In this document: positions 1-64,000 of the stretch, one piece after another
How positions within the stretch are numbered: the first letter of the stretch is position 1
Layout: each line of letters opens with the position of its first letter
Source of the DNA: an uncultured Actinomycetota bacterium
GTDB taxonomy: Bacteria > Actinomycetota > Actinomycetes > Mycobacteriales > SCTD01
DNA length: 64,000 bases
Assembly (NCBI GenBank): GCA_963761695.1
Contig: CAVXIB010000015.1
Location: forward strand, 91,807 to 155,806
Direction: 5' to 3'
Made by a program: the position numbers and the translations under genes
Notes under the pieces: generated by a model
What the model was told of the DNA's origin: nothing
The model's input: only the letters and a program-made list of their open reading frames with translations
The model's database searches: none

Positions 1-533
1 AAGCCGAAGACGTAGTCGTACTGGATGTTCAGCACGCCGGTGGACAGCTCGAACAGGATCCCGCCGACCAGCAGCGCAATCGTCAGGCGCTCCAGCAGCT
101 CGGCCACCGAGCGCGCCGGGGGCCAGACGAACAGCCGGGGGACCACCGACCAGAGCTTGGCCAGCACCACCGGCACCAGGGCGAGCCCGAGCCCGACATG
201 CAGTCCCTGGTTCAGCCGGTACAGCCAGGAGGGCCGGGCCGGCCAGGGAAAGTGCGGGAAGCGCAGGAACGGGTCGGCCGGGAAGGCGTTGCCGGGGAAG
301 CGCGGCTCGTAGGCCGCGTAGGACAGGAAGCCGGTGAGGATGACGACCGGGAGGCCGATCAGCAGCACCGCGCCGAAGACGGCGGTGAGCCACGGACCGC
401 GCAGGGGGCTCTTCCACACCCGCGGGTCGAGCACCCGCAAGGGTGGCCGGTGCTGCTCGACCGCCCGCCACAGCCCGGCCGGGAAGCCGTAGGCGTGCTC
501 GGTCGCGGTGGGCTCTGTCTCGGTGCTCGTCAT
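1..533 (-). CDS. molybdopterin-dependent oxidoreductase, N-terminal membrane region (3' end lies beyond the window start)
   Basis: Absent from the ORF track because it has no stop in the window. My translation from the ATG at 533-531 reads MTSTETEPTATEHAYGFPAGLWRAVEQHRPPLRVLDPRVWKSPLRGPWLTAVFGAVLLIGLPVVILTGFLSYAAYEP...LYRLNQGLHVGLGLALVPVVLAKLWSVVP...GILFELSTGVLNIQYDYVFGF. This multi-TM N-terminus is typical of actinobacterial sulfite-oxidase-like Mo enzymes. ATGA start/stop overlap with the upstream methyltransferase. Confidence 0.55.
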   Translation of the reverse strand, partial: MTSTETEPTATEHAYGFPAGLWRAVEQHRPPLRVLDPRVWKSPLRGPWLTAVFGAVLLIGLPVVILTGFLSYAAYEPRFPGNAFPADPFLRFPHFPWPARPSWLYRLNQGLHVGLGLALVPVVLAKLWSVVPRLFVWPPARSVAELLERLTIALLVGGILFELSTGVLNIQYDYVFG

Positions 534-1174
534 GCGACCTCCTGGACGGCGAGGGCTCGCGCCAGGGCGACGAAGTGCCGGCCGGACGCCTCCCAGGTCT
601 CGACGGCGTGCAACCCGGCGGGCAGCGCGATGTCCTCGGCGTCCCCGGCGGCGACGTGCGCCCACGGGAACCACGTGCTGATCCGCCCCGGTGTCTCCAG
701 GCGCACCTGGACCCGGCGGGTGGAGGTGGACGGGGGCTCGAGCTCGACGACGACGCGGCCCTCCGGCGACAGCAGCGAGGCGGCCCGTCGCAGCAGGGCC
801 ACCGGGTCGCCGCCGATGCCGATGTTGCCGTCGGCGAGCAGAACGGTCGACCAGCGGGTGCCGTCGAGCACGGCGTCGTGGACCGAGGCCTGCAGCACCT
901 GCGCACCGCGGGCCCGGGCGAGGTCGACCGCGACCGGGGCGACGTCGACGCCCGTGCAGGCGACCCCGGCGGCGAGCAGCGCGTGGACGAGGCGACCCGG
1001 GCCGCACCCGACGTCGAGGGTGGCACTGCCGCAGCGGGCCAGCAGCTCGGCGTCACCGGGCGCCTCGGCGCTCACGTAGCGGGCGACGTCGAGCGGGAGC
1101 GTGTTGCCGTCGTCGTAGCGCACCCGGGCCGCTCCCGCGTGCAGGGCCGCGCCGTAGACGTCGAGGGGGTTCAC
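530..1174 (-). CDS. class I SAM-dependent methyltransferase
   Basis: C-terminal part of ORF 530..1450. Contains the LDVGCGPGRL SAM-binding motif. Start placed at the GTG at 1174 (VNPLDVYGAALHAG...), which forms a GTGA overlap with the stop of the upstream gene. The longer ORF N-terminus is Arg/Pro/Gly junk. Confidence 0.8.
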   Translation of the reverse strand: MNPLDVYGAALHAGAARVRYDDGNTLPLDVARYVSAEAPGDAELLARCGSATLDVGCGPGRLVHALLAAGVACTGVDVAPVAVDLARARGAQVLQASVHDAVLDGTRWSTVLLADGNIGIGGDPVALLRRAASLLSPEGRVVVELEPPSTSTRRVQVRLETPGRISTWFPWAHVAAGDAEDIALPAGLHAVETWEASGRHFVALARALAVQEVA

Positions 1175-1890
1175 GCGCCGACCGCCCCGACGGCCCGGGC
1201 CGCCCCGGCCGCAGTGAGCAGGGGGGCGCGGTGCTGCGACCACCATCGGGCCAGCGCCGTGTCCGGCGGGAGGTCGCGGGCCACGGCGTCGAGATCGTCG
1301 GTCGTGTCGATGTCGCGTAGCACCGGGAGCAGCACGGGCGCCAGGCCCAGCTCGACCAGGCGCTCGGCCTGGGCCGCACCCGTTCGGCCGGTCGACATCG
1401 GCACGCCCGAGAACGCCCGGGGGTGCGGCCGGTGCAGGCCGAGAGCCCACCAGCCGCCGTCGGCGGCATGGCCGAGGACGGCGTCGGCCGGCGGGCGGGC
1501 GGCGCTGCCCAGCAGCGTCGTCGCGGCGGTGGTGAGCAGCTCGGTGGTGAGCTGGGGGGTGTCCATCCCGACCAGGAGCAGCGGCAGGCCGGTGCCGTCC
1601 TCGCCGGTGAAGGCGTCGTCGAAGGCGGCGGTGAGCCGCTCGGCCAGGCCGGTCCCGCGCTGGGGGAGCACGGCCGTGCCGGCCGGCAGGGAGAAGTCGA
1701 GCTGCCCGTCGAGCACAAGGGTGCGCGCGGCGACCGGCGTGGCGGCGACGGCGGCGAGCGTGTCCGCGAGGGCGGCGGCGGCGACGTCGGCGGCCTGCTG
1801 GGGGGTCAGCGCGGGGGTCAGGCGCGTCTTGACGCGGCCGGCGAGCGGCTGCTTGGCCAGGACGAGCACGTGGCAGGAGAGCGGGGTCAC
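1171..1890 (-). CDS. DUF2064 (TIGR04282-like) nucleotidyl/glycosyltransferase-fold protein
   Basis: ORF 1171..1890. The N-terminus LVLAKQPLAGRVKTRLTP and the internal GMDTPQL and DGGWWALG motifs are characteristic of DUF2064. Translationally coupled to the downstream methyltransferase. Confidence 0.7.
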   Translation of the reverse strand: MTPLSCHVLVLAKQPLAGRVKTRLTPALTPQQAADVAAAALADTLAAVAATPVAARTLVLDGQLDFSLPAGTAVLPQRGTGLAERLTAAFDDAFTGEDGTGLPLLLVGMDTPQLTTELLTTAATTLLGSAARPPADAVLGHAADGGWWALGLHRPHPRAFSGVPMSTGRTGAAQAERLVELGLAPVLLPVLRDIDTTDDLDAVARDLPPDTALARWWSQHRAPLLTAAGAARAVGAVGA

Positions 1891-1931
1891 GGCCTGTTCC
1901 TCTCCACGGGAGTACCTACCGACGCACGCGA

Positions 1932-1962
1932 ACGGGGAGCGGGCACCGGGCCCGCTCCCCGT
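1932..1962 (-). terminator. intrinsic-terminator-like hairpin downstream of lipoprotein gene 1978..2628
   Basis: Perfect 13-bp stem ACGGGGAGCGGGC / GCCCGCTCCCCGT with a 5-nt loop, 16 nt past the stop codon. No U-tract, which is common in high-GC actinobacteria. Confidence 0.5.
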
Positions 1963-1977
1963 CGGGAACTGCGTGGA

Positions 1978-2628
1978 CTAGCTGGACGGGACCGCGAGGG
2001 TGATCTTCGCGACGCCGACGAGCGCGAACTCCTGCACGGCGGTGGTCTTGTAGGTCATGTTGAGCAGGTCCGCAGCGGCCTTGGTCAGCTTGACCTGGGT
2101 GCCCTCGAGGATCGCGTTGCTGCCCTCGGTGCGCAGCGGCTGGAGGGTGCTGCCGTCGAGGAAGAACAGCGGGGCGTCCTGCACGACGGAGGTGCCGTTG
2201 GCGGAGACGTCACCGAACAGCATGGACTTGCCGGGGTCGACGTTGAAGTTGGTCAGCTCGACCTTGATGCCACCGCCGGTGAGGGACAGGCCCGAGCCGT
2301 CGTGGTTGATGAGGCCCTGCACGTACGGGTCCACGGTGCCGGGCTTGTAGTAGGTGGCGCTGCCGCCGGTGATCGGGAAGGAGGCGACGCCCTCGGTCGA
2401 GATCTTGGCGGTGCCGACCGGCGCGGGGGTGAGCTTGAGGGTCTGCAGGCCGGCGACGAACGCGCTGTCGAGGGTCACCTCGGTCATCTCACCGGTCAGG
2501 TTGTCGATCTGGGCGACGGGCTTGCTGCTGTCGCCGGCGGCGCTGTCCTTCTTCTCGTCGTCGTTGCCGCAGGCGGCGAGCGACAGGGACAGGGCGCCGA
2601 CGAGGGCGAGGGAGGCGAGCTTGCGCAT
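1978..2628 (-). CDS. secreted lipoprotein, unknown function (tandem paralog A)
   Basis: ORF 1978..2628. Signal peptide plus lipobox (LSLSLAAC|G). Closely similar over its full length to the neighbouring ORF 2861..3517. Confidence 0.8.
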   Translation of the reverse strand: MRKLASLALVGALSLSLAACGNDDEKKDSAAGDSSKPVAQIDNLTGEMTEVTLDSAFVAGLQTLKLTPAPVGTAKISTEGVASFPITGGSATYYKPGTVDPYVQGLINHDGSGLSLTGGGIKVELTNFNVDPGKSMLFGDVSANGTSVVQDAPLFFLDGSTLQPLRTEGSNAILEGTQVKLTKAAADLLNMTYKTTAVQEFALVGVAKITLAVPSS

Positions 2629-2801
2629 GGGGTGGGTCCTCTCGAGGTGCGGCGTACGCCGCGGGGTGTCTGGTGCGGCGGGAGCGCCGCTGTGGTGTCT
2701 GGTGGTCGTTCGCCCCGGGGTCCGGAACGGTTCACAGCCGCCGGGTGGCGGTGGTCACTCGGGACGGTGCAGCCATGGTTGCTTGTGACCAGGCCGACAT
2801 G

Positions 2802-2839
2802 CCGAACGCCCCCGGTCAGGAGCGGCCGGAGGCGTTCGG
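2802..2839 (-). terminator. hairpin downstream of lipoprotein gene 2861..3517
   Basis: 9-bp arms CCGAACGCC / GGCGTTCGG flank a 20-nt GC-rich loop, about 20 nt past the stop codon. Confidence 0.35.
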
Positions 2840-2860
2840 GGAGTGCGGGGGAGCGAGCTA

Positions 2861-3517
2861 CTAGCCGGCGGGGACGGCCAGCGTGATCTTCGCGACGCCG
2901 ACCTTGAAGAACTCGGCCAGGGCGGTCACGTTGTAGGTCTTGTTCAGCAGGTCGGCCGCCGCCTTGGTCAGCGACACCGTGGTGCCCTCGAGGATGGCGT
3001 CGCCACCCTCGGTGCGCAGCGGCTGGAGGGTGCTGCCGTCGAGGAAGAACAGCGGGGCGCCCTTGACCACGGACGTGCCGTTGGCGGAGACGTCACCGGT
3101 GAGGACCGACTTGGCCGGGTCGACGACGAAGTTGGTGAGCTCGACCTTGGTCTTGCCGTCGGTGAGCGACAGGCCCGAGCCGTCGTGGTTGATCATGCCC
3201 TGCACGTAGGGGTCCACGGTGCCGGGCGTGTAGTAGGTCGCGCTGCCGCCGGTGATCGGGAAGGTGGCGACGCCACCCTCGATCTTCGCGGTGCCGACGG
3301 GCGCCGGGGTGAGCTTGAGGCTGGTGAGGCCCTCGACGAAGCCGGCGTCCAGGGTGACCTGGGTCATCTTGCCGGTGAGGTTGGCGATCTGGGCGACCGG
3401 CTTGGTGTCGCCACCGGCCGTGTTGTCGGTGCCGGTGTCGGCGTCGTTGCCGCCACAGGCCGACAGGGTCAGGGCCAGCGCGCCGGCGAGGGCGAGGGAG
3501 GTGAGGCTCTTGCGCAT
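2861..3517 (-). CDS. secreted lipoprotein, unknown function (tandem paralog B)
   Basis: ORF 2861..3517. Lipobox LTLSAC|G. Shares long identical blocks with paralog A, for example PVAQI.NLTG.MT.VTLD, ITGGSATYY.PGTVDPYVQG.INHDGSGLSLT and DVSANGTSVV..APLFFLDGSTLQPLRTEG. Confidence 0.8.
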   Translation of the reverse strand: MRKSLTSLALAGALALTLSACGGNDADTGTDNTAGGDTKPVAQIANLTGKMTQVTLDAGFVEGLTSLKLTPAPVGTAKIEGGVATFPITGGSATYYTPGTVDPYVQGMINHDGSGLSLTDGKTKVELTNFVVDPAKSVLTGDVSANGTSVVKGAPLFFLDGSTLQPLRTEGGDAILEGTTVSLTKAAADLLNKTYNVTALAEFFKVGVAKITLAVPAG

Positions 3518-3663
3518 GCGGGTCAGGGTCCCTTCACAGGGGTGGCGGGAGGTCCGCCACCTCGTTGCGTTACTTACCCACTCGTTCGACCTCCCCCGGC
3601 GTCCGGTTCGGTCGACCCCGTGTGAGGACAGCCACAGGGTGGAGCGGTCGTAGGGTCCGTGCG

Positions 3664-4980
3664 GTGACGCGGACCCGGGTGCTGACCGCCGGCGCCGTCG
3701 TGGGCCTGGTCGTGCAGGCGCTGCTGGCGCACCGGACGGCGCTGCCGGGCGGGATCATCGACCGGCGCTACGTGCTGCTCGGGGAGATCGCGCTCTGGGC
3801 GCTGGTCTCGGCAGCGACGGTGCTGTGCGTGCTGCGCCTGCCGCGGCGGCTCGCCGTGGGGCTCATCGTCGGTGGAGCGCTGCTGGTGCGGCTCGCGGCC
3901 CTGTCCGACAAGGCGCCGCTGTCGGACGACCTCTACCGCTACGCGTGGGACGGCGTCGTGCAGAGCCAGGGCATCGACCCCTACCGGTACGTCCCGGTCG
4001 ACCCGGCGCTGGCCCCCCTGCGCGACATCGCCGGCATGGCCTGGATCTGGCCGCCGGACGAGCGCGGCACGAAAAAGCAGACGAAGATCAACCGGTCGTC
4101 GGTGCGGACCATCTACCCGCCGGCGGCCGAGGCCTGGTTCTGGCTGGAGCACCAGCTGATCCCGCTGACCGCGCAGGACCGCGGCTACGAAGGGGCCGGC
4201 CTGGTCCTGGACCTCGCAGTGCTGGCCTGCCTGCTGGCCCTCGCGCGCGACCCCCGGTGGGCGGCGGTCTACGCCCTGACCCCGCTGCCGGTGCTGGAGG
4301 CCGTGCAGAATGCCCACGTCGACGTGCTCGGCGTGCTCCTCGTGCTGGGGGCCGTGGCGCTGGAACGCCGTGGACGGACCCTGCCGGCCGCGGCGGTCCT
4401 GGCGCTCGCGGCGCTGGTGAAGGTCTACCCCGCCCTGCTGTTCCCCCTGCTCCTGCGGCGCCGGCCCGTGGCGGTCGTCGGGGTGGCCCTCGGCGTGGCG
4501 GTGGCCGGCTACCTGCCGCACGTGCTGGCGGTGGGCGCCGACGTCCTGGGCTATCTGCCGGGCTACCTGTCGGAGGAGCAGTACTCCTCGGGCAGCCGCT
4601 ACCTGCTGGTGGGCCTGCTCGGCCTCGGCGGGACGGCGGCGACGCTCGTGGTCGTGGCCGGGGTGCTCGGCCTGGTCGGCTGGGCGCTGCGGACCTCCCT
4701 GCCCCTGCCGGACGCCGGCGCGAGACTGCTGTCGGGGGTCTTCCTGCTGGTCACTCCGGTGCAGCCCTGGTACTCGCTGCTGCTGGTCGCGCTGGTGGCG
4801 CTGTCGGGCTGGTGGCCGGGGCTCGCGGTGGCCGCCGCCGGCTATCCGCTGTTCTTCGCGACCATCCTGGACGGTCCGGCCGACCTCGTGGGGCGGCTCG
4901 GCTACGGCGCGGCTCTGCTGGTGGTGGCCGTCAGCGCAGGTAGGGCAGCGCGGCGTGCACGGCTGCCTGCTCCCCCCTGA
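3664..4980 (+). CDS. GT87/DUF2029-type polytopic membrane glycosyltransferase
   Basis: ORF 3565..4980. About 9-10 predicted TM helices. The motifs LSDDLYRYAWDG..Q..GIDPYRY.P and RTIYPP.AE are typical of mannosyltransferase-like DUF2029 proteins. Start placed at the in-frame GTG at 3664. Confidence 0.75.
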   Translation: MTRTRVLTAGAVVGLVVQALLAHRTALPGGIIDRRYVLLGEIALWALVSAATVLCVLRLPRRLAVGLIVGGALLVRLAALSDKAPLSDDLYRYAWDGVVQSQGIDPYRYVPVDPALAPLRDIAGMAWIWPPDERGTKKQTKINRSSVRTIYPPAAEAWFWLEHQLIPLTAQDRGYEGAGLVLDLAVLACLLALARDPRWAAVYALTPLPVLEAVQNAHVDVLGVLLVLGAVALERRGRTLPAAAVLALAALVKVYPALLFPLLLRRRPVAVVGVALGVAVAGYLPHVLAVGADVLGYLPGYLSEEQYSSGSRYLLVGLLGLGGTAATLVVVAGVLGLVGWALRTSLPLPDAGARLLSGVFLLVTPVQPWYSLLLVALVALSGWWPGLAVAAAGYPLFFATILDGPADLVGRLGYGAALLVVAVSAGRAARRARLPAPP

Positions 4981-5631
4981 CCACCAGGACCCGGCCGAGC
5001 TCGGCCTGCAGCCGGTCGACCTGCTCCTGCACGCTGCCCTGGCCGTCACCGTGCCGGGCCACCCGCCGGCCGTCGAGCAGGGCGGCCCGCCGCACCGAGA
5101 GCTCGCCCTCGTCGTCGGCGGGGAAGCGGGTGAACAGCAGCAGCGAGACGGCCGCCTCCATGACGTGACTGCCCGCCTCGGCGGCGTGCCGGGGCGACAG
5201 CGCCTTCGGCAGCCTCGGCTCGGCCAGCTGGTCGGACACCAGGCGGACCGCCACGGTGCGGGCGCCGAAGAACCCCCTCCCCGGTGACCCGCGGCGATCG
5301 CCGCCTCGACCAGGTCGGCCAGGCGCTGGGGCGAGGGCTGCCAGTCGAGCCGGGCGGGCAGCCCCGTGGCCGCGACCCGGGCGGCCAGCGCCGTGTCGCT
5401 CGTCCAGTGGGCGTGCGGGGGGCCGTCCGGGTCGCTGGCCCGGACCCGGGCGACCAGGACGTCGAGCAGGCTGTCGCCGAGCCACTCGAGCCGTTGGAAC
5501 GCTCGCCCACGGGGGTCCAGCAGCGCGGGAACGTCGTCGACGGGCACGACGACACCGAGCTGGGCATTGAGCAGGGCCCGCTCCTCGGGCGTGCTGCCGG
5601 TGCGGAGCTGGTCGGGCGGTGAGGTGGTCAC
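4931..5631 (-). pseudogene. RNase III-domain protein, one frameshift as sequenced
   Basis: The N-terminus of ORF 3574..5631 carries RNase III signatures: QRLEWLGDSLLD and ADLVEAAIAAG. The reading frame then has to switch at the G5/C5 run near 5272-5281 into ORF 4931..5485, which gives a sensible C-terminus (...FTRFPADDEGELSVRRAAL...PYLR*). Its 3' end overlaps the convergent GT87 gene by 50 bp. Confidence 0.6.
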
Positions 5632-5665
5632 GGGGCCAGTCTGCTGCTCACGGCGGGTCGCGACG

Positions 5666-6279
5666 TCACGGCAGCAGCCGGATGCTCACCGCGCGCCACA
5701 GCGCCGGGCTGGCCAGCAGGACCCGGTGCCGGGGGTCCGGCACGTCGATCAGCCGGTCGACGACGAGCGGCTGAAGGCGTGCGAGCCGGCGGTCGGCCAG
5801 CACCGCGTCGACCGCGGTCCGCTCGCCACCGGTGACGACGGCGTCGAGCCGCTCGTCGCCGAGCAGCCGCACGGCGTTGTCGGCCGCTGTCGCGTAGGCC
5901 ACGGTGACCTGGTTGTCGCGCCGCCGGGCGAACCGCTGCTGGCTCTGACCGCCGGCGGCGCTGCGGCCGTGAACCTGGCGGCTGCCGACCTTGCTGCTCA
6001 CCAGGCGGGGCGGCCGGCCGGTCGCCCTCGAAGACGCCCGCGGCGTAGCCGCCGAGCCGCACGAGCAGGACACCGACCCGCAGGCCGGCGCCAGCTCATC
6101 GCTGACGGGGCGGAACGGCGGGACGAGCTCGGCCGTCGCACCGTCCGCCGCGCGGTGCACCAGGCCCTCGACCTCGACCGGCCCGTGCCGTTCCGCGAAC
6201 CCGGCCAGCCACCGCTCCAGCCGGTCCGGGCGACGTCGACCCACCGTCCCCCGCCCGCCGCGGGACGGCTGCTGCTCAT
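5666..6279 (-). pseudogene. acVLRF1-family (Vms1-like) peptidyl-tRNA hydrolase, about 3 frameshifts as sequenced
   Basis: Three frames together reconstruct the protein: MSSSRPAAGGGRWVDV / PDRLERWLAGFAERHGPVE...PPF / RVGVLLVRLGGYAAGVFEGDR / LVSSKVGSRQVHGRSAAGGQSQQRFARRRDNQ...IRLLP*. The GGQ-containing SAAGGQSQQRFARRR block is the family hallmark. Frame changes are near 6225, 6075-6095 and 6005-6020. Confidence 0.6.
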
Positions 6280-6781
6280 GGGGGCAGACCGTACGGTGGC
6301 CCCCGTGTGGACCACCTGCGCGAGCCCCCTCGGCGAGGTGCTCGTCGAGGCCCGCGACGGCGTCGTCGTGAAGGTGCTGTTCTCGCCCTTCGAGGTCCCC
6401 GCCCACGCGCCGACGCCGGACGACCCCCTCCTGCAGCAGACGGTCCGGGAGCTCGACGAGTACTTCGCCGGGCAGCGCCGCGACTTCGAGGTACCGGTCG
6501 GCCCGCCGGGGACGCCGTTCCAGCAGGCGGTGTGGGCCGAGCTGCGGCGCGTGCCCTACGGCGAGACCGCCACCTACGGCGAGCTGGCCCAGCGGCTGGG
6601 GTCCCCCGGGGCGGTCCGCGCCGTCGGGTCGGCCAACGGGCGCAACCCGGTCGCCGTGATCGTGCCCTGCCACCGCGTCATCGGCAGCGACGGGAACCTG
6701 CGCGGCTACGCCGGCGGGGTGGAGCGCAAGACCGCGCTGCTCGCCATCGAGCGCGACAAGGGTGAGGGCACGCTCTTCTAG
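6278..6781 (+). CDS. ogt: methylated-DNA--protein-cysteine S-methyltransferase
   Basis: C-terminal 167 aa of ORF 5366..6781. Active-site PCHRV motif, plus TYGELA...AVG.A.G.NP..IIVPCHRVIG. The ATG at 6278 shares a CATG with the divergent gene's ATG. In-frame GTGs at 6296 and 6305 are alternative starts. Confidence 0.85.
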   Translation: MGADRTVAPVWTTCASPLGEVLVEARDGVVVKVLFSPFEVPAHAPTPDDPLLQQTVRELDEYFAGQRRDFEVPVGPPGTPFQQAVWAELRRVPYGETATYGELAQRLGSPGAVRAVGSANGRNPVAVIVPCHRVIGSDGNLRGYAGGVERKTALLAIERDKGEGTLF

Positions 6782-6831
6782 GCCTTCGCGCACGACGTCG
6801 GCGAGACCGGCGTGCCGGTGCGCGGGAGGGG

Positions 6832-8478
6832 TCAGCCGGCCCAGCGCTGCTGCTCGGCGTGGCGCTGATCGGCCCAGCCCAGCTCGTCGACCAGGCGGGA
6901 GTCGCGCAGCCGGAGGGTCTTGTGGCCCTCGTGGACGTCATGGTGGTGGTGCTCGCACAGCGGCGCGAGGTCGGCCTGGCGGGTCAGCCCGGTCTTCCAG
7001 AACGGCTCGACGTGGTGCGGGACCGTGCCGGTGAGGGTGCAGCCGAGGACGGCGCAGGTGCTGCCCCAGACCGCGCGCACGACCCGGCGTTCGCGTGCGG
7101 TGGCGTGTCGGTGCTCCCCGCTGGCCCCGACCGGCCGGCCGTGGGCGTCGCGCAGGACGACGCTGAGCAGGCTGCGGCAGGCGTGGGCGCGGAGCTGGCT
7201 GCTGGTGAGGGGGACGTCGCCGTGGCTGGTCCGCAGCCGGCCGGGTGGCGCTCCGGGTCTGCCCTGCAGGGCCTCGAGGGGAGCGAGGACCGTCAGGGCG
7301 GTGAGCGGGGGACCGCTGCTTGCGGGCCGGACGCCGAGGACGTCGACCAGCAGCTGGGCGAAGGCGTCGTGCCACCGCTGCTCCCTGGACGGGAGCGGCG
7401 TGCCCTGCTCGGCGGGGTCGGAGAGGGAGGCGGGGCCGAACGGGTCACGCTCGCGTCCGGGGCCGGTGGTGCCGAAGGCGTCGGTGTCCGCGCTGTGGTC
7501 GGGGGCGGTGCCGGCGGAGCGCGGGTCGTCGTTCCCGCTCTCCGGCGCACGCGCGTCGCCCCCGGCGCCAGGCCGGCCGAACACGTCCTCGCCCGACGCC
7601 TCCACCGGGTTCTCGGCTGCCTTCTGCGGGCGGGTCCGGGCGAGCAGCTGGTCGTAGGCCAGCTGCCCGACCTCGTCGGTCAGGTGGGCCCGCAGCGACC
7701 AGCCGCCGCCCCGGAGCTTGCGCAGCACCAGGCTCCGGTCCCGGTAGGCCTGCTCGACCGCCTCGTCGGCCTGCGCCTCGGGCTGCAGGGCGTCGATCAG
7801 CAGACCGACGGCAGGGCCGACGTCGGCCGGCGCGAGCTCCTGGCTCAACAGCACCAGCGCCGGCTCGAGCCGGTCTGCCGGGCCGGACCAGGAGTCTTCG
7901 AGCCCCGCCTGCACCGCGGCGGCGAGCCGGCCCCGACGCGTCTCGAACAGGGCGTGCTGCTCGGGCGTCGGCTCCAGGCACGCCGCGCCGGCCCAGACGC
8001 TCATCGCGTCGCCGAGCCCGTCGACCAGCACAGCCTGCAGCTGCTCAGGCTGCACCTGCGCCGGCACACGGGACAGCTGCCCGGCCACCAGCATCGCCGT
8101 CCGCAGCGCCAGCGACCCCTCCGCCACCGCCGCCTCCAGCCGCGGCCGGGCCCGCAGCGCCCGCCACGCCCCCAGCTGCCCGCGGTCGCCGCCTGGCAGG
8201 GTCCGCAGCCACGTCCGGGTCGACCCGGCCTGCCGCCGCTGCCACAGGTCGCGCTGCTCGACGTCCCCGACCGCACGGACCCCCGCGAGCGCCACCCGGT
8301 CCTGCGCCGCCAGCAGCGCCTCCGCCCGGGCGACCGCCACGCCTGGCGGAAGGAGCGAGGGGTCGACCGTCAGGACCTGCTCGACGGCCGCGGTCAGTGC
8401 CTCGAGGTCCGCAGCGGGAGCCGCGGCCGGACGGGTCCACGGCACGCCGGGCGTCGCCCACTGCTCGCTCTCCGCCAC
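6832..8478 (-). CDS. DUF222 domain / HNH endonuclease (13E12-repeat-type)
   Basis: Intact 548-aa ORF. The N-terminal DUF222-like helical region is followed by a C-terminal HNH module (CAVLGCTLTGTVPHHVEPFWKTG...LAPLCEHHHHDVHEG). Confidence 0.85.
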   Translation of the reverse strand: MAESEQWATPGVPWTRPAAAPAADLEALTAAVEQVLTVDPSLLPPGVAVARAEALLAAQDRVALAGVRAVGDVEQRDLWQRRQAGSTRTWLRTLPGGDRGQLGAWRALRARPRLEAAVAEGSLALRTAMLVAGQLSRVPAQVQPEQLQAVLVDGLGDAMSVWAGAACLEPTPEQHALFETRRGRLAAAVQAGLEDSWSGPADRLEPALVLLSQELAPADVGPAVGLLIDALQPEAQADEAVEQAYRDRSLVLRKLRGGGWSLRAHLTDEVGQLAYDQLLARTRPQKAAENPVEASGEDVFGRPGAGGDARAPESGNDDPRSAGTAPDHSADTDAFGTTGPGRERDPFGPASLSDPAEQGTPLPSREQRWHDAFAQLLVDVLGVRPASSGPPLTALTVLAPLEALQGRPGAPPGRLRTSHGDVPLTSSQLRAHACRSLLSVVLRDAHGRPVGASGEHRHATARERRVVRAVWGSTCAVLGCTLTGTVPHHVEPFWKTGLTRQADLAPLCEHHHHDVHEGHKTLRLRDSRLVDELGWADQRHAEQQRWAG

Positions 8479-8546
8479 GGCTGCCCCCTCCCCCTGATCG
8501 CTACGACGATCGTCCCAGGGGGGTCCGACAGTTTTGGGTCTCGGAG

Positions 8547-8583
8547 GCTCCGTTCATCGTTGCTCCGTTCACGCGTGACGTCA
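8547..8583. promoter_or_regulatory. cluster of direct repeats and palindromes upstream of the HNH gene
   Basis: GCTCCGTTCA occurs twice (8547 and 8562, 15-bp period). There is a 10-bp perfect palindrome TCACGCGTGA (8569-8578) and an 8-bp palindrome TGACGTCA (8576-8583). All lie in a locally AT-richer stretch 70-105 bp upstream of the HNH start. Confidence 0.3.
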
Positions 8584-8669
8584 TCGTGATGTCGTGGGCC
8601 GCGACCGACCCACCGACTCCTCGACCAGCGCGCCCACCCGCAGCAGGCCAGGCCAGGCCGGTGGACGCC

Positions 8670-9375
8670 TCAGGCGGTGTCCATCACCCGGAAGCTCTCG
8701 GCCAGGCGCCCCTCGCCGAGCCCGCCGGCCTGGGCGTTCAGCGACAGCCAGCCGCGCAGCATGCCCTCGAGGTCGGCCATGTGCTCGGTCTGCGAGGCGT
8801 GCGCCCGCAGGGCCGCCACCTTGCGGTCGAAGGTGTCCGTGACGTCGACGTAGTGCGTGGCCGGACCGCCCGCGGCCATGATCCAGGTCTGCGGCACCGA
8901 CCACGCCTCGCAGGCCCTCGTCCTGCAGCAGCTCGGTGTGGGTGAAGGGGTTGCGGGCGTCCGGGTAGACGGCGCACAGCGCGGCCTCGCCGGCGGCGAG
9001 GTGGTCCGGGTGGGACGTGCCGATCCGCACGTAGGACCGCTCCGGCGACTGCACCACGATGCGCTGGGGCCGCTTCTGGCGGATGACCCGGCTGATGTCG
9101 CGACGCAGCTCGAAGCTCACCGCGAGGCGACCGTCGGGGTAGCCGAGGAAGGTCAGGTCATCGACGCCGAGGGCCGCCCCCGCGGCGCGCTGCTCGGCCT
9201 GGCGGATGCCGCCGATCCGGTCGCGCGCGACCGTGGGGTCAAAGCCCCCGGCGTCGCCGTCGGTGATGACGCAGTAGGAGACGACCGTGCCCTCGGCGGT
9301 CCACCGGGCGATCGTGCCGCCGGCCCCGAAGTCGAGGTCGTCGGGGTGGGCGACCACCACGAGGGCGCGCTCCAC
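8670..9375 (-). pseudogene. PIG-L/LmbE-family N-acetylglucosaminyl deacetylase, one frameshift as sequenced
   Basis: ORF 8581..9375 begins with VVVAHPDDLDFGAGGT (the PIG-L AHPDD motif). After ...ELLQDEGL the sensible continuation (EAWSVPQTWIMAAGGPATHYVDVTDTFDRKVAALRAHASQ...VMDTA*) is in ORF 8670..8897. The break is near 8910. Confidence 0.75.
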
Positions 9376-9427
9376 GGGTGTCGTGGTGTCCGGGGCGGTC
9401 GGGGGTCGTCATGACCGGTAGGACACC

Positions 9428-9664
9428 ATGACGGGCGTGGCGGGTCGACCGGGGGTGCGAGGGGGTGCGGCGACCCGTGGGTTCCCGCCCGGCAGCGCCC
9501 AGGCGCTGGTGGCCCTCGTGCTCGGCACCATCGCCGGCATCAACGGCCTGCAGCAGGGCCAGCCCGGGTGGGCCGTGGTCCTGCTGGCCATCGCCGGGCT
9601 CGGCGCCCTGCAGCTGTACCGCCTGTTCCGGCGCCGCCGCCGGCAGGCCGGTCCCGGCGGCTGA
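9428..9664 (+). CDS. small two-TM membrane protein (hypothetical)
   Basis: 78-aa ORF with two hydrophobic helices and an RRRRR tail, occupying the gap upstream of pcrA. No family recognised. Confidence 0.35.
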
Positions 9665-9701
9665 TCCCCGGCGGTCGCCCGCCCCGCCTACACTCGAACG
9701 T

Positions 9702-12025
9702 GTGAGCGAGGTGACCGAGGCGATGTGGACGTCGGACGACCTCTACGCGCCGGCGGTCCTGGCCCGGCCCGCCCCGTCGGCCGAGCGGCTGCTCGAGGGG
9801 CTCAACCCGCAGCAGCGCCAGGCGGTGACCCACGCCGGCGGGCCGCTGCTCATCGTGGCCGGCGCAGGCTCGGGCAAGACGAAGGCGCTCACCACGCGGA
9901 TCGCCTACCTGCTCGCGGCCCGCGGCGTGCAGCCCGGCGAGGTCCTGGCCATCACCTTCACGAACAAGGCCGCCGGCGAGATGCGGGAGCGGGTCGCCGC
10001 CCTGGTCGGCCGCCGGCGCGAACGCCATGTGGGTGCAGCACGTTCCACTCGGCCTGCGTGCGCATCCTGCGGGCCGAGGCCAAGAAGCTCGGCTTCACGC
10101 ACGAGCTTCTCCATCTACGACTCCGCCGACGCCCAGCGGCTCATGACGCTGGTCTGCCGCGACCTCGACCTGGACCCCAAGCGCTTCCCGGCCCGCGCGA
10201 TGACCAACCAGGTCAGCGACCTCAAGAACGAGCTGGTCGACCACGAGACCGCCCGCGACCGCGCCACGAACGAGCAGGAGCGGCAGGTCGCCGAGGTCTA
10301 CGCGCACCTACCAGGCGCGGCTCAAGCAGGCCAACGCCATGGACTTCGACGACCTGATCATGACGGCCGTCAACCTGTTGCAGGCGTTCCCCGACGTCGC
10401 CGAGCACTACCGGCGGCGCTTCCGGCACGTGCTGGTCGACGAGTACCAGGACACCAACCACGCGCAGTACACCCTGGTGAAGGAGCTGACCGGGCCCCGG
10501 TCGCGACGGGCCTCGCAGGGCGCGGAGCTGTGCGTCGTGGGCGACGCGGACCAGTCATCTACGCCTTCCGGGGCGCCGACATCCGCAACATCCTCGCAGT
10601 TCGAGCAGGACTACCCGGACGCCGAGGTGGTGCTGCTCGAGCAGAACTACCGCAGCGACCCAGACCATCCTGACGGCCGCCAACGCGGTGATCGCCAAGA
10701 ACGCCGGCCGCAAGGACAAGCGGCTGTGGACCGACTCGGGCGACGGCGAGAAGATCGTCGGCTACGTCGCGGACAACGAGCACGACGAGGCGGCGTTCGT
10801 CGCCGAGGAGGTCGACCGGCTGACCGACGCCCACGGCGTCCGCCCCGCCGACGTCGCGGTGTTCTACCGGACGAATGCCCAGTCACGGGTGTTCGAGGAG
10901 GTCTTCGTGCGGGTGGGGCTGCCCTACCGCGTGGTCGGCGGCGTGCGCTTCTACGAGCGCAAGGAGGTCAAGGACGCCCTGGCCTACCTGCGGGTGCTGT
11001 CCAACCCCGCCGACGTCGTCAACCTGCGGCGCATCCTGAACACCCCGCGCCGGGGGATCGGTGACCGCGCCGAGGCCTGCCTGGAGGCGTTCGCCGGCCG
11101 CGAGCGGGTGGGCTTCCACGAGGCCCTGCGCCGGTGCGACGAGGTGCCCGGCATGGCCACCCGCAGCGCGAAGGCGGTGCGCGAGTTCGCCGACCTCATG
11201 GACGAGCTACGGGCCCTCGTGCTCGGGGGCATGCCCCCGGCCGAGGTGCTCGAGGCGGTCCTGGACCGCAGCGGCTACCTCGCCGAGCTCTCGGAGAGCT
11301 CGGACCCGCAGGACGAGACCCGGGTCGAGAACCTCGCCGAGCTGGTCGGCGTCGCCCGCGAGTACTCCGAGCGGGTGCCCGACGGCGACGTCGCCACGTG
11401 GCTCGAGTCGGTCGCGCTGGTGGCCGACGCCGACAGCATCCCCGGTCCCGACGACGGCAGCGGCAACGACGGCGTCGTCACGCTGATGACGCTGCACGCC
11501 GCGAAGGGCCTGGAGTACCCCGTGGTGTTCCTGACCGGCCTCGAGGACGGTGTCTTCCCGCACCTGCGGGCGCTCGGCGACGACAAGGAGCTGCAGGAGG
11601 AGCGGCGGCTCGCCTACGTCGGGATCACCCGTGCGCGGGAGCGGCTCTACCTGTCGCGGGCGCACGTCCGCAGCGCCTGGGGGCAGACCTCCTACAACCC
11701 GGCGTCGCGCTTCCTCGACGAGGTGCCCGACGCGCTGGTCGACTGGCGCCGCCTGGACACCGCCCCGTCGGGGCCGCCGCCGGCGCTGACCACGGCGGCG
11801 CAACCGCCTCGCGGGGACCGCCCGGGGCCGGACCGCCGGCCCGGGGCTGCGGGCGGTGCCGTACGCTGGAGGTGGGCGACCGGGTCACGCACGACACCTT
11901 CGGGCTCGGCACGGTCACGGCCACGCCGCGGCGCCGGAGAGTCGGCGCAGGCCGAGGTCGACTTCGGGCCGGGCACCGGAGCGAAGTGGCTGCTGCTGCG
12001 GTACGCCCCGGTCGAGAAGCTCTAG
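9702..12025 (+). pseudogene. pcrA: ATP-dependent DNA helicase PcrA/UvrD, at least 8 reading-frame changes as sequenced
   Basis: Helicase motifs appear in order but are spread over three frames: [166 protein letters not shown] and KWLLLRYAPVEKL*. Frame changes are near 10020, 10030, 10100, 10306, 10556, 10590, 10653, 11860 and 11925. Confidence 0.85.
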
Positions 12026-12071
12026 ACCTGACCGTCCTGCCCGGCCCTCCGGGGTCGGGGAGGGGGTCGTC

Positions 12072-12945
12072 CTAGACGTCGATGCCGTGGCGTCGCAGCC
12101 AGGGCAGCGGGTCGATCGGCTCCCCGCCGAGGCGCACCTCGAAGTGCAGGTGCGGGCCGGTGGAGTGCCCGGTGGAGCCGATCAGGCCCAGGACGTCGCC
12201 GGCGTCGACCGAGCCACCACGGCGCAGGATCTGGCTCATGTGGTTGTACGTGGTGACGGAGCCGTCGTCGTGCTGGACGTGGACGAAGTTGCCGTAGCCG
12301 CCGGCGTTGTAGCCGGCGTCGACGATGACGCCGGCGGCCACGGCCCGGATCGGGCAGCCGTAGGGCGCGCCGAAGTCGATGCCGGCGTGCAGCCGGCCCC
12401 AGCGGTGCCCGAACCCGCTGGTGAGCGGCCCGTCGGCGGGGCGGACGTAGGCCGAGCGCAGCTCGCGCGCGCTTCTCGGCAGCGGCGACGGCGGCCTGCT
12501 TGGCCAGCGACCGCCCGGGCCTTGGCCTGGGCGTCGAGCTGGGCCCGACGCGGTGCGGCGTGGCCCGCTCGCTCGCGGCGACCCGGGCGCGCTGCTGCGC
12601 GACGGCGGCGGCCTGCTGCGCGCGGGCGGCGCCGGCGTCGAGGGTGTCGAGGTCCTTGGCGTAGGTGCTCCGCGGCAGGGCGATCGGCGACGGCGCGATG
12701 CTGGCGGCGGACGCGGCCTGCACGGGCGCGACGCCGGGGACGGCGGGGACGCCGGCCAGACCGGCGAACGCCCCCCCGGCGGCCATGAGCAGCACGGCGG
12801 GAACGGCGACGGAGCGCGGCGTCAGCGGCTGTCGGGGCGCGCGGTGGCGTCCCTTCTTCGGGCGAGGCAAGTCGGTCACTCCGGGTCGGGGGCGTGGCGG
12901 CACCCGCGCCACCCGGGCCGGACCGACGACGGGCGTCGGACGCAC
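12072..12945 (-). pseudogene. M23-family (LytM-type) metallopeptidase, 1-3 frameshifts as sequenced
   Basis: The C-terminal ORF 12072..12341 has HxxxD and HLHFE motifs (GYGNFVHVQHDDG...GSTGHSTGPHLHFEV). The upstream catalytic block (LTSGFGHRWGRLHAGIDFGAPYGCPIRAV) and the N-terminal signal and coiled region are in other frames of ORF 12022..12945. One break is near 12470, with probable further breaks near 12495 and 12545. Confidence 0.75.
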
Positions 12946-12992
12946 GGGAGCACGTGCACGCGGCCCGGTCCCGGAGGGTTCCGGGGTCGGGC

Positions 12993-13010
12993 CGTTATCG
13001 GGACGTTATC
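12993..13010 (-). promoter_or_regulatory. 11-bp-period direct repeat (GATAAC x2 on the minus strand) upstream of the M23 peptidase
   Basis: CGTTATC occurs at 12993-12999 and at 13004-13010, 48-65 bp upstream of the longest M23 ORF start. The geometry resembles OmpR/PhoB-family response-regulator half-sites. Confidence 0.25.
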
Positions 13011-13063
13011 CGCTCCCGGGTGCCGGGGACAAGTACGGGGGGCAGACAGAGGGCGCCCCGCCC

Positions 13064-14023
13064 TCAAGATCCCGGCCGGCGGTGCCGAGGTACCCCGGTG
13101 GCGACGGACGGTGCGGAGCCTTCGCGGGAGGGCGTGCTGCGTCCGGTCGAGGACGGAGTACCCGGCGCGTCCGGCGTCGAGGACGCCGCGGGCGGCGATC
13201 GGCGTGACGCCGGCGGTGACCGTCGCGCCGTCGGCGTCGAGGTGCGCCAGCAGCTGGGCGATCTCGCGGACGACCCGGCCGTCGATGGGCAGCGACATGT
13301 GGCCCACCCCGCGCAGCAGCACGTTGCGGGCCGACAGGTCGGGGTGCTGCGATCCGCGCGTTGCGCTGCGGGACGATGAGCTGGTCCAGGTCGCTCCAGA
13401 AGGACACGAAGCGGGTGCGGCAGCCCGGCGCGGGCTGCGTCGAGCTCGCTCATGCAGGTCCGAGCCGGGTCGCAGCTGGCGCACGAGGCGGTGCGGGAGC
13501 AGGTGCGCCGCCCAGGTGCCGCCGTGCGGCGAGCCGAGCGTGCAGAGGGTGTGCACGCGGGCCGTGCCCGCCCATGCGCTGCACGTAGTAGCGCGCGACC
13601 AGCGCCGCCCAGGCTGTGCCCGACCACGTGGACCTTCTCGTAGCCGGTCTCCTCGCAGGTGCGCTCGACCAGCTCGGCCAGGCGGGCGGCCGCCGCGCGG
13701 ACGTCGTGGGTGAACGGGCTGTAGTTCAGCGTGAGCACCTGGCCGAAGCCGCGACGGCGCAGCGCCCGGCGCAGCAGGGTGAAGACCGACCGGTTGTCGA
13801 CCAGGCCGTGCACCAGCAGGATCGGCGTGCCGGCCGCGACGACGTCGCCCATGAGCAGGCCGCGCTGCACGGGCGGCAGGTCGGCGAGGGTGAAGCGGTC
13901 GAGCTCCTCGCGGCCGCGCACGCGGCGCTGCTCACGGACGGCGCCGAGGGGGTAGAGCATGCCGTGCGCGGCGACCCAGGCCAGCTCGGTGCCGACCCCG
14001 AGCAGCCCGCCGGGCGTGAGCAC
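13064..14023 (-). pseudogene. alpha/beta-hydrolase (lipase/esterase-type), about 5 frameshifts as sequenced; 3' end uncertain
   Basis: Pieces from three frames reconstruct PILLVHGLVDNRSVF...NYSPF...EKVHVVGHSLGG-LVARYYVQRMGGHG-RVHTLCTLGSPHGGTW...-MSELDA-...FVSFWSDLDQLIVPQRNARI-HPDLSARNVLLRGVGHMSLPIDGRVVREI. This includes a GHSLGG nucleophile elbow. Breaks are near 13600, 13560, 13455, 13425 and 13345. Confidence 0.55.
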
Positions 14024-14196
14024 CGTGCTGCAGGGCCACGTGGCTCGCGCCGGTGAGGGTGCGCAGGGCAGGGCGGGGGTCGCGCACCGGGTCTCCCTGG
14101 TCGGTGGGGGTGGGGCTACCGGACAGTAACCACTCGCGCCGGGCCGGTGACCCAGATCACGGCATCTGCTGGTTGCGCGCACAACCGGCAGTCGGT

Positions 14197-15605
14197 TCAG
14201 GAGGGCAGCCGCCCGGGCAGCGGGGCCGACCAGCGGCGCTCCCGGAGCAGGAGCCGCTGCTCGGCGGAGACCGTGAGCAGGCGGGCCAGGTGCGGGGCGA
14301 CGCGGCCGGCCCCGCGACGACGGCGTCGACCGCGCCGAGCGCGAGCAGGTCCGCGGGCGTGAGCCGGAGCAGGTCGGCGCACTCCTGCGGGGAACGTCGC
14401 AGCGCGGCGCTCGCGCCCTCGGGGCCGATCGCGGCGAAGTAGCTGTCCGGCGTGCACAGCACGACGTCGCAGGCGGACGCGGCCAGAGCGCCGCCGGAGC
14501 CGCCCTCGCCGTGCACCAGCGCCAGCGTCGGCGTCGGGCAGGTGAGCAGCGCGTCGAGGGCCTCGCCCATGGCGGGGGCGATGCCGTCCTCCTCCGCGGC
14601 CGGTGCCGGGCTCGGCCCCGGGGGTGTCGACGAGGGAGACCACCGGCAGGCCCAGCCGACCGGCCAGCCGGTAGGCGCGGGCGGCCAGCCGGTAGCCGTC
14701 CGGCGTCGGACGTCCGCCCAGCTCGGCGGCCAGCGCCACAGCCACCACGGGACGCCCGGCGAGCCGGCCGACACAGGCCGCGACGCTCTGGTCGCCGCCC
14801 CGGGCCCGCAGGCCGACCCGGTCGGTGAGCAGGCCGGCCATGACCTCGGACCCGGAGGTGGCGCGGCTCCGGGTGCGCTGCACCTGCTGCCAGCCGTCGA
14901 CCTGCTCGGGCCGCAGCGGGGCCGGCAGCTCCGCGACGGCTGCGGAGCGGCGGTGAGCGCCAGCAGGGCAGCGTCCAGCCAGCCGGCGACCTCCCCCGCC
15001 GGGAGCACGGCGTCGACGAGGCCGGCGGCGTGGGCGGACGCTGCGGTGTGGCTCCCGGGAGCCGGCAGCGTGCCGGTGACCGCCTGGACCACCCGCGGTC
15101 CGGCGAAGCCGACGGTGGCGCCCTCGACGGCCACGCGGAGGTCGGCCGCCGAGCTCACGCTGATCCAGACACCTCCGGTGGTGGGGGCGTCGGCCACCGA
15201 CAGGTGCGGGAGGCCGTCGGCGGCGAGGGCGAGCAGCGCGAGCCGGGCCCGGGGGATGCCCACCAGCGCCGCCATCCCCTCCTGCAGGCGGGTGCCGCCG
15301 GACCGCACCAGCGTGACGAGGGGCAGGCGGCGGGCGCGGGCCTGCCGGACCGCCTCGACGAGGGCGGTGGCGTCGTCCTCGCCGAAGGAGCCGCCGAAGA
15401 CCGCGAAGTCCCACGCCGCGGCCACCGCACGCGCGCCCGGCAGCAGGTGCACCGTCACCGACCGCCGGGGCGAGTAGCCGGGCCAGCTCGACGGCCGCCC
15501 TCCCTCGGGGGTGGGCAGCACCTCGGACCCGGCGAGCAGGGCGCGGCGCCAGTCGGGCTGCGGGGAGGGTTCGGGAGCGTCGGTCACGGCCGCGTACTCT
15601 CCCAC
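14197..15605 (-). pseudogene. carboxyltransferase-domain protein (fused AccD-like/AccA-like halves), about 3 frameshifts as sequenced
   Basis: ORF 14157..15605 carries the beta-like half ([10 protein letters not shown]...[15 protein letters not shown]...FAGPRVV). The middle section (GRLAGRPVVAVALA...GYRLAARAYRLAGRLGLPVVSLVDTPGAEPG) is in ORF 14197..15414. The frame then returns to the first ORF for the alpha-like motifs (LVHGEGGSGGALA...AIGPEGASA) and shifts back for the tail ending at 14197. Breaks are near 14950, 14610 and 14320. Confidence 0.7.
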
Positions 15606-15635
15606 CGACCGTCCGTCCGCCCCTCAGGAGGCCCC

Positions 15636-16055
15636 GTGAGCACGCCCACCACCGGTCGCCTGCGGATCGTCGTCGCGAAGCCCGGCCTGGACGGCCACGA
15701 CCGCGGCGCCAAGGTCGTGGCCCGGGCCCTGCGCGACGCCGGCATGGAGGTGGTCTACACCGGGCTGCACCAGACGCCTGAGCAGATCGTGGAGACCGTC
15801 GTGCAGGAGGACGCCGACTGCGTCGGACTGTCCGTGCTCTCCGGCGCCCACATGACCCTGTTCGCCAAGGTCATGGAGCTGCTCACCGCGCGCGGCGCCG
15901 ACGACGTCGTGGTCTTCGGTGGCGGGATCATCCCCGAGGACGACATCCCGCAGCTCGAAGCGCTCGGCGTCGCGAAGATCTTCACGCCGGGCGCCACCAC
16001 CATGGAGATCGTGGCCTGGGTGCGCGAGCACGTCGGGGCCCCCGCCACGGCCTGA
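15636..16055 (+). CDS. cobalamin (B12)-binding small subunit of an acyl-CoA mutase
   Basis: C-terminal 139 aa of ORF 15030..16055, starting at the GTG at 15636 six nt after AGGAGG. It has the canonical base-off/His-on motif ([34 protein letters not shown]) and SVLSGAH...GGIIP. Confidence 0.85.
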
Positions 16056-16097
16056 CGCCCGGACCCTGGGCCCCGTCGCGGCGAAACCACGGGGCGG

Positions 16098-18068
16098 TCA
16101 GGCCCGGCGGCGCCGGACCAGCAGGACGCCCGCCAGCGCGGCCATCGCGGCGAGCGGCAGCAGGCCGGGCAGGCCGCCGGTACGGGGCAGCTGCGGCACC
16201 GCCGGGACGGGCTCGTCGACCGTCGGGGACACCGGGGCGGCGGCCGGGGCGGCCGTGGCGAGGACGCCCGGCAGGGCGAACGTCGACCCCGGTCCGGTCA
16301 TCACCGTGACGTTGTCGGGGGTCTTGCTGCCGTAGGAGGTGGCGTCGGTCGCGGCCAGCGTCAGCCGCACCGCGTGCCCGGGAGCGAAGCGGTGGGCGAA
16401 GCCCAGCAGGTGGAACCGGACCGGGGCGCCGGTCTCGGCGGCCGGCACCCGGACCGGAGCGATCAGCCGGCGCAGCAGCTCGGCGCTGCCGTCGGGGGCG
16501 ACGTCGTAGACCTTGCCGAAGAAGACCAGGTCGGTGGGTGAGGCGTGGGAGAGCCGGAGCACGGCCTCGGGCACCCCCACGCTGACCAGCCCCGTCGGGA
16601 ACGGCGCAGACGTGAAGTCGACGTGCTGGCCGGGCTGCTCCATGGGCGGCAGCGGCACCTGCGGGCTGGCCGCCGGCCCCGTCTGGTTCGACGTCTCCGT
16701 GTAGGCCTGGGGCACGCCGCCCGGAGGGTTGAGGAAGGAGGCGCTGCCGGCCGTCGCGGCGCCGGTGGTCAGCGCGTCGGCTCCGGACAGGGTGAACGTG
16801 GTGGAGGGCAGGGCCGGGAACGACGCGGCGCTGCCGTACTGCTCGTCAGCCGGACCCGAGCCGCCGTAGGGGGTCCAGTCCTGGAACCAGGTGAAGCCGG
16901 GGCTCGGGTCGGGTCGGCCCCGAAGGGCGGCGTCCAGGAAGGCCAGGGTGCGCAGGGGCAGGTAGCAGTCGTCCATCTGCGCCGGGGTGCGGGCGGTGCC
17001 GTCGTAGGCCTCGCACTCGCCGGGGCGGGAGTCGTAGCCGCCGTGGCCACCCCAGTTCCAGATCATCTTCACCGGGACGCCGCGCCGTCGCAGGGCGGTG
17101 TAGGTCGAGACGGCGTCGTTGGTGGTGAACAGGGTGTCGCGCTGACCCTGGACCAGCAGCACCGGCACCGTCAGCCGGTCGATCTCGGTGGTGCCGGACG
17201 CGTCGGCCACCAGGGTCCGGTCGTCCTCGGTGATGTCCCCGGTCGCGGTGAGGTCGGCGTAGGTCCGGCAGACCGCCAGCGGGAACCCGGGGCAGGGCAG
17301 CCCGGCCACCGTGGCCGGGTCGCCGCTGGCGAGCTTGTCCTGCGGGCAGCCGCCCTTGCCCATGGCCGGGTTGCTGTTGCCGCTGGCGAAGAACAGCGAG
17401 GTCCACTGCTGCTTGAACACGCCCTGCCGGCTCAGGCTCTGGGTGAAGCCGGTCGGGTCGCCCGGCACCACCCGGTTGTCAGGGTCCAGGGAGTACTGCA
17501 GCGAGCTCCAGGTGCGGGCCGGGACGATCGCCCGGATCCTGGCGTCCGTCTCGGCCAGGTTGGCCTGGATGCCCCCGCCGTAGGACCCGCCCACGGTGCC
17601 GACGACGGCGCCCTTGGCGTCCTTCTTCACATCCGCCCTCGGCTGCAGCACCTTGGTGATGAGCTGCTGGGCGTCCTTCACGTCGTAGGTGCGGCTCTGC
17701 AGGGTGACGCAGCCCGACGACGCCCCGAAGCCCTGGGCCGTGTAGGTCAGGACGACGTAGCCGTGCCGGGCCAGGAAGGTCGCCGTCGTGGTGATCTCGT
17801 TGGCCGTCTTGTCCAGGCCGAAGCCGTTGGTCATCAGGATCGCCGGCTGAGGGGAGGCCGCGGTGGCACCGCTCGGCACGTAGAGCCGGGTGTCGATCGT
17901 GGCCGCATGCGTGTCGTCCGGCCCGTCGAGCACCGGCACGAGCGCATCGGTGGTGACGAAGGACTGCGTGCCGGGGGAGGGCCGCACCGGCTCGGCGTGG
18001 GCGGAGGTGGCCCCGGCCAGGAGCGCGGCGGCAGCGGTGATCAGGGCTGCACGGTGCAGGAGCGTCAT
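16098..18068 (-). CDS. CocE/NonD (X-Pro dipeptidyl-peptidase S15) family hydrolase with a C-terminal LPXTG cell-wall sorting signal
   Basis: ORF 16098..18239. The start is taken at M58 ([25 protein letters not shown] signal peptide). It has a GGSYGG nucleophile motif and a C-terminal LPRTG followed by a hydrophobic stretch and RRRRA. Confidence 0.8.
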
Positions 18069-18241
18069 CCGCGCAGTGTGCGGCCCCGACGTCACCCGTG
18101 GGGGACGAACGCACTGTGACCCACCCGTGTGGGCGCCGTCACCACGGGTCGTGCAGGCTTCGGGGGCGTTCCGGGCGTGTGTCGGCGCGTCGCTACCCTC
18201 GCGGGGAACAACACCCCCGACTTCCGCAGACAGGACCACCC

Positions 18242-19414
18242 GTGGACCTCATGGAGTACCAGGCGAAGGAGCTCTTCGCCAAGCACGGAGTGCCGGTGTT
18301 CGCCGGCGAGACCGTGGACAACGCCGCTGACGCCAAGGCAGCCGCGGAGCGCATCGGCAAGCCCGTCATGGTCAAGGCCCAGGTCAAGGCCGGCGGTCGT
18401 GGCAAGGCCGGCGGCGTGAAGTACTGCCCCACCGCCGAGGAGGCGGAGGCGCGCGCCGCCGACATCCTGAAGCTGACGATCAAGGACCTGCCGGTCCACA
18501 AGGTGCTCGTCACCGAGGCCAGCGACATCGACAAGGAGTACTACGTCTCCTTCCTGCTCGACCGGGCCAACCGCACCTACCTCGCGATGGCCAGCGTCGA
18601 GGGCGGCATGGAGATCGAGGAGCTCGCGGTGGAGCGGCCCGAGGCCCTCGCCCGGGTCGCCGTCGACGCCGTCACCGGAGTCGACCAGGCCAAGGCCGAG
18701 GAGATCGCCGACGCCGCCGGGTTCGCCCCCGACGTCCGCGACCAGATCGTGTCGGTCCTGCAGCAGCTGTGGACCGTGTTCGTCGAGGAGGAGGCCACCC
18801 TCGTCGAGGTGAACCCGCTGGTGCGCACGCCCGAGGGCAAGGTGCTCGCGCTCGACGGCAAGGTCACCCTCGATGGCAACGCCGAGTTCCGGCACGCCGA
18901 CGTCTTCACCACCTACGCCGACGTCGTCGCCGACGACGACCTCGAGGGGCGGGCCAAGAAGAAGGGCCTGAACTACGTCAAGCTCGAGGGCCAGGTCGGC
19001 ATCATCGGCAACGGCGCCGGGCTCGTCATGAGCACCCTCGACGTCGTCGCCTACGCCGGCGAGAAGCACGGCGGCGTCAAGCCCGCCAACTTCCTCGACA
19101 TCGGCGGAGGCGCCTCGGCGCAGGTCATGGCCGACGGCCTGGAGATCATCGCCAGCGACCCCGACGTCGTGAGCATCTTCGTCAACGTCTTCGGCGGGAT
19201 CACCTCCTGCGACGCCGTGGCGAACGGCATCGTGCAGGCGCTCGAGATGCTGGGCGACAGCGCCAGCAAGCCGCTGGTCGTGCGGCTCGACGGCAACAAC
19301 GTCGAGGAGGGCCGGCGCATCCTCGCCGACGCCAACCACCCCCTGGTCACCGTGGTCGACACCATGGACGGCGCGGCCGACAAGGCCGCCGAGCTCGCGA
19401 ACGGCGGCAAGTAA
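18242..19414 (+). CDS. sucC: succinyl-CoA ligase (ADP-forming) subunit beta
   Basis: The GTG at 18242 gives [19 protein letters not shown].... Also present are the ATP-grasp region, [12 protein letters not shown] and [10 protein letters not shown]-type motifs. TAATG overlap with sucD. Confidence 0.95.
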
Positions 19415-20304
19415 TGGCCATCTTCCTCACGGCTGACAGCAAGGTCATCGTCCAGGGCATGACCGGCTCGGAGGGCATGAAGCACACCAAGCGCATGCTC
19501 GCCGGCGGCACCAGGATCGTCGGCGGGGTGAACCCGAAGAAGGCCGGCACCCAGGTCGACGTCGACGGCACCTCCGTCCCCGTCTTCGGTGGCGTGGCCG
19601 AGGCGATGAAGGAGACCGGCGCCGACGTCAGTGTCATCTTCGTGCCGCCGGCCTTCGCCAAGGCCGCCGTGGTCGAGGCGATCGACGCCGGCATCGGTCT
19701 GGCCGTCGTCATCACCGAGGGCATTCCGGTGCAGGACAGCGCCTGGTTCTGGCAGTACAGCCAGGGCAAGGGCACCCGCATCATCGGCCCGAACTGCCCC
19801 GGCCTGATCAGCCCCGGAGCCTCCAACGCCGGCATCATCCCGGCGTCGATCGCCCCCACCCCCGGCAAGATCGGCCTGGTCAGCAAGTCCGGCACGCTGA
19901 CCTACCAGATGATGTACGAGCTGCGCGAGTACGGCTTCACCACGGCCGTCGGCATCGGCGGCGACCCGGTCATCGGCACCACGCACATCGACTGCCTCGA
20001 GGCCTTCGAGGCCGACCCCGAGACGGTCGCGATCGTCATGATCGGCGAGATCGGTGGCGACGCCGAGGAGCGTGCGGCCGACTACATCAAGGCCCACGTG
20101 ACCAAGCCGGTCGTCGGCTACGTCGCGGGCTTCACCGCCCCCGAGGGCAAGACCATGGGCCACGCCGGCGCCATCGTGTCCGGCTCCTCCGGCACGGCGC
20201 AGGCCAAGCAGGAGGCCCTGGAGGCCGCAGGCGTGAAGGTCGGCAAGACGCCGTCCGCCACGGCTGAGCTCATGCGCGAGATCATGAAGGGCCTGCAGGG
20301 CTAG
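19414..20304 (+). CDS. sucD: succinyl-CoA ligase subunit alpha
   Basis: The protein begins [21 protein letters not shown]. It carries SKSGTLTYQ and the phosphohistidine loop GHAGAIVSG. Confidence 0.95.
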
Positions 20305-20329
20305 CTGTACTGCCCCACGTGCTCGATCC

Positions 20330-20379
20330 ACGGAGGGCGAGGCAGGGTCTGGAGTGTCGGATCCCGCCTCGCCCTCCGT
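20330..20379. terminator. bidirectional hairpin between convergent sucD and the sigma-associated gene
   Basis: Perfect 14-bp arms ACGGAGGGCGAGGC / GCCTCGCCCTCCGT with a 22-nt loop. Confidence 0.4.
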
Positions 20380-20404
20380 CGATCATGGGGGGACTGCCGG
20401 GCGC

Positions 20405-21340
20405 TCAGGGCGCCAGGCGTGCCGCCGCCTCCCGGGCGAACGGCTCCACGGTGTCCACTCCCGGGTCGCCGTCCTCGCCGTGGGCCGCGAGCAGGACGCT
20501 CACCAGGTCGCCGCGCTGCTGCACGGCGTAGTAGGTGTAGGCGCCGACGCAGGCGTCGCAGGTGACCGAGCGCTTCAGATAGCTGGTGGCGGCTCCGCCG
20601 ACCGTCGTGGTCCGCAGGACCTCGTAGCGGGTGGTGCGCGGTCCGCCCGGGGCCTTGTCGTCGGTGCGCTCCGCGCAGCCGCGCACGGCCCGGAGGTAAC
20701 CGGCGGCGGCGTCGCGGGCCACCGCCTCGCTGGGGTACTGCCCCACCTGCTGCGCCACCTCGGTCCCGCCGGCCTCCCGGGTGCTGCGGAGCAGGGTGGT
20801 GGCGTCGCTGAGCCGGTCCGCGTCCCGGGGGTAGCGGGTCCCGCCGGGGCAGGGGTCCAGCACGGGCCCCTCATCGGCGAAGCCCTCCCTGGTCCAGCTC
20901 CCCGGCTCGGCGCGGTCGGCATCGGCCACCGTGAGCACCCGCCCGGTGAGGTCCCGGGGAGCGGCCGAGGGTGAACGCGACGGCGCGGCGGACGGCGTCG
21001 TCGAGGGGGCGTCTGACGCGCGCAGCACCGGCGACGGGGTTCCGGCGGCGGACGGCGTCGGGGAGGGCGAGGCGGGAGGGGATGCGACCGACGAGGGGGT
21101 CGGCGTGGCCGACGGCGCGGCGATGTCCAGCGTGCTGCGGGTGCCCCCCGGACCGTCCAGGAGCGTGAACGCTCCGGCCCCGGCGAGCAGCAGCACGGCC
21201 GCACCCGTGCCGGCGAGGCCTGCGCGGACACGGACCCGGCGCTGTCCGCCGCGGGTCCGCGCGGCATCGGCCCCGGGAAGGGCGGGCACCGGTGCGTCCG
21301 CCCCGAACGCGGACAGGCGGTCGTGCAGCGGGTCGGTCAT
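20405..21340 (-). CDS. membrane-anchored sigma-associated protein (putative anti-sigma factor)
   Basis: The last 311 aa of ORF 20405..21646, starting at the ATG at 21340 (MTDPLHDRL...). ATGA overlap with the ECF sigma stop. One TM helix, a Pro/Ser/Thr linker and a Cys-containing extracytoplasmic domain. Confidence 0.6.
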   Translation of the reverse strand: MTDPLHDRLSAFGADAPVPALPGADAARTRGGQRRVRVRAGLAGTGAAVLLLAGAGAFTLLDGPGGTRSTLDIAAPSATPTPSSVASPPASPSPTPSAAGTPSPVLRASDAPSTTPSAAPSRSPSAAPRDLTGRVLTVADADRAEPGSWTREGFADEGPVLDPCPGGTRYPRDADRLSDATTLLRSTREAGGTEVAQQVGQYPSEAVARDAAAGYLRAVRGCAERTDDKAPGGPRTTRYEVLRTTTVGGAATSYLKRSVTCDACVGAYTYYAVQQRGDLVSVLLAAHGEDGDPGVDTVEPFAREAAARLAP

Positions 21341-21816
21341 GACGTCTCCTCGGCGAGCAGGGTGGCGAGCGCGGCACGGCCGCGGGAGAGCCGGGCCTTG
21401 ACCGTGCCGGCGGGGGCCCCGGTCTCCTCGGCCACCTCCGCGACGGACAGGCCCGCGACGTGGTGCAGGACGACGGCGCGGCGCTGGGCGGCCGGAAGGT
21501 GCGACAGGGCGCGCACGAGGGCGACCCGGTCGACCGACAGCGCTGGGACGCTGGGCTCGGCTCCGTGGCGGCGCAGGGCCCGCCGTCCGGCGGTGGCCCG
21601 CCGCAGTCGCGAGACCGCGAGGCGCCAGGCCACCTGCCGGACCCACGCCTCCGGTCGGTCATACCTCGACACCCTGGCCCAGCGCTGCCACGCCCGGGCA
21701 TACCCCTCCTGGACGACGTCCTGCGCCTCGGCGAGGTCGCCGGTCATGGCGTGCAGCTGGCGCACCAGCGACGGCGCGGTGGCGGCGTAGAAGCTGTCGA
21801 AGGTGTCGGCAGACAT
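21337..21816 (-). CDS. ECF (sigma-70 family, group 4) RNA polymerase sigma factor
   Basis: C-terminal 159 aa of ORF 21337..23751. Region 2 (DLAEAQDVVQEGYARAWQRW...PEAWVRQVAWR) and region 4 (LPAAQRRAVVLHHVAGLSVAEVAEETGAPAGTVKARLSRGR) are both present. Confidence 0.85.
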   Translation of the reverse strand: MSADTFDSFYAATAPSLVRQLHAMTGDLAEAQDVVQEGYARAWQRWARVSRYDRPEAWVRQVAWRLAVSRLRRATAGRRALRRHGAEPSVPALSVDRVALVRALSHLPAAQRRAVVLHHVAGLSVAEVAEETGAPAGTVKARLSRGRAALATLLAEETS

Positions 21817-21984
21817 GATGGCTGGCCTACCCCGCGGGGCGGGGGGGAGCAACGTGGGCACGGGACCTCCTCGGGGTGTCCTCACCCAGGGACACGCACC
21901 GGATGGCCGATCGGTTGCACCTGAGTTCGCCGACGTCGGCGTGCCGTCCCGGACGGCAGCGGATCGGCTGCGACAGTCGTCGCG

Positions 21985-23169
21985 ATGTCTGCTCCCACCC
22001 TCCGCCCCGTGGCCCGACCGACCCTGCCCCGCCGCACCCCGTCGGGGGCCGGGCCGTGGCAGGTCGGCGCCACCGCTGCGCTGTGGGCGCTGCTCGGGAG
22101 CCTGGTGGCCGTCCTGGTGCCGGTCCTGGTCGTGTGGGCGTCCGACGGACGGTCCGCCGCCGGGGCGCTGGAGGCGGTCCGCACGGCGGGGCAGGTGTGG
22201 TCGCTGGCCCACCTCGTGCCGCTGGGGCTGCCGCGGGGAACGCTGTCGCTGGTGCCGCTGGGGCTGCTGGCCCTGCCGGTGCTGATGCTGATGAGGGCCG
22301 GCCGAGCGGCCGCGCGCGCCCACCCCGTGCCGGACGCCCGGGCGGCGCTGCGGGTGACCGTCGCCGTGGCCGTCCCCTACGCAGCCGGAGCCGTCGCGGT
22401 CGCGGCGCTGTCGGCGACGACCGCGGTCCGCCCGTCGGTGGGCGGCGCCCTGCTCGGTGCCGGCGCCGTCGCGCTGCTCGGGGCGGGCGCCGGCGTGCTG
22501 CGGACGGTTCCCGATCTGACCTCCCGGCTGGCCGGTCGCGTGCCGGGGCGGCGGCTGGTGAGGCCGGCGTCGGCCGCCGTTCTGGTCCTGCTCGGCGCGG
22601 GAGCGCTTCTGGTGGGGGTGCGCCTGGCCGTCGCCCACGGCGCGGCCGGTGACCTCGCCCGGGCCACGGCCCCCGGCGCGGTCGGCGGGGTGGCGCTGCT
22701 GCTGCTGGGTCTGGCCCTCGTGCCCAACGCCGTGGTCTGGGGTGCCTGCTGGTGGGCGGGACCGGGGTTCGCCGTGGGAACGGGGACCTCGGTGGGACCG
22801 TTCGGACACAGCCTCGGTCCGGTGCCGCCGCTCCCGCTGCTCGCCGCCCTGCCGAGCGACCGGCCGCCGCTGGGCCTGGCGCTGCTGAGCCTGCTGGTGC
22901 CGCTGTTGGCGGGGGTCGTGGCGGGGCTGCTGCTGCGCCGGGGACCCGGCCGGGCGGCCTGGTCGGACGCCCTGCTGTGCGGAGTGCCTGCCGCCGTCGC
23001 CATGGGCGGGCTCGCCTGGGTGTCCGGGGGCGCAGCCGGGGGCGGGCACCTGCGCGAGATGGGCCCGTCGGTCTGGGTGAACGCCGTGGCGGTGGGCGCC
23101 GAGGTGGGTGTCGGCGCGCTCGTGGTGGTGGCTCTGGGTCAGTGGCGCAGCCGGCGGGTGAGCCGGTAG
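21985..23169 (+). CDS. DUF6350/PerM-like polytopic membrane protein
   Basis: 394-aa ORF with about 10 TM helices and a conserved WGA.WWAGPGF block. Its position between sucD and purN matches the mycobacterial perM locus. Confidence 0.65.
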   Translation: MSAPTLRPVARPTLPRRTPSGAGPWQVGATAALWALLGSLVAVLVPVLVVWASDGRSAAGALEAVRTAGQVWSLAHLVPLGLPRGTLSLVPLGLLALPVLMLMRAGRAAARAHPVPDARAALRVTVAVAVPYAAGAVAVAALSATTAVRPSVGGALLGAGAVALLGAGAGVLRTVPDLTSRLAGRVPGRRLVRPASAAVLVLLGAGALLVGVRLAVAHGAAGDLARATAPGAVGGVALLLLGLALVPNAVVWGACWWAGPGFAVGTGTSVGPFGHSLGPVPPLPLLAALPSDRPPLGLALLSLLVPLLAGVVAGLLLRRGPGRAAWSDALLCGVPAAVAMGGLAWVSGGAAGGGHLREMGPSVWVNAVAVGAEVGVGALVVVALGQWRSRRVSR

Positions 23170-23211
23170 TCCCCGTGCACGACCTCGCGGTCGACGCAGC
23201 GCGCCCCGCCT

Positions 23212-23850
23212 GTGGACATCTCGGTAGGCTGCCGATCCTCGTCCGCGTCCCGCCCCTGTGAGGTCCTGCTGTCCGCCCGACTGGTCGTGCTCGCCTCGGG
23301 CGAGGGGCGCACCCTGCAGGCACTGCTCGACGCCGCCGTCGGGGACTACCCCGCCCGTGTCGTCGCGGTGGGCAGCGACCGGGAGCAGGCCCGTGCCCTG
23401 GTGCGGGCCGGGGACCTCCCCACCTTCGTCGTGCCCCCGTCGCAGCCGCGTGAGGCCTGGGACGAGGCCCTGGCCGACGCCGTCGCCGCCCACCGGCCCG
23501 ACCTCGTGGTCTGCGCCGGCTTCATGCGCATCCTCGGGCCGGGCTTCCTGCGGCGCTTCACCGTCACCAACACCCACCCGTCGCTGCTGCCGGCCTTCCC
23601 GGGCGCGCACGCGGTGCAGGACGCCCTCGCCTACGGCGTGCGGCTCACCGGCGTCACCGTGCACCTGGTCGACGAAGGCGTCGACACCGGCCCCGTGGTG
23701 GCCCAGGCGCCGGTCGCCGTGCTGCCCGGCGACACCCAGCAGACCCTGCACGCCCGCATCCAGGACGTCGAGCAGCCGCTCTACGTCGACGCCGTCGCGC
23801 GGCTCGCCCGCGGTGGCTGGACCGTCGAAGGAAGGACCGTCGTCCTGTGA
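23212..23850 (+). CDS. purN: phosphoribosylglycinamide formyltransferase
   Basis: Motifs [27 protein letters not shown] and [12 protein letters not shown] are present. The start is uncertain; the GTG at 23212 is the only canonical upstream start. Confidence 0.9.
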
Positions 23851-25406
23851 GTGACACCGTCGCCGTCAAGCGCGCCCTCGTGAGCGTCTACGACAAGACC
23901 GGGCTGGCCGAGCTCGGGGCCGCCCTCCGCACGGCCGGCGTGGAGGTGGTCAGCACCGGCTCGACGGCCGCCCGGCTGCGCGAGGCCGGTGTCGAGGTCA
24001 CGCCCGTCGACGCCCTCACCGGCTTCCCCGAGTGCCTGGACGGTCGGGTCAAGACCCTCCACCCGAAGGTGCACGCCGGCATCCTGGCCGACCGCCGGCT
24101 GCCCGACCACGTGCAGCAGCTCGCCGACCTCGGCATCGAGCCGTTCGACCTCGTCGTGGTCAACCTCTACCCGTTCACCGCCACCGTGGCCTCGGGCGCC
24201 GAGCCGGACGAGTGCGTCGAGCAGATCGACATCGGCGGACCGACCATGGTCCGCGCGGCCGCCAAGAACCACCCCAGCGTGGCGGTCGTGGTCAGCCCCG
24301 ACTCCTACGGCGACGTCGTGGCGATGCTCGAGGCGGGCGGCTCCACCCTCGCCCAGCGCCGCCGCCTGGCGAGCCTGGCCTTCCAGCACACCGCCGCCTA
24401 CGACGTCGCCGTCGCGTCCTGGTTCGCGAGCAGCTACGACGCGAGCGATGCCGTCGAGGGCTTCCCGGACTTCGTCGGCGCCACCTACGCCCGCTCGGCG
24501 GTGCTGCGCTACGGCGAGAACCCGCACCAGGCCGCGGCGCTGTACGTCGCGCCGGACGCCGGGGACAGCCTGGCCACCGCGGAGCAGCTTCACGGCAAGG
24601 CCATGAGCTACAACAACTACGTCGACACCGACGCCGCCCTGCGCGCCGCGAACGACTTCACCGAGCCCACCGTCGCGATCATCAAGCACGCCAACCCGTG
24701 CGGCATCGCCTCCGGGGTCGACGCCGCGGACGCCCACGCCAAGGCGCACGCGTGCGACCCGGTGTCCGCCTTCGGCGGGGTCATCGCCGCGAACTGCGAG
24801 ATCACCGTCGCCATGGCCGAGCAGGTGGCGGAGGTCTTCACCGAGGTGATCGTCGCGCCGTCCTATGCCGACGGCGCCGTCGAGGTGCTCAGCCGCAAGC
24901 CGAGCATCCGGGTGCTGCGCACGAGCGGCCACGGGGGCCGCGGGCTCGAGCTGCGTCAGGTGTGCGGCGGCCTGCTGCTGCAGCAGGCGGACGCCCTCGA
25001 CGCTCCCGGCGACGACGCGGCGGCCTGGACGCTGGCCACCGGGGACGCCGCCGACGACGCGATGCTGGCCGACCTGCAGTTCGCCTGGCGGGCCTGCCGG
25101 GCCGTCAAGAGCAACGCGATCCTGCTCGCCTCCGGCGGCGCGACCGTCGGGGTCGGCATGGGTCAGGTCAACCGGGTCGACTCCGCCAAGCTCGCGGTCG
25201 CCCGGGCCGGGGACCGGGCGCGTGGTTCGGTCGCGGCCTCGGACGCGTTCTTCCCGTTCGCCGACGGCCTGCAGGTCCTGCTCGACGCCGGGGTCCGCGC
25301 CGTCGTCCAGCCGGGCGGGTCGGTGCGCGACGAGGAGGTCGTGGCGGCGGCGGCCGCGGCCGGCGTGACGGTCTACCTCACCGGCACCCGCCACTTCTTC
25401 CACTAG
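23847..25406 (+). CDS. purH: bifunctional IMP cyclohydrolase / AICAR transformylase
   Basis: Motifs [43 protein letters not shown] and TGTRHFFH* are present. GTGA overlap with purN. Confidence 0.95.
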
Positions 25407-25409
25407 GGC

Positions 25410-25970
25410 GTGCTCGACCTCGCGCAGGAGGAGCACCGCGGGCTGCGCTTCACCGAGGAGCGCCTGCAGCACGCCGACCTGTCCGAGGCCGTTCTGCGGG
25501 GCTGCGTGTTCGACCGGTGCGACCTGTCCGGCGCCGACCTCACCAGTGCGGTCCTGGAGGGGTGCGCCTTCCTCGGCTGCCGGCTGGAGCGGGCCCGGCT
25601 CTCCTTTGCCACCTTCCGTGACTGCAAGACGACGGGCACGACGTTCCTGCGTTGCGAGCTGCGGCCGATGACCGTCGAGGGCGGGGACTGGTCCTACGCG
25701 ACCCTGCGGGGGGCCGACCTGCGCGGGGTGTCACTCGCCGGCGTCCGGCTGGCCGAGGCCGACCTGTCCGACGCCGACCTGCGCACCTGCGACCTCACCG
25801 GGACCGACCTGTCGCACGCGCGGCTGCGAGGAGTGCGCCTGCGGGAGGCCGACCTGCGGGGCGCGGACCTGTCGGGCTGCGAGGTCGACCTCGTCGACTG
25901 GACCGGCGTGCGCATCGACGTCGAGACCGCGGTCCTGCTGGCCCGCAGCCGCGGCGCCGAGGTGGGCTGA
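25410..25970 (+). CDS. pentapeptide-repeat protein
   Basis: 186 aa of A(D/N)LxG-type pentapeptide repeats (ADLSEAVLRGCVFDRCDLSGADLTSAVLEG...). Confidence 0.85.
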   Translation: MLDLAQEEHRGLRFTEERLQHADLSEAVLRGCVFDRCDLSGADLTSAVLEGCAFLGCRLERARLSFATFRDCKTTGTTFLRCELRPMTVEGGDWSYATLRGADLRGVSLAGVRLAEADLSDADLRTCDLTGTDLSHARLRGVRLREADLRGADLSGCEVDLVDWTGVRIDVETAVLLARSRGAEVG

Positions 25971-26010
25971 CCGACCCCCGAGGATCTTCCTGGCCCTGGA
26001 CGCTCTCGCT

Positions 26011-26592
26011 CTACGGCGACGTCCGGCGCGCCCACAGCCTCGGGTAGCTCCGCGCGGCCTCCTCCGGGTCGTCGTCGGGCGGCGCCCCGTCCGGGTCGCG
26101 AGGGGCGCGGACGCCCGGACGCGGCATGTCGTCGTCGTGGCGGCCGTCCCAGACCTCCAGCGCCACGTAGCCCCAGAGCTCGGCGTCGCGGAGGCGCTCG
26201 CGCAGGTCGGGCGGGGCGATGTCGGCGAGGGCGTCCGGGTCGGCGCGCACCCGGTCGTAGGCGGCGGCTCCCTGCGACACCAGCCACGTGCACAGGTCGG
26301 TGACGTCGTCCTCGTCGGCCCCGCCGAGGGCGACCCGGGCGGCCCCCCGGATTCCGGCGTCGAGCAGGTCGGCCCGGAGGGCGTCGAGGTGCTCCTGGAC
26401 GTCCGTGAGCCCCGCGTCGGACAGCACCGCGAGCCGGCGAAGGAGGGCCTCGACGTGGCGTTGCCCCGGACGCAGGGCGACGCGGCGCCGGAGCAGGCCG
26501 CGCCGCGGGTCGGGCAGCGCCTGGGCCTCCCGCAGCGTCTGCTGCACCAGGTCCCAGAACTGCTCCCGGGTGAGGGCGGGCTGCCCTGTCAC
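26011..26592 (-). CDS. DUF4240-like protein
   Basis: C-terminal part of ORF 26011..27027, from the GTG at 26592 (VTGQPALTREQFWDLVQQT...CTWLVSQGAAAYDRV...). GTGA overlap with the upstream methyltransferase stop. Confidence 0.55.
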   Translation of the reverse strand: MTGQPALTREQFWDLVQQTLREAQALPDPRRGLLRRRVALRPGQRHVEALLRRLAVLSDAGLTDVQEHLDALRADLLDAGIRGAARVALGGADEDDVTDLCTWLVSQGAAAYDRVRADPDALADIAPPDLRERLRDAELWGYVALEVWDGRHDDDMPRPGVRAPRDPDGAPPDDDPEEAARSYPRLWARRTSP

Positions 26593-27198
26593 GGGCGCCG
26601 CGCCCAGACGGCCCAGAGGGGGTCGCTGCGCCGCCCGTCGCGACGCTGCTCGACCACCGGGTCGTCGAAGCCCCCGGCCGCGCGGTGGTAGTCGGCGACG
26701 ACGACGGGCCGCTCGGCCTCGGTCACCGACAGCCAGCCCCGCACCGCCTTGCTGGGGAACATGCGGTTGCTGAAGGTGCAGACGCTCACACCGCCCGGCC
26801 GCAGCACCCTGGCCACCTCGGCCAGCACCTCCACCGGGCGCACCAGGTAGTCGATCGACACGCAGTTGACGACGGCGTCGAACGAGGCGTCGGCGAAGGG
26901 CAGGACGGGGTCGGCGTTGAGGTCGTGCTGCACCCGGGAGGTCGCCATCGGGTTGGCCGCAAGCTCGGCGGCGTTCAGGCCGAGCACCGTGAGCGACGCG
27001 GGAGCATGACGGAAGTGCGACACCCACGAGCTCATGAGGTCGAGCACGTCACCGTCGAGGCCGAGCTCGTCGTACAGGGTCGACACGGCGTCGATCGCGG
27101 CGTCGTCGAGGTGGGTCACCAGCCGCGGCTGGGCATAGAACTCCGCGTCGGGGCGCTCGTCCTGCGCGGTCGAACCAGCCGGGCGGGAAGGTGGTCAC
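26589..27198 (-). CDS. class I SAM-dependent methyltransferase
   Basis: ORF 26589..27119 extended to the GTG at 27198 (VTTFPPGWFDRAQDERPDAEFYAQPRLVTHLDD...). It has FDAVVNCVSIDYL and LRPGG motifs. GTGA overlap with the upstream small membrane gene. Confidence 0.8.
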
Positions 27199-27622
27199 CC
27201 CGTCGGTCCGAGGCCGATCACCAGCAGCCCGGCGACCACCAGCAGGACCGTGGTGACGGCGCCCGCCACCGAGCGCTTGCGACGCAGGTCGGGGTCGTCG
27301 AACCAGGTGCTCGCCGCCGGGTCGACGCCGCCGTCGAGCGTGAGGCCCTGCTGCCGCAACGCCCGCTCGACCACCACGGTGCGCAGGAACACCAACAGCA
27401 CCAGGACGGCGAGCACGGGGGTCACCACCCGCTGGGGGTTGGACCCGGTGGCCGCGAAGACGAGCGCGAGCAGCCCGCCGACGGCGCCCAGCAGGGGGAC
27501 GGCCTGCCTGAGCAGGTACCAGCGGCCGGTGATGTCGGCATGGGTCCAGGCCGGTGGTCGGGGCCGAGCCGCCAGCCGAGCAGGCGGTAGGCGATCAGGG
27601 TCGGCAGGGGAGGGGCGCTCAC
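27195..27622 (-). pseudogene. small membrane protein, probable single frameshift
   Basis: ORF 27195..27428 encodes two TM helices. Its frame extends upstream ([36 protein letters not shown]...). A plausible N-terminus ([23 protein letters not shown] at 27622) sits in another frame, and the length is not a multiple of 3. The break is near 27545. Confidence 0.35.
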
Positions 27623-27646
27623 CGGTTCGAGACTAGGGTCGGTGCC

Positions 27647-28505
27647 GTGACGGCGACGATCCTCGACGGCAAGGCCACCAGCGCAGCAGTGCGCGCAGAC
27701 CTCGCGGAGCGGGTGACGGCGCTCGCGGCCCGCGGCGTCGTGCCGGGCCTCGGCACCGTGCTCGTCGGCGACGACATCGGCTCGTCGAAGTACGTCGGGC
27801 ATGAAGCACCGGGCCTGCGCGGAGGTGGGCATCGCGAGCATCGCGCGGGTGCTCCCGGGCAGCGCGACCCAGGCCGAGATCGAGGCCGTGGTCGACGAGC
27901 TGAACGCCGACCCCGCCTGCACGGGCTACATCGTCCAGCTGCCGCTGCCGCGGGGCATCGACACCAACGCCGTGCTGGGACGGATCGACCCGGACAAGGA
28001 CGCCGACGGGCTGCACCCGGTCAACCTCGGCCGCCTGGTCCTCGGCCAGGAGGCGCCCCTGCCGTGCACGCCGCGCGGCATCGTGGCCCTGCTGCGCGCG
28101 TACGACGTGCCGCTGTCCGGCGCGGAGGTCGTGGTGGTCGGGCGCGGTGTCACGGTCGGGCGACCGATGGGGCTGCTTCTGACCCGGCGCAGCGAGAACG
28201 CGACCGTGACCCTGTGCCACACCGGGACGAAGGACCTGGCGCAGCACCTGCGGGGCGCCGACGTCGTCATCGCCGCGGCGGGCGTGGCCGACCTCATCAC
28301 CGCCGACCTCGTCAAGCCGGGGGCGGCGGTGCTCGACGTCGGGGTGTCCCGGCGGGCGGACGGCACGGTGGCGGGCGACGTCGCCCCCGACGTGCGCGAG
28401 GTGGCGGGTTTCGTGGCACCCAACCCGGGTGGGGTGGGGCCGATGACGGTGGCGATGCTGCTGACGGCCGTCGTCGAGGCCGCGGAGCGGACGAGCAAGG
28501 GGTGA
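27647..28505 (+). pseudogene. folD: bifunctional methylenetetrahydrofolate dehydrogenase/cyclohydrolase, one frameshift as sequenced
   Basis: The GTG at 27647 gives [19 protein letters not shown]...[17 protein letters not shown]. An extra G in the run at 27797-27799 moves the frame into ORF 27801..28505 ([11 protein letters not shown]...YIVQLPLP...DADGLHP.NLG...CTPRGI...VVVGRG..VGRP...PGGVGPMT). Confidence 0.85.
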
Positions 28506-28604
28506 CGGTCGAGGCCGCGGAGCGGACGAGCAGGGAGTGACGGTCGAGGCCGCGGAGCGGACGAGCAGGGAGGGTCGAGGCCGCGGAGCGGACAGCGGGT
28601 GACG
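28473..28604. repeat. about 4 tandem copies of a 31-35-bp unit duplicating the folD 3' end
   Basis: The unit is GTCGAGGCCGCGGAGCGGACGAGCA[A/G]GG[G/A]GTGACG. Copies lie at 28473-28507, 28508-28542, 28543-28572 (truncated) and 28574-28604 (variant). Copy 1 is the true folD terminus ([10 protein letters not shown]). Confidence 0.85.
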
Positions 28605-28609
28605 GTCGC

Positions 28610-29284
28610 TCAGCCGGCCCTGCGCACCTCGCCGTCGGTGTCGGGCGGGATCGGCCGGATGATCCCGGCGCTGATGACCTCGTTCGCGAGGCGGCTGCGA
28701 CGGTTGATGCCCTCGGCGATCCGGAACTTCTGGTAGAGCCGCAACAGGTGCTGCTTGACGGCCGCCTCGGTGACGACGAGCTCCTCGGCGATGTCCCGGG
28801 CGGTGCCGGGCGCGACGAAGGCCTCGTGCTGCAGCGCGGGCCGGCACAGCGCCACCAGCACGTCGCGCTCGCGTCGCGTGAGGTCGGGCGCGGAGACGCG
28901 TCGCAGCTCGATCGTGTTCTCGCCGGACGCGGGAGCGAGACCACCGACCCGCGTGCGGGCCGACCCGAACGACAGGACGTCGCCCTCGAGCAGGATCCGC
29001 CTGCTGACCGGACGGCCGTTGACGCGGGTGCCGTTCACCGACAGGCCGAGGTCGGACACGTACAGGTGGCCCCCGCGCCGGACGATCTCCGCGTGCAGCC
29101 GCGAGACCGTCGGATCGGTGAGGCTGATGTCGACCCCGGGCCCCCGCCCGACCGTCGTCACGTCCGCATCGAGCGGGAAGGTCTCCGCGCTCTCGTCGAG
29201 TCGGAGATGGGGGGTGTCCACGGACGGGGTCCTCTCGCTGCCGGCATGCTGCCGCGGCGTTACCCCACCTGGCGTGACGCACAC
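28610..29284 (-). CDS. FHA-domain / LuxR-type HTH transcriptional regulator
   Basis: The N-terminal FHA domain reads TVGRGPGVDISLTDPTVSRLHAEIVRRGGHLYVSDLGSVNGTRVNG. The C-terminal LuxR HTH reads LTRRERDVLVAL...IAEELVVTEAAVKQHLLRLYQKF. The start may instead be the GTG at about 29221. Confidence 0.8.
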   Translation of the reverse strand: MCVTPGGVTPRQHAGSERTPSVDTPHLRLDESAETFPLDADVTTVGRGPGVDISLTDPTVSRLHAEIVRRGGHLYVSDLGLSVNGTRVNGRPVSRRILLEGDVLSFGSARTRVGGLAPASGENTIELRRVSAPDLTRRERDVLVALCRPALQHEAFVAPGTARDIAEELVVTEAAVKQHLLRLYQKFRIAEGINRRSRLANEVISAGIIRPIPPDTDGEVRRAG

Positions 29285-29352
29285 CGTTGCAGCGGCGGGG
29301 CTTCCGGCGTGGGAGCGTCGCTACAGTGCGACGGTCGACGGAGGGAGTCGCC

Positions 29353-29610
29353 GTGCAGGTGCGCGAGGCGCCCGCCCTGGTCGTCCTGACGGCGGTGGCC
29401 GCGGGACTGGCGCTGGTGGCGCTCGGTCGGTGGCGCGTCGGCCTGCTCGGCATCGGCCTGACCCTGCTGCTGGCCGCGGGCCTGCGCTCGAGCCTGCCGC
29501 GACGGACCAGCAGCCTGCTCGCCGTCCGCAGCAGGGGGCTGGACGCCGCGGTGCTGCTGCTGCTCGGCACCGGGCTGCTGCTCCTGGCGAACAGCATCCC
29601 GGCGGGCTGA
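29353..29610 (+). CDS. DUF3017-like small membrane protein
   Basis: ORF 29287..29610, with the start placed at the GTG at 29353 behind GAGGGAG. It has three TM segments and WR.G...G and VRSRGLD motifs of the kind seen next to folD in other actinobacteria. Confidence 0.5.
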   Translation: MQVREAPALVVLTAVAAGLALVALGRWRVGLLGIGLTLLLAAGLRSSLPRRTSSLLAVRSRGLDAAVLLLLGTGLLLLANSIPAG

Positions 29611-29629
29611 CCGGCCGTACCCTTCCCGG

Positions 29630-35203
<5,574 letters not shown>

Positions 35204-35204
35204 C

Positions 35205-35693
35205 GTGGGTCGGGCGCTGTCGGTCGTCGTCGACGTCGAGGCCGACGTCGAGAGCGTCTTCGCCGCGCTCACCGGTCCGGGCTGGCCGCAGGCCCTGGAG
35301 GCACGGCTGCACGACGGTAGCCGGCTGGTGAGCTGCGACCCGACGCCGGAGGGCGGGGTGCGGCTGGTGCAGTCGCGTCTGCTGCCCGACGGCGTCCCGT
35401 CGTTCCTGCGCCGGTTCCTGCCGAAGGACGGGACGGTCACCCAGACCGACACCTGGGGTCCCGCCGAGGGTGGCCTGCGCGCCGGTACCTGGGAGGTGTC
35501 GTTCCCCGGCAGCCCGGGCGAGGTCGCGGGCCGGACCAGGATCGAGCCGCACGGCGACGGCTGCCGGTGGGTCGTCACGGGGACGGTCCAGGTGTCGGTC
35601 CCCCTGCTCGGCGGCAAGGCGGAGGGCTTCCTGGCGCCCCTCGTGGAGCGCCTCGTCGGCACGCAGGGTGAGGTTCTGCGCAGCATGGTCTAG
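35205..35693 (+). CDS. DUF2505/SRPBCC-like protein
   Basis: 162-aa ORF starting 2 nt after the icd stop. The pattern (VDVEADVESVFAALT...FLP.....Q...W...) resembles DUF2505. Confidence 0.55.
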   Translation: MGRALSVVVDVEADVESVFAALTGPGWPQALEARLHDGSRLVSCDPTPEGGVRLVQSRLLPDGVPSFLRRFLPKDGTVTQTDTWGPAEGGLRAGTWEVSFPGSPGEVAGRTRIEPHGDGCRWVVTGTVQVSVPLLGGKAEGFLAPLVERLVGTQGEVLRSMV

Positions 35694-35859
35694 CGCCGCG
35701 GTCACCCCGGGCCCTGGTATCACGCTGTCACCGCTGACGCCGTCCGGGCGTTCCCGATCGGGACAAGGTCGGACAGGCTGACTACAGGCCGTCACCTCCG
35801 CGCCGGTCGGTCGTTGAGCGCACAACGGGCCGACGGCCAGGAGGGGAAGGGGTGACGGC

Positions 35860-38463
35860 GTGCGTGGATCGTGGTGGCGAACAACCCTGCCCACCTCCCC
35901 GGCGGGCGCCGTCCTGCTCCTGGCGCTCGGGGCGGTCGTCGCCTCGGGCGCGCTGTGGTTCAGCGCCGCAGGACTGCACGGACAGACTCAGGTCGAGCTG
36001 ACCGGGGTCGGCCTGCTGGCGCTGTGCACCGCCGCCGCCGACCTGACCGCCTTCCCGGTCCCGGCCCGTCGCCGGCTGCACACCGTCGGGGTGCACGCCG
36101 GGGTGCTGGCCGTCGGACTCATGCTCGTCCCGACGTCGACGGTCGTGCTCGGTGTCGTCCTCGGCGTCGCCCTGTCCGCGGCCGTCCTGCGCGACGTGCC
36201 CCCCTGGCGCGTCGCGGCCGACACGGCCGGCGCCCTGCTCGGCGCGGTCGGCGGAGCGGTCGCGTTCGAGGTGCTCGTCCGGCTCGAGGCGGAGCGGGGC
36301 CGCCTGCTGGTCCCGGCCTCCGGGCGCGGAGCCTGGGCCGCGGTCATCGCGGCGCTCGTGGCTGCGGCGCTGTGGCGCCTGACGGCGCTGGCCGTCTCCG
36401 CCACGGCCGGTCACCAGGCCTCCGAGCGGCTCGTCCTGCGGCTGGCGGCGGCGACGGCGGCCTCCTCGCTGGCGGCCGGCGGCGTGGGTGGCGCGGCGGT
36501 GGTGCTGTGGACGCTGTCGCGCTCCTGGACCACGCCCCTGCTGCTGCTGGCCCCCACCGCCGGGTGCGTCCTGCTGGGGGCGGCTGCGGTGCGGGGCCGG
36601 CGCGCGGCGGGCGACCTCGACGTGCTGGCCCGGGCGAGCGCCCTGTCCGACGACGATCCGGCCCGGGCGCTGCTGGCGGCCGCCGTCGAGGGGCTGGGGG
36701 CGGCCCGCGGAGAGCTGCTGCTGTGCGGCACGCGCACCGGGCGCCGCCGGACCGGTCGCACGCTGAGCCTGCTGCACTTCCGCGACGAGCGGTCCCACGG
36801 CGGGCCCGCCCCCGACGCCCTGGCGGCCGCCGTGCTCCCGGCGCTGCGCGACCCCGTGCTCCTGCCCACCCTTCCCGGGCAGGCGGGCGGGCGCCTGCCG
36901 GCGCTGGCTCCGGAGCTGGGCCGCTTCCTGCTCGCCCGCGGCTACACCGACCTCGTGAGCGCCCCGGTGCAGGTGGGCGGGCAGGTGGTCGGTGCCCTCG
37001 CGGTGTCCGGCCGCGACCGCGGCGCACGCCGGTTCGACAGCGCCGACCTCCGGCTCGTCGGCGCCCTGGCCGCCCAGCTCGGCCAGCTGCTCTCGGACCG
37101 GTTGCTGCAGCAGCGGCTCGCCGAGGCCGAGCGCGACGGCCGCGAGCTGCAGGAGCGCCTGGGCCGCGACGAGCTGACCGGCCTCGCGCGCCGCTCGGCG
37201 TTCATGGAACGCCTGGAGCTGGCCCTGTCGCAGCGCGACGTCGAGGGCACCGTCGCGGTGCTCTACCTGGACCTCGACGGCTTCAAGCAGCTCAACGACC
37301 GCCATGGCCACGCGGCCGGCGACACCTTCCTCGCCGCGACCGGGGAGCGGCTGAGCGGCCTGCTGCGCGGCGGTGACCTCGCCGCCCGGCTCGGGGGTGA
37401 CGAGTTCGCCGTGCTCGTCCTGGGGCTGACCGGCCAGGACCGGGCCACCCTGGTCGCGGCCCGCATCCTCGACGCGCTGTCGATGCCGGTGGACCACGAG
37501 GGCACCAGCCTGCGGGTGGGTACGTCGGTCGGCGTCGCCCTCGCGCAGGCCGGCGAGACCGCGCAGAGCCTGCTCAAGGCCGCGGACACCGCGATGTACG
37601 TCGCCAAGAGGTCCTCCGGGGCCCGCTGGAGCATGGCCGACGAGGACCGCACGGCCCGGGCCCGCCCCAGCGACGACGCCCGGCTGGCGCTGCTCGTGCA
37701 GGGGCTGCAGGCACCGGACCTGCCGGGGGCCCTGGAGGTGCACTACCAGCCCCGCCTGGACCCGGCCACCGGCCGCGTGGTGGGTGTCGAGGCTCTCGTG
37801 CGCTGGCGCCACCCGGCCCTCGGGCTCGTGCCGCCGGGGGAGTTCGTCCCGCTCGCCGACCGGCTCGGCCGGATGGTCGGGCTGGGCCACGACGTGCTCG
37901 CGACCGCCCTGCAGCAGGTGCGCGCCTGGGACGGCGTGGGACCCGACGGGCTGGCCGTCAGCGTCAACCTCACCGATGCCGAGCTGCGCGACGACGGCCT
38001 GACCGAGTCGGTCCGCGCCGCACTGCAGGCGGCGGGGCTGCCCGGTAGCCGGCTCCTGCTGGAGGTCGGGGCCGGCGCCTTCGACCAGCAGCAGGCCGCC
38101 GTGCGCGAGAGCATGAGCCGGTTGTCGGACCTCGGCGTGCGCTTCACCCTGGACGGCTTCGGGGTCGGCTCGTTCCCGCTCGGCCGGCTCGACCAGCTCC
38201 CCCTGCACGCCGTCAAGATCCCGGCAGCGGTGCTCGCCCAGCCGGGCGCCTCGGGCACGTCCGGGCTGTCCAGCGCCCTGGTGGGCCTGGCCCGCAGCCT
38301 GGGGCTGGCGGTCGCGGTCGAGGGGGTGGAGCGGGCCGACCAGGCGTCCCGGCTGCTCGACCTGGCCTGCGACGAGGTGCAGGGCTTCCACTACGGGCGC
38401 CCCGAGCCGGCCAGCGCAGGACACCCGCTGATGCGTCAGCAGCAGCAGCAGCCGGCGGACTGA
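35860..38463 (+). CDS. membrane sensor with GGDEF and EAL domains
   Basis: 867-aa ORF with N-terminal TM helices and a GAF-like middle region. The GGDEF domain has an intact GGDEF motif and an RxxD I-site at canonical spacing (RGGDLAARLGGDEF). The EAL domain has EALVRW, SVNLT, EGVE and QGFHYGRP, but substitutes LEVGAG, LDGFGVG and KIP for the other canonical motifs. Confidence 0.85.
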   Translation: MRGSWWRTTLPTSPAGAVLLLALGAVVASGALWFSAAGLHGQTQVELTGVGLLALCTAAADLTAFPVPARRRLHTVGVHAGVLAVGLMLVPTSTVVLGVVLGVALSAAVLRDVPPWRVAADTAGALLGAVGGAVAFEVLVRLEAERGRLLVPASGRGAWAAVIAALVAAALWRLTALAVSATAGHQASERLVLRLAAATAASSLAAGGVGGAAVVLWTLSRSWTTPLLLLAPTAGCVLLGAAAVRGRRAAGDLDVLARASALSDDDPARALLAAAVEGLGAARGELLLCGTRTGRRRTGRTLSLLHFRDERSHGGPAPDALAAAVLPALRDPVLLPTLPGQAGGRLPALAPELGRFLLARGYTDLVSAPVQVGGQVVGALAVSGRDRGARRFDSADLRLVGALAAQLGQLLSDRLLQQRLAEAERDGRELQERLGRDELTGLARRSAFMERLELALSQRDVEGTVAVLYLDLDGFKQLNDRHGHAAGDTFLAATGERLSGLLRGGDLAARLGGDEFAVLVLGLTGQDRATLVAARILDALSMPVDHEGTSLRVGTSVGVALAQAGETAQSLLKAADTAMYVAKRSSGARWSMADEDRTARARPSDDARLALLVQGLQAPDLPGALEVHYQPRLDPATGRVVGVEALVRWRHPALGLVPPGEFVPLADRLGRMVGLGHDVLATALQQVRAWDGVGPDGLAVSVNLTDAELRDDGLTESVRAALQAAGLPGSRLLLEVGAGAFDQQQAAVRESMSRLSDLGVRFTLDGFGVGSFPLGRLDQLPLHAVKIPAAVLAQPGASGTSGLSSALVGLARSLGLAVAVEGVERADQASRLLDLACDEVQGFHYGRPEPASAGHPLMRQQQQQPAD

Positions 38464-38510
38464 CCCCGCCGCCCCGACCCCCCGCACCCCGACCCCCGCA
38501 CCCCCGCCCC
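38464..38510. other. C-rich tract (G-quadruplex-capable on the minus strand)
   Basis: Seven C runs of 4-6 nt within 47 nt, with CCCCGCACCCCGAC-like units repeated, starting immediately after the GGDEF-EAL stop codon. Confidence 0.5.
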
Positions 38511-38540
38511 ACGACCTACCGATCTCCCGGTGACGCACGA

Positions 38541-38572
38541 GAAGGCCCCCTCCCGTGCGGGAGGGGGCCTTC
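38541..38572. terminator. bidirectional intrinsic-terminator hairpin between convergent genes
   Basis: Perfect 14-bp stem GAAGGCCCCCTCCC / GGGAGGGGGCCTTC with a 4-nt loop (GTGC). It lies 19 nt beyond the stop of the minus-strand binding-protein gene. Confidence 0.65.
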
Positions 38573-38590
38573 TCGGGGTGCGGGGGAGGG

Positions 38591-39839
38591 CTAGGCCAGC
38601 TCGGCCGCGTCGGCGGACTCCACGGGCTCGTCCACGAGCAGCTTCGCGCCGCCGGGGACGTCGGCCGGCTGCAGGATGTAGCTCTTGCGGCTCGGGCTCT
38701 TGTCCACGCCGACCGAGAGGTCGAGCGGAACGATCAGCTCACCGGTGTCGAGGTCGCTGAGCTCCTTCTTGGCGGCCAGCAGACCGTCGCGGGTGAGGTC
38801 CTTGTCCTCGCAGGCCTTGTCGAGGATCTGCTTCATGACCTCGCTCATGCCGTAGCCGAACACGACGCCCAGGCTCGGGGTCGAGTTGGCGTACTTGGCC
38901 TGGTACTCCTTCAGCAGGTCCTCGTGCGAGGCGAAGCTGTTGATCGGCGACGACACGATGAGGTTCTTCTTCAGCGCGGCAGCGGCCGGGCTCTTGAGCA
39001 GGGCCGGGGAGAAGACCGGGTTGTTACCGATGATCGGGACGTCCAGGCCCTGGGCGGCCGAGACGGCGCCGACCGAGCCGGTCTGCCCGGGGGCCACGGT
39101 CAGGGCGATGGCGTTGACCTTCTGGCTCTTGAAGCTGGTGATCTGCGAGCTCATGTCCTGGTCGCTGGACTTGATCTTCTGCTCGACGATCGTCAGGCCG
39201 TTCTTGGCGGCGAACGCCTTCGAGCCGGCCAGGCCGTTGGCGCCGTACTCGCCCTCGAAGTAGATGTGGCCGATCTTGTCGCCCTTCTTGATCAGGCCCT
39301 TGTCGAGCGCGTACTGCAGCCCGTTGTACATCTCGACGTCATAGACCGCGCCCACGACGGTGTTGCCCTCGACGCTGGTCAGGTTGCGGGCCCAGGCGGA
39401 CGGGAGGTTGATCATCTTGTCGGAGGCGAGGTTCGGCGCGAGCGCCGTGTTGAGCGGCGAGCCGATGGTCTGCTGCAGCGCCAGGATGCTGTCCTTCATG
39501 CCGCCGTACTGCTGCACACCCGTCTGCGGCACGTAGCCGTTGTCCTGGATGTTCAGCTTGACGGTGTACTTACCGCAGATCTTGTCGCCGGCGTTCTGCT
39601 TCTCCCAGTACAGGGTGTTGGCGTTGGTGATGTCGGTGCCGAGGGCGGCGAACACACCGGTGAGGTCGGTGAGGACACCGAGGCTGATCTCGGTGCCGGA
39701 GATGCCGACGCCGGTCTTCACGTCCCCGGCCGCGGTGTCTCCGCCGGAGTTGTTGTCGGAGGCCTTGGTGCTGCAGCCGGTGGCTGCGGCAAGGATGGCC
39801 GCCGTGAGCAGGACGGCGGTGCGCTTGCCGTGGTTCATG
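38591..39839 (-). CDS. branched-chain amino acid ABC transporter substrate-binding lipoprotein (LivJ/K-type)
   Basis: C-terminal 415 aa of ORF 38591..40411, from the ATG at 39839 (MNHGKRTAVLLTAAILAAATGC|S lipobox). The periplasmic-binding type I pattern continues throughout. Confidence 0.9.
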
Positions 39840-41025
39840 TGGTGCTCCCTTGTGATGGTGCGGTGGAGGTGCCGGTGGTCGTGACGGATGGAGCGGGGCT
39901 GGCGGGGCGGCGCCGGCGCCCACGGGCCAGGCCGGCCAGGCCGGCCGGCTGGAACAGGACGACGAGGATGATCGCGACGCCGAACAGGATGCGGGCGCCC
40001 TGGGCGGCGTTGACACCGCCCTGGCCGGGGGCGGACAGGAAGGGGAGCGCGTCGGTGTAGCGCTCGAACACCCGCGGCAGGGCCTGCACGAACAGGGCGC
40101 CCGCCACGGCGCCGCCGACGCTGCCGAGCCCGCCCAGCACGATCATGGCCAGGAACAGCACGGACAGCTCGAGGGTGAACGACTCCGGGGCGACCGAGCC
40201 GATCGACAGCGAGAACAGCACCCCGGCCAGCCCGGCGTACATCGAGCTGACGAGGAAGACCCGGGCCTTGTAGCCCTGCACGTTGACGCCCATGACGGCG
40301 GCGGCGGTCTCGCTGTCGCGCAGGGTCTGCAGCGCCCGGCCGGGCCGGCTGCGGAGCAGGTTGTGGGCGAACCACCAGGCCGCGGCGAGCAGCACCAGCC
40401 CGAGGTACCACTCGCGCTCGGCCTCCCCGAACGGCACGCCCGCGACGAACAGGTCGGGGTCGGTACTGGTGAAGCTGAAACCGGGCAGGCGGAACGGCGG
40501 CGTGATGCGCCCGTTGAAGCCGCCGGTCACGTAGGTGAGCGTGTTGAGCAGGTGCTGACCGACGAAGACCAGGCCCAGGGAGGCGACACCGAGGTAGATG
40601 CCGCGCAGGCGGGCGGCGATGGGGCTGAACAGCAGGCCGCCCACACCGGCGAGCAGGACTCCGGCCACCAGGCCGATCACCGGGCTGAGCCCCAGGCCGC
40701 CGACCTCGGTCGCCACCCCACCGGGCTCGCCGGAGACGAACGTGTAGGTGCTCGCACCGATGGCCAGGAAGAACGCGTGGGCCAGGGAGAGCTGGCCGGT
40801 GGTCCCGACCAGCAGGTTCAGGCCGATGGCGCCGATCGCCGCGGCGCAGACGCCGAAGCCGACCTGCAGCCAGAAGCTCTCCACGTAGAAGGGCAGCAGC
40901 AGCAGGACCACGACGGCGGTCAGGCCGACGAGGAGCTTCAGCGGGTTGCGGCGCCGCCCCGTGGAGGGAGAGGGAGCGGGTGCGGCGACCTCGTCGCCCA
41001 GGGTGGCGACAGCGGTGTCAGACAC
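39835..41025 (-). CDS. livM: branched-chain amino acid ABC transporter permease (LivM-type)
   Basis: 396-aa polytopic ORF with GQLSLAHAFF and RLRGIYL..ASLG motifs. It overlaps both neighbouring genes. Confidence 0.9.
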   Translation of the reverse strand: MSDTAVATLGDEVAAPAPSPSTGRRRNPLKLLVGLTAVVVLLLLPFYVESFWLQVGFGVCAAAIGAIGLNLLVGTTGQLSLAHAFFLAIGASTYTFVSGEPGGVATEVGGLGLSPVIGLVAGVLLAGVGGLLFSPIAARLRGIYLGVASLGLVFVGQHLLNTLTYVTGGFNGRITPPFRLPGFSFTSTDPDLFVAGVPFGEAEREWYLGLVLLAAAWWFAHNLLRSRPGRALQTLRDSETAAAVMGVNVQGYKARVFLVSSMYAGLAGVLFSLSIGSVAPESFTLELSVLFLAMIVLGGLGSVGGAVAGALFVQALPRVFERYTDALPFLSAPGQGGVNAAQGARILFGVAIILVVLFQPAGLAGLARGRRRRPASPAPSVTTTGTSTAPSQGSTT

Positions 41026-41908
41026 GGGTCAGCTCCCGGGTGCCGAACAGGCCCGACGGTCGGACCAGCAGGACGAGGATCATCACGACGTAGGGGGCGA
41101 CGTCGCCGAACCCGCGACCGAGGAACAGCAGCTGGTCCTGGTAGCCGGTGGCGAAGCTCTCGGTCAGTCCGATGACGATGCCTCCGACGAGCGCGCCCGC
41201 GGTGGAGTCCAGCCCTCCGAGGATGGCGGCCGGGAAGGCCCGCAGGGCGACGAACTGGATGTTGGGGGCGACCCCCGGAGTGGGGCTGCCGACCAGGAAC
41301 AGGCCGGCGACGGCGGCGAGCCCGGCCCCGACGATCCAGGCCAGCGCCGAGACCCGGCCGGGTCGGATGCCCATGAGCGCCGCGGTCTCGCCGTCCTCGG
41401 CGTTGGCCCGCATGGCCACGCCCCAGTCGGAGAAGCGGAAGGCCAGGAAGAACAGGCTGATCAGCACGGCCGCCACGCCCATGGCGATGAGGCGGTTGGT
41501 GCTGATGCCGACGTCGCCGAAGCGGACGTTGCCGCCCGACCACGGCGAGGGCATGAACAGGATGTCGGAACCGATCCGGCGGGTGAGCTCGGTGACCAGG
41601 ATGATGTCGACCCCGATGGTGAGGATCGACAGGCTGATCAGCGAGCTGCCGCGGAGCCGGTTGATGAGCACCCGCTCGACGAGCAGGCCGACCCCGGCGG
41701 TGAGGCCGATGCCCAGCAGGACGGCGAACCCGAAGGGCATGTCGGCCGCCAGCCGGGCGGTCGTGTAGGCGCCGAACAGCAGCAGCGAGCCGTGCATGAA
41801 GCTCACCACCTCGCTCGCCTTGAAGATCACGCTGAAGCCGAGGGCGATGAGCGCGTACATGGCGCCGAGCGAGAGCCCGTTGAGCAGCAGGGACAGGAAC
41901 TGGGTCAC
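41018..41908 (-). CDS. livH: branched-chain amino acid ABC transporter permease (LivH-type)
   Basis: 296-aa ORF beginning [29 protein letters not shown], typical of LivH. Confidence 0.9.
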   Translation of the reverse strand: MTQFLSLLLNGLSLGAMYALIALGFSVIFKASEVVSFMHGSLLLFGAYTTARLAADMPFGFAVLLGIGLTAGVGLLVERVLINRLRGSSLISLSILTIGVDIILVTELTRRIGSDILFMPSPWSGGNVRFGDVGISTNRLIAMGVAAVLISLFFLAFRFSDWGVAMRANAEDGETAALMGIRPGRVSALAWIVGAGLAAVAGLFLVGSPTPGVAPNIQFVALRAFPAAILGGLDSTAGALVGGIVIGLTESFATGYQDQLLFLGRGFGDVAPYVVMILVLLVRPSGLFGTRELTRV

Positions 41909-42801
41909 GCCGGCTCGCCTCCGGTCTGGGTCGCGGTCTCGTGGGTGGCGGCGTCGTGGGTGGCGTCGTCGTCGTTCGCGTCGTCGTCACCGCTGCCCAG
42001 GTAGGCGCGGATCACCTCGGGGTCGGACTGGACCTGCGCGGGCGTGCCGTCGGCGATGCGACGACCGAAGTCCAGGACGGTGACGCGGTCGGCGATGCCC
42101 ATCACCATGCCCATGTCGTGCTCGACGAGCACCACCGAGATGCCGAGGGCGTTGCGGATCTCCACCACGGAGGCCGCCATCCGGCGGGTCTCATCGGCGT
42201 TCATCCCGGCGACCGGCTCGTCGAGCAGGAGCAGGTCGGGCTCGGTGCACAGTGCCCGGGCCACCTCGACCCGCTTCTGGTCGCCGTAGGACAGGACCCC
42301 GACCGGCTGGGCGTACTTGTCGCCCAGCTCGAGGAACTCGGCGATCTCGCGGACCCGGCGGCCGTGCAGCTCGCCCTCGCGGGTGGCCCGCGGCAGCCGC
42401 AGCCCGGCGGCCAGGAAGCCCGCCTTGGTCAGGTGGTGGCGGCCGAGCATGAGGTTCTCGGCCACGGTCTGGGTTCCCGACAGCGCGATGTTCTGGAACG
42501 CGCGGGCGACCCGGAGCTTGGCGATCTGGTGCGGCCGCATGTCGGTGAGCACGGCGTCGCCGAAGCGCACCTCGCCCGACGTCGCCTTGTAGACGCCGGA
42601 CAGGACGTTGAACATCGTGCTCTTGCCCGCGCCGTTCGGGCCGATCACGGCATGGATCGTGCCGGGCTCGACCGTGAAGGACACGTCGGACAGGGCCTTC
42701 AGGGCCCCGAACTGCACGGTGACCTCGCGGACCTCCAGGGGGGCCACGCTGCTGGCCGGGCGGGGGGCACCCTTGGTCATCGACACCGCTTCGGTGCTCA
42801 T
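41905..42801 (-). CDS. livG: ABC transporter ATP-binding protein (LivG-type)
   Basis: From the ATG at 42801 within ORF 41905..43353. It has Walker A (GPNGAGKST), the signature sequence [15 protein letters not shown] and Walker B (LLLLDEP). The tail is acidic and His/Thr-rich. Confidence 0.9.
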
Positions 42802-43625
42802 GCCGTCCACCGCGACAGCGTCTTGCCGGACGCGACGATCGGGCGGGAGCCCTCGCCGTCGGCGCCGTGGCCGAGATAGAGCTTCTGCACCTCGTCGGTG
42901 GCGGCGAGCTCCTTCGCGTCGCCCTGCAGCGACACCTGCCCGACGTCGAGGACGTAGGCGAGGTCGGCGACGCCGAGGGCCATCGTGGCGTTCTGCTCCA
43001 CCAGCAGCACGGAGGTGCCCTGCCGGTTGATCTCGGTGACGATCTCGCCGATCTGACCGATGATCCTCGGCGCCAGCCCCAGGGACGGCTCGTCGAGCAG
43101 CAGCAGCTTCGGTCCCGCCATCAGCGCCCGCCCGATGGCGAGCATCTGCTGCTCGCCGCCCGACAGCAGCCCCGCCCGGCCGTGCCGCCGCTCGGCGAGA
43201 ACGGGGAACAGGTCGTAGACGCGGGTGTGCGCCTCCTTCTTCGCGCCCTTGTCGCGGGCCCCCATGCCGCCGGCCCGCAGGTTCTCCTCGACGGTCAGGC
43301 GGCTGAAGATGCGCCGTCCCTCGGGGACCTGGACCAGGCCCATGGCGACGCACTGCGACGGGTCGCGTCCGCGCAGGTCCTTGCCGTCGAAGGTGACGGT
43401 GCCGGTCTCCACCTTGCCGCGGTGCAGCCTCAGGATCGACGACACGGCCCGCAGCAGGGTGGTCTTGCCGGCGCCGTTGCTGCCGAGCACGGCGACGACC
43501 TTGCCGTCCGGCACGGTGAGCGAGACCCCTCTCAGTGCTTCGACGGCCCCGCCGTACGTGACCCGGAGGTCGGTGACTTCAAGCACGCGTGTCCCCTCGC
43601 TCGGTGTGAGTGCGGACTCAACCAC
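42798..43625 (-). CDS. livF: ABC transporter ATP-binding protein (LivF-type)
   Basis: Walker A (GSNGAGKTT), signature [15 protein letters not shown] and Walker B (LLLLDEPS) are present. The true start may be the GTG at about 43586 ([13 protein letters not shown]). Confidence 0.9.
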
Positions 43626-43629
43626 TAGT

Positions 43630-43645
43630 TGTGAGGCAGGTCACG
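43630..43645. promoter_or_regulatory. CRP/GlxR-type palindrome upstream of the liv operon
   Basis: TGTGAGGCAGGTCACG matches TGTGA-N6-TCACA at 9 of 10 positions. A half-site (TGTGAccttgcCAAAC) follows at 43677-43692. Both are in an AT-richer 120-bp intergenic region. Confidence 0.3.
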
Positions 43646-43748
43646 CCGGGCGCGCACACGTTATGCAGGCGTTGCTTGTGACCTTGCCAAACGACCGTCG
43701 TCGGTGTCCGGTTCGTCCGGCCTCCTCCGGCACCGACCAGGGGTCGGG

Positions 43749-44963
43749 TCAGCTGCCGCGCAGGACCCGGCGAGCGGCCTGGCGGGCCAGGCCCGCCAGC
43801 AGCGGGGGCGTGACCAGTCCCCGGCCGAGCCCGACCTCCACGAGAGCGTCGAACGCGCGGCCGCTGCGGGCCGTCGCCGCCACCCCGGCGTCGACGATCC
43901 CGGGGCGCCGCGTGAGCCGGGCCAGCGCGGTGGTGTGGCGCAGGTGCCGTCCGAGCTCGCGCTGCAGACCGTCGGCGTAGGTGCGGCCCGGGTCCGACGC
44001 CGTGACGGCCGCGACGCCGGCGAGCCGTCCGGACAGCAGCGCATAGAAGATGCCCTCCCCGGTGAGCGGGTTGACCAGGCTGGCGGCGTCGCCGGCCAGC
44101 AGCACCCGGCCCGCGCGGGGTGGCGGGCGGAACGTCGACAGCGGCAGGTGGTGGCTCACCATGCGCTCGGCCTCGGTGCCGGGCAGCAGCTCGACCAGGC
44201 GCTCGTGAAGGACCGCCCGGCCGCTGCCGCCGACCGCCCGCAGGCTCGGCAGCAGCATCCCGAAGCCGACGTTCGCGGTGCCGTCCCCGGCGTCGAAGCG
44301 CCAGGCGTAGGCGGGCCAGTCGCGGCCGTCCATGACGATGACCTGCTCCGGCCGCCGGCCCGCGGGCACCGCCACGTAGCCGCGCACCGCCAGCGCCGTC
44401 GCGCCCGCGGGCTGTCTGGGCGCGTCGAGTCGCCGCCGCACGACGCCGTTCGCGCCGTCGGCGCCGACCACGACCCGCGCGGCGATCTCGCCGTCGAGCA
44501 CGACGCGGTCCGGCCGCACCTCCACGGTCCGCACGGTCCGCCGGACCAGGACGGCGCCCCGGGCGACCGCCGCCGCCACGAGTCGCGCGTCGAGCACGGT
44601 GCGCGGCACCACGTGGTCCGGGCGCTGCAACCGGCGGACCACCTCGGTGCCGCCGGGGGAGCGCAGCCGCAGGTGCCAGATCGGCACCCGGTCGGCGAGC
44701 ACGGACGCCGCCCCGAGCCGGGCGAGCTCGTCGAGGGCGTGCGGCGCGAGGCCGTCGCCGCACGACTTGTCGCGGGGGAAGTCGTGCCGGTCCAGCAACA
44801 GGACCCGGGCGCCGGGCCGGGCCCGGAGCGCCGCCAGCGCAGCGGCGCTCCCCGCCGGGCCGGCGCCGACCACGGCCAGGTCCCACAGGACGTCGGGCTG
44901 CTCGGTCACGGCCGCAGCCTGCCCCCAGTCCTGCCCGCCGTCACCAGGAGGGGGCTGCGCCAT
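43749..44963 (-). CDS. geranylgeranyl-reductase-family FAD-dependent oxidoreductase
   Basis: The dinucleotide-binding motif DLAVVGAGPAGSAAA is followed by SCGDGL, GADG and LAGDAA..VNPLTGEGI. Confidence 0.8.
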   Translation of the reverse strand: MAQPPPGDGGQDWGQAAAVTEQPDVLWDLAVVGAGPAGSAAALAALRARPGARVLLLDRHDFPRDKSCGDGLAPHALDELARLGAASVLADRVPIWHLRLRSPGGTEVVRRLQRPDHVVPRTVLDARLVAAAVARGAVLVRRTVRTVEVRPDRVVLDGEIAARVVVGADGANGVVRRRLDAPRQPAGATALAVRGYVAVPAGRRPEQVIVMDGRDWPAYAWRFDAGDGTANVGFGMLLPSLRAVGGSGRAVLHERLVELLPGTEAERMVSHHLPLSTFRPPPRAGRVLLAGDAASLVNPLTGEGIFYALLSGRLAGVAAVTASDPGRTYADGLQRELGRHLRHTTALARLTRRPGIVDAGVAATARSGRAFDALVEVGLGRGLVTPPLLAGLARQAARRVLRGS

Positions 44964-44992
44964 CTGATCAGGGCGGTGGGAGGATCACCGGC

Positions 44993-45988
44993 ATGCCCGA
45001 CGACAGCGCCGACCGACCCCGCGTCCTGTCCGGCATCCAGCCCACCGGAAGCGGCAAGCACCTGGGCAACTTCCTGGGCGCGGTCCGGCACTGGGCCGCG
45101 CTGCAGGACGCCTTCGAGTGCTTCTACTTCGTGGCCGACCTGCACGCGCTGACCACTACGCCCGACCCCGCCGAGCAGCGCGACCGCACGCTGCGCACGG
45201 CCTGCGAGCTGCTGGCCATGGGGGTGGACCCCGCGCGCTCCACCCTGTTCTGCCAGTCGCACGTGCCCGAGCACGCCGAGCTGGCCTGGGTGCTCGGCTG
45301 CCTCACCAGCACCGGCGAGGCCAGCCGCATGACCCAGTTCAAGGAGAAGGGCGGCGGCAACGTCGGCCTGTTCACCTACCCGGTCCTGCAGGCGGCCGAC
45401 ATCCTGCTGTACCGCCCCAAGGCGGTCCCGGTGGGCGAGGACCAGCGTCAGCACCTGGAGCTCACCCGCGACCTCGCGCAGCGCTTCAACGGGCGCTACG
45501 GGGACACCTTCCTCGTTCCCGACCCCTACGTGCAGGCGAGCGCGGCCCGCATCAAGGACCTGCAGGACCCGACGGCGAAGATGAGCACCAGCCGCGGCGG
45601 TCCCGGCACGATCTGGGTGGTCGACGAGCCGAAGGCCATCGTCAAGAAGGTCAAGAGCGCGGTCACCGACACCGGCCGCGAGGTGCGGGCCTCCGACGAC
45701 AAGCCGGGCATCAGCAACCTGCTGACCATCCTGTCGGTGTGCGCCGAGCGCTCGGTCGCCGACCTGGAGGCCGACTACGACGGCAAGGGCTACGGCGACT
45801 TCAAGGCCGACGTCGCCGAGGCGGTGGTCGCGCTGTTCACGCCGGTCCGCGAGCGGTACGCCGAGCTCGTGGCCGCTCCCGACCATGTCGAGGGCCTGCT
45901 GGCCGAGGGCGCTGCCCGGGCCCGCGAGGTCGCCGTCGCCACGATGCGCGAGGTGCGGCAGCGCGTCGGGCTGCTGCCCGGGAGGTGA
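44993..45988 (+). CDS. trpS: tryptophan--tRNA ligase
   Basis: It has a class I HIGH-like motif (GIQPTGSGKHLGNFLGA) and a KMSKS-like motif (KMSTS), plus YPVLQAADIL. Confidence 0.95.
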   Translation: MPDDSADRPRVLSGIQPTGSGKHLGNFLGAVRHWAALQDAFECFYFVADLHALTTTPDPAEQRDRTLRTACELLAMGVDPARSTLFCQSHVPEHAELAWVLGCLTSTGEASRMTQFKEKGGGNVGLFTYPVLQAADILLYRPKAVPVGEDQRQHLELTRDLAQRFNGRYGDTFLVPDPYVQASAARIKDLQDPTAKMSTSRGGPGTIWVVDEPKAIVKKVKSAVTDTGREVRASDDKPGISNLLTILSVCAERSVADLEADYDGKGYGDFKADVAEAVVALFTPVRERYAELVAAPDHVEGLLAEGAARAREVAVATMREVRQRVGLLPGR

Positions 45989-46548
45989 GCCGACGCGTGC
46001 GTGAGTTCGGGGTCGCCATCGGCCTGCCGGAGCCCTACAACGGGGAGCTGCAGGGCTGGCGCGAGCGGCTGGGTGACCCCAACGCGTCGGCCGTCCCGCC
46101 CCACGTCACCCTGCTGCCGCCGACGCCGCTGGAGGACGGGCAGCTGGCCCTGGTCGAGGAGCACCTGCGGCGGGTCGCCGAGCAGCACGACCCCTTCGAC
46201 CTGCACCTGCGCGGGTCGGGCACCTTCCGGCCGGTCTCTCCCGTGGTGTTCGTCCCGCTGGCCCGTGGCATCAGTGAGTGCGAGGCCGTCGAGTCCCAGG
46301 TGCGCTCGGGGCCGCTCGGTCGCGAGACCGCGTTCCCGTACCACCCTCACGTGACGGTGGCCCACGACCTCGACGACGCCGCCCTGGACGCCGCGTTCGA
46401 CGCGCTCGCCGGCTACGACGCCCGGTTCCGGGTGTGGGGCTTCACCCTGTTCGAGCGCGGCACCGACGGCGTCTGGCGGCCGCAGCGCGACTTCCCGTTC
46501 GGCCCGGGCGGGCTCCCCGGACCGGTCGAGCCCGACGCCGCCGGGTGA
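45985..46548 (+). CDS. 2H phosphoesterase / 2'-5' RNA ligase-family protein
   Basis: C-terminal part of ORF 45118..46548, from the GTG at 45985 (GTGA overlap with trpS). It has two HxT motifs (PHVTLLPP and HPHVTVAH). Confidence 0.75.
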   Translation: MSRRVREFGVAIGLPEPYNGELQGWRERLGDPNASAVPPHVTLLPPTPLEDGQLALVEEHLRRVAEQHDPFDLHLRGSGTFRPVSPVVFVPLARGISECEAVESQVRSGPLGRETAFPYHPHVTVAHDLDDAALDAAFDALAGYDARFRVWGFTLFERGTDGVWRPQRDFPFGPGGLPGPVEPDAAG

Positions 46549-46570
46549 CGCTGCGGCGACGGGGTAGGCG

Positions 46571-47800
46571 GTGCACATGTCATCGATGACGGACGCCTGG
46601 ACCCGGGCCCGCCGCAAGCGCCCGCTCCTGGACCACCTCGTCCGCACGGTCGGTCGCTACCAGGCCGACACCGGCGACCGGCTGGCCGCTGCGGTCACCT
46701 ACTACTGGTTCCTCTCGCTGTTCCCCATCGTGCTGCTGGCCATCTCGCTGCTCGGCTACGTCTACGGCGACAGCGCCGCCGAGAAGGTCCAGGACGCCCT
46801 CGGCTCCGCGCTGCCGAGCCAGCTGGTGGCCACCCTCGGCACGACGCTGGAGCAGGCGAAGGGGCCGGCCGGGGTGCTCGGCCTGCTGGGAACGCTCTAC
46901 TCCGGTCTCGGGTGGATCGATGCGCTGCGCGAGGCGATCCGCTCGGTCTGGCACCAGAGCGTGCTGGCCGGCAACATCGTCACCCGCAAGCTGTCCGACG
47001 TCGTCGTCCTGATCGGGCTGTTCGCGACGATCGGTGCCTCCGTCCTGACCACCGGGCTGGTCACCGGCTTCTCCGGAACGGTGCTGAAGGCGCTGGGCAT
47101 CCAGGAGAACCCGGCCGCCACGGTCTTCACCAGGGTGCTCGGTTACGGGCTCGCGCTGCTCGCCGACACCGCCCTGTTCCTCTACCTGTTCGCGCGCCTG
47201 TCCCGGGTGCGCAACCCGCTGCGGCGGCTGGTCGGCGGTGCGGTGTTCGGCGCGATCGGCTTCGAGGTGCTCAAGGTCCTGGGCGGCCTGTACGTGGCCC
47301 GCAGCACCAGCAAGGGTGAGGCCACCTACGGGGCGTTCGCCGTCGTGGTCGGGCTGCTGCTGTTCCTCAACCTGGCCTCCCGCTTCCTGCTGCTGGCGAG
47401 CGCCTTCGTGGTCACCGCGCCCTACGACAGCGACGTCGCGCCGTCGGGCACCGCGTCCCGCGAGCAGGCCCGCCGGGCGGGCATCCCGGAGCACCTGGCC
47501 GACGACGACCCCGACGACCCGGCGCGGCTGCAGGAGGGCGGCGCCCCGACCCGGCTGCGGGCCGCGCTGCAGGGCCGGCTCCCACCGCAGGACGAGCCGG
47601 AGGGTCGGCCGGAGCCGGCCCTCGGGGCGCAGGATGCGGGCGGGGCCGCCGTGCCGTCGGGCGGGGCCGCCGGGCTGCCGACCGCAGGTGCGGTGCAGAC
47701 CGCGGCACGCGTGGTCGCGGGGGCCGGTGCGGTTCTGTTGGGCAGCGTGCTGCTGCACGCCCTCGGCACCCTGTGGCGGCTGGTCCGACGGGGGCGCTGA
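46571..47800 (+). CDS. YihY/BrkB-family membrane protein
   Basis: Motifs LAAAVTYYWFLSLFP and GAFAVVVGLLLFLNLASRFLLL are present with 6 TM helices. The C-terminal extension is long and disordered. Confidence 0.8.
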   Translation: MHMSSMTDAWTRARRKRPLLDHLVRTVGRYQADTGDRLAAAVTYYWFLSLFPIVLLAISLLGYVYGDSAAEKVQDALGSALPSQLVATLGTTLEQAKGPAGVLGLLGTLYSGLGWIDALREAIRSVWHQSVLAGNIVTRKLSDVVVLIGLFATIGASVLTTGLVTGFSGTVLKALGIQENPAATVFTRVLGYGLALLADTALFLYLFARLSRVRNPLRRLVGGAVFGAIGFEVLKVLGGLYVARSTSKGEATYGAFAVVVGLLLFLNLASRFLLLASAFVVTAPYDSDVAPSGTASREQARRAGIPEHLADDDPDDPARLQEGGAPTRLRAALQGRLPPQDEPEGRPEPALGAQDAGGAAVPSGGAAGLPTAGAVQTAARVVAGAGAVLLGSVLLHALGTLWRLVRRGR

Positions 47801-47825
47801 GACCGGGTCCGCGAGGGGCCCGCGC

Positions 47826-50400
47826 TCAGCCCCGGGGGCGCCAGGCGGGGGCCACCGCGCTGTCGACGGCCGGACGGGGTCGACGGGGCGGGGCGGCCGG
47901 CGTGGACGGCGGCTCGGCGGGTTCCGGCGGCGCGGCGGCGACCTCGGACGTCGCGGCGTCTGGCGTCGTGGCGTCTGGCGTCGTGGCGTCGGGCGTCGTG
48001 GCCCCTGGGGCCGTCGCCTCGGAAGTCGTGGCCTCGCCGGTGCGGGCCTCGGGCGTGGTGGCGCTGCCCCGCTCGCGGTGGAGACCTTCACGCACCGCCT
48101 CCTGCACGGCGTCGCGTACGAGGTCCTGCACGGTCGCGACCAGGCTGGACCTGACCTCGGCGACCACGGCGGCGGTGAGGTCACCGACCACGCCGGGCGG
48201 CAGCGTGGCCACCGGCGCCGGGGCGGCCTGGGCCTGTCGGGTCGCCTGGGCCGCCTGATCGGCGGCCGCCGTCTGACCGGCCCGCAGCTCCTGCAGGGTG
48301 GCGGCGGTCCGGCGCAGCAGGTCCGCATCGGGCAGCTGGTCCAGGATGCGGGCGGTCATGGCGGCGACGCCCTGCACCACCGCCTCGAACCCGTCGGCGA
48401 CACCGGTCTCGAAGCTCTCGACCTGCCCGCGCACCGCGGCCACCTCGTCGCGGGTCCGGTCGACCGAGGACGACAGCGGGGGCAGGCTCCCGACCCGCTC
48501 GTGACCTGCCGACCCGCTCGTGCACCTGGCCGACCTGCTCGTGCACCTGGCCGACCTGGCCGCGCACCTCCTCCAGGGTCCGGGTGAGGCCCTCGGGGTC
48601 GACCGACGGACGTGACTCCACCCGGTCCAGCTGCGTGACGAGCCCGTCCAGGAGAGCCTTCGTCTGCATCGTGGCCTGCTGAACGTCCTCGCGCCGAGCA
48701 GCGTCCTCGACGGCCGCCCGCACCTCGGACACGGCAGGGGACAGGGTGCGCTCCAGGGTCGTCTCCACGGCTGACACCACCGCCTGGGTGACCGCGACGT
48801 CGGAGGGCAGGCCGCCGATCTGGTCGCGCAGTGCGCCGAGCTGGTCGGTGAGGGAGCCGATCTGGTCGTGCAGGGCGCCGAGCTGGGTGGCGACGCCGGA
48901 CAGCTGCCCGGTGACCCCGCCGAGCCGGTCGTGGACTCCGCCCACGTGACCGTGGACGCCGTCGACGTGCTCATGCAGGCTCCGCACGGCGGTCTCGAGC
49001 TGCTCGGGCGCCAGGAGGGGACGGTCGGCCAGGTCGCGGACCTGGTCGGCGACGCCTTCGACGGCCGCCCGGTCGGGAAGGGCGTCGAGCCGGCCGGCGA
49101 CGGCGTCGAGCGCGGCGCGGTCGGGGAGGGCGTCGAGCCGGCCGGCGACGGCCTCGACGACGCCGGTGGTCTGTGCGTCGAGGTCGGCGCGCCCGGGCAG
49201 GTCGCGGACCTGCTGGGCCAGGGCGTCGAGCGCGGCGCGGTCGGGGAGGGCGTCGAGCCGGCCGGTGACCGCGTCGAGCGCGGCCCGGTCGGGGAGGGCG
49301 TCGAGCCGGCCGGTGACCGCGTCGAGCGCGGCGCGGTCGGGAAGGGCGTCGAGCCGGCCGGTGACGGCCTCGACGACGCCGCTGGTCTGCGCGTCGAGGT
49401 CGGCGCGCCCGGGCAGGTCGCGGACCTGCTGGGCCAGGGCGTCGAGCGCGGCCCGGTCGGGAAGGACGTCGAGGCGACCGGTGACCGCGTCGAAGGCGGC
49501 GCGGTCGGGAAGGGCGTCCACCCTCCCAGACAGGTCACCGAAAGCCGCCCGGTCCGGCAGCTGCTCGAACCGGGTCAGCAGCGCGCGCACGGACTCGGCG
49601 ACGGCGTCGAGCGCGGCGCGGTCGGCGACCGCCTCGAGCGAGGTGGACAGCGTCGCGGCGACCGCGTCGGTGACGGCTGCGGCGGTGCGTTCCAGGGCGG
49701 CCCGGTCAGGGAGGGCCTCGGTGCGGTCCAGGAGGGTCGCGACCGGCGCGCCGACGTCGTCACGGGACGCCAGCTCGCGCAGCTGCTCGGCGAGGGCGGC
49801 GAGGTCGTCGCGCAGCGCATCACCGGCGGCGCGCGAGCGGAGCTCCGCGAGGGGCTCGTCGAATCGGTCGAGGCGGGCGTCGAGCGCCTGCACCACGTCG
49901 CCGACGACGGCACCGACGTCCGAGGTCTGCGGCAGCGCCCGGACCGCCGTGACGAGCTGGTCGACCCGGGGAAGCAGCGCGTCGGTGCCCGCGCGACCGC
50001 CCAGCTCCTGGACCGCCCGGGCCAGGGCATCGACCTGGTCGGTGGAGGCGGTACCCGACAGCTGCTCCTCGAGCCGCTCGAGCGGAGCGGAGAGGGCCTG
50101 CACGACGCCGGCCGCCGCGCGGGAGGCGCTCTCGGCGTCCTGCAGTCCCGACAGCCGCTCGTCGACGGCCGACAGCGCTGTCCGCAGCTCGCTCAGGCCG
50201 GCGTCGACGACGTCGGTGGCGGTGGCGTTCCGCACCTGGCTCGCGACGTCGTCGAGGCGATGGCCGAGGTCGGCCAGGGTCTCGGTCAGCGCCCGCTGCT
50301 CGGACACCTGGTCCTGGACGGCCTGCGACAGCAGGCTGCGCAGACGGGCCTCGGCCGCGGACGGGCCGGACTCGGCGGGCGGGACGTCGGACGGCACCAC
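47826..50400 (-). pseudogene. about 858-aa Ala/Asp/Leu/Val-rich tandem-repeat protein of unknown family (frame break inside one repeat)
   Basis: ORF 48181..50400 (739 aa) joins the frame ending at 47826. The junction near 48500-48515 lies in a GQVHE(Q/R)V repeat, where one copy lacks 2 nt relative to its neighbours. No signal peptide or TM helix. Repeat classes are detailed in the findings. Confidence 0.7.
49054..49533. repeat. intragenic nested tandem repeat: 48-bp units within a 216-bp higher-order unit
   Basis: The 48-bp unit is GGCGTCGAGCGCGGCGCGGTCGGGGAGGGCGTCGAGCCGGCCGGTGAC. Copies lie at 49102, 49222, 49270, 49318, 49438 and 49486, with partial copies before 49102. They are interleaved with a duplicated 72-bp block at 49150-49221 and 49366-49437. 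Confidence 0.85.
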
Positions 50401-51863
50401 GGGTGGGCTCCTCGCTCGGGCGGGGCCGGCGGGAGCGCGACCCGCCTGCAGTCTTCCAGTGCGGACCGGCGTGGTGGGAGCCGCCCGGCGTCGGCGGTCC
50501 GGCTAGCGGCGGGGAACCGTCCGCCGCCCCGGGTCGGTGGGCGCGCGGGGTGAGGGTGCGGGGCGCCCGGAACCGGTCGGGCGGCCGGTGGCAGCGGGCT
50601 GTCGCAGGTCGCTGGAGGAGCGCGGTCGGGCCGTTGCCGAGCCCCGGCTGCCGCGGGGCCCCGTCCGGCCGGGGGGCGGCCGCGGCTCCCGGTGCCTCCG
50701 ACCCCGGTGCCGCCCACCCCTGTACCGCCCACCCCGGCGCGGGCCGCGGCACGTCGGGCCGACCGGGCCAGGACCACCTGACGCCGGCGACGCACCAGCA
50801 GGATCGCGCCGAGCAGGGCGCCGCCGCTGAGGGCCTGCACCGGCAGCCCGGCCCCGTCGGAGGGGGCGGCGGCGGGCGCCCCGACCGGACGGCGCACGAC
50901 GGCCTGGTCCACGGCGGGGGCGGGGGTCACGGGGTCTGCGGCCGGGTCCACGAGCGTGCCGATGGGCTGGGTCCCGCGGGACACCGCGGCGAAGCCCCAG
51001 TCGAGCAGGGCCGCCGCCTCCACGTGCACCCGCGGCTGCGTGCGCATGAGGGTGACCAGCAGGGTGTGGCCGTTGCGGGTGGCTGCGCCGACGAAGCTCG
51101 CCTTCGCCCGCGTCGTGTACCCGTTCTTGATGCCCAGGGCGCCGTCGTAGGTGGCGAGCAGCTTGTTGTGGTTGACGGTGGCGATCCGCTTGCCGCCCGG
51201 TCCGCTCACGCTCCCCCGGCGGGTCGAGACCCAGCGCCGGAAGTCCGGCGAGGCCATCCCCGCCCTTGCCAGCAGGGCGAGGTCGTAGGCGGAGCTGAGC
51301 TGCCCGTCGGCGTCCAGGCCGCTGGGGTTGACCGCGTGCGTGTCCAGGGCCTGCAGGCGGGTGGCCTCGGCGTTCATCGCCTCGATGGCGGCCGGACCCC
51401 CGGCGCCTCGGGCGAGGGTCATGGCGACGTCGTTGCCCGAGACCATCATCATCGCCTGGAAGAGCTCGTCGACGGGGTAGCCCACCCGCTCCACCAGCCC
51501 GACCTTGCTCCCGTCGACGGCGACGTCGTCGAACTCCGGCACGAGCTTGCGGTCCGGGGGCAGCAGCGGCGCCAGGGCCACGGCGGTGAGGATCTTGAGC
51601 GTGCTCGCCGGGGCGAAGCGCCCGTGGGCGTTCTTCGCCCCCAGCACCTGACCGGTGTCGAGGTCGGCGACGAGCCAGCCCTGGGCCACGACCTCCTTCG
51701 GGACCGCCGGGGCGCCGAGGCCGAGGACCACGCCGGGGCCGCCGAGCTGCGCGCCGCCGACGACGTCGACCTGCGCCGAGGCGGGCGGAGCGAGTGCCGC
51801 GGGGACACCGAGCAGGGCGATCCCGAGGAGGGCGGCGGTCAGGGCCCGGAGCGCGGTCGTCAT
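50286..51863 (-). CDS. D-alanyl-D-alanine carboxypeptidase (S11, PBP5/6-type); 3' end uncertain
   Basis: From M40 of ORF 50286..51980 (MTTALRALTAALLGIALLG signal peptide). It has SxxK (ASTLKIL), SGN (VSGNDVA) and KxG (KNGYT) motifs and a C-terminal TM helix followed by RRRR. The last 150 or so codons are Arg/Pro-rich and overlap the next gene, so the real stop may be earlier. Confidence 0.8.
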   Translation of the reverse strand: MTTALRALTAALLGIALLGVPAALAPPASAQVDVVGGAQLGGPGVVLGLGAPAVPKEVVAQGWLVADLDTGQVLGAKNAHGRFAPASTLKILTAVALAPLLPPDRKLVPEFDDVAVDGSKVGLVERVGYPVDELFQAMMMVSGNDVAMTLARGAGGPAAIEAMNAEATRLQALDTHAVNPSGLDADGQLSSAYDLALLARAGMASPDFRRWVSTRRGSVSGPGGKRIATVNHNKLLATYDGALGIKNGYTTRAKASFVGAATRNGHTLLVTLMRTQPRVHVEAAALLDWGFAAVSRGTQPIGTLVDPAADPVTPAPAVDQAVVRRPVGAPAAAPSDGAGLPVQALSGGALLGAILLVRRRRQVVLARSARRAAARAGVGGTGVGGTGVGGTGSRGRPPAGRGPAAAGARQRPDRAPPATCDSPLPPAARPVPGAPHPHPARPPTRGGGRFPAASRTADAGRLPPRRSALEDCRRVALPPAPPERGAHPWCRPTSRPPSPARPRPRPVCAACCRRPSRTRCPSSGR

Positions 51864-51933
51864 GGTCGGGCGACCGTACTGCCGCAGGAGCCGGGCGCCA
51901 GGCGGCGCGCCGCGCCCAGGACGGCGCTGAGGC

Positions 51934-52920
51934 TCAGGGCGCGGTCGCGTCCGCGCCCGTCGAGACGCGGCGGTCGTCACCCATGCGGACCCCCAGCGCC
52001 GGCTTGCTCTGCTCCTCGGCGACCACGTGCGGAATCTGCAGCAGCCGCAGCACGGTCACCAGCACCAGGCCGCCCACCAGGTTGCCCACCGCGGCGAGCG
52101 AGGCGGTCTGGGCCCAGTCGGCGTACCCGAACGGTGCCGCGCCCGTGTGCAGCGCGGCGAAGATCAGCAGCGAGTTGACGACCGCATGGTTGAGCTGGGC
52201 CCCCGCGAGCAGGAACCCCCCGGTGACCGCGGGCACGAGCTTGAGGCCCGGCGACTCGGTGCTGTGCTGCATCCACGTCATCAACGTGATGACGGCCCCG
52301 CCCAGGACCGACAGGCTGAACGCCCGAAGGCCCAGACCCAGGTCGATGTAGAAGCCACCCGCCTTGATCGCCGTCTCGGCGAACTGCGGGAACCCCTGCA
52401 TGAGCACGAGCGTGAAGACCCAGCCCCCGGCGAGGTTCGCGGCGAACGTGACCAGCCACAGGCGGGGGAGCATGCGGAAGCGGGCCTGCCGCGCGACCAC
52501 CGTGGTGACCGGCACGAGGAAGTCCTCGGTGAACAGCTCGCTCTTGGCCAGGCTCAGGGCGATGAAGCCGACCGTGAAGGCCAGGCCGGCGAGCAGCACG
52601 CTCCCGGTCTCGTGCTCGACGAGCAGCAGGGCGAGGACACCGGTGCCGACGTCGATGCCGCCGAGCAGACCGGTCGACAGCAGCGGCCAGGTCTTGCGCG
52701 ACAGGCGACGGCGACCCTCGTCGACCGAGCGGAGGAAGGCCTCCTCGATCTCGACCTCGGCCACCCCGCGCTCGGAGGCCGGGTCGGACCCGACCCCTGG
52801 GCGCTCGGACTCCTCCGGGCGCGAGGTGTCCGGGCCGTCGCCGTCGCCGTGGGTCTCGGTGTCGTCCGGGCTCTCGGTGTCGTCCGGGGCGGTCCCGGGC
52901 TCCTGCGTCGTGCCGGCCAC
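51934..52920 (-). CDS. formate/nitrite transporter (FNT) family protein
   Basis: Six TM helices with LSLAKSELFTEDFL and AGAQLNHAVVN motifs. The N-terminus is acidic and disordered, and the start is uncertain. Confidence 0.8.
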   Translation of the reverse strand: MAGTTQEPGTAPDDTESPDDTETHGDGDGPDTSRPEESERPGVGSDPASERGVAEVEIEEAFLRSVDEGRRRLSRKTWPLLSTGLLGGIDVGTGVLALLLVEHETGSVLLAGLAFTVGFIALSLAKSELFTEDFLVPVTTVVARQARFRMLPRLWLVTFAANLAGGWVFTLVLMQGFPQFAETAIKAGGFYIDLGLGLRAFSLSVLGGAVITLMTWMQHSTESPGLKLVPAVTGGFLLAGAQLNHAVVNSLLIFAALHTGAAPFGYADWAQTASLAAVGNLVGGLVLVTVLRLLQIPHVVAEEQSKPALGVRMGDDRRVSTGADATAP

Positions 52921-52926
52921 GGAGGG

Positions 52927-53673
52927 CTAGACCCGCCGGTAGATCAGCGCGCGCTTGACTTCCTGGATCGCCTTGGTGACCTCGATGCCGCGGGGGCACG
53001 CGTCGGTGCAGTTGAAGGTGGTCCGGCAGCGCCAGACCCCCTCCTTCTCGTTGAGGATCTCCAGCCGCTCCTCGGCGCCGTCGTCGCGGCTGTCGAAGAT
53101 GAAGCGGTGCGCGTTGACGATGGCCGCCGGGCCGAAGTAGCTCTCGTCGGTCCAGTACACCGGGCACGACGTGGTGCAGGCGGCGCACAGGATGCACTTG
53201 GTGGTGTCGTCGAAGCGTTCGCGGTCGGCCGCGGACTGAAGCCGCTCGCGGGTGGGCTCACGGCCGTCGGTGATGAGGAACGGCTTCACGGCCCGGTAGG
53301 CCTCGAAGAAGGGCTCCATGTCGACGACGAGGTCCTTCTCGACCGGCAGGCCCTTGATCGGCTCGACCAGGATGGTGTCGCCGAGGTCCTTCACCAGCAC
53401 CTTGCAGGCCAGGCGGTTGACGCCGTTGATGCGCATGGCGTCCGAGCCGCAGACGCCGTGCGCGCACGAGCGCCGGAAGGTCAGCGAGCCGTCCTGGTAC
53501 CACTTGATCTGGTGCAGGGCGTCGAGCAGGCGGTCGCCCTTCTCCACCGGCACCTCGAAGGTCTGCCAGTTGGCCTCCGGATCCACCTCGGGGTCGAAGC
53601 GCCGGATCTTCAGGGTGACGGTGCGCAGGTGGTCCTGCACCGGGGACTCCTGGGGAGCCGCCGGCTTGTCCAT
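52927..53673 (-). CDS. sdhB: succinate dehydrogenase iron-sulfur subunit
   Basis: From the ATG at 53673 within ORF 52927..53979. Three Cys clusters are present: CAHGVCGSDA...C, CILCAACTTSCP and CRTTFNCTDACP. Confidence 0.95.
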   Translation of the reverse strand: MDKPAAPQESPVQDHLRTVTLKIRRFDPEVDPEANWQTFEVPVEKGDRLLDALHQIKWYQDGSLTFRRSCAHGVCGSDAMRINGVNRLACKVLVKDLGDTILVEPIKGLPVEKDLVVDMEPFFEAYRAVKPFLITDGREPTRERLQSAADRERFDDTTKCILCAACTTSCPVYWTDESYFGPAAIVNAHRFIFDSRDDGAEERLEILNEKEGVWRCRTTFNCTDACPRGIEVTKAIQEVKRALIYRRV

Positions 53674-53716
53674 GGTGACGCTCACTGGCCGGGCACTTCC
53701 TGACTGTCGCGGCGCA

Positions 53717-55471
<1,755 letters not shown>

Positions 55472-55475
55472 GGTT

Positions 55476-55928
55476 CTACCCCCGCAGGTTCGGGTCGAAG
55501 GTGAAGATCACGAGGGTGCCGAGCATGAGCACCAGGGTCGACGCCGTGTAGAGCAGCATCTTGAGCCAGAAGCGGGTGCCGTCGCGCTCGGCGTAGTCGT
55601 TGATGATCACGCGCAGTCCGTTGGTGCCGTGCAGCTGAGCGAGCCACAGCTGGGCGAGGTCCCAGGTGCGCCAGAAGGGGGAGGCCCAGCGGCCGGCGAC
55701 GAACGCGAAGTTCACGCGCTGCACGCCGCCGTCGAGGATGTTCATGATGAGCAGGTGGCCGAGCACCAGGACCACCAGCAGCAGGCCCGACATGCGCATG
55801 AAGATCCAGCTGTACATCTCGAAGTTGGTCTTCGAGCGGCTGCCGGACGGGTTCTTGCGGCGGCTGCGCGGCGCCTCGATGACCGGGCGGTCGTGCTCGG
55901 GCGCCGCGGCGTCGACGGTGGCGGTCAT
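55476..55928 (-). CDS. sdhD: succinate dehydrogenase membrane anchor subunit
   Basis: From the ATG at 55928 (ATGA overlap with the sdhC stop). It is a three-TM protein located between sdhC and sdhA. Confidence 0.8.
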   Translation of the reverse strand: MTATVDAAAPEHDRPVIEAPRSRRKNPSGSRSKTNFEMYSWIFMRMSGLLLVVLVLGHLLIMNILDGGVQRVNFAFVAGRWASPFWRTWDLAQLWLAQLHGTNGLRVIINDYAERDGTRFWLKMLLYTASTLVLMLGTLVIFTFDPNLRG

Positions 55929-56317
55929 GCGGCGCTCCCGAAGATGGTGGCGAAGGTGTGCTTGAGCATGAAGTACACGCCGGGGACCATGACGACGAGC
56001 GTGATCCCGACGACGACGAAGGTCATGTGCTTCTGGTAGCGGGTGCCCTTGTCCCAGAAGTCGATCGCCATGACGCGCAGGCCGTTGAGCGCGTGGTAGA
56101 GCACCGCGCCGACCAGGCCAACCTCGAACAGGTTCACCAGCGGCGTCTTGTAGGTGTCGATGACGCGGTTGTAGGCGTCCGGCGACACCCGCACGAGGGC
56201 GGTGTCGAGCACGTGCGAGAAAAGGAAGAAGAAGATGAGGACTCCGGTGACGCGGTGCGCCACCCAGGACCACATGCCCTCGCGCCCTCGGTAGAGCGTT
56301 CCTGCCGGTGCCTTCAC
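55925..56317 (-). CDS. sdhC: succinate dehydrogenase cytochrome b subunit
   Basis: 130-aa ORF with RVTGVLIFFFLFSHV and YHALNGLR heme-ligand contexts. Confidence 0.85.
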   Translation of the reverse strand: MKAPAGTLYRGREGMWSWVAHRVTGVLIFFFLFSHVLDTALVRVSPDAYNRVIDTYKTPLVNLFEVGLVGAVLYHALNGLRVMAIDFWDKGTRYQKHMTFVVVGITLVVMVPGVYFMLKHTFATIFGSAA

Positions 56318-56444
56318 CGTTGCGCCTCCTCGGATCTGCGTCGCGCGGACGCAGCCTGCGCCGGGTGCTCCTCCGACCAGAGGTCCGACCGCCCGAGCCT
56401 AACGACGTGCGGCCCGGGTGGCACGTCGGGGCCGATCCGGTTCG

Positions 56445-56460
56445 TGTGACCTCGTGCACA
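56445..56460. promoter_or_regulatory. CRP/GlxR-type palindrome upstream of sdhCDAB
   Basis: TGTGACCTCGTGCACA matches TGTGA-N6-TCACA at 9 of 10 positions. It lies about 130 bp upstream of the sdhC start. Confidence 0.3.
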
Positions 56461-56477
56461 GGACCGCCGCCGCAGGC

Positions 56478-58116
<1,639 letters not shown>

Positions 58117-58225
58117 ACGGTTCCCCTACCCCCGACCCGCCCCGTTCCACCCGGCCAGCCGCCGCGCGGTCGGGCCCGCCGCCTAGCATCCGGTCGTCGC
58201 GTCGCCCCTGCGGAAGGCACCGCCC

Positions 58226-59803
<1,578 letters not shown>

Positions 59804-59842
59804 AGCGCACCCCGGGCCCGGCCACAGGCCCGGAAACGCCGG

Positions 59843-59873
59843 GAGGGCGGCACCCGGATCGGGTGCCGCCCTC
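59843..59873. terminator. bidirectional hairpin between the mutase gene and the convergent BNR gene
   Basis: Perfect 13-bp arms GAGGGCGGCACCC / GGGTGCCGCCCTC with a 5-nt loop. Confidence 0.55.
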
Positions 59874-59888
59874 TCGCGCGAGGTGCTG

Positions 59889-62808
59889 CTAGGGCAGGAC
59901 CAGGTGCTGCGCCCCGCGCCCGTAGGACGCCGCGAGCAGCTCCTTGGGGTTGCGGGGGCTGAGGTTGAGGCGGAACACCGGCGCGGCCGGCAGCCCCTTG
60001 CCCAGCAGCGTCCAGGTCCGGCTGCCCTTCTTGAGGAACGCCACGCCCAGCTCGTTGCCGACCACGAGCCCGCCGTTGAACGGGAACGCGTCGTTGGCCG
60101 AGACGTCGGGCAGGTTGTAGGAGATGTCGGTGAAGCTCTCCCCGGCGTCGGTGCTGCGGAAGACGTGCCCGGTGCCGATCTTGCTGACGTCGTCGCCGAG
60201 CGAGCCCGGCGGGATCCAGCGCCGGCCGTACCCGCCGAGCGTCACGTAGACCGTCTTCGGGTCGGCCGGGTCGATCCGCACCGAGTTGATGTAGCGCTTC
60301 GGCAGGCCGGCCGCCTTGGCGATGTGCCAGCCGTCGGGGCTGCCGGCCTTGCCGGCCTTGTCGCCGCCCACGTTGGTGGCGATGCCCGACGAGAACGGGA
60401 CGCCGCCGGTGACGATGTCGCAGTAGCCGCAGTAGCCGGCGTAGCTGGCGTCGCCCCGGGTGTCGAGGGCCGACGGCGAGTTGGCCGGGTCAGCGGTGCC
60501 GGTGGAGGCGCCGGCCACCCCCGGCTGGGTGCGGGTGCCGAGGTCGAACACCGGCTTCCAGTACTTCGAGGTGTCGTCGAGCACCTCGTCGAGGGGGGTG
60601 TCGGTGAACGGCGACAGCACGTCGGGTCCGACGAGGTCCTCGTACAGCGTGCGTCCGCCGGCGATCAGGTGCTGGGCGTTCGTGGCGTCCATCGTGAACG
60701 GCGCCGAGAACAGGGCCCCGGTGGTGTCGGGCGGCGCGATGCTCGACCAGCTCTTGCCGCCGTCGGTGGTGACGCTGATGGCGCCGTTGGTGTACTCCTC
60801 GTACCAGACCTGGCTGTTGGCCGGGTCGATGGCGACGAAGAAGCCGTCGCCGCCGTAGGCCTCGATCTGCTTGCCGGCCGGGGTGATGAGGGCCGAGCCG
60901 TTGTCCTGCAGGCCCATGACGGCGACGCCGTCCTTGGCCATCGCGAGGTCGTACGGCAGCAGGGTGGTGAAGCCGTTGTTGTTGCCCTTGCCCCACTTGT
61001 CGTTGTCGAGCTGCTCACCCGCGGCGAGGGTCTGCTTGTAGACGCCGCCGTCGTTGCCGGCGAGCAGGGTGACGCCGCCGGGCGCGCCCTTGGTGGGGGC
61101 CCACAGCCCGGCGTGCTGGTCGGGGTGGGTGGTGTCGCCCAGGGGGGCCGTCGGCTTGTTCGACAGCGGGCAGACCGGCAGCCCCGGTGTTCAGGCCGCC
61201 GCAGGCGTCCTCGGAGAAGTACCGGCCGACGACGCTGAAGCTGCTGCTGTTCGGGGTGCGCGGCAGGGCGCCGCTGCCCGCCCAGACCTCCTCGAGGCCG
61301 AAGGCCAGCCGGGTGGGCACGCCCGCCGAGTCCGCACTGACCGGATCCGGGGTGATCCACTCGTTGTACCAGGACTGGATGCCCGGGGCGTAGGTCGCGC
61401 CCTGGGCGCCCTGCAGCGCGCTGCCGCCGGTGGGCAGGGCGAGCTGGGTGGCGTCGGCCATCTTGGTCCAGGTGACGCCGAAGTCGCCCGAGCCGTAGAC
61501 GCCGGACAGCACGGTGTTGTTCGGGGCGCCGGCCGGGTTGGGCACGTCGAGCGTGGTGGCGCCGCCGTTGAACTTCTTCTGGTCCTGGACCAGGGCGTAG
61601 ACGTAGTCGTGGTCCTGGGCGCTGCCGAGGGCCGCGCCGAGCGCCACCCGCCCGACGACGTCGTCGGCGGCGAAGCCGGCCGGGTTGCTGCGGAAGGCGA
61701 AGCTGCCGGGGGCGCCGGTGGCCGAGCTGTAGAGGCCGTTGCGCGGCGACTGGGGCTTGCCGAGGGCGTTGGGCTTGAGTCCGGCGCGCCAGCCGACGGC
61801 GGCCAGCACCGCGCCGCCGCCCTTGCCGGCCGCGTCGCTCTGCTTGACCGCGACGTCGGTGACGATGTTGGCGAAGAAGCAGGTGGGCTGGCGGGTGTCG
61901 GTGCAGGTGGTCGGGAGCACCACGTTGGTGAAGCTCTTGCCCGCGTTCGCCGACCGGTAGAGGCCCTTGCTGGTCGCGGCGTAGACCACGTTCTGGTGGG
62001 CCTGGTCCTTGGCGAAGGAGAAGGTCAGCGTGCCGGCCGGGACGCCGGTGGACTTCACCCAGGTCTTCCCGCCGTCGGTGGTACGGAAGATGCCCTGACC
62101 GGAGTAGGACGTGCCGCCGAAGGCGGGGTCACCGGTACCGGCGAGCACCGTCTGGACGCCGGGGTTGATGAGGTAGTCGACGGCGCCGACGATCTGCGTG
62201 GGCAGGGTGTCACCGATCGAGCGCCAGGTGCCTCCGGCGTCGCCGGTCACCCACACCCCGCCGTTGGCGACCGCGGCGAACCAGTGACCGTTGACCCGGG
62301 GGTCGTAGGCGAGGTCCTCCACCCGGCCGGCGAGGTCGTTCAGGCCCAGGCCGTTGACCTCGTCGTAGCCGTCGACGTTGGCGTCGAGCGGGCCCTTGCC
62401 GAGCGGTGCCCAGCTGGCGACCGGGGCGGTCACGGCGAGCGCGCGGTGCGCGGCGGTGGCGGCCTCCAGCGCGCCGTCGGCGTAGGCGTAGCCGCCTCCG
62501 CTGCGGCGGGCGGCCAGCGCCGCGTTCATGGCCATGACCTCGGCGCCGGGCTCGGGGGTGCGGACCGACCGGCACTCGCCGGCGGGCTGGACGCTGCCGG
62601 TCAGGGCGGTGTCGGCGGCCTGCTGCAGGTCGTCGCCGAAGGCCGGGCCGGCCTCCCGCTCGAAGACGGTGCCGGTGGGGCAGTCCAGGCCGGTCGCGGC
62701 CGCGGCGGTCGGCGTCGCGGGGCCGGCGCCCTGGGAGGCGGAGCCGGCGGCAAAGGTCAGGGCTGCCGCGACCGCGAGGGCCAGGGGGAGCGTGGTGCGC
62801 TTGCGCAC
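59889..62808 (-). pseudogene. secreted BNR/Asp-box repeat beta-propeller protein (sialidase/GH74-like fold), one frameshift as sequenced
   Basis: The GTG at 62808 behind GGAGG gives VRKRTTLPLALAVAAALTFAAG, a signal peptide. There are multiple Asp-box-like motifs: TGDAGGTW, TTDGGKTW, SANAGKSF, SGDFGVTW, TTDGGKSW and STDAGESF. The N-terminal ORF 61015..62919 joins the frame of ORF 59889..60941 at a G4 run near 61188. Confidence 0.75.
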
Positions 62809-62975
62809 GGGACCTCCGGAGACAGGGGGAAGGGGCACCCGTCGACGACGGGACACCTCCAGTACGCCACGGCCGGCGGCAAGGTTCAGCCGAACCGGCC
62901 ACTGAGACGCGTCCCACACCCTCTCGTTGCACGGGTGTTGCAGGAATCGGCCGCCCCGGCGGCGAACCTGGCGGG

Positions 62976-64000
62976 GTGAGACCCCTTCGCGCTGCCCTGG
63001 CCGCCTCCCTCGCCCTCGTCGTCGTCGCGTCCGGCCTGGCGGCCGCGGCGCCGGCCACCGCCTCCACCTTCGACGTCACGGTGGTGCGGACCGAGTTCGG
63101 GATCCCGCACATCACGGCGCGCGACTACGCCTCGCTCGGCTACGGCTACGCGTACTCCTTCGCCGAGGACGACCTGTGCACGATGGCGGACGACTACGTC
63201 ACCGTCGACGGTGAGCGCAGCCGCTACTTCGGCGCCGAGGCCAGCTACCTGCAGCGCGGCAACGGCTACTCCTCGACCAACCTCGACAGCGACGTCTTCT
63301 GGAAGGGCGTCATCAGCAGCGGGGTCGTCGAGAAGCTGATCCGGACGCCGGCCCCGTTCGGCCCCAAGGCCGAGGTGAAGCAGCTGGCCAAGGGCTACGT
63401 CGCCGGCTGGAACCGCTACCTCAAGGACGTCGGGGGCAGCCGGGGCGTCCCCGACGCCCGCTGCCGCGGCAAGGCCTGGGTCAAGCCGATCAGCGAGATC
63501 ACCGCCTTCCGCCGGCTCTACCAGCTGGCGCTGCTGGCCTCCAGCGGCGTCCTGGTGAGCGGTATCGCCCAGGCGGCGCCGCCCCTGCCGGGCGCACCGG
63601 CCCCGGCGCCACTGGCCGTCGACACGACCGCCAAGAGCATCGCCGGCGGGTTCCACCTCGACATCGGCAGCAACGCGGTCGCGCTGGGCAAGGACGCCAC
63701 CCGGGGGGCCAACGCCGGCCACGGGATGCTGCTGGGCAACCCGCACTTCCCCTGGTACGGCACCGAGCGCTTCTACCAGTCGCACCTCACCATCCCGGGC
63801 AAGCTCGACGTCGCCGGCGGATCGCTGTTCGGCGCGCCCCTGGTGCTCATCGGCCACACCAAGAACCTCGCCTGGTCGCACACCGTGTCGACCGCGCGCC
63901 GCTTCACGCCCTACCAGCTCGCGCTCGTCCCGGGTGACCCGACGTCGTACCTGCTCGACGGCGTCCCGACCAGGATGACCTCGCGCACGGTCACCGTGCA
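62976..64000 (+). CDS. penicillin/AHL-acylase-family Ntn hydrolase (5' part; continues past the window end)
   Basis: Absent from the ORF track because it has no stop in the window. The GTG at 62976 gives VRPLRAALAASLALVVVASGLAAAAPATA, a signal peptide. This is followed by VVRTEFGIPHITA.DYASLGYGYAYSFAEDDLC and the predicted autoprocessing site IG|SNAVALG, then GMLLGNPHFPW. Confidence 0.85.
   Translation, partial: MRPLRAALAASLALVVVASGLAAAAPATASTFDVTVVRTEFGIPHITARDYASLGYGYAYSFAEDDLCTMADDYVTVDGERSRYFGAEASYLQRGNGYSSTNLDSDVFWKGVISSGVVEKLIRTPAPFGPKAEVKQLAKGYVAGWNRYLKDVGGSRGVPDARCRGKAWVKPISEITAFRRLYQLALLASSGVLVSGIAQAAPPLPGAPAPAPLAVDTTAKSIAGGFHLDIGSNAVALGKDATRGANAGHGMLLGNPHFPWYGTERFYQSHLTIPGKLDVAGGSLFGAPLVLIGHTKNLAWSHTVSTARRFTPYQLALVPGDPTSYLLDGVPTRMTSRTVTV

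Follow-up and report, generated by a model that had tools for sequence, protein, structure and literature searches.

Scy, FilP and DivIVA (Wag31) are, like the protein described here, long cytoplasmic low-complexity alpha-helical rods of actinobacterial origin whose length differs among species. A second plan, in which a self-associating part is joined by a low-complexity linker to a terminal docking peptide, is shared by FtsZ with its linker and C-terminal peptide, the tip of the SSB tail and PopZ-like hubs. The exchangeable apolipoproteins (ApoA-I, ApoA-IV and ApoE; PF01442) resemble the present protein in consisting of tandem helical units split by Pro, but their units are 11 or 22 aa long, whereas the protein studied here has 16-aa units, is acidic and is almost free of Lys. 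Its gene lies in a 64,000-nt stretch of DNA from an uncultured Actinomycetota bacterium (the window), and profile comparisons indicate that it belongs to an unannotated actinobacterial family, as a divergent, fast-evolving member enlarged by repeats. The favoured reading, with a probability of roughly 45%, is that this repeat-expanded helical protein acts as a structural scaffold or tether of elongated shape.

The repeat gene occupies 47826..50400 on the minus strand, with a GTG start at 50400 (or 50397), and comprises 858 codons plus a stop once two nucleotides are restored. The ORF list contained both ORF 48181..50400 (minus strand) and the frame ending at 47826, and the earlier note had joined the two into one gene of about 858 aa. 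The GC3 frame plot and the reconstruction agree with that proposal: a single coding frame runs from about 50420 to about 48560, beyond which coding is offset by one and extends to about 47830. The switch falls among the repeats of the 21-nt unit GGCCAGGTGCACGAGCGGGTC, whose third copy (GGC-AGGT-CACGAGCGGGTC; 48492..48510, minus strand) is defective, being 2 nt short, and putting the missing nucleotides back yields the 858-aa protein. This frameshift is probably an assembly error. A Shine-Dalgarno-like GAGGAG was read from the sequence 7 nt 5' of the GTG (50408..50413, minus strand); the element at this site, GAGGAGCC, also precedes the orthologue at locus L001, and the N-terminus MVPSDVPP lines up with the starts of the L001, P0001 and P0002 orthologues. 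A scan for promoters and terminators gave no hits, and so no terminator-like site between the upstream carboxypeptidase gene (dac) and the repeat gene, and an Rfam scan of the 64-kb window gave no match. The repeat gene is a genuine chromosomal coding gene. It is judged to be coding and under constraint because the codon-position GC pattern holds on either side of the shift, because a Shine-Dalgarno-like element precedes a conserved start, because synonymous differences outnumber non-synonymous ones between repeat copies (see below) and because orthologue P0001 is intact.

All four repeat systems named in the earlier note are present, as judged from Tandem Repeats Finder (TRF), the unit list and the sequence, but its description of a protein built almost entirely of repeats was overstated, with detectable arrays making up about one third of the gene. 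The Pro-punctuated 16-aa units (LPDRAALDAVTGRLDA, with two 24-aa variants; TRF and unit list) lie at 49033..49560 on the minus strand, as do all features of the repeat gene given below, and TRF detected the array at periods of 48, 168 and 216 nt with scores of up to 799. Eleven LP[DG]RA-initiated units, mostly spaced at 16 aa, fall within aa 230-456, and degenerate copies reach upstream to about 49773. Inside the array, TRF found a super-repeat of 216 nt (72 aa) in 2.1 copies of 93% identity (49067-49518, score 799), whose copies differ over their first 62 codons by eight synonymous and three conservative non-synonymous codons. A His-rich stretch (HEHVDGVHGHVGGVHDRL) and the G-x-[VL]-x-x-Q-[LI] heptads occupy aa 474-531 (48808..48981), where TRF found 21-nt arrays; a hydrophobic period of 3.5 extends across aa 470-640. 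The GQVHE[QR]V heptad array (21 nt, 3.9 copies by TRF; 48490..48569) holds three copies of that motif in the sequence, the third of which contains the frameshift. The C-terminal pentapeptide repeat of the earlier note was also found, although its extent had been under-reported: ATTP[DE] recurs in about eight degenerate copies (15 nt, 8.1 copies; 47942..48062), as seen by TRF and in the tail composition. Elsewhere in the window only one tandem array, of a 35-nt unit, has a TRF score of at least 120.

The encoded protein is acidic, its 137 Asp/Glu residues outnumbering 80 Arg/Lys; Lys occurs only once, and aromatic residues are scarce. No N-terminal signal peptide, TM segment or sortase motif was found in it (maximum 19-residue Kyte-Doolittle mean 1.36), and both the composition given earlier and the description of a large, helical, cytoplasmic-looking repeat protein adjoining dac were borne out. 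AlphaFold2 (AF2) predicts helices throughout, of 11-14 residues in the 16-mer zone and long ones at 465-629; the model of the N part is of low confidence (mean pLDDT 52), too low for a fold search. The main 16-mer has a hydrophobic moment of 0.20 and a narrow L7/V10/L14 stripe, and the Fourier peaks lie at 3.5 and at harmonics of 16, a hendecad-type period being absent among the main peaks. Across aa 281-460 a Pro occurs every 16 residues, a spacing that continuous coiled coils do not usually show. Two blocks are conserved in the subfamily. The block PRVDQLVTAVRALPQTSD (aa 144-161, 49918..49971) is mostly invariant in an alignment of the window protein, L001 and P0001, and a block past the frameshift (...AVRGQVESFETGVADGFEAVVQGVAAMTARILDQLPD..., aa 651-700, 48303..48452) is conserved with the same two, GC3 in the downstream frame being about 0.95 at this point. 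The 79-aa tail is Ala/Pro/Thr-rich, probably disordered, and ends in the basic Pro/Trp-containing peptide RRPRPAVDSAVAPAWRPRG (47829..47885), which is conserved in orthologues, RPAV(D/T)(S/T)xVAP being retained in L001, P0001 and P0002.

No curated family recognises the protein, as the earlier note had it, but an unannotated family shares its N-terminal domain, and in that respect the protein can be assigned. Pfam and NCBIfam hold no model for this family. About 120 relatives were found, every one named hypothetical (RefSeq examples are WP_238499663.1, WP_155336798.1 and WP_326819930.1), in soil metagenome-assembled genomes (MAGs) with a Frankiales or Mycobacteriales label and in cultured Streptosporangium, Herbidospora and Acrocarpospora; cluster look-ups of the MAG family proteins gave no names, and a literature search on the terminal motif and related terms found nothing relevant. 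Comparison of the subfamily profile with the family profile by hhalign gave a probability of 99.2% (E 3e-19, aa 4-210). The helix that places the protein in the family, R..LLSQAVQDQVSEQR, lies at aa 19-59 (RLRSLLSQAVQDQVSEQRALTETL..., 50224..50346) and fits the pattern R..LL[SA]RA[VA][EQ][ED]Q.[SNY]EQR, which family members carry in their first ~60 residues. Whole-length HMM scores were rejected as a membership test, since with filters off other profile-search matches score as high as the window protein. Membership therefore rests on an N-terminal motif-block HMM (a 45-residue block built from 85 family members), which scored 37.0 bits at aa 19-59 against at most 5.9 bits for 200 shuffles of the window protein; its matches away from the N-terminus in other proteins reached at most 8 bits. 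The second marker is the G-V-H-D-R-L motif: 58 of 102 family members carry the family form G-[LV]-H-[DE]-R-[LV], compared with 9 of 126 other profile-search matches, and the window protein has four copies, in its His-rich/heptad region (aa 474-514).

The family plan begins with a conserved helix at the N-terminus (R..LLSRAVEEQ.SEQR), continues with a helical middle that varies greatly in length and carries GLHDRL, and includes a conserved C-proximal helix, usually followed by a disordered Pro/Ala/acidic tail and a basic Trp-containing peptide (RRPWWRPGG; PAWRPRG here). In the C-proximal helix, ...H[VI]DEAVLALAEALLRRR, the residues H, D, L, A, E, L, L and R are invariant in A5. Where this helix stands in the family, the window protein has VQDLVRDAVQEAVREGLHRERG, aligned by hhalign with a weak probability of 27%, and its C-proximal helix GVVGDLTAAVVAEVRSSLVATVQDLVRDAVQEAVREGLHRERG (aa 737-779, 48066..48194) may correspond by position to the family's ...HVDEAVLALAEALLRRR helix. 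The distance from the N-terminal motif to the C-proximal helix is 130-410 aa in subfamily A compared with ~715 aa in the window protein. For the minimal member P0233, AF2 with a 75-sequence alignment gave two long helices (24-92 and 107-183) with pLDDT above 90 and a low-confidence tail to which no secondary structure was assigned; a Foldseek search of the confident P0233 model against the PDB returned no match.

Upstream of the repeat gene lies dac, encoding a D-Ala-D-Ala carboxypeptidase (Peptidase_S11, Pfam 118.9 bits; 50286..51980, minus strand), and downstream, convergent with it, lies yihY, encoding a YihY/BrkB-family membrane protein (Virul_fac_BrkB, Pfam 151.8 bits; 46571..47800, plus strand), whose stop is 25 nt from that of the repeat gene, an arrangement also seen in L001 and L002. 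The dac ORF does mechanically overrun the start of the repeat gene, as stated earlier, but an alternative frame ends in ...TVPRR-TAG (50505-50503) and matches the end of the orthologous L001 dac, and the overlap is therefore probably an artefact; on this alignment the real dac stop is probably the TAG at 50505-50503. Three close orthologues were found, flanked by dac and yihY, each with a different repeat array. A scan of a genome collection gave at least one orthologous locus among the matches listed, and a metagenome scan gave only subfamily A loci. A word-indexed homologue search returned two relatives for the full protein and none for the N-terminal 229 aa, low-complexity words having probably flooded the list of candidates. 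TRF arrays are of 48, 216, 21 and 15 nt in the window, 60, 78 and 81 nt in L001 and 38-39 nt in L002, and the window protein contains the LP[DG]RA-type motif 13 times, P0001 three times, P0002 twice and almost every other relative at most once. The flanking genes share 71-97% identity with those of L001 and L002, compared with 37-42% for the repeat protein. The middle of this protein has been lengthened by recent, lineage-specific tandem duplications.

The gene order focA-dac-X-yihY-ligT-trpS is common to the window, L001 and L002, where X is the repeat gene, and matches neither subfamily A (Ku-PepS51-hydrolase-X-CsbD-MoeZ) nor subfamily B (methyltransferase-X-tsaD); these three loci therefore support a separate third subfamily. 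With three subfamilies in three unrelated neighbourhoods, gene context gives no consistent functional partner, and the linkage to dac is limited to close relatives. A functional link to the alpha/beta-hydrolase neighbours was rejected, as these are not conserved across subfamilies. The idea that a Gly-Gly terminus is a substrate of the adjacent E1-like MoeZ was also rejected, since many members end in GD, SD or SG and the C-termini of the window subfamily are RG, PR or RS. A 'PWWRP' match at window position 30324 lies in a non-coding frame and was set aside as chance.

The broken frame itself can be explained in other ways. A real frameshift in a decaying pseudogene, no longer functional in the host organism, would account for it, and the L001 and L002/P0002 orthologues are likewise broken within their own repeat arrays, in a protein that evolves far faster than its neighbours. 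This explanation is unlikely, as the strong GC3 coding signal and conserved motifs persist past the break, the super-repeat copies have accumulated more synonymous than non-synonymous changes, and P0001 is whole. Furthermore, the L002 assembly is generally indel-rich, with its focA, dac and oxidoreductase genes also split, and the tail of the window's dac contains a second likely indel. The coincidence of frameshifts with repeat arrays in three assemblies would also fit a contingency locus, in which slippage turns the gene on and off by phase variation, but this is highly improbable: the break consists of two single-base losses within one unit and not of a change in copy number, and the unit lengths in the window and L001 are all multiples of three (15, 21, 48 and 216; 60, 78 and 81 nt), so that gain or loss of units keeps the frame.

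Searches of Pfam, NCBIfam, PHROGs, PADLOC and PDB sequences with the protein, its parts and its relatives returned only coiled-coil-type noise. Two Pfam models nominally exceeded their cut-offs in the heptad-rich region aa 470-551, Baculo_PEP_C (PF04513; 39.2 bits against 38) and NPV_P10 (PF05531; 38.4 bits against 29.8, with no individually significant stretch), both confined to the G-x-L-x-x-Q-L heptads. Both models also match many relatives and unrelated coiled coils, and the matches are read as compositional coiled-coil ones and not as a sign of homology to baculovirus occlusion-body proteins. Matches to NCBIfam SMC, Rad50 and ASRP models reached 19-46 bits against cut-offs of 300-729, in arm regions and with no ATPase head; PADLOC and PHROG matches (LmuB, JetC and head scaffolding) reached 17-33 bits in coiled-coil parts only, and neither database gave a match to the C-terminal part or to P0233.

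Among rival functions, a coat like that of apolipoproteins, perilipins or LEA proteins, with Pro-punctuated helices lying flat on a lipid droplet, membrane or other hydrophobic surface for storage or stress protection, is suggested by the short tandem helices divided by Pro, by faint Apolipoprotein matches in relatives, and by neighbours: subfamily A genes come after an alpha/beta-hydrolase and before CsbD, and a PAF-AH-like lipase follows one Streptosporangium locus. It is nonetheless unlikely. The apolipoprotein-style array envisaged in the earlier note was not supported, as the moment of the main unit is low, lipid binding would call for a broad face in place of its narrow stripe, its length is 16 aa and not 11 or 22, and the Pfam Apolipoprotein model scores 16-26 bits in relatives, far under its cut-off of 90, with no match to the window protein at E<=1. 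The strong acidity, single Lys and scarcity of aromatic residues also count against it, and the lipase gene does not recur as a neighbour in Herbidospora or Acrocarpospora and is missing from the window locus. Export to the cell surface near the wall enzyme, as an adhesin- or S-layer-like protein or a type VII substrate, would fit a gene adjoining dac and a membrane-protein gene, a Pro/Thr-rich tail like wall-spanning linkers, and the putative helical-hairpin core suggested by the P0233 model, such a core being common to many type VII substrates. This is improbable given the missing signal peptide, TM segment and sortase motif, the lack of matches to WXG100, LXG, PE or PPE, and the absence of secretion-system genes from 44-54 kb of the window and from the L001 and L002 flanks. 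It is very doubtful, too, that the protein is a nucleoid- or DNA-repair-associated coiled coil akin to an SMC/Rad50 arm. Its top NCBIfam and PADLOC matches are indeed the arms of ASRP, SMC, LmuB and JetC, and subfamily A sits between Ku/LigD and AdnAB, but the matches, of 16-46 bits against the NCBIfam cut-offs, cover coiled-coil arms only, ATPase head, hinge and DNA-binding domain are lacking, the protein is strongly acidic, and the window locus is without repair genes.

In the scaffold or tether reading, the helices would associate through their narrow Leu/Val stripes, the terminal helices perhaps folding into a core helical hairpin, and the protein would self-associate. Tandem duplication of the 16-aa helix-cap units and heptads would set the length of the rod, and the flexible tail could offer its terminal Arg/Pro/Trp peptide to a membrane surface or a partner for docking. 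Because the gene immediately follows that of a penicillin-binding carboxypeptidase in this lineage, the foremost guess is that the protein acts close to the cell envelope. A more specific scheme, a new actinobacterial cytoskeletal or tethering family with an N-/C-helix clasp, a repeat-tuned rod as spacer or ruler and an Arg/Pro/Trp membrane anchor, patterning wall synthesis with the adjacent carboxypeptidase, is a long shot.

An apparent orphan thus becomes part of a recognisable family with diagnostic N- and C-terminal motifs, and its members in cultured Streptosporangium, Herbidospora and Acrocarpospora make localisation and knock-out experiments possible. If the scaffold reading is true, the short list of coiled-coil scaffold proteins in bacteria gains a new family, and the locus would offer a natural case of rod length quickly altered through tandem duplication of helix units, since three close relatives carry three arrays at the same gene position. 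The data also counsel caution in annotation: in the metagenome assemblies examined such genes are often frameshifted within their repeats, and they tend to be given misleading names, among them 'Smc', 'MotB', 'SlyX', 'prefoldin' and baculovirus PEP/P10.

The comparison with Scy, FilP and DivIVA drawn in the earlier note survives as analogy only. The window protein shows no sequence relationship to them, its helices are Pro-punctuated and its tail is disordered with a terminal peptide; a Pfam scan at E<=1 found no DivIVA/Wag31 N-terminal domain (PF05103) in it, and a long, uninterrupted coiled coil of the hendecad-type or 51-residue periodicity that marks Scy and FilP was not found. Likeness to the FtsZ, SSB and PopZ-like plan is likewise by analogy and not by homology. 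The closest relationship is with the unnamed family, with which the window protein shares a homologous N-terminal domain in the same position, GLHDRL, an all-helical middle of variable length, a Pro/Ala-rich tail and a basic Trp-containing end. Its terminal peptide is comparable to GRPAVTTSLAPRP...KRRPWWRPGG of P0027 and to the [KR]3PWWRPGG ends of the family, and resembles the subfamily A end [KR]3-P-W-W-R-P-[GS]-[GD] in character, although the motif itself differs (PAWRPRG). It departs from that family in its different locus (dac-yihY), in a C-proximal helix and terminal peptide that are only loosely similar, and in being the longest form found, with 16-aa and heptad arrays of its own enlarging the middle.

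The repeat gene (window 47826-50400, minus strand) is most safely described as encoding a real, fast-evolving, cytoplasmic, helical protein that belongs to an undescribed actinobacterial family. The window is ~75% G+C and even in composition, with no island at this locus. The mechanical ORF runs from 50400 to 48181 on the minus strand (739 aa), and a second open frame on the same strand continues down to a stop at 47826-47828. GC by codon position has a typical high-GC coding pattern (third ~0.93, second ~0.5), which follows one frame from ~50420 to ~48560 and then the frame shifted by one to ~47830. Putting two missing bases back gives an uninterrupted gene of 858 codons, so the third-position plot and the reconstruction agree with the proposal in the earlier note that the ORF and the frame ending at 47826 join to about 858 aa. 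The start codon called, a GTG at 50400 (minus strand), has GAGGAG ahead of it at a spacing of 7 nt, and the MVPSDVPP N-terminus is common to all orthologues.

Tandem Repeats Finder (TRF) detected 48-nt units, a 216-nt super-repeat (2.1 copies, 93% identity, score 799), 21-nt arrays covering the His/heptad zone and GQVHE[QR]V, and a 15-nt array encoding ATTP[DE] (8.1 copies). Eleven units initiated by LP[DG]RA lie between aa 230 and 456, spaced mostly by 16 aa and including two 24-aa variants. The repeat systems listed in the earlier note are thereby recovered, but its description of the protein as built almost entirely of nested repeats went too far: detectable arrays make up about a third of the gene, and the remainder is helical, with degenerate copies of the capping motif. 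Over the first 62 codons compared, the super-repeat copies differ by eight synonymous and three conservative non-synonymous codons, which indicates that this array is translated in the called frame and constrained. Elsewhere in the 64-kb window a single array reaches a TRF score of at least 120. At 28473-28608 a 35-nt unit is present in 4.1 copies (88% match, score 201); the unit, whose length is not a multiple of 3, corresponds to the last ~11 codons and stop of a folD-like ORF (27801-28505, plus strand), and its copies reach downstream into the convergent gap ahead of an ORF at 28610-29284 (minus strand).

Three close relatives were found among the matches listed: the proteins P0001 (783 aa, intact) and P0002 (818 aa), and L001, a locus of a soil Actinomycetota MAG. 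No further full-length orthologue emerged when 1.84 billion representative proteins were searched exhaustively with HMMER. The window, L001 and L002 (the locus encoding P0002) have a common gene order, sdhAB - focA - dac - repeat gene - yihY (convergent) - ligT - trpS, and their flanking proteins are 71-97% identical, whereas the repeat protein is just 37-42% identical where alignable. Conservation among orthologues is limited to both ends and a few internal blocks (PRxDxLxTAVxALPQTxD, RGQVxxxExGxxDGxxxVVQGxA and RPAVxxxVAP). At the same place in the gene the expanded unit differs from one orthologue to the next: 16-aa units in the window, VRGSVDA heptads in P0001, 20- and 26-aa units (ARADALQALAEDV...) in L001 and ~13-aa units (LLTDLARRTDVE) in L002.

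The frame switch in the window falls inside a 21-nt tandem array, where two copies read GGCCAGGTGCACGAG(C/G)(A/G)GGTC and the third reads GGC-AGGT-CACGAGCGGGTC, two bases short of the full 21-nt unit expected for an intact copy, GGCCAGGTGCACGAGCGGGTC. In L001 the frame shifts twice over ~100 nt (11010-11075), inside that locus's own 60-nt repeat array, and P0002 exits the frame and later re-enters it, leaving its middle out of frame. In L002 (ENA ERZ25039498 contig_13745), comparison with the window proteins shows focA, dac and an FAD oxidoreductase gene each divided over two frames, which marks that assembly as generally indel-rich. Gene calls for the wider family in such assemblies, P0002 for example, include out-of-frame stretches. 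The most probable cause of the break in the window gene, with odds of about two to one, is a consensus error made in a difficult repeat. A recent real mutation is possible; that the gene is a pseudogene is unlikely. The repeat units of the window and L001 are all multiples of 3 nt in length, so whole-unit slippage would leave the frame intact; phase variation is the least probable of the readings weighed here. Within 50286-50800 (minus strand) the dac ORF has an Arg/Pro-rich tail of ~110 aa, the last 115 nt of which lie inside the repeat gene; the ORF does overrun the repeat-gene start mechanically, as had been noted before, but another frame of the tail ends ...GRRTVPRR-TAG at 50505-50503. 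The resemblance of this ending to that of dac in L001 (RRRVPRR-TAG) points to a second indel in the window assembly, with ~100 nt of true intergenic sequence between the two genes.

Beyond the orthologues, some two dozen weaker profile-search matches align their own N-termini to the extreme N-terminus of the window protein. In their alignment an N-terminal pattern, R..L.SRA...Q..EQR, is invariant; a helical middle of 130-410 aa leads from it to the next feature, an invariant H.D.A.L.LA....RRR helix, which is followed by a Pro/Ala/acidic low-complexity tail. Most of these members end in [KR]3-PWWRP-[GS]-[GD]. A profile search with the alignment gave ~120 members, and those with names are either hypothetical proteins (from MAGs labelled Frankiales, Mycobacteriales or Actinobacteria) or carry an obviously spurious automatic name. 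Profile-profile comparison matched the window subfamily to this wider family over the first ~260 columns (probability 99.2%, E 3e-19). Since whole-length HMM scores are inflated by coiled-coil composition, an HMM was built on the 45-residue N-terminal motif block alone; it scored the window protein at 37.0 bits (aa 19-59), against at most 5.9 bits for 200 shuffles and at most 8 bits for non-N-terminal matches in other proteins. The protein had earlier been left without a family. That stands in so far as curated models, solved structures and papers on the wider family were looked for and not found, but N-terminal homology to an undescribed family is evident. P0003 (1450 aa), which scored best of the exhaustive profile-search matches from outside the window subfamily (E 3.6e-28), has long SGLSGRIDTLSGRV-type heptad arrays and an N-terminal part that, from reading its sequence, may resemble phage tail proteins; its match is repeat-driven and illustrates how heptad arrays inflate scores for the window query.

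The motif-block search also found a third, tail-less subfamily (...DRMRELLARAAQD.V.EQR ... LEETMLALAEALLRP.R at the extreme C-terminus), annotated as hypothetical; its cultured carriers belong to Streptosporangium (sp. NBC_01756 being one available strain), Herbidospora and Acrocarpospora. Central to the His-rich/heptad zone of the window protein is the motif G-[LV]-H-[DE]-R-[LV]; this motif occurs in 58 of 102 family members versus 9 of 126 other profile-search matches, and an LP[DG]R[AE]D[LV][DE]-type segment occurs 13 times in the window protein and at most once in nearly all relatives. Given this distribution, the window arrays look like amplified versions of segments already present in the family.

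Each subfamily has its own genomic setting. In all 20 subfamily A (PWWRPGG-type tail) loci examined, where the contig was long enough, the order is Ku - PepS51 - alpha/beta-hydrolase - X - CsbD - MoeZ - Ogt-like - AdnAB, X being the family gene. One subfamily A protein, P0187 (1059 aa), is called as an alpha/beta-hydrolase-domain fusion whose N-terminal motif lies at aa 365; elsewhere the hydrolase is a separate upstream gene, and P0187 could be a true fusion or reflect a lost stop codon. Subfamily B, the tail-less one, is flanked by a THUMP-like methyltransferase gene and tsaD; in the three genera of cultured carriers (L025-L027) the tail-less gene lies between the methyltransferase and a tsaD-rimI-tsaB-sortase-tsaE cluster, near groESL, and the UniProt automatic name 'Chromosome partition protein Smc' on some tail-less members is unsupported. 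The window subfamily is flanked by dac and yihY. These three neighbourhoods are stable yet unrelated, with no consistent partner gene, and as linkage to dac has been seen in close relatives alone it is weak evidence of a functional connection.

AlphaFold2 (AF2) modelling of the first 630 aa, from a four-row alignment (two window fragments, P0001 and P0002), predicted helix nearly throughout, with 11-14-residue helices interrupted at every LPD and long ones spanning 465-529, 533-596 and 602-629, although the mean pLDDT of 52 makes the model uninformative on fold. For P0233, a minimal family member (318 aa; 75-sequence alignment), two long helices (24-92 and 107-183, pLDDT >90) are joined by a short turn, and no secondary structure is assigned to the other 135 residues, which are modelled at low confidence; Foldseek found no match to this model in the PDB. 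Helix 1 bears the N-terminal motif and helix 2 the HVDEAVLALAEALL motif. As both motifs are kept across subfamilies while everything in between varies, the two helices may pack as a hairpin 'clasp' into which variable helical material is inserted.

The favoured mechanism, at a probability of about 0.45, is an elongated scaffold or tether. Hydrophobic periodicity is 3.5 residues at aa 470-640, which is coiled-coil-like, and follows harmonics of 16 in the 16-mer zone. The earlier comparison with apolipoprotein-style arrays is not supported for the 16-aa unit: its large hydrophobics (L7, V10 and L14) fall inside a 60-degree arc with a hydrophobic moment of just 0.20, a narrow stripe of the helix-helix-packing kind and not a broad lipid-binding face, which argues against an apolipoprotein- or LEA-like surface coat, itself improbable to about the same degree as a pseudogene. 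No TM-like or signal-peptide-like hydrophobic segment was found in the repeat protein (maximum 19-residue Kyte-Doolittle mean 1.36), as had been read from the sequence; export is highly improbable. The protein is acidic (137 Asp/Glu against 80 Arg/Lys, with one Lys), and a nucleoid-associated role is slightly more improbable again. A scaffold or tether would self-associate via its narrow hydrophobic stripes, tandem duplication would alter rod length, and the Arg/Pro/Trp-containing end of the flexible tail could dock on a membrane surface or a partner, the peptides KRRPWWRPGG and PRPAVDSAVAPAWRPRG being candidate membrane anchors. Arg/Trp/Pro-rich peptides partition into anionic membrane interfaces.

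The repeat protein opens no long-standing question; its value lies in the definition of a family, in rapid lineage-specific repeat turnover and in the cultured carriers at hand. It is of the same familiar general kind as other bacterial coiled-coil or helical-repeat proteins with a disordered tail.
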